Below, piece after piece: positions 1-37,513 of a stretch of 37,513 bases of DNA. The notes under the pieces are model-generated. The model was not told where the DNA came from, did not search any database, and saw only the letters and a list, made by a program, of their open reading frames with translations. Position 1 is the stretch's first letter. Every line of letters starts with the position of its first letter. This DNA comes from a virus: the IMG/VR virus record IMGVR_UViG_3300045988_075083, positions 1-37,513 of that record; one strand, written 5' to 3'. Both the position numbers and the translations under genes were made by a program.

Positions 1-99
1 GCAACTGGCGCATCAAGTTTCTGTCCAGCGGCACGTTCACGCCGTTGAAGAACATGGTAATCGATGCATTTTTGGTAGGCGGTGGCGGCGGCGCGGGAA
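1..99. repeat. Left copy of the 99-nt terminal overlap (identical to 37415-37513)
   Basis: Compared base by base: gcaactggcgcatcaagtttctgtcc...ggcggcggcgcgggaa occurs at both ends. Confidence 0.95.
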
Positions 100-602
100 G
101 CAGCTACTGCGGCGAAGGCGGCGCAGGCTACACCACCACAGTGCGCTCTGTGGTGCTGACGGCCAATACCGCCTATTCCATCGTGGTAGGCGCGGCGGGC
201 ACAAACGGCCACCCCACCTCTGCCACCACGGGCGGCGAAACGACGGCGTTCACCGCGTCGGCGGCGGGCGGCAAAAACACGTCCAACGGCACGTCGAGCA
301 GCAAGCGCCCGGGCGGCGCCGGCGGCTCGGGCGGCGCTGGCTATGTTAGCCCTGTCGCCACAACAACAGGCGGCACAGACGGCGGCGACGGCACGTCCAG
401 TGCCACCACGGGCGGCAAGGGGCAGGGCACTACCACCCGCGAATTCGGTGAAGCAGACGGCACGCTGTACGCTTCCGGTGGCGGCAGCAACCTGACCGCC
501 ACGGTTTCCAACTCCGGAAACGGCGGCAGAAACGGTATCACCTCGATTGAGCCGGCGGACGGCATTGTGGTCATCCGGCAGCACAAGGAGGTGACGGCAT
601 GA
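1..602 (+). CDS. Glycine-rich tail fibre/tail-associated protein, 3' part (5' part is 37291-37414 across the circular junction; full length 726 nt, 241 aa)
   Basis: ORF in frame with ATG 37291. Gly/Thr/Ser-rich sequence (VGGGGGAGSS...GGAGGSGGAG) in the tail-fibre neighbourhood. Confidence 0.7.
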   Translation, partial: NWRIKFLSSGTFTPLKNMVIDAFLVGGGGGAGSSYCGEGGAGYTTTVRSVVLTANTAYSIVVGAAGTNGHPTSATTGGETTAFTASAAGGKNTSNGTSSSKRPGGAGGSGGAGYVSPVATTTGGTDGGDGTSSATTGGKGQGTTTREFGEADGTLYASGGGSNLTATVSNSGNGGRNGITSIEPADGIVVIRQHKEVTA

Positions 603-835
603 GATATGCAATCGTGACAAGCGGCGCGGTGACCAACGTCATCGCCCTGCGGGAGACCAACGCAGGGGATTTCCCCGGTGCAGTAGCGCTCCATGACCGC
701 CCGGTGGGCATCGGGGACACGTACAGCGAAAGTAAGTTCTGGCGGGATGGCAAAGAGGTGCTGACCGCCCAGGAAGAAATTGAGCAGTACAAGGCGGCTT
801 TGCAGACGCTGGGGGTGGTGACGGATGAGGACTGA
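599..835 (+). CDS. Small tail-region hypothetical protein (78 aa)
   Basis: ATGA start/stop overlap with the upstream gene; G/C-rich third codon positions. Confidence 0.65.
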   Translation: MRYAIVTSGAVTNVIALRETNAGDFPGAVALHDRPVGIGDTYSESKFWRDGKEVLTAQEEIEQYKAALQTLGVVTDED

Positions 836-1232
836 CATCATGGCGCAGGCCCAGGCCATTCGGGCCAGTATGGATGCCGCAGCGGTGGTGCTGACGGACG
901 CACAGGCGGCGGCAGCGCCGCTGCTCTACCGCCCGTGGGACGGCGAGGGGGCGGCCTATGCTGCGGGAGACCGGCGGCTGTATGGGGGATGTGTCTACAG
1001 GTGCCTACAGGCCCACACATCGCAGTCAGGCTGGAACCCGGCGGACGCGCCCAGCCTGTGGGCACAGGTGCTGATCCCCGACCCCGCCGTCATCCCCGCG
1101 TGGCAGCAGCCAGACAGCACCAACCCCTACATGACAGGCGACAAGGTGACACACGGCGGCAAGACATGGCGCAGCACCTGTGACAACAACGTGTGGGAGC
1201 CGGGTGTATATGGATGGGAGGAGGTCACATGA
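825..1232 (+). CDS. Tail-associated protein with two carbohydrate-binding (CBM5/12, chitin-binding-like) repeats
   Basis: Motifs YAAGDRRLYGGCVYRCLQAHTSQSGWNPADAPSLW and YMTGDKVTHGGKTWRSTCDNNVWEPGVYGW fit the CBM5/12 pattern Y-x-x-G-D...W-x-P...W. Alternative start ATG 840. Confidence 0.75.
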   Translation: MRTDIMAQAQAIRASMDAAAVVLTDAQAAAAPLLYRPWDGEGAAYAAGDRRLYGGCVYRCLQAHTSQSGWNPADAPSLWAQVLIPDPAVIPAWQQPDSTNPYMTGDKVTHGGKTWRSTCDNNVWEPGVYGWEEVT

Positions 1233-1348
1233 CGGAAGCCATTATCGTGGCGGTGCTGGGGCTGGTAGGGACGCTCTACAAGTGCCTGCAAGATACGGCC
1301 TACAGTCCGGTAGAGTACGCGGCGGCATGGGAGGTGCAAAATGCTTGA
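1229..1348 (+). CDS. Small (39 aa) putative membrane peptide MTEAIIVAVLGLVGTLYKCLQDTAYSPVEYAAAWEVQNA
   Basis: Below the ORF-track cutoff. ATGA overlap with the upstream stop, and its own stop overlaps the next ATG (1341). One hydrophobic helix. Confidence 0.4.
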   Translation: MTEAIIVAVLGLVGTLYKCLQDTAYSPVEYAAAWEVQNA

Positions 1349-1676
1349 GATCAACGGAAGCGACATCTATCTGACGAAGGGCGACACGGCGCATCTGGGT
1401 GTTGACATTACCAACGATGCCAGCGGCGACGCCTATGAAATGCAGCCGGATGACACGCTGATCCTGACGGTACGGAAGCAGGCCTATGAAGCGTCTCCGG
1501 TGCTGCTGCAAAAGACCGTCAAGGGCAGCGCGGATATCTATCTGGCACCGGAGGATACCGCCTCGCTGGCACCCGGCTCCTACAAATACGACGTGGAGCT
1601 GCGGACGGGCGCGGATGTCTACACCGTCATCCAGTGCAGCGAGTTCCGTCTGTTGGTGGAGGTGACGACACCATGA
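1341..1676 (+). CDS. Tail fibre-region hypothetical protein (111 aa, beta-rich)
   Basis: Translationally coupled on both sides; good codon bias. Confidence 0.7.
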   Translation: MLEINGSDIYLTKGDTAHLGVDITNDASGDAYEMQPDDTLILTVRKQAYEASPVLLQKTVKGSADIYLAPEDTASLAPGSYKYDVELRTGADVYTVIQCSEFRLLVEVTTP

Positions 1677-2395
1677 GTGAGCAGTGCGGGAAGCTGCGGG
1701 GCACGATTCAGGCCACCGGGGCACTTGCGGGCAGCATGTCCGGCAAGGGGGCTCTGGCCGGGGCTGTGGCGATCCCACAGGTGGTGGGCGGCGCGGGCAG
1801 CTGGGACACACTCCCGGGAAAGCCTTTTGACACCATCGGAGCGGGGCTGAACGTCGTAGGCCGCGCGTTGGAGGTGGACACCACCAACGCGGTAGGGGTG
1901 TTCTACATTGACCTTGAGGGCAACTACCCCAATTATACCTGCCCGGTGGCGATGGCAGACATCGAGGCCGCATATGCAGCGGGGAAGGTGCTGGAATGCC
2001 GGTGCGCGATGGGACAGTACATCGTAACGCTGCCGCTATTTCTGCCGATGCAGGGCTTCGCCACATGGATATTCTCCGGTGTCGGTGCGCTGAAAGCAGC
2101 ACCGTTGGATTTCGATGCGCAGTCGCTGACTATCGCCGTTACCAGTGCTGGCGTGCTGGCCAGCAACACGAGGCTGGCAACGATGGAGGATAAGCTGCCG
2201 AACCCCAACGCGCTGACCATCAAGATTGGCAGCACTACCGTGGGCTATAACGGCGACAACAGTGAGACTGTGGAGATCGCGGACGGTAGTCTGCTTCCCG
2301 CCGTAACAGCTGCTGACAATGGCAAATTTCTGCGTGTTGTTAATGGCGTATGGGCAGCGGCTACAGTTGATAATGCGAATGGGGTGAGTTTCTGA
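1673..2395 (+). CDS. Tail fibre protein (proximal part)
   Basis: Start ATG 1673 (ATGA overlap) preferred over the track start at 1634. N-terminal G/A-rich region (GALAGSMSGKGALAGAVAIP) and position directly upstream of the distal fibre gene. Confidence 0.7.
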   Translation: MSEQCGKLRGTIQATGALAGSMSGKGALAGAVAIPQVVGGAGSWDTLPGKPFDTIGAGLNVVGRALEVDTTNAVGVFYIDLEGNYPNYTCPVAMADIEAAYAAGKVLECRCAMGQYIVTLPLFLPMQGFATWIFSGVGALKAAPLDFDAQSLTIAVTSAGVLASNTRLATMEDKLPNPNALTIKIGSTTVGYNGDNSETVEIADGSLLPAVTAADNGKFLRVVNGVWAAATVDNANGVSF

Positions 2396-3045
2396 TGGCA
2401 ATTGAATATTTAACAAACGATACTGACCTCAAGGCTGTCGCAGATGCTATTAGAGCTAAGACAAGTAGTACTGATGCATTGGTATTCCCTGATGGCTTTG
2501 TGGCGTCTATAAATTCGTTAAATACCCACTCCACTACGTGGGACTTTGCGCAACGTGTGGGGATACTGACGCCCTTCAATGAGACCTACGTATTTGACCC
2601 AGTGTCTCAAACCCCATACCTTCAATATCTTCCAACAGATGACATGCGATGGGTAAATGGCTACCTGAACCGGTCTTCTGGCACTACCAAGCGCCCCACC
2701 GTGTTCGCCGAGAGTACCTGGGCTCCGTCTGTAACTGATGTTACAGAGGCTGGATTTATCCTAAATACCGTTCGGACAGGTTCAGGGATTCTCGTTCCGT
2801 ATTTTATCGCCAAAGGGCAAACCATCCACGTCGCATACACTCACAGCACGACGGACTATGGAGGCTATATTTGGTGCGATAAAAACGGGAAATTCATCGA
2901 CGTTGAGTTTATCGATGGGCTTGGCGCCGGAACGTCCACGTGGAACTACACGGCACCTACAGATGGGTGGATCTACATCATTTTCATGTGCTACGATGAA
3001 AATGCCTCCGCACAATATTCTGACATTTCTGTGACAATTGAGTAG
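2395..3045 (+). CDS. Distal tail fibre / receptor-binding protein, low-GC cassette
   Basis: TGATG coupling to the upstream gene. N-terminus LKAVADAIRAKTSSTDALVFPDGFV is typical of fibre adaptor segments. 2395-2454 has 23/60 G+C (38%) against 57-65% in the flanks. Confidence 0.7.
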   Translation: MAIEYLTNDTDLKAVADAIRAKTSSTDALVFPDGFVASINSLNTHSTTWDFAQRVGILTPFNETYVFDPVSQTPYLQYLPTDDMRWVNGYLNRSSGTTKRPTVFAESTWAPSVTDVTEAGFILNTVRTGSGILVPYFIAKGQTIHVAYTHSTTDYGGYIWCDKNGKFIDVEFIDGLGAGTSTWNYTAPTDGWIYIIFMCYDENASAQYSDISVTIE

Positions 3046-3053
3046 GAGGGCGA

Positions 3054-3152
3054 ATGGATAACACCTGTGTATGCTGCGGGGCAGTGATCCCGGAGGGGAC
3101 GCTGATCTGCTGGGCGTGTGAAAATTTAGGGCCGGAGACGGCGAAGGAGTGA
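3054..3152 (+). CDS. Small zinc-ribbon peptide (32 aa, CxxC...CxxC)
   Basis: MDNTCVCCGAVIPEGTLICWACENLGPETAKE. RBS AGGAGGG at 3044-3050. Below the ORF-track cutoff. Confidence 0.5.
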   Translation: MDNTCVCCGAVIPEGTLICWACENLGPETAKE

Positions 3153-3158
3153 TCTGAT

Positions 3159-3437
3159 ATGTACATCGACGGCGAAACCATCATTTACTGGGCAAAGCTG
3201 ATCGGCGCGGTGGCGGCCATCGGCGGGGCGGCGTGGGCGGTGGTCAAGATCATCTTGCGGGACAAGCACCAGACAGAGATCATCAAGGGCATGCAGCGGG
3301 AGCAGGAGTTGATCTGCTATGGCCTGCGGGGTGCTCTAGCGGGGCTGATCGAGCAGGGCTGCAACGGCCCGTGCAAGGACGCGCTGGAGAAGCTCAACAA
3401 GCACCTGAACCAGAAAGCCCACGAGCAGGAGGTGTGA
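3159..3437 (+). CDS. Membrane protein with N-terminal TM helix and coiled coil (possible holin-like or lysis accessory protein)
   Basis: TM segment WAKLIGAVAAIGGAAWAVVKIIL; lies immediately upstream of the lysis genes. Confidence 0.6.
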   Translation: MYIDGETIIYWAKLIGAVAAIGGAAWAVVKIILRDKHQTEIIKGMQREQELICYGLRGALAGLIEQGCNGPCKDALEKLNKHLNQKAHEQEV

Positions 3438-3438
3438 C

Positions 3439-3987
3439 ATGGGGCGCAGACTGGACTACAAGCGGCTGGAGGCGGAGTACCCCAACCGGGGCAAGCAGAC
3501 TTACCGGAAGCTGATCCCCATGACGGGGCTGCTCCAAAAGAACTACGGCAAGGAGCTGGACTGTACGCTAACCTCGCTGGCCTGCATCTACGGGGCACGG
3601 TGGTACGGCACCATTGAGCACATCGCCACCAAGCACGGCTATGGCGGCGACAGGAAGGGCACGAATCCTCTGACAGTCAAGGCTATCACCAAGGAACTTC
3701 TACGGGTGCTGCACGAGCCGGGAACGCCCCGCAGCGCCTACGGCAAGGTGGTGGGCTGGAACTGGCTGACGGCCCGCAGGCTGGCGGAACGGGGCATTCC
3801 CGCCGTGCTGAACCTGTGGGACGACGGTCGGGGCTACTACCACGACCACAGCGTGGTGCTGGTGGGCGTGGAGGAGTACCAGCGGGCAAAGTTCCTGCTG
3901 GTGCTGGACAATTGGAGCGAGACGGTGAGCTTGATCGACTACAACAAGCTCTGCGTCGCCTCGAGCCTGAACTGGGTGGAGCCATGA
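3439..3987 (+). CDS. Papain-fold (C39-like) cysteine peptidase domain protein
   Basis: Candidate catalytic Cys in ELDCTLTSLACIYG. Candidate His/Asp-Asn in GYYHDHSVVLVGVEEYQRAKFLLVLDNW. Embedded in the lysis cassette. Confidence 0.55.
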   Translation: MGRRLDYKRLEAEYPNRGKQTYRKLIPMTGLLQKNYGKELDCTLTSLACIYGARWYGTIEHIATKHGYGGDRKGTNPLTVKAITKELLRVLHEPGTPRSAYGKVVGWNWLTARRLAERGIPAVLNLWDDGRGYYHDHSVVLVGVEEYQRAKFLLVLDNWSETVSLIDYNKLCVASSLNWVEP

Positions 3988-4211
3988 GCGGCAAGCGGGT
4001 GGCGAAAAAGCCCAAGATGAAGCGAAGAACAAAGTTCACGATTCTGGCGGTGGTCAACCTGACGTGGTACTGCATCGCCGTGATCGTTGCGGCGTTCTTC
4101 GATAAGATGGTGCCGGACGCGCTGACGGTGGCGTGGTTTTCGGCGTGGACAGTTGAATTGGCCCTGCTGGCAGGGATCAAAATCAAAACGAAAGATGAGG
4201 TAATGTCATGA
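3984..4211 (+). CDS. Putative holin, two TM helices (75 aa)
   Basis: Start ATG 3984 (ATGA overlap). Basic N-terminus KRVAKKPKMKRRTK followed by two hydrophobic helices. Confidence 0.65.
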   Translation: MSGKRVAKKPKMKRRTKFTILAVVNLTWYCIAVIVAAFFDKMVPDALTVAWFSAWTVELALLAGIKIKTKDEVMS

Positions 4212-4573
4212 ATAATCTGAGCTGGGTTGAAATCGTAGTAAGCATTTTGAGCGGTCTGGCCGTGTGCATTCCGCTGGTGGTCAAGCTGGTGCAGACCGTC
4301 AAGGCGGCTGTGCAGGAGAAGAACTGGTCTCAGATCGTGGCCATCGTGCTGGATCTGATGCAGCAGGCGGAGGGCCTGTTTGCCGAAGGAGCGGCCCGCA
4401 AGGCGTGGGTCATGGCGGGCGTGCAGAGCGCCGCCAAGAGCGCCAATTTCCCCTATGACGATGTAGCGGCACAGAAGGTCAGCGAGATGATCGACGCTAT
4501 CTGCGCTGCGGCGAAGGTGGTCAACGGCGAGGGGAAAGCGGATGCAGAGGGAAAAACGGATGCAGCTGATTGA
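4208..4573 (+). CDS. Holin-like protein resembling the LL-H holin family (N-terminal TM, helical C-terminal domain)
   Basis: ATGA overlap. TM segment WVEIVVSILSGLAVCIPLVV, then a helical domain. Directly upstream of the endolysin. Confidence 0.6.
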   Translation: MNNLSWVEIVVSILSGLAVCIPLVVKLVQTVKAAVQEKNWSQIVAIVLDLMQQAEGLFAEGAARKAWVMAGVQSAAKSANFPYDDVAAQKVSEMIDAICAAAKVVNGEGKADAEGKTDAAD

Positions 4574-5435
4574 GAACTTTCTAACGCTGAACCCCTGCTA
4601 TCATGCCAACATGGCCAACGCCGACGACCGGTACACCACGTTCCAGCGGCGCGGCCCTCAAGGGCTGGTACTGCACTCTGTAGGCTGCGCCCAGCCGTCG
4701 GCGCAGGTGTTCACCAAGAAGTGGAACAGCCCCAGCTATGACCGGGCCTGCGTCCACGCGTTCATTGATGCCAACTCCGGCGCGGTGTATCAGTGCCTGC
4801 CGTGGAACTTCCGGGCATGGCATGTAGGCGGCTCCGCCAACAACACCCACGTAGGCGTAGAGATGTGCGAGCCGTCCGCCATCAAGTACACCACCGGGGC
4901 CAAGTTCACCATTACAGACAAGGACAAGGCGTTCAAGCAGTGCGAGACGGCTTATAAGGCCGCCGTGGAGCTATTTGCCATGCTGTGCAAGAAGTATAGC
5001 CTTGACCCGCTGGAGGACGGCGTGATCCTGTCTCATTATGAGTGCGGCAAGCGGGGCATCGGCTCCGGGCACGTCGATCCGGAACACCTGTGGACGGGGC
5101 TGGGCGTCGGCTACACAATGGACGGCTTCCGGCAGGATGTGAAGAGAGCCATGAGCGGCGTTACGGTTGTGCCCACCACACAGCCCGCCGCGCCGGTGGT
5201 CGAAAAGACCGTCACCGTCAAGGTTCGGCAGCTGTCCCGAGGCATGGAGGGCAACGACGTGAAAACCCTGCAAGCGGCGCTGATCGCCAACGGCTTCAGC
5301 TGCGGCAGCGCCGGTACCGACGGCGACTTCGGCGCAGGCACGGAGGCGGCGCTGAAGAAGTTCCAGACCAAATATTCTCTGGGCGCTGACGGTATCGCCG
5401 GTAACGGCACGTGGGGTAAGCTGCTGGGGAAGTAG
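4542..5435 (+). CDS. Endolysin: N-acetylmuramoyl-L-alanine amidase (Amidase_2/PGRP type) with C-terminal PG_binding_1 domain
   Basis: Motifs VLHSVGC, RACVHAFID, WHVGG...NTHVGVEMCEP. C-terminal GNDVKTLQAALIANGF...DGDFGAGTEAALKKFQ...DGIAGNGTW. Alternative start ATG 4560. Confidence 0.9.
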   Translation: MQREKRMQLIENFLTLNPCYHANMANADDRYTTFQRRGPQGLVLHSVGCAQPSAQVFTKKWNSPSYDRACVHAFIDANSGAVYQCLPWNFRAWHVGGSANNTHVGVEMCEPSAIKYTTGAKFTITDKDKAFKQCETAYKAAVELFAMLCKKYSLDPLEDGVILSHYECGKRGIGSGHVDPEHLWTGLGVGYTMDGFRQDVKRAMSGVTVVPTTQPAAPVVEKTVTVKVRQLSRGMEGNDVKTLQAALIANGFSCGSAGTDGDFGAGTEAALKKFQTKYSLGADGIAGNGTWGKLLGK

Positions 5436-5451
5436 TGCCCAAGTCGGGCAC
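5435..5451 (+). other. Small hairpin GTGCCC-AAGTC-GGGCAC abutting the endolysin stop codon; member of a 3-copy motif family
   Basis: 6-bp perfect stem. 15/17 identical to the first 17 nt of the motif at 9879-9899 and 23687-23707. Confidence 0.5.
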
Positions 5452-5533
5452 AAATCTGAGCGAGGCGTGAGGCTACGATCCGCCGCCCTCCGTCTCCGCG
5501 AAAGCTCCGCAAGCTCACGGCGTGGGAATCGCT

Positions 5534-5773
5534 ATGAATCCGACACATCGAGCTATCCGCGCGAAACTACAGTCTATGGCGCCCCAGCGGGCGGTGAGTT
5601 TCGTCACCGGGCTGGAGCTGCCGGGGGACGAGGCGTTCTGTATCATCGAGTGCGACGTGCGGGGGAAGTCCCGCCAGCAGGTGGCCGACCGGCTTTTCGC
5701 GTCGCAGGAATACGTGAAGAAGTGCAGGCGCAGAGGCTACCGCAAGATCGCGGACGCCGTTAATAACAAGTGA
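5534..5773 (+). CDS. Small DNA-binding protein with sigma-70 region-4-like HTH
   Basis: EAFCIIECDVRGKSRQQVADRLFASQEYVKKCRRRGYRKIA resembles a region-4 HTH. Weak RBS; alternative GTG start at 5522. Confidence 0.55.
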   Translation: MNPTHRAIRAKLQSMAPQRAVSFVTGLELPGDEAFCIIECDVRGKSRQQVADRLFASQEYVKKCRRRGYRKIADAVNNK

Positions 5774-5776
5774 AAG

Positions 5777-5828
5777 AAAGACCCAACGGGGACCCTTTTC
5801 AGGCCCTTTGTTGGGTCTTTTTTGTTTT
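5777..5828 (+). terminator. Rho-independent terminator
   Basis: Stem aaagacccaac (5777-5787) pairs with gttgggtcttt (5810-5820), followed by a T-run. Confidence 0.75.
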
Positions 5829-5857
5829 ATGATTTTATCAACAAGGAGGTGCGGACG

Positions 5858-6238
5858 ATGGAATATTTCAATCCCTATCAGCCGATGGGCTACAGAGGCC
5901 CCTACGGATACCCGTCTGGCGACCCTCAGAGCGCCGCAGGAGGCCCGCAGGCGTTCATGGGGCAAGTTACCCGGGTCAACGGCAAGGGCGGCGCAGAGGC
6001 GTTCAGGATGGCCGCCAACAGCTCCATCCTGCTGATGGACGAGCATGACCCCATTGTGTGGCTCAAGACAACAGACGGGGCGGGGTACGCCACGGTGACG
6101 CCGTATTCGGTTGCCCCGTATCAGCCCGCGCCGGTGGTGGACGTCAACAGCCTGGAAGATCGCGTGAAGAGATTGGAGGAGATGCTCAGTGGCAAACCCG
6201 ATGATGCAGATGTTAAGCGGAAGAGCAAAGCCGAATAA
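5858..6238 (+). CDS. Accessory-locus protein A: Pro/Tyr/Gly-rich N-terminus, beta-rich core, C-terminal coiled coil (126 aa)
   Basis: RBS AAGGAGGTG at 5843-5851, ATG 5858. MEYFNPYQPMGYRGPYGYPSGDP..., core FRMAANSSILLMDEHDPIVWLKTTDGAGYATVTPY. Confidence 0.7.
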   Translation: MEYFNPYQPMGYRGPYGYPSGDPQSAAGGPQAFMGQVTRVNGKGGAEAFRMAANSSILLMDEHDPIVWLKTTDGAGYATVTPYSVAPYQPAPVVDVNSLEDRVKRLEEMLSGKPDDADVKRKSKAE

Positions 6239-6401
6239 TCCGCTGGCGATGGTGGCGGAGTTCCGGAAGTTCGCGGCGGGCATGACGCCGCAGAAAGCGG
6301 AGGCGGAGATCAACCGTTTGCTTTCCTCCGGGCAAATGAGCAAAGAGCAGTTTGCAAGCTTGCAGGAGCAAGCAAAGATGTTTGCGCAATTCTTGAGATA
6401 A
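6189..6401 (+). CDS. Accessory-locus protein B: small helical protein (70 aa)
   Basis: GTG 6189 lies 7 nt downstream of GGAGGAG. Overlaps the 3' end of gene A by 50 nt in another frame. MANPMMQML...FRKFAAGMTPQKAEAEINRLLSSGQMSKEQF. Confidence 0.55.
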   Translation: MANPMMQMLSGRAKPNNPLAMVAEFRKFAAGMTPQKAEAEINRLLSSGQMSKEQFASLQEQAKMFAQFLR

Positions 6402-6452
6402 ACCGGGTCGACACGGATTATCATATAATTTTTGATGGAAGGAGCAACACAC

Positions 6453-7058
6453 ATGGGCGAAAATACGAGCCTGTCCGATATCGCCGCCGTCACTCGCGGC
6501 ACGGACAATGAAGGCTGGGGTTCCGGCTGGTTCCTGATCGTCGTACTGTTTCTCTTCATGTTCGGCTTCGGCAGCAACGGCTGGAACCGGCAGGGAGAGT
6601 TCGGCCAGTACGCCACGGCAGCCAGCCAGCAGGAGATCCTTTTCGGCCAGCAGTTCGGCCAGATCAACGACCGCTTGACCAATATTGGCAACGGCATCTG
6701 TAACCTCGGCTACGAGATGCAGGGCAACGTCGGCCAGCTGGGCAAGGAGATGGCGCTGGCGCAGAACGGCACCAACATGACCATTATGCAGACCGGCAAC
6801 GGCATCCAGGCGCAGCTGGCGGAATGCTGCTGCAACACGCAGCGGGCCATCGACAGCGTCAACGCCAATCTGGAAGCCAAGTTCGCCGCACTGGAGAAGT
6901 CCCAGCTGGAGCAGCGGATCGCGGAGCAGTCCGCCCGCATCGCCAGCCTGGAGATGGACAACCGCATGTTCGGCGTCGTCCGTTATCCCAACGGCTACAC
7001 CTACAACGCGGGCATGTCCCCCTTCTGCGCAAGCGGCTGTGGCTGCGGCAACGTGTAA
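6453..7058 (+). CDS. Accessory-locus protein C: single-pass membrane, Q/N/G-rich coiled-coil, cysteine-rich protein (201 aa)
   Basis: RBS GGAAGGAG at 6437-6444, ATG 6453. TM segment WFLIVVLFLFMFGFG. Cys clusters ECCCNTQ and FCASGCGCGNV at the C-terminus. Confidence 0.75.
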   Translation: MGENTSLSDIAAVTRGTDNEGWGSGWFLIVVLFLFMFGFGSNGWNRQGEFGQYATAASQQEILFGQQFGQINDRLTNIGNGICNLGYEMQGNVGQLGKEMALAQNGTNMTIMQTGNGIQAQLAECCCNTQRAIDSVNANLEAKFAALEKSQLEQRIAEQSARIASLEMDNRMFGVVRYPNGYTYNAGMSPFCASGCGCGNV

Positions 7059-7083
7059 GGTTGTTGCAAAATTTGCAACAACC
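7059..7083 (+). other. Perfect 11-bp-arm inverted repeat ggttgttgcaa-aat-ttgcaacaacc immediately after the gene C stop
   Basis: Read directly; could be an RNA hairpin or a protein-binding palindrome. Confidence 0.6.
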
Positions 7084-7108
7084 AGTACGCCCTTTCAGGC
7101 GAGGCAAG

Positions 7109-7139
7109 CGGGGCGGCAATAGCTGCCCCGTATTATTTT
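7109..7139 (+). terminator. Rho-independent terminator between accessory genes C and D
   Basis: Stem cggggcggc / gctgccccg (one mismatch), loop aata, then tattatttt. Confidence 0.6.
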
Positions 7140-7154
7140 GAGGAGGGAATTATC

Positions 7155-7556
7155 ATGAGCAAATCTGCTATCTATACCACGAATACCAGCAAGCCCACCA
7201 TCGCCGTAGGCGGCATCGTACCAGTCGGCGTGACCACGCGCCGGTTCGGCTGCAACATCAAGCAGGACGGCAACACCATCACCCTGTGCGGCCAGGGCTA
7301 CTATTTGGTCAACGTCAGCGCCTCCGTAGCGCCCACCGTGGCAGGCCCTGTCTCTCTGGCTGCCCAAAAGGACGGTGTGGAGATCCTCGGCGCGACCGCG
7401 ACCGAGACCGCTGCCGCCGCCAATGATGCGCTGAATCTTGCCATCACGGCGCTCATCCGCAACGCCTGCGGCTGCGAGAGCAGCATCTTGTCCTTGATTC
7501 TGAGCGGCACCGAGGCTGTTGTAGAGAATCTGGCCGTCACGGTCGAGAAACTGTGA
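7155..7556 (+). CDS. Accessory-locus protein D: BclA C-terminal-domain-like (C1q/TNF-like jelly roll) protein (133 aa)
   Basis: RBS AGGAGGG at 7141-7147. Pattern TITLCGQGYYLVNVSASVAPTVAGPVSLAAQKDGVEILGA...LNLAITALIRNACGC...VTVEKL resembles BclA-CTD-like small proteins. By-eye call only. Confidence 0.65.
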   Translation: MSKSAIYTTNTSKPTIAVGGIVPVGVTTRRFGCNIKQDGNTITLCGQGYYLVNVSASVAPTVAGPVSLAAQKDGVEILGATATETAAAANDALNLAITALIRNACGCESSILSLILSGTEAVVENLAVTVEKL

Positions 7557-7564
7557 GGTGCGGC

Positions 7565-7876
7565 ATGAAGCTGATCCAGAAACTGTCTGAGATGGTCGAC
7601 GAAGAGATCGGCGACGCTCACAAGTACGCCAAGTGCGCCCTGGAGTACAAGGACACCCGGCCCAATCTGGCGAAAGTGTTCTTTGACCTCTCCGCCGCCG
7701 AGACGCAGCACATGACCATCTTGCACACCGAGGTGGCGAAGCTGATCGAGCAGTACCGGCAGGAGAAGGGCGAACCACCCGAGGGCATGAGAGCCGTCTA
7801 TGACTATCTGCACCAAAAACAGATCGACAAGGCGGCGGAAGTCAAGACCTTGCAGGGGATGTACCGGGGCGCGTAG
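7565..7876 (+). CDS. Accessory-locus protein E: helical (ferritin-like/Coat-F-like four-helix) protein (103 aa)
   Basis: RBS GAGGTG at 7555-7560, ATG 7565. DEEIGDAHKYAKCALEYKD...FFDLSAAETQHMTILHTEV. Confidence 0.6.
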   Translation: MKLIQKLSEMVDEEIGDAHKYAKCALEYKDTRPNLAKVFFDLSAAETQHMTILHTEVAKLIEQYRQEKGEPPEGMRAVYDYLHQKQIDKAAEVKTLQGMYRGA

Positions 7877-7885
7877 TCTCCCCTG

Positions 7886-7896
7886 CCGTCTGTAAT
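7886..7896 (+). repeat. Arm-type integrase-binding site candidate CCGTCTGTAAT (P arm)
   Basis: Identical 11-mer also at 8107-8117 and 8119-8129, in the same orientation, flanking the tRNA-like core. Confidence 0.5.
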
Positions 7897-7992
7897 CCAT
7901 ATGTAATTTTTGTGCCAAAGTTGCAAATAGTCGGCTTAAAAACGGCACGGTCGGCCTATGTCTCAAATCCCGCCAAACCACATGAATACAAG

Positions 7993-8033
7993 AAAACCCG
8001 AGGAACCCGCATAGTTCCTCGGTTTTCTCGTTT
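7993..8033. terminator. Bidirectional rho-independent terminator adjacent to the attP core
   Basis: 9-bp perfect stem ccgaggaac / gttcctcgg, loop ccgcata, T-rich on both strands. After integration it would terminate the reconstituted tRNA gene. Confidence 0.6.
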
Positions 8034-8060
8034 GGTGCCCCGTCGGGGATTCGAACCCCG
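8033..8060 (-). other. attP core: 3' fragment of a tRNA gene (T-arm, acceptor 3' strand and CCA), not a complete tRNA
   Basis: Minus strand reads CGGGGTTCGAATCCCCGACGGGGCACCA. The sequence where the anticodon and D arms should lie (8061-8110) has no tRNA features. Confidence 0.7.
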
Positions 8061-8086
8061 TGTAAATTCGACTATAATCGTTGATA

Positions 8087-9115
8087 TTACTGCGTTTCTC
8101 GATTTTCCGTCTGTAATTCCGTCTGTAATTTTGCGTTGAAGTAGTCGTCCAGCTTGGCGGCGACGGCTATCTGCCGAGCGGTCATCGTGTGCTGATAGAC
8201 CGTTTGCAGCATGTTGTCCGTGGCGTGGCCCAGGCGCTCCTGCGAGTACTTATTGGGCACGTTCAGCGCCAGCATAACGGAGGCGTTAATATGGCGCAGG
8301 TCGTGGAATCGGTAGTGCTGGACGCCGGCACGGCGGCAGATGGTCTGAAAGCGAACGTAAAGCCCGCGGCGGGTGTAGGACACGATGCGCTCCCCGTCGT
8401 GAGGAGCGCGGGCCAGCAGCTCCGCTATGTAGTCCGGGATCAGCAGATCGCGCTGAGATGCGTAGGTCTTGGTGGTCTTCTCGCCCTCGTCGACCAGGGC
8501 GCGGCGGATGTGCAGCACGCTGCCGTCCACGTCCGACCACTTGAGGCCGAGGATCTCGGACATACGCAGGCCCAGCCAGATGGCCAGCAGGATGGGCAGC
8601 TCTGCCGGTTCGCCCTGAGCGGAGCACATGATAGCGGCCACATCGTCGTCCGACGGGATGGCGATGTCGTAGCGCTGCTTTTGCGGCATGGTCGTCCTGA
8701 GTACCAGGTCGGGCCGGTACACCGCCATGGCGGCGCTCAGGAGGCCGTGAGCGTTGCGCACCGTCTTAGGGGACTTATCCCGCGCCATGAGGTTGATAGA
8801 CCGCTGCACGTCCTGAGCCGTCAGGCTGTCCACGGGGCGGGGCATCAAGTCCTGGAGGGCGTTGGCCCGGACGCGCCTGTACCCGGCCACCGTGGACGGG
8901 GACAGGACGGCATCCTTGCTCTCGATGTACTTGTCGATAGCCTCACCCACCGTCATGCTGCTCTTGGGCGCCACCTTCGCGCCGCCTTTGATGGCGGCGG
9001 CCTGGCGCTCTACCTCTTTCCTGGTGGCGGCGGTGATGGAGATCCGCTGACGGTCGACCATCATGTTGATATTCCAGTTGCCGGAGGGCAGCTTCGTGGC
9101 CTTTGGTATCTTCAC
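8087..9115 (-). CDS. int: Tyrosine recombinase / phage integrase (342 aa)
   Basis: GTG 9115, 8 nt after GGAGG. N-terminus VKIPKATKLPSGNWNINMMVD. Catalytic-type motifs LGLRMSEILGLKWSDV, HDLRH, LGH, YQHT. The upstream 71 codons of the track ORF are Arg/Pro/Gly-rich junk. Confidence 0.92.
   Translation of the reverse strand: MKIPKATKLPSGNWNINMMVDRQRISITAATRKEVERQAAAIKGGAKVAPKSSMTVGEAIDKYIESKDAVLSPSTVAGYRRVRANALQDLMPRPVDSLTAQDVQRSINLMARDKSPKTVRNAHGLLSAAMAVYRPDLVLRTTMPQKQRYDIAIPSDDDVAAIMCSAQGEPAELPILLAIWLGLRMSEILGLKWSDVDGSVLHIRRALVDEGEKTTKTYASQRDLLIPDYIAELLARAPHDGERIVSYTRRGLYVRFQTICRRAGVQHYRFHDLRHINASVMLALNVPNKYSQERLGHATDNMLQTVYQHTMTARQIAVAAKLDDYFNAKLQTELQTENRETQ
8106..8129 (+). repeat. Tandem 12-bp repeat tccgtctgtaat x2 (P' arm-type site candidates), inside the integrase 3' coding end
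   Basis: Read directly; encodes the duplicated LQTE-LQTE at the integrase C-terminus. Confidence 0.5.
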
Positions 9116-9129
9116 GTCTCTTTCCTCCC

Positions 9130-9678
9130 CTACTCCTCCGAGGCGATGCGGCGGGCGTAGCGCAGGGCGGAGAACAGCGCGGAGGACATGACGCCGAAGG
9201 CGATGGCCACCAGGGCGATGATGCCCCACGCGCCGGCGCCCACCTGGCCGCCCTTGATGAGGCCCGCGTCCTTGATGCGGAAATCCATCACGATATAGAA
9301 AATCAGCGTCACCGAGAGGACGGCACACAGAAAGGACAGGACAAGGATCGTCGACAGGCGGCTTTTGTCCAATTCTTTCCGCAGGCTGTTGACCTCGGTC
9401 AGGCGCTGATTTTCGCTATTCATACGATCTTCTTTCAGCTGCCGCCGCAGCCGCGCTTCGACGTCCTCGGCGGGTGTAATACAGAGGCACTCGTCGATAG
9501 AGACACCCAGGAATTTGCAGATCAGCCCGGCGTAAACGAGGCCGGGTACCTTGCTGGTGGCCGCGAAAAAGTTCTTGACGCTGGACAGGGGGATGCCTGT
9601 TGCATCGGCGATGTCCTGGTTGGTGTAGCCGAGACGGTCTCGCGCCTCTCGGCATTTTTCTTGCAGCTTTTGTACCAT
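9130..9678 (-). CDS. Membrane-anchored XRE-family HTH regulator (HTH, coiled coil, two TM helices; 182 aa)
   Basis: ATG 9678 with RBS AAGGAGAG. HTH LGYTNQDIADATGIPLSSVKNFF. TM segments LSTILVLSFLCAVLSVTLIFYIVM and AWGIIALVAIAFGVMSSALFSAL. Stop lies 14 nt upstream of the int start. Confidence 0.8.
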   Translation of the reverse strand: MVQKLQEKCREARDRLGYTNQDIADATGIPLSSVKNFFAATSKVPGLVYAGLICKFLGVSIDECLCITPAEDVEARLRRQLKEDRMNSENQRLTEVNSLRKELDKSRLSTILVLSFLCAVLSVTLIFYIVMDFRIKDAGLIKGGQVGAGAWGIIALVAIAFGVMSSALFSALRYARRIASEE

Positions 9679-9830
9679 TTTCTCTCCTTCGACCCCTTTC
9701 TGGGTCGGCCCGGCCCAAATCTTGGCCGTCGAGCCCTGTCGAAAGCCAAGATTCGGGCTTGACCTACCCGACCGAAAATTGCTACGCTGGACGTGCACCC
9801 GGCAAGCGATGGTGGCGCGGGCCGGATGCG

Positions 9831-9864
9831 AGGCCCCGCCGGCGTTGCGGAGACGGCGGGGCCT
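9831..9864. other. GC-rich 11-bp stem-loop in the 220-nt spacer downstream of the HIRAN/TM2 gene
   Basis: aggccccgccg pairs with cggcggggcct; no U-tract on the transcribed (minus) strand. Confidence 0.5.
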
Positions 9865-9878
9865 TATCAAATCATTTC

Positions 9879-9899
9879 GTGCTCAAGTTGGGCACGGGC
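9879..9899. repeat. 21-nt motif GTGCTCAAGTTGGGCACGGGC (20/21 identical to 23687-23707); its first 17 nt form a hairpin
   Basis: Compared base by base; abuts and overlaps the stop codon of the HIRAN/TM2 gene (9899-9901). Confidence 0.8.
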
Positions 9900-11230
9900 T
9901 ATACATAGTACGGATTGGGCTTGGTCAGCAGGATGATGCAGTCGATCAGCCAGCCGAAGCCGACAAGTCCTAGCGTGAACAAGTAGAGAATCCCAGTGCC
10001 GATCTTGCCCTCGTAAAAGCGGTGGACACCAAAGAAGCCCAGAAACAGGCACAAGAAAAATGCCACCCACTTATTTTTCTCGCGGCCATGTGGCACGGCC
10101 ACGGCGTTGACGTTGTTGATGATTACATTGGGCTGCTGGACGGGCTGCTGATAGGTTTGCGGAGCTGTTGCGGGCCTCCCGCAATTTGTGCAGAATTTTG
10201 CACTTGCTGCAATTTTGCCTCCGCAATACCGGCAAAACCTGGTGGCGGGCGTTGGCGCGACGGGTGTCTCCGCAGAGGGTTTCGTCTCTACGGCGGGCTG
10301 CACCTCCACAGGAAGCTGCGTCTCTACGACAGGCTTTGGCTCGCCCGGAGCTGTGATTTCAAGCTTTGCGTAAAATTCTATCTCGCCACGTTTAATTTGA
10401 ATTTTCCCGTCCTCGTCCTCGTAGAGTTCCTTGTATGGGCCGCCGCCAATGTCTATCTTAACTCGGACATCGTCCTTTTTCAGAAGATTGCGGACGCGGC
10501 TGGTGCTGCTTTTCTTGACGTACCCGATATGGACGCCTCCAACCTCTACGCGGATCGCGTTCGGATCGTACTTGTTTTCTGGTTCATCGACAAGAGCCAC
10601 GTCATCCCTGTACTCTGAGAGATATTGCCATATCCGATCCCCGTCGTCGTAGTTTTCTCTCAGGTAAGACTTGCTCTCATAATAGTCACCATCTTCCTTA
10701 AGCATGTCCTCAATAGCGTCTGTGCGGAAGCTTGTCCCCGCGACCTTAAAGGTATACTTGACCCGCTCGACCGCTTTGGTCGGTTTTGGGGGAGCTTCAC
10801 TTAGATTTTCTACCCGGTTTGACAGCATTCCTTGCGCAGACTTTTTTATGAGATCGGACAGCCTAGCAGCGTCTTCTGCAGAGTTTATGGGGATTTTCCA
10901 GTGGCGCTGATTTTTGTTTTCTACTTGACCGAATCGTGGGTCGTCTCCAATGTCGCTTCCCCAGCAGTCTAGAGATATCCACTTAGATCTGACTCCGGCT
11001 TTTAGGCGGCAGAAGTCGTCCCCATAAGTTGGCCCAACAAACGACAGATACTTTTCCGTGCGTCGCTCAAGGTGAAACTTATCTGCTATGTCTCCAAGTG
11101 CGGAAAAGATTTCTTCGACTATCGGCTTTTCAATATCCGTCAAAACTACTTCTTCCTTGTGCTTATTAACATCTGATGTAACGAATGGCATTCCGTCAGC
11201 AGCTACACCAATCGTGATACGCATAAGCAT
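9899..11230 (-). CDS. Multidomain protein: unknown N-terminal domain, HIRAN domain, Pro-rich linker, zinc ribbon, TM2 membrane domain (443 aa)
   Basis: HIRAN: KVAGTSFR...LVDEPENKYDPNAIRVEVGGVHIGYV. Zinc ribbon: FCRYCGGKIAASAKFCTNCG. TM2: WVAFFLCLFLGFFGVHRFYEGKIGTGILYLFTLGLVGFGWLIDCIILL. The second ATG (11224) has better RBS spacing. The 5' two-thirds is low GC (11101-11160 = 23/60). Confidence 0.85.
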   Translation of the reverse strand: MLMRITIGVAADGMPFVTSDVNKHKEEVVLTDIEKPIVEEIFSALGDIADKFHLERRTEKYLSFVGPTYGDDFCRLKAGVRSKWISLDCWGSDIGDDPRFGQVENKNQRHWKIPINSAEDAARLSDLIKKSAQGMLSNRVENLSEAPPKPTKAVERVKYTFKVAGTSFRTDAIEDMLKEDGDYYESKSYLRENYDDGDRIWQYLSEYRDDVALVDEPENKYDPNAIRVEVGGVHIGYVKKSSTSRVRNLLKKDDVRVKIDIGGGPYKELYEDEDGKIQIKRGEIEFYAKLEITAPGEPKPVVETQLPVEVQPAVETKPSAETPVAPTPATRFCRYCGGKIAASAKFCTNCGRPATAPQTYQQPVQQPNVIINNVNAVAVPHGREKNKWVAFFLCLFLGFFGVHRFYEGKIGTGILYLFTLGLVGFGWLIDCIILLTKPNPYYV

Positions 11231-11306
11231 TCCCTCCCCCTGTGCGATATAATAAATTCTGGCCCCCAGCCAGTGAGCGATAAATTATGGACGGAGGATA
11301 CATATC

Positions 11307-11495
11307 ATGTCAACGCCAGAAAGCCGCTTGCTCCAGATGATCCGCAGTTCCAGCGATCCCGCCGCCGCTCTTGAGGTGGCTATTTCAGTAATCCTTGACT
11401 ACGTAGTGTCAGCTCTACCCCCATCAGAACAGTCTCCTGCTGTTCTTTCGGCACAAGCCGAAACAGGCGCAGCAGATACTGCTCCGCAGGCGTAA
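11307..11495 (+). CDS. Small hypothetical protein (62 aa) converging on and overlapping the repressor gene 3' end
   Basis: Good RBS GGAGGA 8 nt upstream of the ATG. MSTPESRLLQMIRSSSDPAAALEVAISVILDYV resembles small helical proteins I recall from Firmicutes mobile elements. The 116-nt antisense overlap lowers confidence. Confidence 0.4.
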   Translation: MSTPESRLLQMIRSSSDPAAALEVAISVILDYVVSALPPSEQSPAVLSAQAETGAADTAPQA

Positions 11496-11724
11496 CCCGT
11501 TCCTCAACCACCTCGCCATCGGCGGGGTGGTTTTCGTCTTTCATCAGTTCTTCCGCTGTTATTTTGAAGTAATTCGCTATGCGAAGCGCAGTGGCGTCGG
11601 ACGGCAGTCCACCCTTCTTCCAGCGAGTTACGGACGATCTTTCGAGACCAATTTCCAGAATGACCGCCGTCGGCGACTTCCCCACCGAATTGCAAAGCGA
11701 AACAAAATTTTTGTAAAAAGCCAT
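11380..11724 (-). CDS. CI-like repressor, XRE-family HTH (114 aa)
   Basis: MAFYKNFVSLCNSVGKSPTAVILEIGLERSSVTRWKKGGLPSDATALRIANYF. Divergent from a Cro-like gene. Confidence 0.85.
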   Translation of the reverse strand: MAFYKNFVSLCNSVGKSPTAVILEIGLERSSVTRWKKGGLPSDATALRIANYFKITAEELMKDENHPADGEVVEERVTPAEQYLLRLFRLVPKEQQETVLMGVELTLRSQGLLK

Positions 11725-11748
11725 AAAATTTCCTCACATAATTTGTGC

Positions 11749-11777
11749 AGTCTATCAGAAGTTGGTAAAGTTCGCAA
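11749..11777 (-). promoter_or_regulatory. Candidate leftward promoter for the repressor (TTGCGA-17 nt-TAGACT)
   Basis: -35 is the reverse complement of 11772-11777 and -10 of 11749-11754, about 25 nt upstream of ATG 11724. Confidence 0.45.
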
Positions 11778-11784
11778 ATTTGTA

Positions 11785-11814
11785 TTGACAAGTTGGTTTT
11801 GTTGGTTTTATAAT
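11785..11814 (+). promoter_or_regulatory. Strong sigma-A-type rightward promoter (TTGACA-18 nt-TATAAT), overlapped by direct repeats AAGTTGGT/GTTGGTTTT
   Basis: TTGACA at 11785-11790, TATAAT at 11809-11814. AAGTTGGT at 11759-11766 and 11790-11797. GTTGGTTTT at 11792-11800 and 11801-11809. Confidence 0.65.
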
Positions 11815-11964
11815 CCAATCATCCCCCGGGCGGACAGGCCCGCGGGAATGTCCTCCCATAGTATGTCTTGGAAGTCTGACCCTCTCCCTTATCGCACACA
11901 TAGCCAGAAGCAAAGGCATGGAGGCAAACGCCCCTGTGCTGCCGGGTGACGCCGGCGCGCAGAC

Positions 11965-12024
11965 ACGGGTGGTACGTATGGTTTTCTTTTTGATTCTTTT
12001 CGTCTTTCCCATCGTACCACCCGT
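11965..12024 (+). other. 16-bp stem (one bulge) hairpin with a 27-nt pyrimidine-rich loop in the ~250-nt leader upstream of the cro-like gene
   Basis: acgggtggtacgtatgg pairs with ccatcgtaccacccgt. A possible minus-strand promoter, TTGACA (rc of 12034-12039)-17 nt-TACGAT (rc of 12011-12016), overlaps it. Confidence 0.55.
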
Positions 12025-12040
12025 TTCGCGTCCTGTCAAG

Positions 12041-12054
12041 TTAACCATGGTTAA
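12041..12054. promoter_or_regulatory. Perfect 14-bp palindrome TTAACCATGGTTAA (operator candidate) just upstream of the cro-like RBS
   Basis: Self-complementary as read; ends 14 nt before GTG 12069. Confidence 0.45.
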
Positions 12055-12068
12055 AGGTAGGTGATATT

Positions 12069-12272
12069 GTGCAACTAAGCAACAACATCCGGTGGCGGCG
12101 TGAAGCCAAGGGGCTGACGCAGACGGAGCTAGGCCGCCAGTGCGATGTGACAGCGGCGGCCATCAACCGGTTCGAGAGCGGCCTCAAGGTGCCGTCGCTG
12201 GTGACGGCGGTAGCGCTGGCCAAGGCGCTGGGCTGCTCGCTGGATGAGCTGGTGGGTTCCGCCAGCGCCTGA
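12069..12272 (+). CDS. Cro-like XRE-family HTH protein (67 aa, GTG start)
   Basis: NIRWRREAKGLTQTELGRQCDVTAAAINRFESGLKVPSLVTAVALAKALGCSLDELV. Confidence 0.85.
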   Translation: MQLSNNIRWRREAKGLTQTELGRQCDVTAAAINRFESGLKVPSLVTAVALAKALGCSLDELVGSASA

Positions 12273-12305
12273 AATAACAACAAAAACGACAAGGAGGAAA
12301 TTATT

Positions 12306-12482
12306 ATGGCAAGAATGAAAGATATGCTGATCTGCGAGATCGAGCTTCTGGCCCGCATGAGCGGATATGACGTGGAGGAGTTGATGGATATCTACTTCCA
12401 GTACGTGGACGAGTGTCAAGAGGCCGGGGAGCCGTGCAACTGGGACTACTTCATCGGCGTGACCATGGAGCGCGACTGGTAA
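12306..12482 (+). CDS. Small acidic hypothetical protein (58 aa)
   Basis: Strong RBS AAGGAGG 8 nt upstream of the ATG. MARMKDMLICEIELLARMSGYDVEELMDIYFQYVDECQEAGEPCNWDYFIGVTMERDW, about 14 acidic versus 4 basic residues. Below the ORF-track cutoff. Confidence 0.65.
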   Translation: MARMKDMLICEIELLARMSGYDVEELMDIYFQYVDECQEAGEPCNWDYFIGVTMERDW

Positions 12483-12527
12483 GCCCAGTGCCTAGGTCAA
12501 GCATAGCGGAAGGAGGGTTGTTTGTCC

Positions 12528-12974
12528 ATGCAGGATAACAGCAGAAACATCTACCAGACCGCCAGAAAATCGGCAGGTCTGACGCAGGAGGCGGCCGCGG
12601 AACGGCTGGCGGTGAGTCTGACCAGTCTGCGAGCCTACGAGGGCGGCGAGCGCGTCCCCGCGGGCGATGTGGTGGCCCGGATGTGCATCGTCTACGACAC
12701 GCAGTTTTTGGGCGTGCAGCACCTGCAGGCGTTCGGCGCATTGCTGCCGGAGTGCGTGCAGGAGGCCCGGCCGGAGCGGCTGGAGACGGCCACCATCAAG
12801 CTGGTGCGGCGGATCATGCGCTTTGCCGAGAGCCACCGGGAAGACCGGCTGCTGGAGATCGCCGAGGACGGCGTGATCGACGACGAGGAGCGGCCGGAGT
12901 TTCTGGCCATCACGGCGGAGCTGACGGACATCGTCAAGGCCGCGCTGGCCCTGATGTACACGGAGGAGGTGTAA
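12528..12974 (+). CDS. XRE-family HTH protein with C-terminal helical domain (148 aa)
   Basis: RBS GGAAGGAGGG at 12508-12517. ARKSAGLTQEAAAERLAVSLTSLRAYEGGERVP. Alternative TTG start at 12522. Confidence 0.8.
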   Translation: MQDNSRNIYQTARKSAGLTQEAAAERLAVSLTSLRAYEGGERVPAGDVVARMCIVYDTQFLGVQHLQAFGALLPECVQEARPERLETATIKLVRRIMRFAESHREDRLLEIAEDGVIDDEERPEFLAITAELTDIVKAALALMYTEEV

Positions 12975-12976
12975 CC

Positions 12977-13225
12977 GTGCCGAAGGTCAATCTGCTGCGG
13001 GACGAGGGCCGGGAACGTGCCAAGGTGAGGCGCACCCTGATCCGCATGAAGTGCGCGGAGCGGGACATCCCGTCCCAGGCGGTGCTGGCCCGGAAGATCG
13101 GGCTGAACGAGTCCACCATGAGCACCAAGATCAACAGCGGCGCATGGACGGCGGACGACCTGCGGGCGCTGGATCGGCAGCTGCGCTTCAGCGCGGAGGA
13201 GTTGGCCCGGTTCGTGCGGGCATGA
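12977..13225 (+). CDS. Small HTH-type DNA-binding protein (82 aa, GTG start)
   Basis: RBS GGAGGAGGTG. MKCAERDIPSQAVLARKIGLNESTMSTKINSG. Confidence 0.7.
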   Translation: MPKVNLLRDEGRERAKVRRTLIRMKCAERDIPSQAVLARKIGLNESTMSTKINSGAWTADDLRALDRQLRFSAEELARFVRA

Positions 13226-13276
13226 AAACAGCCGCCAGAGGGCGGCAGGAAGGAGCATGTGAAGGAGGTGAGACGT

Positions 13277-13429
13277 GTGGGTGACTTCATCCTTTACGCG
13301 GCGGTTGTCGTGGGCGCGTGGACGATGGCTTCGGCGACGGTCACGCTGGCGGAATCGCTGGGCAAAAAGAAAGACCGCCTTTCGGCTGGCACCGAAAAGC
13401 GGTCAGGCAGAACGAATTCTGCCGAATGA
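13277..13429 (+). CDS. Small membrane peptide (50 aa): (V/M)GDFILYAAVVVGAWTMASATVTLAESLGKKKDRL...
   Basis: RBS GAAGGAGGTG at 13261-13270. This frame has about 70% G/C at third positions. The track ORF 13275-13460 in the other frame is Arg/Trp-rich and looks off-frame. Confidence 0.5.
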   Translation: MGDFILYAAVVVGAWTMASATVTLAESLGKKKDRLSAGTEKRSGRTNSAE

Positions 13430-13484
13430 GAACACTATCATTGTAGCAGAAATTACCTGAACTGGCAAGGGGGAATTTGGAAAA

Positions 13485-14264
13485 ATGGCAGAAAATTTAG
13501 AGCGTCCGGCGTACTGGGCGGTGATTCCGGCCGACGTGCGCTATGACGATGACCTCCCCGCCAACGCCAAGCTGCTCTACGGCGAGATCACGGCCCTGTG
13601 CAACAACGAGGGCTACTGCTGGGCCTCCAACGAGTACTTTGCCCAGCTGTTCGGCTGGGCCACCAAGTCGGTGACCCGGCTGGTCTCCGCCCTGCGGGAC
13701 GCCGGCCACATCGAAGTGGAAATGGCGCCCTGCGGCGGCGGGACTGAGCGGCGGATCTACGCCGGTGTGGCTGTGGGGGGTGTCCGCAAAATTGCGGAGG
13801 GGGTCTCCGCAAAATTGCGGAGGGGGTCTCCGCAAAATTGCGGAGTCTATAATATGTTGAATAATACAGTGAATAATACCCCCCTTACCCCCCAAGGGGG
13901 AAAGCGTGGCAAAGGTGCTGCAAAGGATGCCCCGGACTGGAAGCCTGATCGCTTCGCCGGGTTCTGGGATTTCTACCCCAGCAAGGGCAAGAAGAACAAG
14001 CAGGGCGCGATCCGCGCCTGGGACAGGCTCAAGCCCAGCGACGACCTGATCCGGGAGATCGGCCAGGCGCTGGTGAAACTGAAGACCACCGATGATTGGC
14101 AACGGGGCGTGGCTATCCCCTACGCCGCCACGTTCCTCAACAACGGACGCTGGCATGATGCCGACTACCTGGAACGCGGCTGTCCCAGGGGTGAGCCAGG
14201 GGCGGCGGGCAGCAACGCCCCCACCATGGACTACGACTGGGGGGATGACGAGTGGCCGACGTAA
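13485..14264 (+). CDS. Replication initiation/organiser protein with N-terminal winged-HTH
   Basis: YWAVIPADVRYDDDLPANAKLLYGEITALCNNEGYCWASNEYFAQLFGWATKSVTRLVSALRDAGHI. C-terminus FWDFYPSKGKKNKQGAIRAW. Contains iterons and lies upstream of the helicase gene. Confidence 0.8.
   Translation: MAENLERPAYWAVIPADVRYDDDLPANAKLLYGEITALCNNEGYCWASNEYFAQLFGWATKSVTRLVSALRDAGHIEVEMAPCGGGTERRIYAGVAVGGVRKIAEGVSAKLRRGSPQNCGVYNMLNNTVNNTPLTPQGGKRGKGAAKDAPDWKPDRFAGFWDFYPSKGKKNKQGAIRAWDRLKPSDDLIREIGQALVKLKTTDDWQRGVAIPYAATFLNNGRWHDADYLERGCPRGEPGAAGSNAPTMDYDWGDDEWPT
13776..13846. repeat. Origin iterons: three tandem 23-bp units, each containing the inverted repeat TCCGCAA-AA-TTGCGGA
   Basis: Copies start at 13783, 13806 and 13829. 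The 23-bp period is not a multiple of 3, so each copy is read in a different frame. Followed by AT-rich tctataatatgttgaataatacagtgaataata (13846-13880). Confidence 0.75.
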
Positions 14265-15667
14265 TGCCCGCCCAGCGCTGGCTGGAGGCGGAGAACGCCG
14301 TCATCGGTGCGCTGCTGCTGGACGAGCGGCTGGCCTCGCCTATTCTGGCAGCGGTGGACGCCGCAGACATCTGCGACGCCGCCAACCGCAGGATCTATCA
14401 GGCGGCCCGGGCGCTGCTGCTGGAGGACAAACCGGTGGATCCCGTGACGATCCGCAGCAAGATCGGCCCGGAATGTGAGCAGAGGCTCCTCCAGCTGATG
14501 GAGGTCGTGCCTACCACCGCCAACTGGCGGGAATATGCCACCATCATGCATGAGCAGGCCGTCATGGCCCGCATCCGGGACACGGCTCACGACCTGATGG
14601 CCGAGCCGACGCTGGAGGGCTGCCGCAGCAAGGTGGCCGCTCTGGGCGAGATGCTGTCCGCCAGCCGGGGCGTCGAGGCGTGGACGATGACGGACGCCTA
14701 CCGGCACTTCATGGAGGCGCAGGACGCCGCCGAGAAGCGGGTTTATGTCAGCTACGGCATCCGGGAGCTGGACGCCGTCACATTCACCGAGCAGGGCGAC
14801 GTGGTGATCGTGGGCGGTGAGCCCTCCAGCGGCAAGACGCTGCTGGCGCTGCAAATGGCCTACCACATGTCCAAGACCTACAACGTGGGCTTCTTCAGCT
14901 TGGAGACCAATCCGGCCAAGCTAACCGACCGTCTGGTGTCCGCCGCTATCGACGTGGATTTCACGGCTATCAAGCGGCAGCAGCTGAAGGAGGGCGACTG
15001 GCAGCGGGTGGCCGAGGGCGGCCGGGATTTCACCGGACGTCGCCTGACGCTGATCCGGGGCTCCGGCATGACGGCCTCCCGCATTCAGGCGGTGAGCCGG
15101 TCGTATGACTTCGACATCATCTTTGTCGACTACGTGCAGCTGATCGCGCCGGAGACGGATCCCCGGCTGGGACAGACACAGGCCATGGCGGCGGTGTCCC
15201 GCTCCATGCACATGTTTGCCCAGAACAGCGGCACACTGGTGGTGGAGTTGGCACAGCTTTCCCGCCCGGAGAAGCAGGGCAAATGGCGCGAGCCCACCAT
15301 GCACGACCTGAAGGAGACCGGCCAGCTGGAGCAGGACGCTGACGTCATCATGATGCTCTACAAGCCGGAGGTGGGTGGAAAGTGCTACGGCTTCGAGGTG
15401 GTTGATCGGGATCAGGCGGATGGTATGCGCCTGCTGAAGCTGGTCAAGCAGAAGGAGGGGCGGCTGCTGCTGCCTATCCCGATGCATTTTGACGGCGCTA
15501 AGCAGCGCATGTCCGTCATGGCCGGGCCGGATGGTCGGGCCCTGATGCGCAAATTTTCCGATCTGGCCAAGGCCAGACAGGCCCAGCGGGCCGCCAAGCG
15601 CGGTGATCCCGTTCCGGGGCAGGTGAAGCTTGAGGAAGTCGAGGACGACGGCACGATGCCGTTTTAA
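14264..15667 (+). CDS. dnaB: DnaB-like replicative DNA helicase
   Basis: N-terminus LEAENAVIGALLLD...RRIYQAA. Walker A GGEPSSGKT. Walker B-like IIFVDYVQLI. LAQLSR. TAATG coupling to the upstream gene; alternative GTG start at 14252. Confidence 0.88.
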   Translation: MPAQRWLEAENAVIGALLLDERLASPILAAVDAADICDAANRRIYQAARALLLEDKPVDPVTIRSKIGPECEQRLLQLMEVVPTTANWREYATIMHEQAVMARIRDTAHDLMAEPTLEGCRSKVAALGEMLSASRGVEAWTMTDAYRHFMEAQDAAEKRVYVSYGIRELDAVTFTEQGDVVIVGGEPSSGKTLLALQMAYHMSKTYNVGFFSLETNPAKLTDRLVSAAIDVDFTAIKRQQLKEGDWQRVAEGGRDFTGRRLTLIRGSGMTASRIQAVSRSYDFDIIFVDYVQLIAPETDPRLGQTQAMAAVSRSMHMFAQNSGTLVVELAQLSRPEKQGKWREPTMHDLKETGQLEQDADVIMMLYKPEVGGKCYGFEVVDRDQADGMRLLKLVKQKEGRLLLPIPMHFDGAKQRMSVMAGPDGRALMRKFSDLAKARQAQRAAKRGDPVPGQVKLEEVEDDGTMPF

Positions 15668-15678
15668 GGAGGTGTCCG

Positions 15679-15924
15679 ATGGAAATCGGCGACAAGATCA
15701 TGTTTGTGCCGTACTGCAACCGCGCCGGCGTGACGGGCGAGATCAAGAGCAAACCCGTGCCGGGCCGGTTGGTGTGGATCCATCCGGAACTGCGCTTCGC
15801 GGTGGTGGAGCGGCGCACGAAAAATTATACATACCGGGAGAGCATATGGCTCACCCGGGCAGAAAGAAGGATGATGCTGAATGAGAACAATTGCGATCAT
15901 GAACCTAAAGGGCGGCGTGGGTAA
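15679..15924 (+). CDS. Hypothetical protein (81 aa)
   Basis: RBS AAGGAGG at 15666-15672. Its 3' end overlaps the parA-like start by 44 nt. Confidence 0.6.
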   Translation: MEIGDKIMFVPYCNRAGVTGEIKSKPVPGRLVWIHPELRFAVVERRTKNYTYRESIWLTRAERRMMLNENNCDHEPKGRRG

Positions 15925-16678
15925 GACGGTCACGGCCCTCAATCTGGCCGACGTGCTGCGTCGGGCCGGTAAACGGGTGGTGCTGGTGGACTGCGACGGT
16001 CAGGCCAATCTGACGGAGTTCTACCTGCAGGAGGCGGCGCTGGACGCGCTGGAAGATGGCGGCATTACGGTGACCGACCTGCTGATGGGCGGCGCCGAGC
16101 CGCTGTGGTGCGACAACGTGATCCCGCTGGGCAGCGACGGTCTGGTGTCGCTGCTTCCGGCTGACTCGTCCCTGTACGGGCTGGACATTGCCGCCATCAA
16201 GCTGGGGCAGAGCGTTTCCATCAAGCCGTTTGAGGACTTCCGGGACGCGGCGGCGGAGGACGGTGTGGACTACATGATCTTTGACTGCCCGCCCGGCTTC
16301 AGTGCCGGCAGCGTGGCCGCCCTGAACGCCGCGGAAGGCGTGGTGGTAACCACCAAGGTGGACGGCTTCTCCCTTCGGGGCGTGGGCAAGCTGCGGGCGC
16401 AGCTGCGCTCCATGCGGTCGGCGGCCTGCAATGCCGACGCTATCGACGGCGTGCTGATCACCCAGTGGCGAAAAGATAACGCCGTGCTGGCGGGCGAGCA
16501 GGTGCTGCGGAGCGCACCGGGTCTGAAGGTGTTCGACACGGTAATCCGGTGGTCGAGCCCGGTGGACGGCTCCACCATGGCCCAGCAGCCGCTGGACGAG
16601 TACAGTCCCCGCAGCAACGCGGCGCAGGACTACCGGGCGTGGGTCAAGGAGTATCTGGGTGAGGAGGTGACGGGCTGA
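15881..16678 (+). CDS. ParA/Soj-family ATPase
   Basis: Deviant Walker A IAIMNLKGGVGKTVTALNLA; DCDGQANLT; IFDCPPG. Confidence 0.88.
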   Translation: MRTIAIMNLKGGVGKTVTALNLADVLRRAGKRVVLVDCDGQANLTEFYLQEAALDALEDGGITVTDLLMGGAEPLWCDNVIPLGSDGLVSLLPADSSLYGLDIAAIKLGQSVSIKPFEDFRDAAAEDGVDYMIFDCPPGFSAGSVAALNAAEGVVVTTKVDGFSLRGVGKLRAQLRSMRSAACNADAIDGVLITQWRKDNAVLAGEQVLRSAPGLKVFDTVIRWSSPVDGSTMAQQPLDEYSPRSNAAQDYRAWVKEYLGEEVTG

Positions 16679-16974
16679 TGCGACTGATAGACGCTGATGC
16701 GGCGTATGAGCGCGCGCAGGTCGACTCACGCAGAGGGGTACTTGAAGACTGGGAGTTTGACATGATCGTCAACTGTCTGGACAGCGCTCCGACTGTCGAT
16801 GCGGCGCCGGTGGTACGGTGTAGGGATTGCAAACACTGGAGAGACAAGATCCCGTACACCGGGAAAAAACTTGGTTTTCACTGGTGCGACAAGTTTTGCA
16901 ACAACATTGTTGTCGGGGATGACTACTGCTCCTATGGTGAGCTGAGGGACGGAGGTGATCCGGATGGCCGGTAA
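16678..16974 (+). CDS. Cys-rich hypothetical phage protein (98 aa)
   Basis: TGATG coupling. LIDADAAYE...VVRCRDCKHW...HWCDKFC...DYCSYGE. Confidence 0.7.
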   Translation: MRLIDADAAYERAQVDSRRGVLEDWEFDMIVNCLDSAPTVDAAPVVRCRDCKHWRDKIPYTGKKLGFHWCDKFCNNIVVGDDYCSYGELRDGGDPDGR

Positions 16975-18487
16975 AGCTTCCAAAAAGTTCGACCTGGGCG
17001 AGCTGACCCGGGCGCTGGCGGGCGATGTTCCCGAATCGGGAACGGAGGGCCGCGACCAGATCGAGTACATCGACATCGACCTCATCGACAGCGATCCCAG
17101 CAATTTCTACGAGCTGAGGGACATCCCCGATCTGGCCGGCGACATCGAGACGGTGGGCCTGCAGCAGCCGCTGCTGGTGCGGCCCGGCGAAGACGGCCAT
17201 GTGGTGCTGATCTCCGGCCACCGGCGCAGGGCGGCGCTGCAGCTGCTGGTGGACGAGGGCAAAGAGCGGTTCCGGCAGGTGCCGTGCATCCGGAAGACGG
17301 GTGGGAACGCTCTGGTCTACGAGATGCAGCTGATCTTCGCCAACGCCCACACCCGTGTGCTGACCAACGCGGAGATTGGCAAACAGGCCGCGCGGCTGGA
17401 GGAGATATTCTACCAGCTGAAGGAGCAGGGCTATGAGTTCCCCGGCCGTATGATCGACCATGTGGCGGAGGCCTGCAACATCAAGCGGGCCAAGCTGGGG
17501 CGGCTGAAGAAGATCGAGGCGCATCTGGCCCCCTGCTACAAGCCCCTGTGGGACGCCGGCGACCTGCCGGAGGACACCGCTGACGCGCTGGCCGGTCTGC
17601 CCCAGGCCGTGCAGGAGCGGATCAAGCGGGTCTGCCCCAAGAAAACGCCCACGGCCAGCAATATTCGAGAAATCGGTACAAAAATGAAAACGGGGTTTTG
17701 CTATGACGTCATCGGCCTGAAGTGTCCGGACGGCGGGGTTTGTACTCAGCGGGATAAATTCCTGAAACATAACCTGACCTGCTACGGCTGGGAGCGCTGC
17801 AGCGGCGGCAAGTGCTGCGTAGAGTGCAGTGCGGGCGGTGCTCATAGGGTGGACGGCAGTGCATGCGGCGCCGCCTGCGCGGAGATGTGCGCCAAGGCCC
17901 GCGCCGTCTACGAGAAGGCCAAAGCCAAGCGGAAGGACAGCGAGGAGCGAGAGGCCGCCAGGGCCCGCAGCAAAGCCGTGCAGAAGGCTATGGCGGACGC
18001 GGCGCGGATCGTCCGGGCCGCCGACGCAGCGGGGCTGGACGACGACACAAAGTTGGAATCCGACTACTCGTCTCTGACCAAAATTGGAGTGTTGAGGAAA
18101 GTCTCGCAGGGCGACATCCCGGAGAACATGAGCAACTACGGGCTGAGCGAGATCATCCCGTACAGGACAAAGGATTTGACCAGCATGGCCCAGACGCTGC
18201 GCTGCTCCACTGACTACCTGCTGGGGCTGACGGATCAGCTGCGGCCCGCGTCCGCGGAGCCGGGCCGGATGGTGCTGGCGGCGTGGATGCCGGGCGGCCT
18301 GACGCCGCCTGAGCCGTGCGAGGTGGTGGCGGACGTAGATCCCGGCGACGGCGGGAAGCCCGTGCGCTGCTTCCTGCGCTGGCTGGGCGGCGCGTGGATG
18401 TTCAAAAATCTGGATAAGCAGATCGGCATGACAGTGATCCGGTGGCTGCGGCTGCCGGAGGTGGAAAAGGAGGAGAACGATGCTTAA
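16964..18487 (+). CDS. ParB-like N-terminal (ParB/Srx) domain protein with internal HTH and extended C-terminus
   Basis: IEYIDIDLIDSDPSNFYELRDIPDLAGDIETVGLQQPLLVRP...ISGHRRRAALQLL. Later LRCSTDYLLGLTD (end of an XRE-type HTH). Alternative GTG start at 16955. Confidence 0.85.
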   Translation: MAGKASKKFDLGELTRALAGDVPESGTEGRDQIEYIDIDLIDSDPSNFYELRDIPDLAGDIETVGLQQPLLVRPGEDGHVVLISGHRRRAALQLLVDEGKERFRQVPCIRKTGGNALVYEMQLIFANAHTRVLTNAEIGKQAARLEEIFYQLKEQGYEFPGRMIDHVAEACNIKRAKLGRLKKIEAHLAPCYKPLWDAGDLPEDTADALAGLPQAVQERIKRVCPKKTPTASNIREIGTKMKTGFCYDVIGLKCPDGGVCTQRDKFLKHNLTCYGWERCSGGKCCVECSAGGAHRVDGSACGAACAEMCAKARAVYEKAKAKRKDSEEREAARARSKAVQKAMADAARIVRAADAAGLDDDTKLESDYSSLTKIGVLRKVSQGDIPENMSNYGLSEIIPYRTKDLTSMAQTLRCSTDYLLGLTDQLRPASAEPGRMVLAAWMPGGLTPPEPCEVVADVDPGDGGKPVRCFLRWLGGAWMFKNLDKQIGMTVIRWLRLPEVEKEENDA

Positions 18488-18770
18488 GCTTACAGTTAAC
18501 GATGAACATGTCCATCAGGAAGTCCATGGAACCGCGATCGACGTTGCTATTGATGCCGTCCGCGCGATCGCTGCCATCTACCGCAGCCTGGAACGCCGGG
18601 ACGCTTTGGGCGCGGCGGTGTTCCGCGGCTCCGTGACTGCGCTTATTGGCGGCAGCTCTCCCGTTTGGGACACCTCGCGCGTGTCCAAATGTGTCAGCGT
18701 CGACACGGTTCCCGGTGCGGATGAAGTGATCAAGCGTGTGCTTGAGGGAGGGCAGCATGACGGAGATTGA
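18480..18770 (+). CDS. Hypothetical protein (96 aa)
   Basis: Overlaps the upstream stop; reasonable codon bias. Confidence 0.55.
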   Translation: MLKLTVNDEHVHQEVHGTAIDVAIDAVRAIAAIYRSLERRDALGAAVFRGSVTALIGGSSPVWDTSRVSKCVSVDTVPGADEVIKRVLEGGQHDGD

Positions 18771-18823
18771 TCTGACCCGCGACCAGTGCGCCGCGCTGGA
18801 TAAGCTGGAAGGAGGAAATGAAG

Positions 18824-19243
18824 ATGGCAGATAGAGTAAATGAATTGCTGGCGGAGTTGCGGGGTTGCGGCGAGACCTTGGGCTGCTGTGGCTGCAAGCG
18901 CGTCAATTCTCCAGAGTTGTGTCTAAGCCTTGTCGCCGAAGCCGCCGACGTGCTTCAGAAGTACGTCGACCGCTGCAAGCGCTACGCCGATGAGATCATG
19001 GCGCTGCGGGAGAAGCCGCGGTGGATCCCTGTGACGGAGCGGCTGCCGGAGACGGAAGATTTTGTGCTGGCGGTCGTAAATGGCAAGCCGACGGAAAACG
19101 TCACACTTGTGGATTCAATCGAGATCGCGTTGTTTATGCGGGATGAAGGCTGGTGCTTGGATATGTACCCGGAATGGGAGGATCCGAAGGTCACCCACTG
19201 GATGCCCCTGCCGCCCGCGCCGGAGGTGACGTGCGATGGGTAA
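18824..19243 (+). CDS. DUF551-like phage protein (139 aa)
   Basis: RBS GGAAGGAGG 8 nt upstream of the ATG. WIPVTERLPE...VTHWMPLPPAP. Confidence 0.7.
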   Translation: MADRVNELLAELRGCGETLGCCGCKRVNSPELCLSLVAEAADVLQKYVDRCKRYADEIMALREKPRWIPVTERLPETEDFVLAVVNGKPTENVTLVDSIEIALFMRDEGWCLDMYPEWEDPKVTHWMPLPPAPEVTCDG

Positions 19244-19571
19244 GCAGAGCGGCTTCCTGCGGAAGGTGCAGGAGAACCAGCGGCAAAACATGCACCTGCA
19301 GCGGCTGTTCACCATTCAGCAGTGTGAGGACATGGCGCTGATCACGCTGGGACAGGATTTCGGCTTTGGCGAGAAGCGGGCCACGGAGTTTCTGGAGAAG
19401 TACCGGGAAACCTTTGAGGCCTACGCCTCTCTGTGCCTGGAGAACGCCAAGGGCGACGCGAATATGGACTATACCAAGGGCTGCATCGACCGGGAGCTGG
19501 CGCGCATCATGGGCAGCGCCTTCCAGCCCTGGGAGGTGCGGTATCCGGAGAAAGTGTTTGGTGGAAAATGA
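19236..19571 (+). CDS. Hypothetical phage protein (111 aa)
   Basis: Overlaps neighbours at both ends; coding bias. Confidence 0.65.
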   Translation: MGKQSGFLRKVQENQRQNMHLQRLFTIQQCEDMALITLGQDFGFGEKRATEFLEKYRETFEAYASLCLENAKGDANMDYTKGCIDRELARIMGSAFQPWEVRYPEKVFGGK

Positions 19572-19780
19572 TTACTTTGGAAGTTGAAAGCTATTGTCAT
19601 AAGTGTGACCGCTTTGTGCCTACGTCCGTGCGGCGCTCGACGCTGCGGTGTTTCCCCTTGTCCGGCAAGGCGGAAACGCATGCTGGCGACTTTTCCGTTG
19701 TCTGCATGTATCGTGCCGGTTGCCTGGCCATCGAGCAGGTGATCCGGTCGGAGATCGCGGCGAAGGAGGGCGAGGGATGA
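19568..19780 (+). CDS. Hypothetical Cys-containing protein (70 aa)
   Basis: ATGA coupling at 19568. The track ORF 19433-19780 begins too early, inside the previous gene. Confidence 0.55.
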   Translation: MITLEVESYCHKCDRFVPTSVRRSTLRCFPLSGKAETHAGDFSVVCMYRAGCLAIEQVIRSEIAAKEGEG

Positions 19781-20049
19781 CCCGAAAACGATACATCAAG
19801 CTGCTGATGGGCTATGGCTACACCCGGAATCTGGCGCAGGCCCGGGCAGCCATCGACCTTCCCAGCTATGGCAACAGCTATGCCCGCGCATTTGCGGCTC
19901 TGGATCCATACCTTCGGGCCAGGGGCGCGTTCCGCGACATGTGCGCCAGACTTGTGAACACATGGGGGTCTATTCAGCCGCGGCTTCTCCGCACGGCTCA
20001 GGACATTATAGACGCGCTGGCAGCGGTCGGAAAGGAGGGTCAGGGATGA
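19777..20049 (+). CDS. Hypothetical protein, tandem paralogue 1 (90 aa, MTRKRYIKLLM...)
   Basis: ATGA coupling; about 45 nt around the start nearly identical to 20028-20076. Confidence 0.65.
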   Translation: MTRKRYIKLLMGYGYTRNLAQARAAIDLPSYGNSYARAFAALDPYLRARGAFRDMCARLVNTWGSIQPRLLRTAQDIIDALAAVGKEGQG

Positions 20050-20285
20050 CCCGAAAACGATACATCAAGCTGCTGATGGCGTGTGGAACTGGCAGGAGTC
20101 AGGCGATTCGGAACGCCCGCTATGTGCAGGCATATCGCGCTTCGTATCGTGGCGATTTGGTCTGCTGGTTAAGCTTGTCGTTTGCCGCCATGCCTTGGGC
20201 GCAGACGGATGAGCAGCGTAGTGTTCTCCGTCGGCGCGCCGCGATCCTCAAGCGTGCCCTGTATGGCGAGGTGGCCCATGAGTGA
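20046..20285 (+). CDS. Hypothetical protein, tandem paralogue 2 (79 aa, MTRKRYIKLLM...)
   Basis: Same RBS and first 11 codons as 19777-20049. Confidence 0.65.
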   Translation: MTRKRYIKLLMACGTGRSQAIRNARYVQAYRASYRGDLVCWLSLSFAAMPWAQTDEQRSVLRRRAAILKRALYGEVAHE

Positions 20286-21039
20286 GGGCCCTCGTCTGTG
20301 CGTGGTGACGCAACGGGCGGGCCCGCTGACCAAGACCTACAGCACCGACAGATTCCGTTACGTGAGGAGGGCGGCCCGACATCAATGTCGCGGTTCGCCC
20401 GACTCCGGCCCCGCGAACTGGAACAAACCGGCGCAAAAGCTGGAATTGTACCTCGCCCTGTTCGGCTTCTCCGGCGCCCACTACGTGCTGACGTTTCGGG
20501 ATGAGGATCTTCCGCAGGACTTTGACGGCGTCAAGCAATGCCTGAGGAACTTCGTCAGGCGCGTACACCGACGATATCCAGAGGTGAGGCGGTATGTGTA
20601 TGCCGTGGAAGCAGGCCATGAACGCGGCCGCTGGCATATTCATTTCGTGGCCGACGAACAGGAACTTCCGCTGACGGCGGTAGAGACCCTCTGGCGGCAC
20701 GGCTTTGTGAATCCGGGCTATCATGAGTATCCGGTGTTGTGCCATGACGAAGGATATTCTAGATTGGCCAAGTACCTGTGCAAGCCGGACGGGATGAAGC
20801 CGCTGGGCAAGCACCGGTGGGGTGCTGCCAAGGAGATGCGCCGGATGATACCGCCGCCGACGGTGCGGGTGCAGGCACGGCGGCCGGGCGTTCCCAAAGA
20901 CGCGTTCTGGACGGGCTTCGAGGCCGCGCCGGTGCGCAAGGTGGGCGGCCAGTCCAGCCCACTGATGGAGTACTCGGACTGGGTTGCCGCGCCCAAACCG
21001 GGAACGTACCGGTTTCTGGAAACTGACGCGAAAACGTAA
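20278..21039 (+). CDS. HUH-type (rolling-circle Rep-like) endonuclease/replication protein (253 aa)
   Basis: Motif I-like HYVLTF. HUH motif RWHIHFVAD. Tyr motif YSRLAKYLCKP. Start ATG 20278 (ATGAGTGA overlap). Confidence 0.65.
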   Translation: MSEGPRLCVVTQRAGPLTKTYSTDRFRYVRRAARHQCRGSPDSGPANWNKPAQKLELYLALFGFSGAHYVLTFRDEDLPQDFDGVKQCLRNFVRRVHRRYPEVRRYVYAVEAGHERGRWHIHFVADEQELPLTAVETLWRHGFVNPGYHEYPVLCHDEGYSRLAKYLCKPDGMKPLGKHRWGAAKEMRRMIPPPTVRVQARRPGVPKDAFWTGFEAAPVRKVGGQSSPLMEYSDWVAAPKPGTYRFLETDAKT

Positions 21040-21080
21040 GCACTTATTATTAAATTAAAGATTTATAAATTATACTTCTA

Positions 21081-21109
21081 TTGCTAGTAATTACTTGTAA
21101 CGCTATGAC
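21081..21109 (+). promoter_or_regulatory. Candidate promoter in AT-rich spacer (TTGCTA-17 nt-TATGAC), at the head of the late/packaging region
   Basis: The only markedly AT-rich spacer (21040-21130) between the early and late modules. Confidence 0.35.
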
Positions 21110-21147
21110 TTATTTGTGACCATAGCGAGAAAAGGAGGTGAAAGGCC

Positions 21148-21357
21148 TTGCGAGTTACGTCGCAGTATGGTAAACTTGATGTAGATAATCGCAGCGGGTT
21201 CGTTGCCTGCCCGGTATGCGGCAACCCACGCCTTACGAGGGTGAGGCAAGACACCAGCGCGGCAAACCTTCCCGCGCACTGTAAGCGATGCAAAACGGAG
21301 TTTCTCCTGGATATCGAGGGTGAGACCAGAGCGCTTGACGCCAGAGTCCAGAACTGA
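21148..21357 (+). CDS. Cysteine-rich KTR-type zinc-ribbon protein (69 aa, TTG start)
   Basis: RBS AAGGAGGTG 7 nt upstream. ACPVCGNPRLTRVRQDTSAANLPAHCKRCKTEFLLDI. Confidence 0.7.
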   Translation: MRVTSQYGKLDVDNRSGFVACPVCGNPRLTRVRQDTSAANLPAHCKRCKTEFLLDIEGETRALDARVQN

Positions 21358-21397
21358 GCCATGATGGCTTGTGTTCGGATTCTGGCGTTTTTGTTTT
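21339..21397 (+). terminator. Possible attenuator/terminator: imperfect long hairpin then TTTTTGTTTT
   Basis: cgccaga (21339-21345) pairs with tctggcg (21381-21387), with inner pairing agccat/atggct, then a T-run at 21388-21397. Confidence 0.35.
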
Positions 21398-21412
21398 GCC
21401 TGGAGGTGGCCC

Positions 21413-21769
21413 ATGGGCTTTGACTATTCCGGCCGCAACAAGCGGTGGCAGGCCGTCCGGAAGCTGGCGCTGAAGCGTGACGGGTACCTGTGCCGAGAGT
21501 CGGCGCGATACGGCAAGATCGTCGAGGCCAACGTGGTGCATCACGTCTGGCCCGCGGAGGATTATCCGGAGTACGCCTACGAGCTGTGGAACCTGCTGTC
21601 GCTGTGTCAGGCGCAGCACGACGCAATGCACGATCGCGTCACGCGGGCGCTGACGCCTCTCGGCGAGCGCTGGCGGCGTCGGACGATACCTCCCCCGGTC
21701 ACTTCACCGCGCCGAAGTGACCAAATGACCGGCCTGGGAAGTCTTTGCACACACAGGGAAGTTTTTTAG
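21413..21769 (+). CDS. HNH endonuclease (packaging-associated type)
   Basis: RBS GGAGGTGG. RDGYLCRESARYGK...ANVVHHVWP...WNLLSLCQAQHDAMH. Upstream of the terminase genes. Confidence 0.85.
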   Translation: MGFDYSGRNKRWQAVRKLALKRDGYLCRESARYGKIVEANVVHHVWPAEDYPEYAYELWNLLSLCQAQHDAMHDRVTRALTPLGERWRRRTIPPPVTSPRRSDQMTGLGSLCTHREVF

Positions 21770-21934
21770 GAGGGTGAAATTTTGGGGAGAACCTGCTAAG
21801 CACAGCGTCCAGACGGGCGGGGAGGTTATCGCGCCTGCGGCGCAGCAGCGGGACGCGCCCAGGCGGCGCCGGAGCGCGTCGCAGAGGCAAGGCGCGGACA
21901 GAATCACGGAGGCAGGGCACAGAAAGGAGCTTGC

Positions 21935-23164
21935 ATGAAAATCGAGATGCGGCGGCTGGCGGATATCGTCCCCTATGCCGCCAACGCGAAGAAGCATGAT
22001 GCCCGCCAGGTGGCCAACGTGGCGGAGAGTATCCGGCAATACGGCTTTGTCCAGCCGGTGGTGGTGGATGCCGACGGCGTGATCGTGATCGGCCACTGCC
22101 GGGTGCTGGCGGCCCAGAAGCTGGGCATGGAGGAAATCCCCTGCGTCTGCGTCTCCGACCTGACGCCGGAGCAGGTGAACGCGCTGCGGATCGTGGACAA
22201 CAAGTCCAACGAGAGCCCGTGGGATCTCGGTCTGCTGGCCGGTGAGCTGCCCGCACTGGATCTGAGCGGGTTTGACTTCGAGTGGATCAGTCCGGAGGTA
22301 CCGGAGCCGCTGCACGGCTCTGCTGAAGCGTGCGCCGCTGCCCTCGAGGATAATCCCCTGGCGGAAGATGATCCGGGGTATCAGGCGTTTCTGGAGAAGT
22401 TCGCGCCGAAGAAAACCACGGACGACTGCTACACACCCCAAAATGTCTACGAGGTGGCAAAAACTTGGGCCGTTGAAAAATATGGTCTCTCTGGCCTTCA
22501 AGTGCTCCGGCCGTTTTATCCGGGCGGCGACTATAAGGCCGTAACATACGACAGCGACTCTGTCGTTATCGACAACCCGCCGTTTTCGATCATCTCCGAA
22601 ATCTGCGAGTGGTACACGCAAAACGGCGTCCGCTTCTTTCTGTTCGCGCCGGCGCTCACTCTTTTTGGCATTTGCCGAGGGCTTTTGAACTATGTCGCCT
22701 GCGGGGCTGGGATTACTTTTGAGAATGGCGCAAACGTCGGCATTTCCTTCGTAACAAACATGGGCAGCTGCGCAGTAGAAAGCGCGCCCGACCTTCGGGA
22801 GCGCCTTGATGCTGCGAACGGCGAGAATCTCAGGGCAGCCCGAAAGGAGCTGCCGAAGTATTCCTATCCTGCGCAGGTTTTGACCAGCGCGATGGTGCAG
22901 TATCTTGCCGCCCACGGTGTGGATTTTCGAGTGCCGCACGGTCATCTGGCGTTTACGCGGGCCTTGGACTCCCAGCGGGAGGCTGGTAAAGCCGTTTTTG
23001 GCTCCGGCTTTTTGATATCGGAGAAAGCTGCGGCGGAGAAAGCTGCGGCGGAGAAAGCTGCGGCGGAGAAAGCTGCGGCGGAGAAATGGCCGCTTTCTGA
23101 GCGAGAGCTGGCTATCGTTGCTTCGCTGGGCCGCGACGGGGGTGATTGCCATGGCGACGGTTAA
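21935..23164 (+). CDS. ParB-like N-terminal domain fused to a DNA (probably N6-adenine) methyltransferase
   Basis: N-terminus IVPYAANAKKHDARQVANVAESIRQYGFVQPVVVD...GHCRVLAA. Methyltransferase motif VVIDNPPFS. C-terminal (EKAAA)x4. Confidence 0.8.
   Translation: MKIEMRRLADIVPYAANAKKHDARQVANVAESIRQYGFVQPVVVDADGVIVIGHCRVLAAQKLGMEEIPCVCVSDLTPEQVNALRIVDNKSNESPWDLGLLAGELPALDLSGFDFEWISPEVPEPLHGSAEACAAALEDNPLAEDDPGYQAFLEKFAPKKTTDDCYTPQNVYEVAKTWAVEKYGLSGLQVLRPFYPGGDYKAVTYDSDSVVIDNPPFSIISEICEWYTQNGVRFFLFAPALTLFGICRGLLNYVACGAGITFENGANVGISFVTNMGSCAVESAPDLRERLDAANGENLRAARKELPKYSYPAQVLTSAMVQYLAAHGVDFRVPHGHLAFTRALDSQREAGKAVFGSGFLISEKAAAEKAAAEKAAAEKAAAEKWPLSERELAIVASLGRDGGDCHGDG
23021..23086 (+). repeat. 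Perfect 15-bp tandem repeat gagaaagctgcggcg x4.4, encoding (EKAAA)4
   Basis: Read directly; in frame within the methyltransferase gene. Confidence 0.9.
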
Positions 23165-23477
23165 GAAGACGCCAGAAGCGCCGCGGTATCTGACCGGCGG
23201 CACGAAGCTGCGGTTTGACGAGCTGGCGCCCAAGTGCGTGGCCATGGGGACGCTGTCCCATCTGGATGTGGATGTGCTGGCCAAGTATGTGCTGGCGGAG
23301 GACGAGTATCTGGTGGTCACGCAGAAGCTGCAGCGGGCGCTGAACGACGGCGACGCCGACAGCGCCGGGAAGTGGCTGAGCCTGCAGGGCGGCGTTGCCA
23401 AACAGTGCCTGACGCTGGGCGCGGAGTTGGGGCTGACGCCGGCGTCCCGGCGATCGCGGGGACTGATCGTTCCGTAG
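23151..23477 (+). CDS. terS: Terminase small subunit, P27 family-like (108 aa)
   Basis: APRYLTGGTKLRFDELAP...GTLSHLDVDVLAKYVLAEDEY...GAELGLTPASRRS. Confidence 0.7.
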   Translation: MATVKKTPEAPRYLTGGTKLRFDELAPKCVAMGTLSHLDVDVLAKYVLAEDEYLVVTQKLQRALNDGDADSAGKWLSLQGGVAKQCLTLGAELGLTPASRRSRGLIVP

Positions 23478-23554
23478 AAATCATGCCGGCGGGGGTGTGC
23501 CGGGCGGCTGACCGGGTTCGGGGCCGGGCAGTTCGGCCATGGATACCTCCTAGT

Positions 23555-23707
23555 CGGGCGGCGCGGGGTGCGCCGTCCGGCAGACTCCCGCCGAGGGAAA
23601 GTGCTGCGGAAACGCAGCGGAACAGGTCAAGGCGCTGCGAAGGCGCAGCGCGGGCGGACAGAGTCGTCCGCCCCTACGGAAAATCTGTGCTCAAGTTGGG
23701 AACGGGC
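23555..23707 (+). other. Cluster of four stable hairpins plus the 21-nt motif inside a 247-nt non-coding spacer
   Basis: H3 23555-23579 (10 bp). H4 23603-23618 (GCTGCG-GAAA-CGCAGC). H5 23632-23651 (GCGCTGCG-AAGG-CGCAGCGC). H6 23652-23673 (GGGCGGAC-AGAGTC-GTCCGCCC). Motif at 23687-23707. Confidence 0.6.
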
Positions 23708-23724
23708 GGAAATGAGGTGAGCGG

Positions 23725-24087
23725 GTGTCGAAGGAAGATACTTACCGGCAGGAGCTGATCCGGCTAGGGGTGTGGCAGGACGCCTTCGAGGGCGAACTGC
23801 ATCAGCTGTGCATTCTGGAGCGGGAATTGAGCCGCACCATGAAAGCGTGGAAGGCCACGGCCGCCGACGGCAAGAATCCCAGCGTTCTGGATCCCCACTA
23901 CAAGGTCATCACCCAGCAGCGCAGCGACATTCTGAGCCACCGGGAAAGCCTGGGGCTGACGCCCAAGGGCCTGCAGCGGCTGCGGAAAAGCTCGTCCGAG
24001 CAGGGCAGCGCCGGAGACGGCATCGGCCAGAAGCTGGACGACCTGATGGCGGCCGTGGGCGGCTATGACGTGGTGGGCAGCGGATGA
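23725..24087 (+). CDS. Second P27-like small terminase-type protein (120 aa, GTG start), coupled to terL
   Basis: RBS GAGGTGA. ...LDPHYKVITQQRSDILSHRESLGLTPKGLQRLRK. ATGA overlap with TerL. Confidence 0.6.
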   Translation: MSKEDTYRQELIRLGVWQDAFEGELHQLCILERELSRTMKAWKATAADGKNPSVLDPHYKVITQQRSDILSHRESLGLTPKGLQRLRKSSSEQGSAGDGIGQKLDDLMAAVGGYDVVGSG

Positions 24088-25880
24088 GGGCGCCCCATCT
24101 GGATCAGGTGCTGGCTTACGCCAGGGCTACGGCGGCGGATGAGGGCATCTGCGAACTGACGCGGCTGGGCTGCCAGCGTTTTTTGCGTGATCTGGAGGAT
24201 CCCCGCTTCGTGCTGGATCCGGCGCTGCCGGAGTTTTGCATCGGGATCATGACGAGGCTGTTCGCGTTCATGCAGGGCGAGCGGCTGGACGGCACGCCGC
24301 TGCGGGGCAAGCCCTTTGAGCTGATGCCGTGGCACCTGTACTGCACCTACGCCGTATGCGGCTTTCAGTGGGCCGACACGCGGCTGCGGCGGTTTACCGA
24401 GGCGGATATCTTCGCCCCGCGGAAGACCGTGAAGACCTGCTTTTCGGAAGCGCTGCTGTTTGCCATGTGTTTGTGGTACAAGCGCAGCGGCGCAAAGGAA
24501 AAGACGGTGGCGGGCTCCATGAAGCAGGGCATGGAGGGCTTCGAGTTCCTCAAGTACAACCTGGTGCGGCTGGGACTGGCCGCGCCGGACAACCCGGCGG
24601 GCGTGCCGCTGCGGATGCTGGACAGTTCGCTGGGGCACAAGTTTTCCGGTGAGCTGGGCGGCGGCTTTCTGGACATGGAAACGCTGGCCTACAAGCCCGA
24701 CCTGTTCGATGCGTTCAACGCCATGTTCGTCCATCTGGACGAGCTGGAGCTCTACAAAGACGCCAGGCCTTACACCCGACTGCGCGACGCTATGAAGGCC
24801 TACACCAACAAACTGGTGCTGATCACCTTCACGGCCGGCGACGACGGGACAGGCTTTGCCGCCACCCACCGGAATTATCTGGAGGCGGTGCTGCGGGGCA
24901 CCATCAAGGGGCCGGACGCCGACCGCACCTTCGTGTTCATGGCGGAAGCGCCCCGGATGGAGGACGGCGAGGTGGACTACACCAACCCGGCGGTGCATCG
25001 GGCGGCCAATCCCAGCTACGGCATCACCATCCGGCCGGACGACATGCTGGCGGCGTCCCTGCAGGCGGAGCGCAACCCCACACTGCGGAAGGAATTCCTG
25101 ACCCGTTCGCTGAACGTGTTTGTCAGCAGCTTCAAGGCGTGGTTTGACGTGGCGGAGTTCCAGCGGAGCGATGGCCGCTACAGCTGGAGCATGGCGCAGC
25201 TCAGTAAGCTGGTGAAGAACTGGTACGGCGGCGCCGACCTGTCGAAGCTGCACGACCTGACGGCGGCGGCGCTGGTGGGCGAGGTGCCCGCCAAGCTGGC
25301 AGCCACGGAGGACTGGACGCCTCCGGAGGACGTGCTGGTGATCGTGCCGCACTGCTGGTTCCCCATCACGGCGGCGGCGGAAAAAGCGGATCAAGACCGC
25401 ATCCCGCTGTTTGGCTGGAAGGACGACGGGTGGCTGGACATGCCCAACGAAGCCAGCATGGATCCCACGGAGCCGGTGAAGCAGTTTTTGGCATGGAAGA
25501 AGGCCGGATTCCACATCCGGAAGGTGGGCCACGACCGGAAATTCGCCCGAAAGTACTATCAGGCCATGAAAAAGGCCGGGTTTTCCGTGGTGGATCAGCC
25601 CCAGATGTACTTGCAGAAGTCCGAGGGCTTCCGGTACATCGAGCACAAGGCGAAGGTCGGGTGCCTGTACTACTGCCACGCGGAGCCCTATGAGTACTGC
25701 GTGGCCAACGTGCGGGCGCAGGAAAAGGTAGACGACGCTGTGCAGTACGACAAGATCGGGCCGACAAGCCGCATCGACGTGTTCGATGCTTCGGTGTTTG
25801 CCACGATCCGGATGCTGATCGACAGCGAGAAGTTAAATCAGGCCGCCAGATGGTTTGGCGGCGAGGAAGAGGAGGTGTGA
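24084..25880 (+). CDS. terL: Terminase large subunit (Terminase_1-like)
   Basis: GKPFELMPWHLYCTYAVCGFQWADTRLRRFTEADIFAPRKTVKT... and position upstream of the portal gene. Confidence 0.88.
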   Translation: MRAPHLDQVLAYARATAADEGICELTRLGCQRFLRDLEDPRFVLDPALPEFCIGIMTRLFAFMQGERLDGTPLRGKPFELMPWHLYCTYAVCGFQWADTRLRRFTEADIFAPRKTVKTCFSEALLFAMCLWYKRSGAKEKTVAGSMKQGMEGFEFLKYNLVRLGLAAPDNPAGVPLRMLDSSLGHKFSGELGGGFLDMETLAYKPDLFDAFNAMFVHLDELELYKDARPYTRLRDAMKAYTNKLVLITFTAGDDGTGFAATHRNYLEAVLRGTIKGPDADRTFVFMAEAPRMEDGEVDYTNPAVHRAANPSYGITIRPDDMLAASLQAERNPTLRKEFLTRSLNVFVSSFKAWFDVAEFQRSDGRYSWSMAQLSKLVKNWYGGADLSKLHDLTAAALVGEVPAKLAATEDWTPPEDVLVIVPHCWFPITAAAEKADQDRIPLFGWKDDGWLDMPNEASMDPTEPVKQFLAWKKAGFHIRKVGHDRKFARKYYQAMKKAGFSVVDQPQMYLQKSEGFRYIEHKAKVGCLYYCHAEPYEYCVANVRAQEKVDDAVQYDKIGPTSRIDVFDASVFATIRMLIDSEKLNQAARWFGGEEEEV

Positions 25881-25885
25881 CCGAT

Positions 25886-27052
25886 ATGGGACTATTTGGT
25901 AAACGGCAGAAGCGCTCCAGCGTGGGCGCGATACTGCTGACCACGCCCGGCGTGGTGCTGCCTGCCGGGTATCACCGGTTGGCGGACACGCCGGAGGTGG
26001 CCGGGGCCGTGTGGTGCATCTCCGACCTGATCGCCAGTATGACCATTCACCTGATGCAGAATACCAGCAACGGCGATATCCGGGTGCGGGACGAGCTGGC
26101 CAAGAAGGTGGATATCGCGCCGTGGCGCATGGGTACCCGGCAGACGCTGGTGAGCTGGATCGTGACCACGCTGCTGCTGGAGGGCGACGCCTTCGTGCTG
26201 CCGGTGACCTCCGGCGGGTATCTGGAGGATCTGGTGCCCATGCCGGACGCCTACGCCATGGCGCAGCCGGACGGGCTGACCTACACCGTGCAGTGGCAGG
26301 GCGTGCCCTTCGGGCCGGACGACGTGCTGCATTTTGTTCTGCACCCGGATCTGAGGCAGCCTTGGCGGGGCACAGGTCTGCAGGTGCAGCTGCAGGACGT
26401 GGTGGCCAGCCTGGTGCAGGCCACGGCCACCAAGACCGCCTACATGAGCAGCGAGTACCGGCCGCCGCTGATTATCTCGGTCAACTCTGACAGTGATCTG
26501 GCGGACGAGGAGGCGCGGGAGAAGTTCATCCAGAAGCGGCTGACCCGGAAGAACCGGGACGAGCCCTGGATCTTCCCGGCTGACCTGATGCATGTGGAGC
26601 AGGTCAAGCCGCTGAGCCTGACCGACCTGGCTATCCGGGACGGCGTGGAGCTGGACAAGAAGTCCATCGCCGCGGTGATCGGCGTCCCTAGCTTTCTGGT
26701 GGGCGTGGGTGAGTTCCATCGGGACGAGTATAACACGTTTATCCGGCGGAAGGTGCTGCATGTGGCCCAGATCGTGGAGCAGGAGCTGACCAAGAAGCTG
26801 CTGCTGAGCCCGGAGCGGTATTTCCGACTGAACAGCCGGTCACTCTACTCCTACGACCTGAAGGAGCTGAGCGAGATCGCCGACGAGCAGTACACCCGCG
26901 GGCTGATGACCGGAAACGAAGCCCGGGACTGGATCGGCCTGCCGCCCATGAAGGGGCTGGATGAGCTGGTGATCCTGGAAAACTATCTGCCGATCGACCG
27001 GATCGGCGACCAGAAGAAGCTGAAAGGGGGCGGCAAAAATGCCGACGAATGA
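25886..27052 (+). CDS. Portal protein (HK97-family type)
   Basis: RBS GAGGAGGTG, ATG 25886. Size and position between TerL and the prohead protease. Confidence 0.85.
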   Translation: MGLFGKRQKRSSVGAILLTTPGVVLPAGYHRLADTPEVAGAVWCISDLIASMTIHLMQNTSNGDIRVRDELAKKVDIAPWRMGTRQTLVSWIVTTLLLEGDAFVLPVTSGGYLEDLVPMPDAYAMAQPDGLTYTVQWQGVPFGPDDVLHFVLHPDLRQPWRGTGLQVQLQDVVASLVQATATKTAYMSSEYRPPLIISVNSDSDLADEEAREKFIQKRLTRKNRDEPWIFPADLMHVEQVKPLSLTDLAIRDGVELDKKSIAAVIGVPSFLVGVGEFHRDEYNTFIRRKVLHVAQIVEQELTKKLLLSPERYFRLNSRSLYSYDLKELSEIADEQYTRGLMTGNEARDWIGLPPMKGLDELVILENYLPIDRIGDQKKLKGGGKNADE

Positions 27053-27626
27053 CAACGACCGCCTGGTGCGGCAGGTGCGCTCCTGCGGGGCGGAGTTCCG
27101 GGCCCGCGACGAGGGCGGCCCGGTGATCGAGGGGTATTTCTCTGTTTTTAACCGGGACTATGAGCTGTGGCCCGGCGCGGCGGAGCAGGTGGCTCCGGGT
27201 GCCTTCCGGGAAACGCTGGGGGGCGACATCCGCGCCCTGGCCAACCACGACACGCGGCTGGTGCTGGGCCGGACGACCACCGGCACCCTGACGCTGCGGG
27301 AGGACGACAAGGGCCTATTTGGCACGATCAAGATGAACGAGCAGGACAGCGACGCCATGAACCTCTACGCCCGCGTCCAGCGGGGTGACGTGAGCCAGTG
27401 CTCGTTCGGTTTTGATATTCTGGACGAGGAATTCACGGAGCGATCCGACGGGAGCGTGCTGTGGACGATCCGGAAGGTAAAGCTATATGAGGTGAGCGTG
27501 GTGACCTTCCCGGCCTATGTGGAAACGGCGGTCAGTGCGCGGAAAGCGGAAGTGGACACCATCCGGCGCAGAAGGCTGGATGCGTGGAAAAACGAGATGA
27601 AGGAGCGAATGAAAAAATGGCATTGA
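27039..27626 (+). CDS. Prohead serine protease (HK97 family, S78)
   Basis: IEGYFSVFN...GAFRETL...LANHD...VLGR...LREDDKGL...VSQCSFGF...LYEVSVVTFPAY. Confidence 0.88.
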   Translation: MPTNDNDRLVRQVRSCGAEFRARDEGGPVIEGYFSVFNRDYELWPGAAEQVAPGAFRETLGGDIRALANHDTRLVLGRTTTGTLTLREDDKGLFGTIKMNEQDSDAMNLYARVQRGDVSQCSFGFDILDEEFTERSDGSVLWTIRKVKLYEVSVVTFPAYVETAVSARKAEVDTIRRRRLDAWKNEMKERMKKWH

Positions 27627-28933
27627 AAATTCTGATGCTGCGCAAGCGGCTGACCGACGAGGAAAAGAACAATGCGGCCCTGCGGGCCAAGCTGGCACCC
27701 TTTGCCCAGCGGGAACAGGAGCTGGCGCAGTCTATTGAGGCGGCCAGCACCGAGGAGGAACGCAGCGCCGTGCAGGCGGCTGTGGAGGCCTTTGAGAATG
27801 AGCGGGACGCGGCCCAGCAGGCTGTGACTGCCAGCGACGCGCTGATCAGCGAGCTGCGGGGCAAAATCGAGGCCGCGGAGCGAGAGCAGCAGGCGGCCGT
27901 CCAGGCCGGCGGCGAGGGCCGCGGCATGAATCCCAGCCGCCAGGGCGGCGGCATGGAGCTGCGGGAAGCGCAGGAGTTCCAGCGCACCGGCCGCCACGTC
28001 TACCGCGACGTGCGCAGCCTGCTGCGGGCTACTCCCCTGCTGACCAGCGCCACCGGCGTGGTGGGCCCCACCGGCGTGGGCGGCATCAACGACGGCTTTG
28101 TGGGCGTAAGCAGCCTGGTAGACCTGCTGAAGGTCACGGACTGCACCGGCATGGCCAGCTACAAGGTGGTGTATCTGGCCGGCGACGCGGCGGACGCCGC
28201 GGCCATCACCGAGGGCAGCGCCCCCACTGAGGGCGAGCCCACCTTCGGCAGCGTGGAACTGACCCCCAGCAACTACGGCACCATCGGCTATGTCTCCAAC
28301 GAGATCGCCAAGCAGACGCCGCTGAACTACGAGGAGAAGGTGCGGGAGAGCGCCCGCCGCAGCCTGCGCCGGAAACTGAACACCGTGGCGGCCACGGCTA
28401 TCCTGGCTTCCAGTCTGAACAATTCTCTGGGCTTGAGCGCCGCCGCAGCGGCTGCTACGGGCGCCGCCTTCTTTGACGGCGCGCTGCTGAGTAACATCAT
28501 CCTTAGCTACGGCGGCGACGAGGACACCGGCGGCGTGGGCGTGCTGTTCCTGACCAAGGAAGATCTGAAGGCCTTTGCCGCAGTGCGTGGCAAGAACGAG
28601 TATCTGCCGGTGTACTCCATCACCCCCGACGCGGCCAACCCCAGCACCGGCATCATCAAGGACAACAACGGCCTGAGCTGCCGCTACTGTCTGAGCAAGG
28701 ACATCAAGTCCCTGTCCACACTGACGCTGACCACCACTGCCACCAAGACCATGTTCTACGGCGTGCCCTCCAACGCGGAACTGGCGCTGTGGGGCGGTTT
28801 TGACGTCCGCGTGGACAGCAGCTACAAGTTCGCTGAGGGCCTGCTGGCCATCCGTGGCGAGGTGACCGCCGACGTGGACGTGACGGTGAAGAGCGGCTTC
28901 ACGGTCGTGACGGCCAAGAAGGCCGCCAGCTGA
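27617..28933 (+). CDS. Major capsid protein (HK97 fold) with N-terminal coiled-coil delta/scaffold region
   Basis: Start MALKILMLRKRL; long coiled coil, then a capsid domain; follows the protease gene. Confidence 0.88.
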   Translation: MALKILMLRKRLTDEEKNNAALRAKLAPFAQREQELAQSIEAASTEEERSAVQAAVEAFENERDAAQQAVTASDALISELRGKIEAAEREQQAAVQAGGEGRGMNPSRQGGGMELREAQEFQRTGRHVYRDVRSLLRATPLLTSATGVVGPTGVGGINDGFVGVSSLVDLLKVTDCTGMASYKVVYLAGDAADAAAITEGSAPTEGEPTFGSVELTPSNYGTIGYVSNEIAKQTPLNYEEKVRESARRSLRRKLNTVAATAILASSLNNSLGLSAAAAAATGAAFFDGALLSNIILSYGGDEDTGGVGVLFLTKEDLKAFAAVRGKNEYLPVYSITPDAANPSTGIIKDNNGLSCRYCLSKDIKSLSTLTLTTTATKTMFYGVPSNAELALWGGFDVRVDSSYKFAEGLLAIRGEVTADVDVTVKSGFTVVTAKKAAS

Positions 28934-28944
28934 TAACGGCCAAG

Positions 28945-28985
28945 AGGCGGCGGACTGAGCGGGAGCAGCAATCAGTCCGCCGCCT
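28945..28985 (+). other. 14-bp stem-loop downstream of the capsid gene (partial terminator or RNA stabiliser)
   Basis: aggcggcggactga pairs with tcagtccgccgcct; no clear T-run. Confidence 0.5.
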
Positions 28986-29009
28986 TGCGGCAGAAAGGAG
29001 CGAAACGCC

Positions 29010-29285
29010 ATGGAAATGCAAATTCTGCTGACGCGGCTGAAGCTGAGCCTGCCGCTGACGTCGGACGCCTATGACGAGCTGCTGGAGGGCTTTTTGCAGA
29101 CGGCCATCGACAAGTTCGGGGCTGACGTGACGGACGAGGGCGACCAGACGCTGGTGATCCTCTACGCCGGGTGGCTGTGGCGCAGCCAGAAAGACCCGGG
29201 TTTGCAGAAGCCTCCGGCGCTGCAGATGGCCATCAACGACCGGGCGGTGCGGAAGGCGACGGAACCGGAGGGCGGCGATGTTTGA
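29010..29285 (+). CDS. Head-tail connector (gp6-like) protein
   Basis: Size, position and the motif DELLEGFLQTAIDKF. Confidence 0.65.
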   Translation: MEMQILLTRLKLSLPLTSDAYDELLEGFLQTAIDKFGADVTDEGDQTLVILYAGWLWRSQKDPGLQKPPALQMAINDRAVRKATEPEGGDV

Positions 29286-29592
29286 CGAGCTGTATCTGAT
29301 CGCGCCCGAATTGGGAACGCAGGACGAGATCGGCGTGTTCCGCAAGACCGGGCCGGAAAATCGGCGGCGGGTACTGTGCGAGGCCGGAGGCATCCGGCGC
29401 AGCGAGTGGGCGGCTGCCGGCGCGGCCGGGCATCGGCCTGAGCTGGTGGTGACTATCCCCTATGTGGACTATCAGGGAGAGACGGAGGCCGACTACCGGG
29501 GGCAGCGGTACAGCATCTACCGCACCTATCCCGTCAACGATGGGTGGGACGTGGAACTCTATCTCGAGATGAAGGACGGTGTGCGGGGATGA
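29278..29592 (+). CDS. Head closure / head-tail adaptor protein
   Basis: Position. ...RRRVLCEAGGIRRSEWAAAG...YRGQRYSIYRTY pattern typical of head-closure proteins. Confidence 0.65.
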   Translation: MFDELYLIAPELGTQDEIGVFRKTGPENRRRVLCEAGGIRRSEWAAAGAAGHRPELVVTIPYVDYQGETEADYRGQRYSIYRTYPVNDGWDVELYLEMKDGVRG

Positions 29593-30008
29593 GTAAGAGC
29601 ATCGAGATCGACCAGTTGGCGGATGCCGTGATGGACGTGCTGGAGGAATACCGGGACGTGACCGTCGACGTCATGAAGGACGCCGTGGACAAGGTGACCA
29701 AAGAGGCCGTGGCGGAAATTCGCAGTGATATCCCAGCGGCGGGTATCGGCGGCAAGGGAGACTACCAGAAAAGCTGGGCATCCAAGCAGGACGCCGAGTC
29801 AAAGAAGCGGTACGCCTACGCCAAGGTGGTCTATGCCAAGGATCCCCACTACCGGCTGACGCACCTGTTGGAGAAGGGTCACGATCTGATTGTCAGAGGA
29901 AAGCCGTTGGGCCGCGTCAAGGCGTTTGTCCACATCCGTCCGGCGGCGGATGATGCGGCGGACAAGTTGGAGAAGTATATCAAGAGTGGACTGAAGGGGG
30001 GCAGGTAA
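29589..30008 (+). CDS. HK97 gp10-like tail-component protein
   Basis: ATGA coupling. ...YQKSWASK...VVYAKDPHYRLTHLLEKGH. Confidence 0.7.
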   Translation: MSKSIEIDQLADAVMDVLEEYRDVTVDVMKDAVDKVTKEAVAEIRSDIPAAGIGGKGDYQKSWASKQDAESKKRYAYAKVVYAKDPHYRLTHLLEKGHDLIVRGKPLGRVKAFVHIRPAADDAADKLEKYIKSGLKGGR

Positions 30009-30010
30009 GC

Positions 30011-30340
30011 GTGACACTGGCACAAGTAGACGCTGTGCTGAAAGGCACGGGGTTGCCGGTGGTCTATCACCAGTGGCGGCAGGACAACGCCAGAGGGCCG
30101 CGGCCTCCCCTGCCCCGGATCACCTATCAGGTGAAAAACGACAATCCGTTCTACGCCGACGGCGTGGTCTACTACACCTGTCCGGCCATTGAGGCGGCGC
30201 TGTATACCGCCGAGAAGGACACGGCGCTGGAGGCCGCCGTGGACACCGTGCTGCAAAGCGCAGAGATCGCCTACACCAAGACCGAAGGCTGGGTGGAGGA
30301 CGAGAGAGTATACGCGATCATCTATGAATTTGAGGTGTAA
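30011..30340 (+). CDS. Tail completion/terminator-like protein (GTG start)
   Basis: Position between the gp10-like gene and the major tail protein gene. Confidence 0.6.
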   Translation: MTLAQVDAVLKGTGLPVVYHQWRQDNARGPRPPLPRITYQVKNDNPFYADGVVYYTCPAIEAALYTAEKDTALEAAVDTVLQSAEIAYTKTEGWVEDERVYAIIYEFEV

Positions 30341-30342
30341 TT

Positions 30343-30921
30343 ATGGCTAATGAAAACAAAGTCCAGTTCAACCTGAAGAACGTGCACTACGCCGTGCTGA
30401 CGGAAGCCAAGACGGGCGGCGCCACCACTTACAGCTGGGGCACGCCGGTGGCGGTGCCGGGCGCGGTGAACCTGAATCTGGAGCAGCAGGGCGAGATCAC
30501 AAAGTTCTACGCCGACGGCATCGTCTACTACCAGAGTCCCGTAAACAACGGCTATGAGGGCGATCTGGAGATGGCCCGCATCGTGGACAAGATGCTGCAG
30601 GACGTGTGGGGCATGACGCTGGGCACCACTAGCAAGGTGCTGACGGAGAACGCCAACACGGAGGCCAAGGCCTTCGCGCTGCTGTTCCAGATCGACGGCG
30701 ACGCGGACGAGGACTGCTATGTCCTCTACAACTGCACGGGCACCCGCCCGGCTATCGCCGCCAAGACCAAGGAGGACACCAAGGAGCCTCAGACCCAGAG
30801 CAGCACCATCTCCGCCGCGCCGCTGGGCAACGGCAACGTGATGGCCCGGACGACCTCCGAGACGCCGGAGGCTACCAAGAACAGCTGGTTCAGTCAGGTG
30901 TTCGTGGAGGGGGCCGCGTAA
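30343..30921 (+). CDS. Major tail protein (phi13/TP901-1-like)
   Basis: MANENKVQFNLKNVHYAVLTE...PGAVNLNLEQQGEITKFYADG. Lies upstream of the G/GT chaperone genes. Confidence 0.8.
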   Translation: MANENKVQFNLKNVHYAVLTEAKTGGATTYSWGTPVAVPGAVNLNLEQQGEITKFYADGIVYYQSPVNNGYEGDLEMARIVDKMLQDVWGMTLGTTSKVLTENANTEAKAFALLFQIDGDADEDCYVLYNCTGTRPAIAAKTKEDTKEPQTQSSTISAAPLGNGNVMARTTSETPEATKNSWFSQVFVEGAA

Positions 30922-31352
30922 TGGAGAGGACGATCACGGTCGACGGCAAGACCATTACGCTGCGGGCCACGGCGCTGGTGCCGCGGCTCTATCGCCACCT
31001 GATCGGCCGGGACATGATCCAGGACATGGCGACGCTGCGGAAGGCCTACGCCGCCGCGGAAAAGGCCAAGAAAGCCGGAGCGGACGAGGAGGAGCAGAAC
31101 GTGGCGTCCATGTCGGTGATGAATCTGGAGATCTTCGAGGACGTGGCGTGGGTCATGCTGAAGCACGCCGCCGAGTTCCGGGACACGGAGAACGGCCGGG
31201 TGCTGATGAACGGCGACATGGTGGTGGGCAAAAGCCCGGACGAGTGGCTGGATCAGCTGGACGGCACGTTCTCGGTCTACGAGGTGCTGCCGGTGATCCT
31301 GGAGCTGTGGGGCGCCAACCAGAAGACCACCAGTACACCGGCAAAAAAGTGA
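30921..31352 (+). CDS. Tail assembly chaperone (gpG-like)
   Basis: TAATG coupling. Ends with the slippery site A_AAA_AAG then TGA. Confidence 0.8.
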   Translation: MERTITVDGKTITLRATALVPRLYRHLIGRDMIQDMATLRKAYAAAEKAKKAGADEEEQNVASMSVMNLEIFEDVAWVMLKHAAEFRDTENGRVLMNGDMVVGKSPDEWLDQLDGTFSVYEVLPVILELWGANQKTTSTPAKK

Positions 31353-31543
31353 GGCAGACAACCCGGGAGCCCAACGGGGCGCAGTTCATGCTGAGGTGCG
31401 CCCAGTTGGGGTTGTCTGACGAGGCTCTGACGGGGATGACAATGGGCATGATCTACGACCTTTACACGGAGAAGGCCAACGACCAGCACAAGTACCCCTA
31501 CAAGGCCACACAGGCCGATATCGACGCATTTTTCCCCAAGTAA
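30921..31543 (+). CDS. Tail assembly chaperone G-T fusion made by a -1 programmed frameshift at 31343-31349
   Basis: The -1 frame is open from the slippery site to 31543 (KKVRQTTREPNGAQFMLRCAQLGLSDE...). Lies directly upstream of the tape measure gene. Confidence 0.7.
31343..31349 (+). other. -1 frameshift slippery heptamer A_AAA_AAG
   Basis: Zero frame reads GCA AAA AAG TGA. Confidence 0.7.
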
Positions 31544-31555
31544 GGAGGTGGGCGC

Positions 31556-34213
31556 ATGGCAAACAACAGCCGGGTGAAGGGCATTACCGTCAAAATCGGC
31601 GGCGACGTGTCTGGTCTGGACAAGGCGCTGCAAGGCGTCAACAGTAAGATCAACGACACGCAGGCTCAGCTGAGGGACGTCAAGCGGCTGCTGAAATTCG
31701 ACCCCGGCAACACGGAGCTGCTGAAGCAGAAGCAGGAACTGCTGGCCAAGGCTGTGGGCAACACCAAGGACAAGCTGGAGCAGCTGAAGGACGCCGAGAA
31801 GCAGCTGAAGGACGCGGGCGTGGACGAGAACGGCGCCCAGTTCCAGAGCCTCCGGCGGGAGATCATTGAGACGGAGCGCAATCTGGACGACCTGACGGAG
31901 GCTGCGGAGCAGTCTAGTGTGGCCATGGGACAGATCGGCGCCGCGGCGGATAAGGTGGCCAGCGGTGCCCAGAAAGTGGCTGACGCCACGGCGGGCATTT
32001 CCCATGCGGCGCAGGTCGGTCTGGCTGCCGCTGCCGGCGCTGCGGTAAAGATCGTGGACAGCTATGCCGACTATGAGCAGCTGATCGGCGGCGTGGAAAC
32101 GCTGTTCAAGGGCAGCTCCAAAAAGCTGGTAAAGTACGCAAAATCCGCCTACAAGACGGCGGGCCTGAGCGCCAACAACTACATGGAGACGGCGACAGGC
32201 TTCGCCGCTTCGCTGGTGAGCAGTCTGGGCGGCGACACCGAGAAAGCCGTGGAGCTGGTAGACGTGGCCATCACGGACATGGCGGACAACGCCAACAAGA
32301 TGGGCAGCGACATCAAGAGCATCCAGAACGCCTATCAGGGCTTTGCTAAGCAGAACTACACAATGCTGGACAACCTGAAGCTGGGGTTTGGCGGCACGAA
32401 AGAGGAAATGCAGCGGCTGCTGGATGAGGCGGAAAAGCTGTCCGGCATCCACTATGACATCGGCAACTACGCCGATATTGTCAACGCGATCCACGTGATC
32501 CAGACGGAGATGGACATTACCGGCACCACCGCCAAGGAAGCGGAGGGGACGATCTCCGGCTCTATCGCCACCCTGAAGGCGGCCATCAGCAATCTGGCGG
32601 CGGGCATGGGCGACGCCAACGCGGACATCGACCAGCTGACGGAGAACATGATCGAAGCGTTTCAGAACGTGGCGGACAACGTCATTCCCATCCTGGAGAA
32701 TATCTGGGATCACCTGCCCGGCGGGGCGAAGTTCGCGCTGGGCGGCACGGCGGTGGTGGCCGCCATCTCGCCGGTAGCGAGCACGCTGGCGAACATCGCA
32801 GAAGTGGTCAGCAAATTTTCAAAGCTTGCGCCTGCTGCCGCTTCGGCCGGAGCGGCAGCAGGCGGGGCAATTGGCGGCGGCATGATTGCTGCGGCGGTCG
32901 GCGGGATTGTGGCCGGTATCCCGCTGTTTGTGACGCAGGCCTACGACGCATTCAAGAACGGTCTGAACTGGCTCAACGGACTGTTGGTGCCGCTGGGCTC
33001 CACGATGGCAGGCGCGGGGGCGGGCGCTATCATCGGCGCAGCCGGCGGCCCGATAGGCGCCGGAATCGGCGCTTTGATCGGTTTGATAGTCGGCGCGATC
33101 ACGGATCTTGTCGCGCTGATTGTAAAAAACTGGGACAAGATCAAGGCGACGCTCTCGAAGGTAGGCAGCTGGATCAAGGACAACGTGATAACTCCCGTCG
33201 TCAACTTCTTTAAGGGGTTGTGGAAAAGCGTGTCCGGCTTTTTTGCAGACCTGTGGAGCGATATCGTGGCGATCTGGTCTTCGGTCGGGGAATGGTTCAA
33301 CGCGAACGTGATCCAACCCATTGTGAACTTCTTCGCGCCTATCGTGGAATGGATTAGCACGTTCTTTGAGGGCTGCTGGCTTATCATTCAGGCCGTGTGG
33401 CAGACCGCGGCCACTTGGTTTAACGAAAACGTGATCCAGCCGATCGTCGGGTTCTTTCAGGGGTTGTGGGAAGCCGTGTCCGGCTTCTTCGTAGCGCTAT
33501 GGAATGATATCGTTGCCATCTGGAGCGCCGTAGCGGCGTGGTTTGACGGGAACGTAATCCAGCCCGTTGTTGGATTCTTCCAGGGCGTGTGGGAGGCCGT
33601 ATCCGGCTTCTTTGCAAGTCTCTGGACGGATATCGTGGCAATTTGGGGCTCTGTCGCGGGGTGGTTCAAGGAGAAGGTGATCCAGCCGATCGTCAGCTTC
33701 TTTACCACGGCATGGGAGAGCATCAAGAACGCGTTCAAGACCGCGTTTTCTGCCATCGCTGACTTTGCGAAGTCTATCCTTAACGGCGTGATCGGCATTG
33801 TAGAGCGAATGATAAACGGCATAATCGACAGAATCAACGGACTGATCGGCGGCTTCAACAAGGTCGTCACATGGGCGGCTGGCGTTGTCGGCGCAGATTG
33901 GAAGGGGTTGGGGCTGATCCCCAACGTCAAGCTTCCGATGCTGGCCAGCGGCGGCATTTTGTCCAGCGGCAGCGCTGTGGTGGGCGAGGCCGGGCCGGAG
34001 CTGCTGACGCTGACCGGCGGCAGGGCTGTGGTGCAGCCGCTCTCTGGCAACGGGCCGAGCCTGAAGGGCGTGGAGGGGCTGCTGGGCGGCATCTCCGACA
34101 AGCTGGGCGCCGGACAGCCCGTCACCATCGTGGTGCAGAGCGTGCTGGACGGCCGGGTGATCGGCGAGACGGCCTACGACTACACCATGCAGAGAGCGAG
34201 GGCGAGGGGATGA
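31556..34213 (+). CDS. Tape measure protein (885 aa)
   Basis: RBS AAGGAGGTG. N-terminal coiled coil, Gly/Ala-rich TM-like region, 41-aa tandem repeats. Confidence 0.9.
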   Translation: MANNSRVKGITVKIGGDVSGLDKALQGVNSKINDTQAQLRDVKRLLKFDPGNTELLKQKQELLAKAVGNTKDKLEQLKDAEKQLKDAGVDENGAQFQSLRREIIETERNLDDLTEAAEQSSVAMGQIGAAADKVASGAQKVADATAGISHAAQVGLAAAAGAAVKIVDSYADYEQLIGGVETLFKGSSKKLVKYAKSAYKTAGLSANNYMETATGFAASLVSSLGGDTEKAVELVDVAITDMADNANKMGSDIKSIQNAYQGFAKQNYTMLDNLKLGFGGTKEEMQRLLDEAEKLSGIHYDIGNYADIVNAIHVIQTEMDITGTTAKEAEGTISGSIATLKAAISNLAAGMGDANADIDQLTENMIEAFQNVADNVIPILENIWDHLPGGAKFALGGTAVVAAISPVASTLANIAEVVSKFSKLAPAAASAGAAAGGAIGGGMIAAAVGGIVAGIPLFVTQAYDAFKNGLNWLNGLLVPLGSTMAGAGAGAIIGAAGGPIGAGIGALIGLIVGAITDLVALIVKNWDKIKATLSKVGSWIKDNVITPVVNFFKGLWKSVSGFFADLWSDIVAIWSSVGEWFNANVIQPIVNFFAPIVEWISTFFEGCWLIIQAVWQTAATWFNENVIQPIVGFFQGLWEAVSGFFVALWNDIVAIWSAVAAWFDGNVIQPVVGFFQGVWEAVSGFFASLWTDIVAIWGSVAGWFKEKVIQPIVSFFTTAWESIKNAFKTAFSAIADFAKSILNGVIGIVERMINGIIDRINGLIGGFNKVVTWAAGVVGADWKGLGLIPNVKLPMLASGGILSSGSAVVGEAGPELLTLTGGRAVVQPLSGNGPSLKGVEGLLGGISDKLGAGQPVTIVVQSVLDGRVIGETAYDYTMQRARARG
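33182..33673 (+). repeat. Four in-frame 123-nt (41-aa) tandem repeats within the tape measure gene (a fifth partial copy follows)
   Basis: NVIxPxVxFF...W..VSGFF..LW.DIVAIW..V..WF units start at 33182, 33305, 33428 and 33551, with the partial copy at 33674. Confidence 0.85.
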
Positions 34214-34584
34214 TAGCCTATCGATTCAAGGCGTCGGGAGTGGATCTGGCTCCCTACGTGGAGCGGGACGGCTACACCACGGCCGTGACGCCGGTGTTCA
34301 CCGATAAGGTGACCACCATGGACGGCGTAGACCATTGCAGCCTACTGCGGCTGCGGGGCAGCGTGACGGTGAAGCTGAACCCCCAGAGCGCCACGGCCGC
34401 CGGCCGCATCTGCGCGGCGCTGCTGCAGCACCCTGTGACGGTGGAGTATTTCTGCTTGCAGCGGCAGGCCGTGGTAGTGGCCAGCATGCAGGCCCCGGCG
34501 CAGACGGCGCAGTTTTTGAGCCGCTGTCTCGCCGGCGGCCAGCGCTGGGTGCAGGCGAAGAACATCACGCTGGAGGAGCTGTAA
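34210..34584 (+). CDS. Distal tail protein-like (124 aa)
   Basis: ATGA coupling to the tape measure gene; position. Confidence 0.6.
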   Translation: MIAYRFKASGVDLAPYVERDGYTTAVTPVFTDKVTTMDGVDHCSLLRLRGSVTVKLNPQSATAAGRICAALLQHPVTVEYFCLQRQAVVVASMQAPAQTAQFLSRCLAGGQRWVQAKNITLEEL

Positions 34585-34585
34585 G

Positions 34586-35299
34586 ATGCAGACAACGAGC
34601 GAACGGTATCGGGAACTGCTGGCACTGCCCCACGAGACAGAAAACCGCCTGCTGATCGACGGCGTGGCCTACACCACGCCCCAGCTGGTGAAGAACAGCC
34701 TGCAGACGGTGGAGGCATTGTTTTCCGGCACCACCCCCGCGGTGGGCGGGGCGGTGGCCGGGGAGATATCCGTGCAGCTGCTGGGGATAGCGTCCTCCAG
34801 CGTGGCCAGAATGGCCGAATTAAGGCCGCAGGTGCGGCTTGTGGGCGATTCCGGCGAGCCCAGCGAATGGGTGGCCCAGGGCGTGTACAACGTAGACAAG
34901 CGAAGCTACAACAAGCAGACCGGCGTGCTGACGCTGCACGGCTATGACAAGATGCTGGCCACGGAGCAGTGGTATACCGGCAGCGTGGGCACCGGCGGCG
35001 TGACGGATATCACCATCGTCAACCGGGTCTGTACCCAAGTCGGGATCACGCTGGACAGCGAGACGGACAGCTTCTTTTCCGCCAGCGGCAAGAAATACAA
35101 GGTGACGAAGCCCAGAAACTACACCTGCCGGGAGCTGCTGCAGGCCATCGCCGGGTGGTACGGCGGCAACTGGTGCATGACACCGGTGGGCAAGCTGCGG
35201 CTGGTGCTGCTGAACAGCCTGCCGAAGGAGACCAATTATCTGGTGGACAACGGCGGCAATGCCATCACGTTTGGAGGTGACAGGATTCTTGTCGGGTAA
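34586..35299 (+). CDS. Tail/baseplate structural protein (237 aa)
   Basis: Position downstream of the tape measure and Dit-like genes. Confidence 0.65.
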   Translation: MQTTSERYRELLALPHETENRLLIDGVAYTTPQLVKNSLQTVEALFSGTTPAVGGAVAGEISVQLLGIASSSVARMAELRPQVRLVGDSGEPSEWVAQGVYNVDKRSYNKQTGVLTLHGYDKMLATEQWYTGSVGTGGVTDITIVNRVCTQVGITLDSETDSFFSASGKKYKVTKPRNYTCRELLQAIAGWYGGNWCMTPVGKLRLVLLNSLPKETNYLVDNGGNAITFGGDRILVG

Positions 35300-36062
35300 A
35301 ATTTTTGTAGGAAACAGTGCGTCCAGTCTGACAGAGGCGGACAAGCTGCAGCCCTACAGCAAGGTGACGGTGACGGACGGCACCAACAGCTACACGTCCG
35401 GCGACGATACGGGGCGGGAGCTGACGGTCAACGTGCCGCTGTTGCCCACCACCAAGGGCGACACGCTGGCGGCGAATATTCTGGCGGCGGTCAAAAACTA
35501 CCGCTATCAGCCCTACGAGGCCGCTGACGCGCTTTTAGACCCGGCGGCGGAGCTGGGCGACGGCGTGACCGTGGGCGGCATCTACGGCGGAATACACGCC
35601 AAGACGACCACGTTTTCCCGGCTGTTCCGGGCGACGGTGAGCGCTCCGGCGGAGGAGGAGATCGACAACGAGTATCCGTACCTGTCCGCGCAGGAGCGGG
35701 ACGCCGTGCGGCAGAAGAAGCAGACGGCGCAGAACACGGCGGATATTGCTACCAATACCAGCGATATCGAGACAAATGCGGGCGACATCGCCACCAACGC
35801 CCGCGCGATCTCATCGATATCCGCAGACATCGCTAATTTCGGTGAGGTCTACGCGACGAAGGCGAGCGTGGCTTCATTGTCGGCGAAGGTGGCTAATATT
35901 GAGAGCTTATTCAGCGGCAACGTCTACAGCGGCAACGTGAATTCCAACAGTGTGGCGACGCTGTCGCTGAAAGTTGGCGGCTCTTTTTTTTCCGGAAAGA
36001 CGATCAACTACCTCGGAAAAGACGGGTCTTATCATCTTCTGTATGTGTTGGGCCACGAATAA
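35259..36062 (+). CDS. Tail fibre/baseplate protein with heptad-like repeats (NTADIATNTSDIETNAGDIATNARAI)
   Basis: ORF overlaps the upstream gene. The real start may be TTG 35289, 8 nt after GGAGGTGA. Confidence 0.65.
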   Translation: MPSRLEVTGFLSGKIFVGNSASSLTEADKLQPYSKVTVTDGTNSYTSGDDTGRELTVNVPLLPTTKGDTLAANILAAVKNYRYQPYEAADALLDPAAELGDGVTVGGIYGGIHAKTTTFSRLFRATVSAPAEEEIDNEYPYLSAQERDAVRQKKQTAQNTADIATNTSDIETNAGDIATNARAISSISADIANFGEVYATKASVASLSAKVANIESLFSGNVYSGNVNSNSVATLSLKVGGSFFSGKTINYLGKDGSYHLLYVLGHE

Positions 36063-36073
36063 AGGAGGCTTCC

Positions 36074-36238
36074 ATGAAAATAACCGAAAAAAATACCATC
36101 CAGTCCGTCCGGCTGGCGCTGGATCAGATTGAGGTACACGGCAGCGGCAATCTTGACTTGCTGCTGGGATGCATTCAAGCGCTGGACAGGCTGCTGGCTA
36201 CAGCAACGGAGGAGACGGAGGTGACGGAAGATGGCTGA
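36074..36238 (+). CDS. Small hypothetical tail-region protein (54 aa)
   Basis: RBS AAAGGAGG. MKITEKNTIQSVRLALDQIEVHGSGNLDLLLGCIQALDRLL. Below the ORF-track cutoff. Confidence 0.55.
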   Translation: MKITEKNTIQSVRLALDQIEVHGSGNLDLLLGCIQALDRLLATATEETEVTEDG

Positions 36239-37280
36239 CAGATCTATCGGCCAGCTGACGGAGGCCACCACCATCGGCGCAACCGACCTTCTCGTCATGG
36301 AGCAGGCTGGAACGGCCAAAAAGGTGCAGGGACGGACGCTGCTGGCGTGGCTGGACGGCCACGGCGGCATCGCGGACATTGACTTTAATGCCGACGACAC
36401 CATGACGATCACCGCCGCGGACGGCGCGACGTGGACATCCGGCAATCTCCGCGGCCCCACAGGCAGCACTGGAGCGCAGGGGCCGATCGGCGTCCGCGGC
36501 AGCGACGTGAGCATTTCAGTCACCGCAGCTGCCGGCACGACCGAGCATCCCAATGGTGGCTATAAGCTGACCATCAAGGAGACGGTCTACAACGCAGACG
36601 GTGAAGTCTCCAGCGAAAACACGCTGGAGAAGTACATCTGGAACGGCAACAAGGGCAACAAGGGCGACAAGGGCGACACCGGCCCCAAGGGCGACCCCGG
36701 CAACAGCTACGTGGTCAAGGGTTTATATGCCACCCTCGCCGCCCTACAAGCGGCCCACCCCACCGGCAGCGAGGGCGACGCATGGTTTGTGGGTACATCG
36801 GACAGCAACGTTGTGTACCAGTGGGACGTGGACAAAGCCGCGTGGGTCAATGCGGGTGCACTGAAAGGCCCCAAGGGCGACAAGGGCGACAAGGGCAACA
36901 CGGGAGAGGCTGGTAAGTCTGCCTATGAGGCGGCGCAGGACGGCGGCTACACCGGCACGGAGACGGCGTTCAACGCTTTGTTGGCACAGGTGGGCAGCAA
37001 GGTGGACAAATCCACCATTGTGGAGGTGACGCTGCTGGCGGCCAACTGGGCCGGAACAGAGGCCCCCTACACCTATACGGCAGCGGTGGCGGGCGTGACC
37101 ACCACCAGCACGCAGGACTGGGCCAACGGCACCAACATCACGGCAGAGCAGCTGGCAGCGTGGCAGGCGGCCAACATCGTAGATGGCGGTCAGGGCATTG
37201 GCAGCGTGACCTTCAAGGCGTTTGGCGCGAAGCCCGAGGTAGACATTCCCCTGCGCTGCATTCTGCGCAGGGACACGTAA
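36231..37280 (+). CDS. Tail fibre protein with collagen-like Gly-X-Y repeats
   Basis: GPTGSTGAQGPIGVRG, GNKGNKGDKGDTGPKGDPG, GPKGDKGDKGNTGEAG. Confidence 0.8.
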   Translation: MADRSIGQLTEATTIGATDLLVMEQAGTAKKVQGRTLLAWLDGHGGIADIDFNADDTMTITAADGATWTSGNLRGPTGSTGAQGPIGVRGSDVSISVTAAAGTTEHPNGGYKLTIKETVYNADGEVSSENTLEKYIWNGNKGNKGDKGDTGPKGDPGNSYVVKGLYATLAALQAAHPTGSEGDAWFVGTSDSNVVYQWDVDKAAWVNAGALKGPKGDKGDKGNTGEAGKSAYEAAQDGGYTGTETAFNALLAQVGSKVDKSTIVEVTLLAANWAGTEAPYTYTAAVAGVTTTSTQDWANGTNITAEQLAAWQAANIVDGGQGIGSVTFKAFGAKPEVDIPLRCILRRDT

Positions 37281-37290
37281 GGAGGACGGT

Positions 37291-37513
37291 ATGCCTAATT
37301 TGATTCGATTCGGCGCGGGCGGCAGAGGTGCGTCCATTTCCGCGCCCATCATCGGCGAGGACTTCAACTGGACGGGCGGAGACGGCACGTATCAGGTCAT
37401 CGATGACGGCGGCGGCAACTGGCGCATCAAGTTTCTGTCCAGCGGCACGTTCACGCCGTTGAAGAACATGGTAATCGATGCATTTTTGGTAGGCGGTGGC
37501 GGCGGCGCGGGAA
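37291..37513 (+). CDS. 5' part of the glycine-rich tail protein that continues at 100-602 after circular closure
   Basis: RBS AAGGAGGA, ATG 37291. MPNLIRFGAGGRGASISAPIIGEDFNWTGGDGTYQVIDDGGGNWRIKFLSSGTF... Confidence 0.7.
   Translation, partial: MPNLIRFGAGGRGASISAPIIGEDFNWTGGDGTYQVIDDGGGNWRIKFLSSGTFTPLKNMVIDAFLVGGGGGAG
37415..37513. repeat. Right copy of the 99-nt terminal overlap (identical to 1-99)
   Basis: Same as the left copy. The reading frame of the CDS starting at 37291 continues exactly into the ORF ending at 602 (37414 mod 3 = 1, frames match). Confidence 0.95.

What the first reader, a model, noticed from the sequence alone, without database searches (positions are those of the whole stretch)
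5858..7876. Terminator-insulated five-gene accessory locus between the lysis cassette and attP, of unknown function
Seen in sequence: after the endolysin and a small sigma-r4-like gene a strong terminator (5777-5828) closes the late region. Then come five rightward genes in two units, A-B-C (5858-7058) and D-E (7155-7876). A terminator at 7109-7139 separates the units and a bidirectional terminator at 7993-8033 ends the locus just before attP. A has a Pro/Tyr/Gly-rich N-terminus and a beta-rich core. B is a 70-aa helical protein overlapping the end of A. C is a membrane-anchored, Q/N-rich coiled coil with 7 Cys (ECCCNTQ, FCASGCGCGNV). D resembles the BclA C-terminal / C1q-TNF jelly roll. E is a helical ferritin-like or Coat-F-like protein. 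None is needed for virion formation, lysis or lysogeny, and the position (prophage end, own terminators) is the classic lysogenic-conversion slot. Inference: two readings fit. It could be a prophage-encoded cell-envelope or spore-surface module, because Tyr/Pro-rich, Cys-rich, BclA-like and CotF-like proteins together recall exosporium and coat components. Or it could be a multi-component exclusion or defence system.
Basis: partly seen in the sequence, partly recalled or inferred. Interest (0 to 1): 0.8.

Follow-up and report, generated by a model that had tools for sequence, protein, structure and literature searches.

The report
Mobile gut-phage membrane stalk-and-head cassette
The five genes are real, and four of them form a self-contained cassette of unknown function that recurs at different positions in thousands of gut phage genomes; it appears to encode a membrane-anchored stalk with an exchangeable head and is not tied to spores.

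Summary
Genes A-E, the three terminator hairpins and the position between endolysin and attP/integrase are all present.

It is A-B-C-D, usually preceded by the sigma-r4-like gene, with E optional. This block recurs in conserved order in about ten phage lineages. It lies after lysis genes, inside head modules, in early regions and next to integrases. Carriers include apparently virulent phages of Clostridium perfringens and Butyrivibrio.

Protein C has a transmembrane anchor, a helix of about 110 residues with a near-invariant Cys-Cys-Cys motif, and a Cys-rich tail. Its family also occurs in crAss-like and other Bacteroides phages, and in viruses assigned to methanogenic archaea.

A phage about 96% identical on both flanks has exactly A-B-C-D replaced by an unrelated version. 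C's last residues co-vary with the subtype of D, which is BclA_C/C1q-like.

No Pfam (at threshold), PDB, PADLOC or literature match explains the function.

The spore-surface reading is not supported. My best guess (about 0.3) is an autonomous conflict module, such as superinfection exclusion, acting at the cytoplasmic membrane. A lysis/egress role or a virion role remain open.

The parts
5534..5773 (+). Small sigma-70 region-4-like HTH gene ('sig'). The probable start is the ATG at 5534; the ORF opens at a GTG at 5522.
   Evidence: Pfam Sigma70_r4 E 0.008, below cut-off. The L003 homologue matches PHROG 1190 'RNA polymerase sigma factor' at 4.8e-5. Found directly upstream of A in 169 of 180 sources, including cassettes in head modules. 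It stays with the backbone in the L196 swap.
5774..5832 (+). Terminator hairpin with an 18-bp stem, A-run before and T-run after (bidirectional type), between sig and A.
   Evidence: dG -27.2, z -4.75. A hairpin plus T-run in the same place is seen in L003, L177, L179 and many window-type loci.
5858..6238 (+). A: 126 aa with a Pro/Tyr/Gly-rich N-terminal third, a small conserved beta-rich core (VNG..GA.AF....NS.ILL.DE.DPIVWLK.TDGAGY.TVTPY) and a C-terminal leucine-zipper-like helix.
   Evidence: PHROG 21718, 7e-7. Family alignment A2. The AF2 model has low confidence, pLDDT 56. Found in 177 of 180 sources.
6189..6401 (+). B: 70 aa, helical, Met/Asn/Pro/Gln-rich N-terminus, GTG start, overlapping the end of A.
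   Evidence: PHROG 22984, 3e-14. Found in 176 of 180 sources, always between A and C.
6453..7058 (+). C: 201 aa. It has a short acidic N-tail with an SLSDIAAV motif and a Gly/Trp-flanked transmembrane helix. A single helix runs from about residue 60 to 171 and carries the near-invariant CCC-x-TQRAID motif. The tail is GVVRYP...PFC..GCGCGNV.
   Evidence: PHROG 16490, 5e-14. 3552 relatives. 574 clusters at 50% identity. Alignment A1. AF2 model: helix 60-171, with block-mean pLDDT about 76-96 over roughly residues 70-180.
7059..7142 (+). C-D intergenic region with two strong hairpins (7059-7083 and 7108-7131), the second followed by a T-run.
   Evidence: dG -44, z -7.15. A terminator-like hairpin between C and D is also present in L003 (6835-6860) and L177 (6611-6632), but not in L179.
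7155..7556 (+). D: 133 aa, beta-rich, BclA_C / C1q-TNF-like. One Cys of the CGC/CC motif is invariant across the aligned subtypes (C105 here).
   Evidence: Pfam BclA_C 1.1e-5, below cut-off. PHROG 20016 is shared with the D3-type proteins, at 2e-6 for D versus 3e-64 for D3. Alignment A3. At least 5748 relatives.
7565..7876 (+). E: 103 aa, helical, ferritin/rubrerythrin-like (E...ExxH pattern). An optional companion of the cassette.
   Evidence: Pfam Rubrerythrin 0.003, below cut-off. Other annotators label cluster members as Dps/NapA-like four-helix bundles. Present in 75 of 180 sources. It stays with the backbone in L196.
7988..8031 (.). Bidirectional terminator that ends the locus.
   Evidence: dG -20.6, z -5.67.
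8033..8062 (-). tRNA 3'-end-like segment (T-arm plus acceptor 3' strand); the probable attP core next to the integrase.
   Evidence: Read directly from the sequence. Integrase at 8087-9328 on the minus strand. No complete tRNA found.
5855..7563 (+). The exchange unit. This block, A-B-C-D from the A start codon to the E start codon, is replaced wholesale in otherwise about 96% identical phages.
   Evidence: blastn of the window against L196: window 3447-5854 matches at 96.1% and 7564-10789 at 96.4%, with nothing in between. L196 encodes A*, B*, C* and a D1-type D there.

Best explanation
The locus is one copy of a widespread, self-contained phage accessory cassette (a 'moron'). Its core is the four-gene block A-B-C-D. 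It is usually preceded by a small sigma-region-4-like regulator gene and a terminator, and is here followed by an optional ferritin-like gene E.

Shown:
- The four genes are inherited, moved and exchanged as a unit among phages of strictly anaerobic gut bacteria.
- C is a bitopic membrane protein with a helix of about 110 residues, a near-invariant Cys-Cys-Cys motif and a Cys-rich tail.
- D is a Cys-bearing jelly-roll protein of the BclA_C/C1q type that comes in several subtypes.
- The last residues of C co-vary with the subtype of D.

Inferred:
- C forms a probably trimeric coiled-coil stalk anchored in the cytoplasmic membrane.
- D is a trimeric head that docks on, or is thiol-linked to, the C tail and acts as the specificity part.
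- A and B (a small beta domain plus zipper, and a small helical protein) are adaptors or assembly factors.
- The hairpin after C lowers the amount of D and E relative to A-C.
- The sigma-like protein switches the cassette on independently of the late operon.

Most likely role (a guess): phage-against-phage or phage-against-host conflict at the cell membrane, such as superinfection exclusion. It would be expressed from the prophage, or early or late in lytic growth, depending on where the cassette sits.
For: Co-inheritance:
- The A-B-C-D order is conserved in all Firmicute-phage lineages examined.
- Iterative searches find A in 177, B in 176, C in 179, D in 175 and sig in 169 of 180 sources.

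Mobility. The cassette lies:
- after holin and lysin and before the integrase (window; L186-L189; Dulem virus 33; V. fastidiosa);
- between the minor capsid protein and the scaffold (L003 and L138 types; Dulem virus 35);
- after the receptor-binding protein;
- next to replication genes;
- in the early region of C. perfringens phages.

Accessory nature:
- Dorea phage DO134P1, whose major capsid protein is 52% identical to that of L003, has a Tad2-like anti-defence gene in the same slot instead.

Exact allelic replacement:
- A-B-C-D is replaced between flanks that are about 96% identical.
- The replacement encodes a distant C homologue and non-homologous A and B analogues.

C-D coupling:
- The C-tail ending co-varies with the D subtype in 18 of 18 D1-type combinations versus none of the others.

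Insulation:
- Hairpins are conserved before A and between C and D.

Structure:
- C is modelled as a transmembrane helix plus one long helix.
- Weak profile hits are to trimeric coiled coils: TRAF2, SadA, YbgF.

Host breadth:
- The C family is found in Bacillota, Bacteroidota and archaeal-virus records, so the common target is probably the cytoplasmic membrane.
Against: - There are no expression, localisation or phenotype data.
- There is no PADLOC, NCBIfam or Pfam match to any exclusion or defence protein. The ZorA hits are about 17 bits against a 190-bit cut-off and look like coiled-coil composition.
- A, B, D and E have no signal peptides. The charge bias around the C transmembrane helix is too weak to fix its topology. 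It is therefore unclear whether the stalk and D are on the same side of the membrane.
- The C-tail/D co-variation could simply reflect recombination breakpoints in adjacent DNA.
- Known exclusion systems are usually single genes.
- In several lineages the cassette sits in or beside lysis clusters or head genes. This fits the rivals as well.
- The trimer state is inferred, not predicted by a multimer model.
- Loci were collected by similarity to C, so co-occurrence is conditional on C, and many loci are near-duplicates.
Confidence: 0.3

Rival explanations
1. Lysis or egress accessory. C is a membrane-anchored stalk that acts with, or after, holin and endolysin. The signal-less proteins A, B and D reach it through holin lesions. 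Possible roles are lysis timing or an extra envelope-disruption or release step, by analogy with the i-spanin Rz or with the T4 holin T and its partners.
For: - The cassette directly follows holin and lysin in the window, in L186-L189, in V. fastidiosa, in bajarodcaudo virus 5 and in Ceridwen.
- In crAss-like cr1_1 the C gene lies between a putative holin and the transpeptidase-type lysin. In cr52_1 it lies beside an FtsL/LysB-like protein.
- C has the architecture of an i-spanin: an N-terminal transmembrane helix, a long helix and Cys residues.
- A sigma-like gene at the end of the late operon followed by a terminator could produce a 'very late' expression class.
Against: - The abundant L003 and L138 lineages carry the cassette in the head module, and the C. 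perfringens phages carry it in the early region.
- Phages with about 96% identical holin and lysin carry completely different A-B-C-D versions. That is odd for a host-envelope function.
- There is no lipoprotein partner.
- The hosts of this phage are monoderm. This is inferred from the Oscillospiraceae record titles and the SLH-domain host protein.
- The slot after the lysis genes is a general hot spot for accessory genes.
Confidence: 0.2
2. Optional virion part. C and D form a split fibre, a trimeric coiled-coil shaft plus a TNF-like knob. This would resemble the Sf6 tail-needle knob, the reovirus sigma-1 fibre or the PRD1 P5 spike. The fibre would decorate the head or tail and bind glycans in the gut, with A and B as assembly chaperones.
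For: - None of A, B, D or E has a signal peptide, as expected for proteins assembled in the cytoplasm.
- The cassette lies between the minor capsid protein and the scaffold/major capsid genes in L003, L138, Dulem virus 35 and cr116_1. It lies right after the receptor-binding protein in Dulem virus 36.
- D gives a weak match to the XM1 minor capsid protein (E 0.02).
- C relatives in crAss-like phages were labelled 'viral fibre/spike' by their annotators.
- Swapping of head subtypes is typical of receptor-binding proteins.
- Cys links could stabilise particles outside the host.
Against: - C has a real transmembrane helix with aromatic belts.
- The cassette is insulated by terminators from the structural genes.
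- In C. perfringens phages it lies among early genes.
- A close capsid relative, the Dorea phage, lacks it and has an anti-defence gene in that slot.
- There is no sequence link to any known structural family above threshold.
Confidence: 0.12
3. Lysogenic conversion of the host surface. The prophage would add a cell-envelope, spore-coat or exosporium module built from Tyr/Pro-rich, Cys-rich, BclA-like and ferritin-like proteins assembled in the mother cell.
For: - The locus is at the prophage end, with its own terminators.
- D is BclA_C-like and E is ferritin-like.
- The lack of signal peptides would fit assembly in the mother-cell cytoplasm.
- sig also scores weakly against GerE (E 0.09).
Against: - The cassette is carried by phages regarded as virulent and by phages of hosts that, to my knowledge, do not sporulate (Butyrivibrio).
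- It occurs in C. perfringens phages among early genes.
- C occurs in phages of Gram-negative Bacteroides, including crAss-like phages, and in viruses assigned to archaea.
- No Cot, Exs or Ena family is matched.
- D lacks the collagen-like region that defines BclA.
Confidence: 0.05
4. A redox- or metal-dependent device. The Cys-Cys-Cys layer and the Cys-rich tails of C and D bind a metal or iron-sulfur centre, or form disulfides on exposure to oxygen. The ferritin-like E would be a partner. Phages of strict anaerobes would thereby get a sensor or protection linked to oxygen or iron.
For: - The CCC motif is nearly invariant across very distant C proteins and is duplicated in the archaeal-virus versions.
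- One Cys of the D motif is invariant.
- E has the E...ExxH pattern of diiron proteins.
- Every carrier seen is a phage from gut, rumen or sewage material.
Against: - E is optional (75 of 180 sources).
- No known metal-binding family is matched.
- This idea does not explain the allelic replacement of A-B-C-D or the changing subtypes of D.
Confidence: 0.08

Closest known systems
BclA (Bacillus exosporium filament) and C1q/TNF-family ligands
   Same: D gives its best Pfam match to the BclA C-terminal domain. The combination of an anchored stalk and a trimeric jelly-roll head is the design of BclA, and of TNF ligands, which are type II membrane proteins with a stalk and a TNF-homology domain.
   Different: - The match is below Pfam's cut-off.
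- There is no collagen-like repeat.
- Stalk (C) and head (D) are separate polypeptides.
- The stalk is an alpha-helical coiled coil with a transmembrane anchor.
- The carriers are phages, many of which have non-sporulating or Gram-negative hosts.
Spanins (lambda Rz/Rz1, P2 LysB/LysC)
   Same: - C has an N-terminal transmembrane helix, a long helical domain and conserved Cys, like an i-spanin.
- The cassette often lies next to holin and endolysin genes.
- The B gene overlaps the end of the A gene, which loosely recalls nested spanin genes.
   Different: - There is no outer-membrane lipoprotein partner.
- Most hosts are monoderm.
- There is no sequence similarity.
- The cassette also sits far from lysis genes.
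- It has four components, including a jelly-roll protein.
Superinfection exclusion proteins of phages (lactococcal Sie2009, S. thermophilus Ltp, T4 Imm/Sp, HK97 gp15)
   Same: Both are accessory, patchily distributed, membrane-associated, present in temperate and virulent phages, and often moron-like with their own terminators.
   Different: - Known exclusion proteins are single small proteins.
- They show no similarity to A-D.
- No exclusion phenotype has been tested here.
Trimeric viral fibres with a coiled-coil shaft and jelly-roll knob (reovirus sigma-1, Sf6 tail-needle knob, PRD1 P5)
   Same: There is a long coiled coil and a TNF/jelly-roll-type head, and the head subtypes are exchangeable. 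Annotators of crAss-like genomes labelled C relatives as 'viral fibre/spike'.
   Different: - C carries a true transmembrane helix.
- Shaft and knob are separate genes.
- The cassette is insulated from the structural operons.
- It is absent from close structural relatives.
Zorya ZorA (anti-phage defence)
   Same: ZorA is a membrane-anchored protein with a long coiled-coil tail. C gives weak hits to the ZorA tail region (E 0.0016 and 0.007).
   Different: - The scores are far below cut-off (16.8 against 190 bits).
- C has one transmembrane helix and no MotA-like channel domain.
- There are no ZorB, ZorC or ZorD partners.

Membership tests
Pfam BclA_C (PF18573), for D | Sequence match at or above the curated gathering score | tested here: not met
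   25.7 bits against a cut-off of 38, E 1.1e-5. The L196 D scores 18.3 bits. Among the 120 listed relatives, only P0481 carries a precomputed PF18573 hit.
BclA-type exosporium glycoprotein, for D | N-terminal exosporium-targeting region and collagen-like GXX repeats before the C-terminal domain | tested here: not met
   D is 133 aa and consists of the beta domain only. No GXX repeats are present.
C1q/TNF-like jelly-roll trimer, for D | Ten-strand jelly-roll fold that assembles as a trimer | not tested
Ferritin-like / rubrerythrin (PF02915), for E | Match at the gathering score, and two E...ExxH motifs in a four-helix bundle | tested here: inconclusive
   18.4 bits against 22.8. One E...ExxH pair is conserved in the family, plus a later conserved His. 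The protein is only 103 aa. Fold not modelled.
Sigma-70 region 4 (PF04545), for the upstream gene | Match at the gathering score; regions 2 and 3 present in a true sigma factor | tested here: not met
   16.2 bits against 24.1. At about 80 aa, only a region-4-like HTH can be present. The L003 homologue matches the C-terminal third of PHROG 1190.
Spore coat / exosporium module | Homology to Cot, Exs, Cde or Ena families | tested here: not met
   None in Pfam, NCBIfam or PDB searches.
Spore coat / exosporium module | Restriction to phages of spore-forming hosts | tested here: not met
   Found in Butyrivibrio phage Ceridwen, in crAss-like and Bacteroides phages, and in viruses assigned to Methanomassiliicoccales.
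Known anti-phage defence systems (PADLOC-DB 2.0) | Any component matching a defence-system model | tested here: not met
   Only a 12.7-bit ZorA hit for C. Nothing for A, B, D, E or sig.
Two-component spanin | i-spanin architecture: N-terminal transmembrane helix plus a long helical domain with Cys | tested here: met
   C has a transmembrane helix around residues 26-37, a helix at 60-171 and 7 Cys. This is an architectural match only; there is no sequence similarity.
Two-component spanin | Partner outer-membrane lipoprotein with a lipobox, and a diderm host | tested here: not met
   No lipobox or signal peptide in A, B, D or E. The host lineage is Oscillospiraceae, and host contigs encode an SLH-domain protein.
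Moron (autonomous accessory unit in a phage genome) | Present, absent or replaced among otherwise similar phages | tested here: met
   Exact replacement in L196, L198 and L201. Absent from the Dorea phage slot.
Moron (autonomous accessory unit in a phage genome) | Own terminator | tested here: met
   Hairpins at 5774-5823, 7108-7131 and 7988-8031, conserved in architecture across lineages.
Moron (autonomous accessory unit in a phage genome) | Own promoter | tested here: inconclusive
   No sigma-70-type match upstream of A. Only about 25 nt separate the T-run from the start codon. A conserved AT-rich element (TGTAYCATAWAAG) follows the hairpin in related loci, but its meaning is unknown.
Superinfection exclusion protein | Blocks DNA entry of, or infection by, other phages when expressed | not testable with these tools
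   Needs phage-challenge experiments.

The most novel reading that the evidence does not exclude
A-B-C-D is a previously undescribed multi-protein membrane machine of phages, unrelated to any characterised lysis, exclusion, defence or virion system. Its core protein has a transmembrane anchor, a long coiled coil with a near-invariant Cys-Cys-Cys layer, and a Cys-rich tail. That core is shared by phages of Bacillota and Bacteroidota (including crAss-like phages) and by viruses assigned to methanogenic archaea. Its exchangeable C1q-like head would set specificity.
Probability: 0.35. Interest if true: 0.8.

Novelty: new variant of a known kind. Interest (0 to 1): 0.62.

Why it matters
- The cassette is among the commoner unexplained gene sets in human-gut phages. 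There are thousands of C and D relatives.
- It is exchanged as an exact four-gene unit between near-identical phages. That is the signature expected of genes under conflict-driven selection.
- If it is an exclusion or defence device, it would be a new one acting across very different hosts.
- If it is a lysis or virion accessory, it would add a step or a structure that is not in current models.
- The work also identifies cultured material in which it can be tested: Vescimonas fastidiosa MM35 (a lysogen), Butyrivibrio phage Ceridwen, and the C. perfringens phages XP41-N3 and 17DYC.

Tried and rejected
- Pfam, NCBIfam, PADLOC and PHROGs scans of A-E and sig gave only sub-threshold or 'unknown function' matches.
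- Sequence and profile searches of the PDB with A, D, E and the C alignment gave nothing, or generic coiled coils.
- The AF2 model of A had pLDDT 56, and its Foldseek search of the PDB had no match at E <= 0.001, so both were discarded.
- The AF2 model of C is one long helix, so a fold search was judged pointless.
- hhalign tests gave no significant link. They asked whether the crAss/Bacteroides genes next to C are homologues of A and D, whether B is fused to the N-terminus of Bacteroides-type C, and whether E is related to E3, cp_x175, bu_128 or bu_108. I therefore claim only C as shared with those phages.
- I tried to fix the topology of C by the positive-inside rule. The charge bias is too weak.
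- The Rfam scan of 5300-8200 gave only a meaningless miRNA-hairpin hit on the terminator.
- tRNA scans of the integrated relatives found no tRNA at their junctions; they use another integrase.
- Literature searches for DUF7841, for the four PHROG numbers, and for virion proteomics of C. perfringens siphophages found nothing usable.
- I inspected what replaces the cassette in lysin-related loci that have an integrase. This was uninformative, because those loci share only the lysin's cell-wall-binding domain.
- I considered reading the conserved CATA-type element after the first hairpin as a mother-cell sigma promoter. I dropped this as too speculative.

Full report
**The window**

It is a circularly permuted temperate siphophage genome of about 37.5 kb and about 60% G+C. 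Tail genes run off the right end and continue at the left end. The order that follows is:
- a holin (4208-4573);
- an Amidase_2/PG_binding_1 endolysin (4542-5435);
- the locus in question;
- a tyrosine integrase (8087-9328, minus strand);
- an HTH repressor.

Related contigs are binned with uncultured Oscillospiraceae and other Clostridia.

**Check of the observation**

All five ORFs exist with good ribosome-binding sites.
- The exact 126-aa A protein, 70-aa B protein, 201-aa C protein, 133-aa D protein and 103-aa E protein are on record in public assemblies. This fixes the start of C at 6453 and of E at 7565.
- The three terminators are strong hairpins with T-runs (z-scores -4.75, -7.15 and -5.67). 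No shuffle folded as well.
- C has 7 Cys, as stated.
- D matches BclA_C (E 1.1e-5), E matches Rubrerythrin (E 0.003), and the upstream gene matches Sigma70_r4 (E 0.008). All three are below Pfam's cut-offs.
- Bases 8033-8062 read as the reverse complement of a tRNA 3' end, which fits an attP. No full tRNA is present.
- Integrated relatives show the same genes at the prophage end, followed by host genes.

**Co-occurrence**

With the window proteins as queries, sig-A-B-C-D(-E) is syntenic in the first 15 related loci, which span C identities of 27-95%.

After I added 160 viral contigs and several isolate genomes, iterative profile searches gave these counts out of 180 sources:

| Gene | Sources |
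|---|---|
| A | 177 |
| B | 176 |
| C | 179 |
| D | 175 |
| sig | 169 |
| E | 75 |

Two caveats apply. Loci were fetched by similarity to C, and many are near-duplicates. The independent evidence is the roughly ten distinct phage lineages listed below.

The D proteins fall into several subtypes: D1, D3, and types that begin MACNC or MSCNQ. They align over their whole length with an invariant Cys, and both D1 and D3 hit PHROG 20016.

**The cassette moves**

It lies in the following places:
- After holin and lysin and before the integrase or attR: the window; L186-L189; Dulem virus 33, where an HNH endonuclease gene is inserted between B and C; and the cultured Oscillospiraceae strain Vescimonas fastidiosa MM35.
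- After holin and lysin at the end of the late operon: bajarodcaudo virus 5 and Butyrivibrio phage Ceridwen.
- Between the minor capsid protein (PF06152) and the scaffold/major capsid genes: the very abundant low-G+C L003 and L138 lineages and Dulem virus 35.
- Directly after the receptor-binding protein: Dulem virus 36.
- Beside an integrase and replication genes: Dulem virus 39.
- In the early region, between an antirepressor and Gam/Erf: C. perfringens phages XP41-N3 and 17DYC.

Ceridwen is regarded as virulent by its authors (PMC7372960). That its host does not form spores is my own knowledge.

**The cassette is accessory**

Dorea phage DO134P1 has a major capsid protein 52% identical to that of L003. 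It has no cassette between its minor capsid protein and scaffold genes. A Tad2-like anti-Thoeris protein (PF11195, E 3.5e-25) sits in that slot instead.

**An exact swap**

Phages L196, L198 and L201 match the window at 96.1% over 3447-5854 and at 96.4% over 7564-10789. The block 5855-7563, from the A start codon to the E start codon, has no nucleotide similarity at all.

In its place L196 encodes the following:
- a 134-aa protein with a beta region and a coiled coil;
- a 114-aa helical protein;
- a 178-aa protein with a transmembrane helix, a coiled coil, the motif FCCGVDRRLDAIE and a Cys tail, which jackhmmer links to the whole C family;
- a D1-type D.

The exchange unit is therefore A-B-C-D. 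The sigma-like gene, the first terminator and E belong to the backbone here. Wholesale replacement between near-identical genomes is what one expects of specificity or conflict genes.

**Protein C**

The C family has 3552 word-indexed relatives and 574 clusters at 50% identity, nearly all about 200 aa. No Pfam family and no PDB relative other than generic, mostly trimeric, coiled coils is found.

Conserved features:
- an N-terminal SLADIAAV-type motif;
- a Gly/Trp-flanked transmembrane helix;
- the motif A-x-C-C-C-x-T-Q-R-A-I-D;
- a C-terminal GVVRYP...PFC..GCGC tail.

AF2 models one helix from residue 60 to 171, with block-mean pLDDT about 76-96 over roughly residues 70-180. By my reading of the heptads, the middle Cys falls on the hydrophobic register.

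C proteins with the same features occur more widely:
- at least ten crAss-like phages of several families;
- Bacteroides uniformis phage C3_41T2LP;
- two Caudoviricetes assigned to Methanomassiliicoccales.

Profile E-values are 1e-8 to 1e-16.

In the Bacteroides phages C is followed by a Cys-bearing beta protein and by a protein with a beta region and a coiled coil. It is preceded in cr52_1 and cr1_1 by a DUF7841 gene. hhalign does not show these neighbours to be homologues of D and A, so I claim only C as shared.

**C and D are coupled**

Among otherwise near-identical C tails, those paired with D1-type proteins end in ..GNI..GNV or ..ANI (18 of 18 combinations). Those paired with the other D subtypes end in ..CCA..CNC or ..GCGC. 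This fits contact between the tail and D. It also fits recombination that carries the last codons of C along with D.

**Regulatory layout**

A hairpin plus T-run lies between sig and A in the window, in L003 and in many relatives. In L177 and L179 a similar hairpin lies just upstream of the cassette. A hairpin plus T-run also separates C from D in the window, L003 and L177, but not in L179. I found no convincing sigma-70 promoter for A. A conserved AT-rich element follows the first hairpin.

**What it is not**

- PADLOC has no match. The ZorA hits are far below cut-off.
- No coat, exosporium or Ena family is matched.
- The host range rules out a spore-specific or Gram-positive-wall-specific role for the core protein.
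- A, B, D and E have no signal peptides.
- The charge bias around the C transmembrane helix does not settle its topology.
- No paper in the searchable library mentions these PHROGs or DUF7841.

**Interpretation**

Shown: this is a mobile, exchangeable four-gene accessory unit whose core is a membrane-anchored long helix with a near-invariant Cys triplet, paired with an exchangeable BclA_C-like protein.

Inferred: C forms a trimeric stalk and D a head on its tail. A and B are adaptors. The hairpin after C sets the relative amounts. The sigma-like protein controls expression.

Function is a guess. These features favour a conflict role at the cytoplasmic membrane, such as superinfection exclusion (confidence about 0.3):
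- patchy distribution;
- exact allelic replacement;
- a slot shared with an anti-defence gene;
- insulation by terminators;
- presence in temperate and virulent phages;
- a host range spanning two bacterial phyla and perhaps archaea.

The rivals are:
- a lysis or egress accessory (0.2), supported by frequent adjacency to lysis genes;
- an optional virion fibre (0.12);
- a redox or metal device (0.08);

**Verdict**

- The division into two units and the spore reading are not supported.
- The exclusion/defence reading is open.
- The locus is a member of a large, undescribed cassette family that deserves experiments. Cultured systems for those experiments are named under next steps.

Noticed in passing
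window 9899-11230 (minus strand): A 443-aa protein in the lysogeny module, next to the repressor, combines a HIRAN domain, a zinc ribbon and a C-terminal TM2 membrane domain. This is an unusual membrane-anchored DNA-binding architecture in the place where exclusion genes often sit.
   Followed up: partly
window 8033-8062: The sequence is the reverse complement of a tRNA T-arm plus acceptor 3' end, next to the integrase. It is the probable attP core for integration into a tRNA gene. The tRNA identity was not determined.
   Followed up: partly
L196 7311-9191 (also L198, L201): An alternative allele of the cassette (A*, B*, C*, D) lies in a backbone about 96% identical to the window. It also carries an extra 61-aa Gly-zipper-like ORF just before E.
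   Followed up: yes
L190 6333-6827 (Dorea phage DO134P1): A Tad2-like (anti-Thoeris) domain protein occupies the slot between the minor capsid protein and the scaffold. The L003-type phages carry the cassette in that same slot.
   Followed up: yes
L184 4348-4947, L185 4192-4935; protein P0384: A DUF7841 (PF25223) gene with an Arg/Asp/Tyr-rich tail lies directly upstream of C in crAss-like phages. A DUF7841 segment is also fused after the A core in one Oscillospiraceae-type protein. Similar Arg/Asp/Tyr-rich small proteins follow D in L003, Ceridwen, V. fastidiosa, cr116_1 and the Bacteroides phage.
   Followed up: partly
L179 4713-5090; L138-type loci; L276 gap 3957-4905: A papain-like small protein of about 125 aa (PHROG 3754, with conserved Cys and His) sits just upstream of A in Ceridwen, in L138-type phages and in the V. 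fastidiosa prophage. HExxH proteins (L003 7967-8308, cr116_1, Bacteroides phage) follow the cassette in other lineages.
   Followed up: partly
L193 3678-4229 (Dulem virus 33): An endonuclease gene on the opposite strand is inserted between B and C. This is the only case seen in which the A-B-C-D block is interrupted.
   Followed up: no
L182 and L184, upstream of the C gene: In vir215 and in crAss-like cr52_1 a reverse transcriptase and a tail protein lie a few genes upstream of C. In cr52_1 the tail protein is annotated as similar to the major tropism determinant, which suggests a diversity-generating retroelement. cr52_1 also uses a reassigned stop codon, seen as in-frame stops in its genes.
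   Followed up: no
window 2001-3000 and 10001-12000: G+C drops to 0.50-0.52 against about 0.62 elsewhere. This suggests recently acquired segments in the tail-fibre region and the lysogeny region.
   Followed up: no
window 5805-5857 and the same place in L001, L009, L021, L006: A conserved AT-rich element (T-run then TGTAYCATAWAAGCA) lies between the first terminator and the ribosome-binding site of A. It may be a promoter for a non-sigma-70 factor or a binding site for the sigma-like protein.
   Followed up: partly
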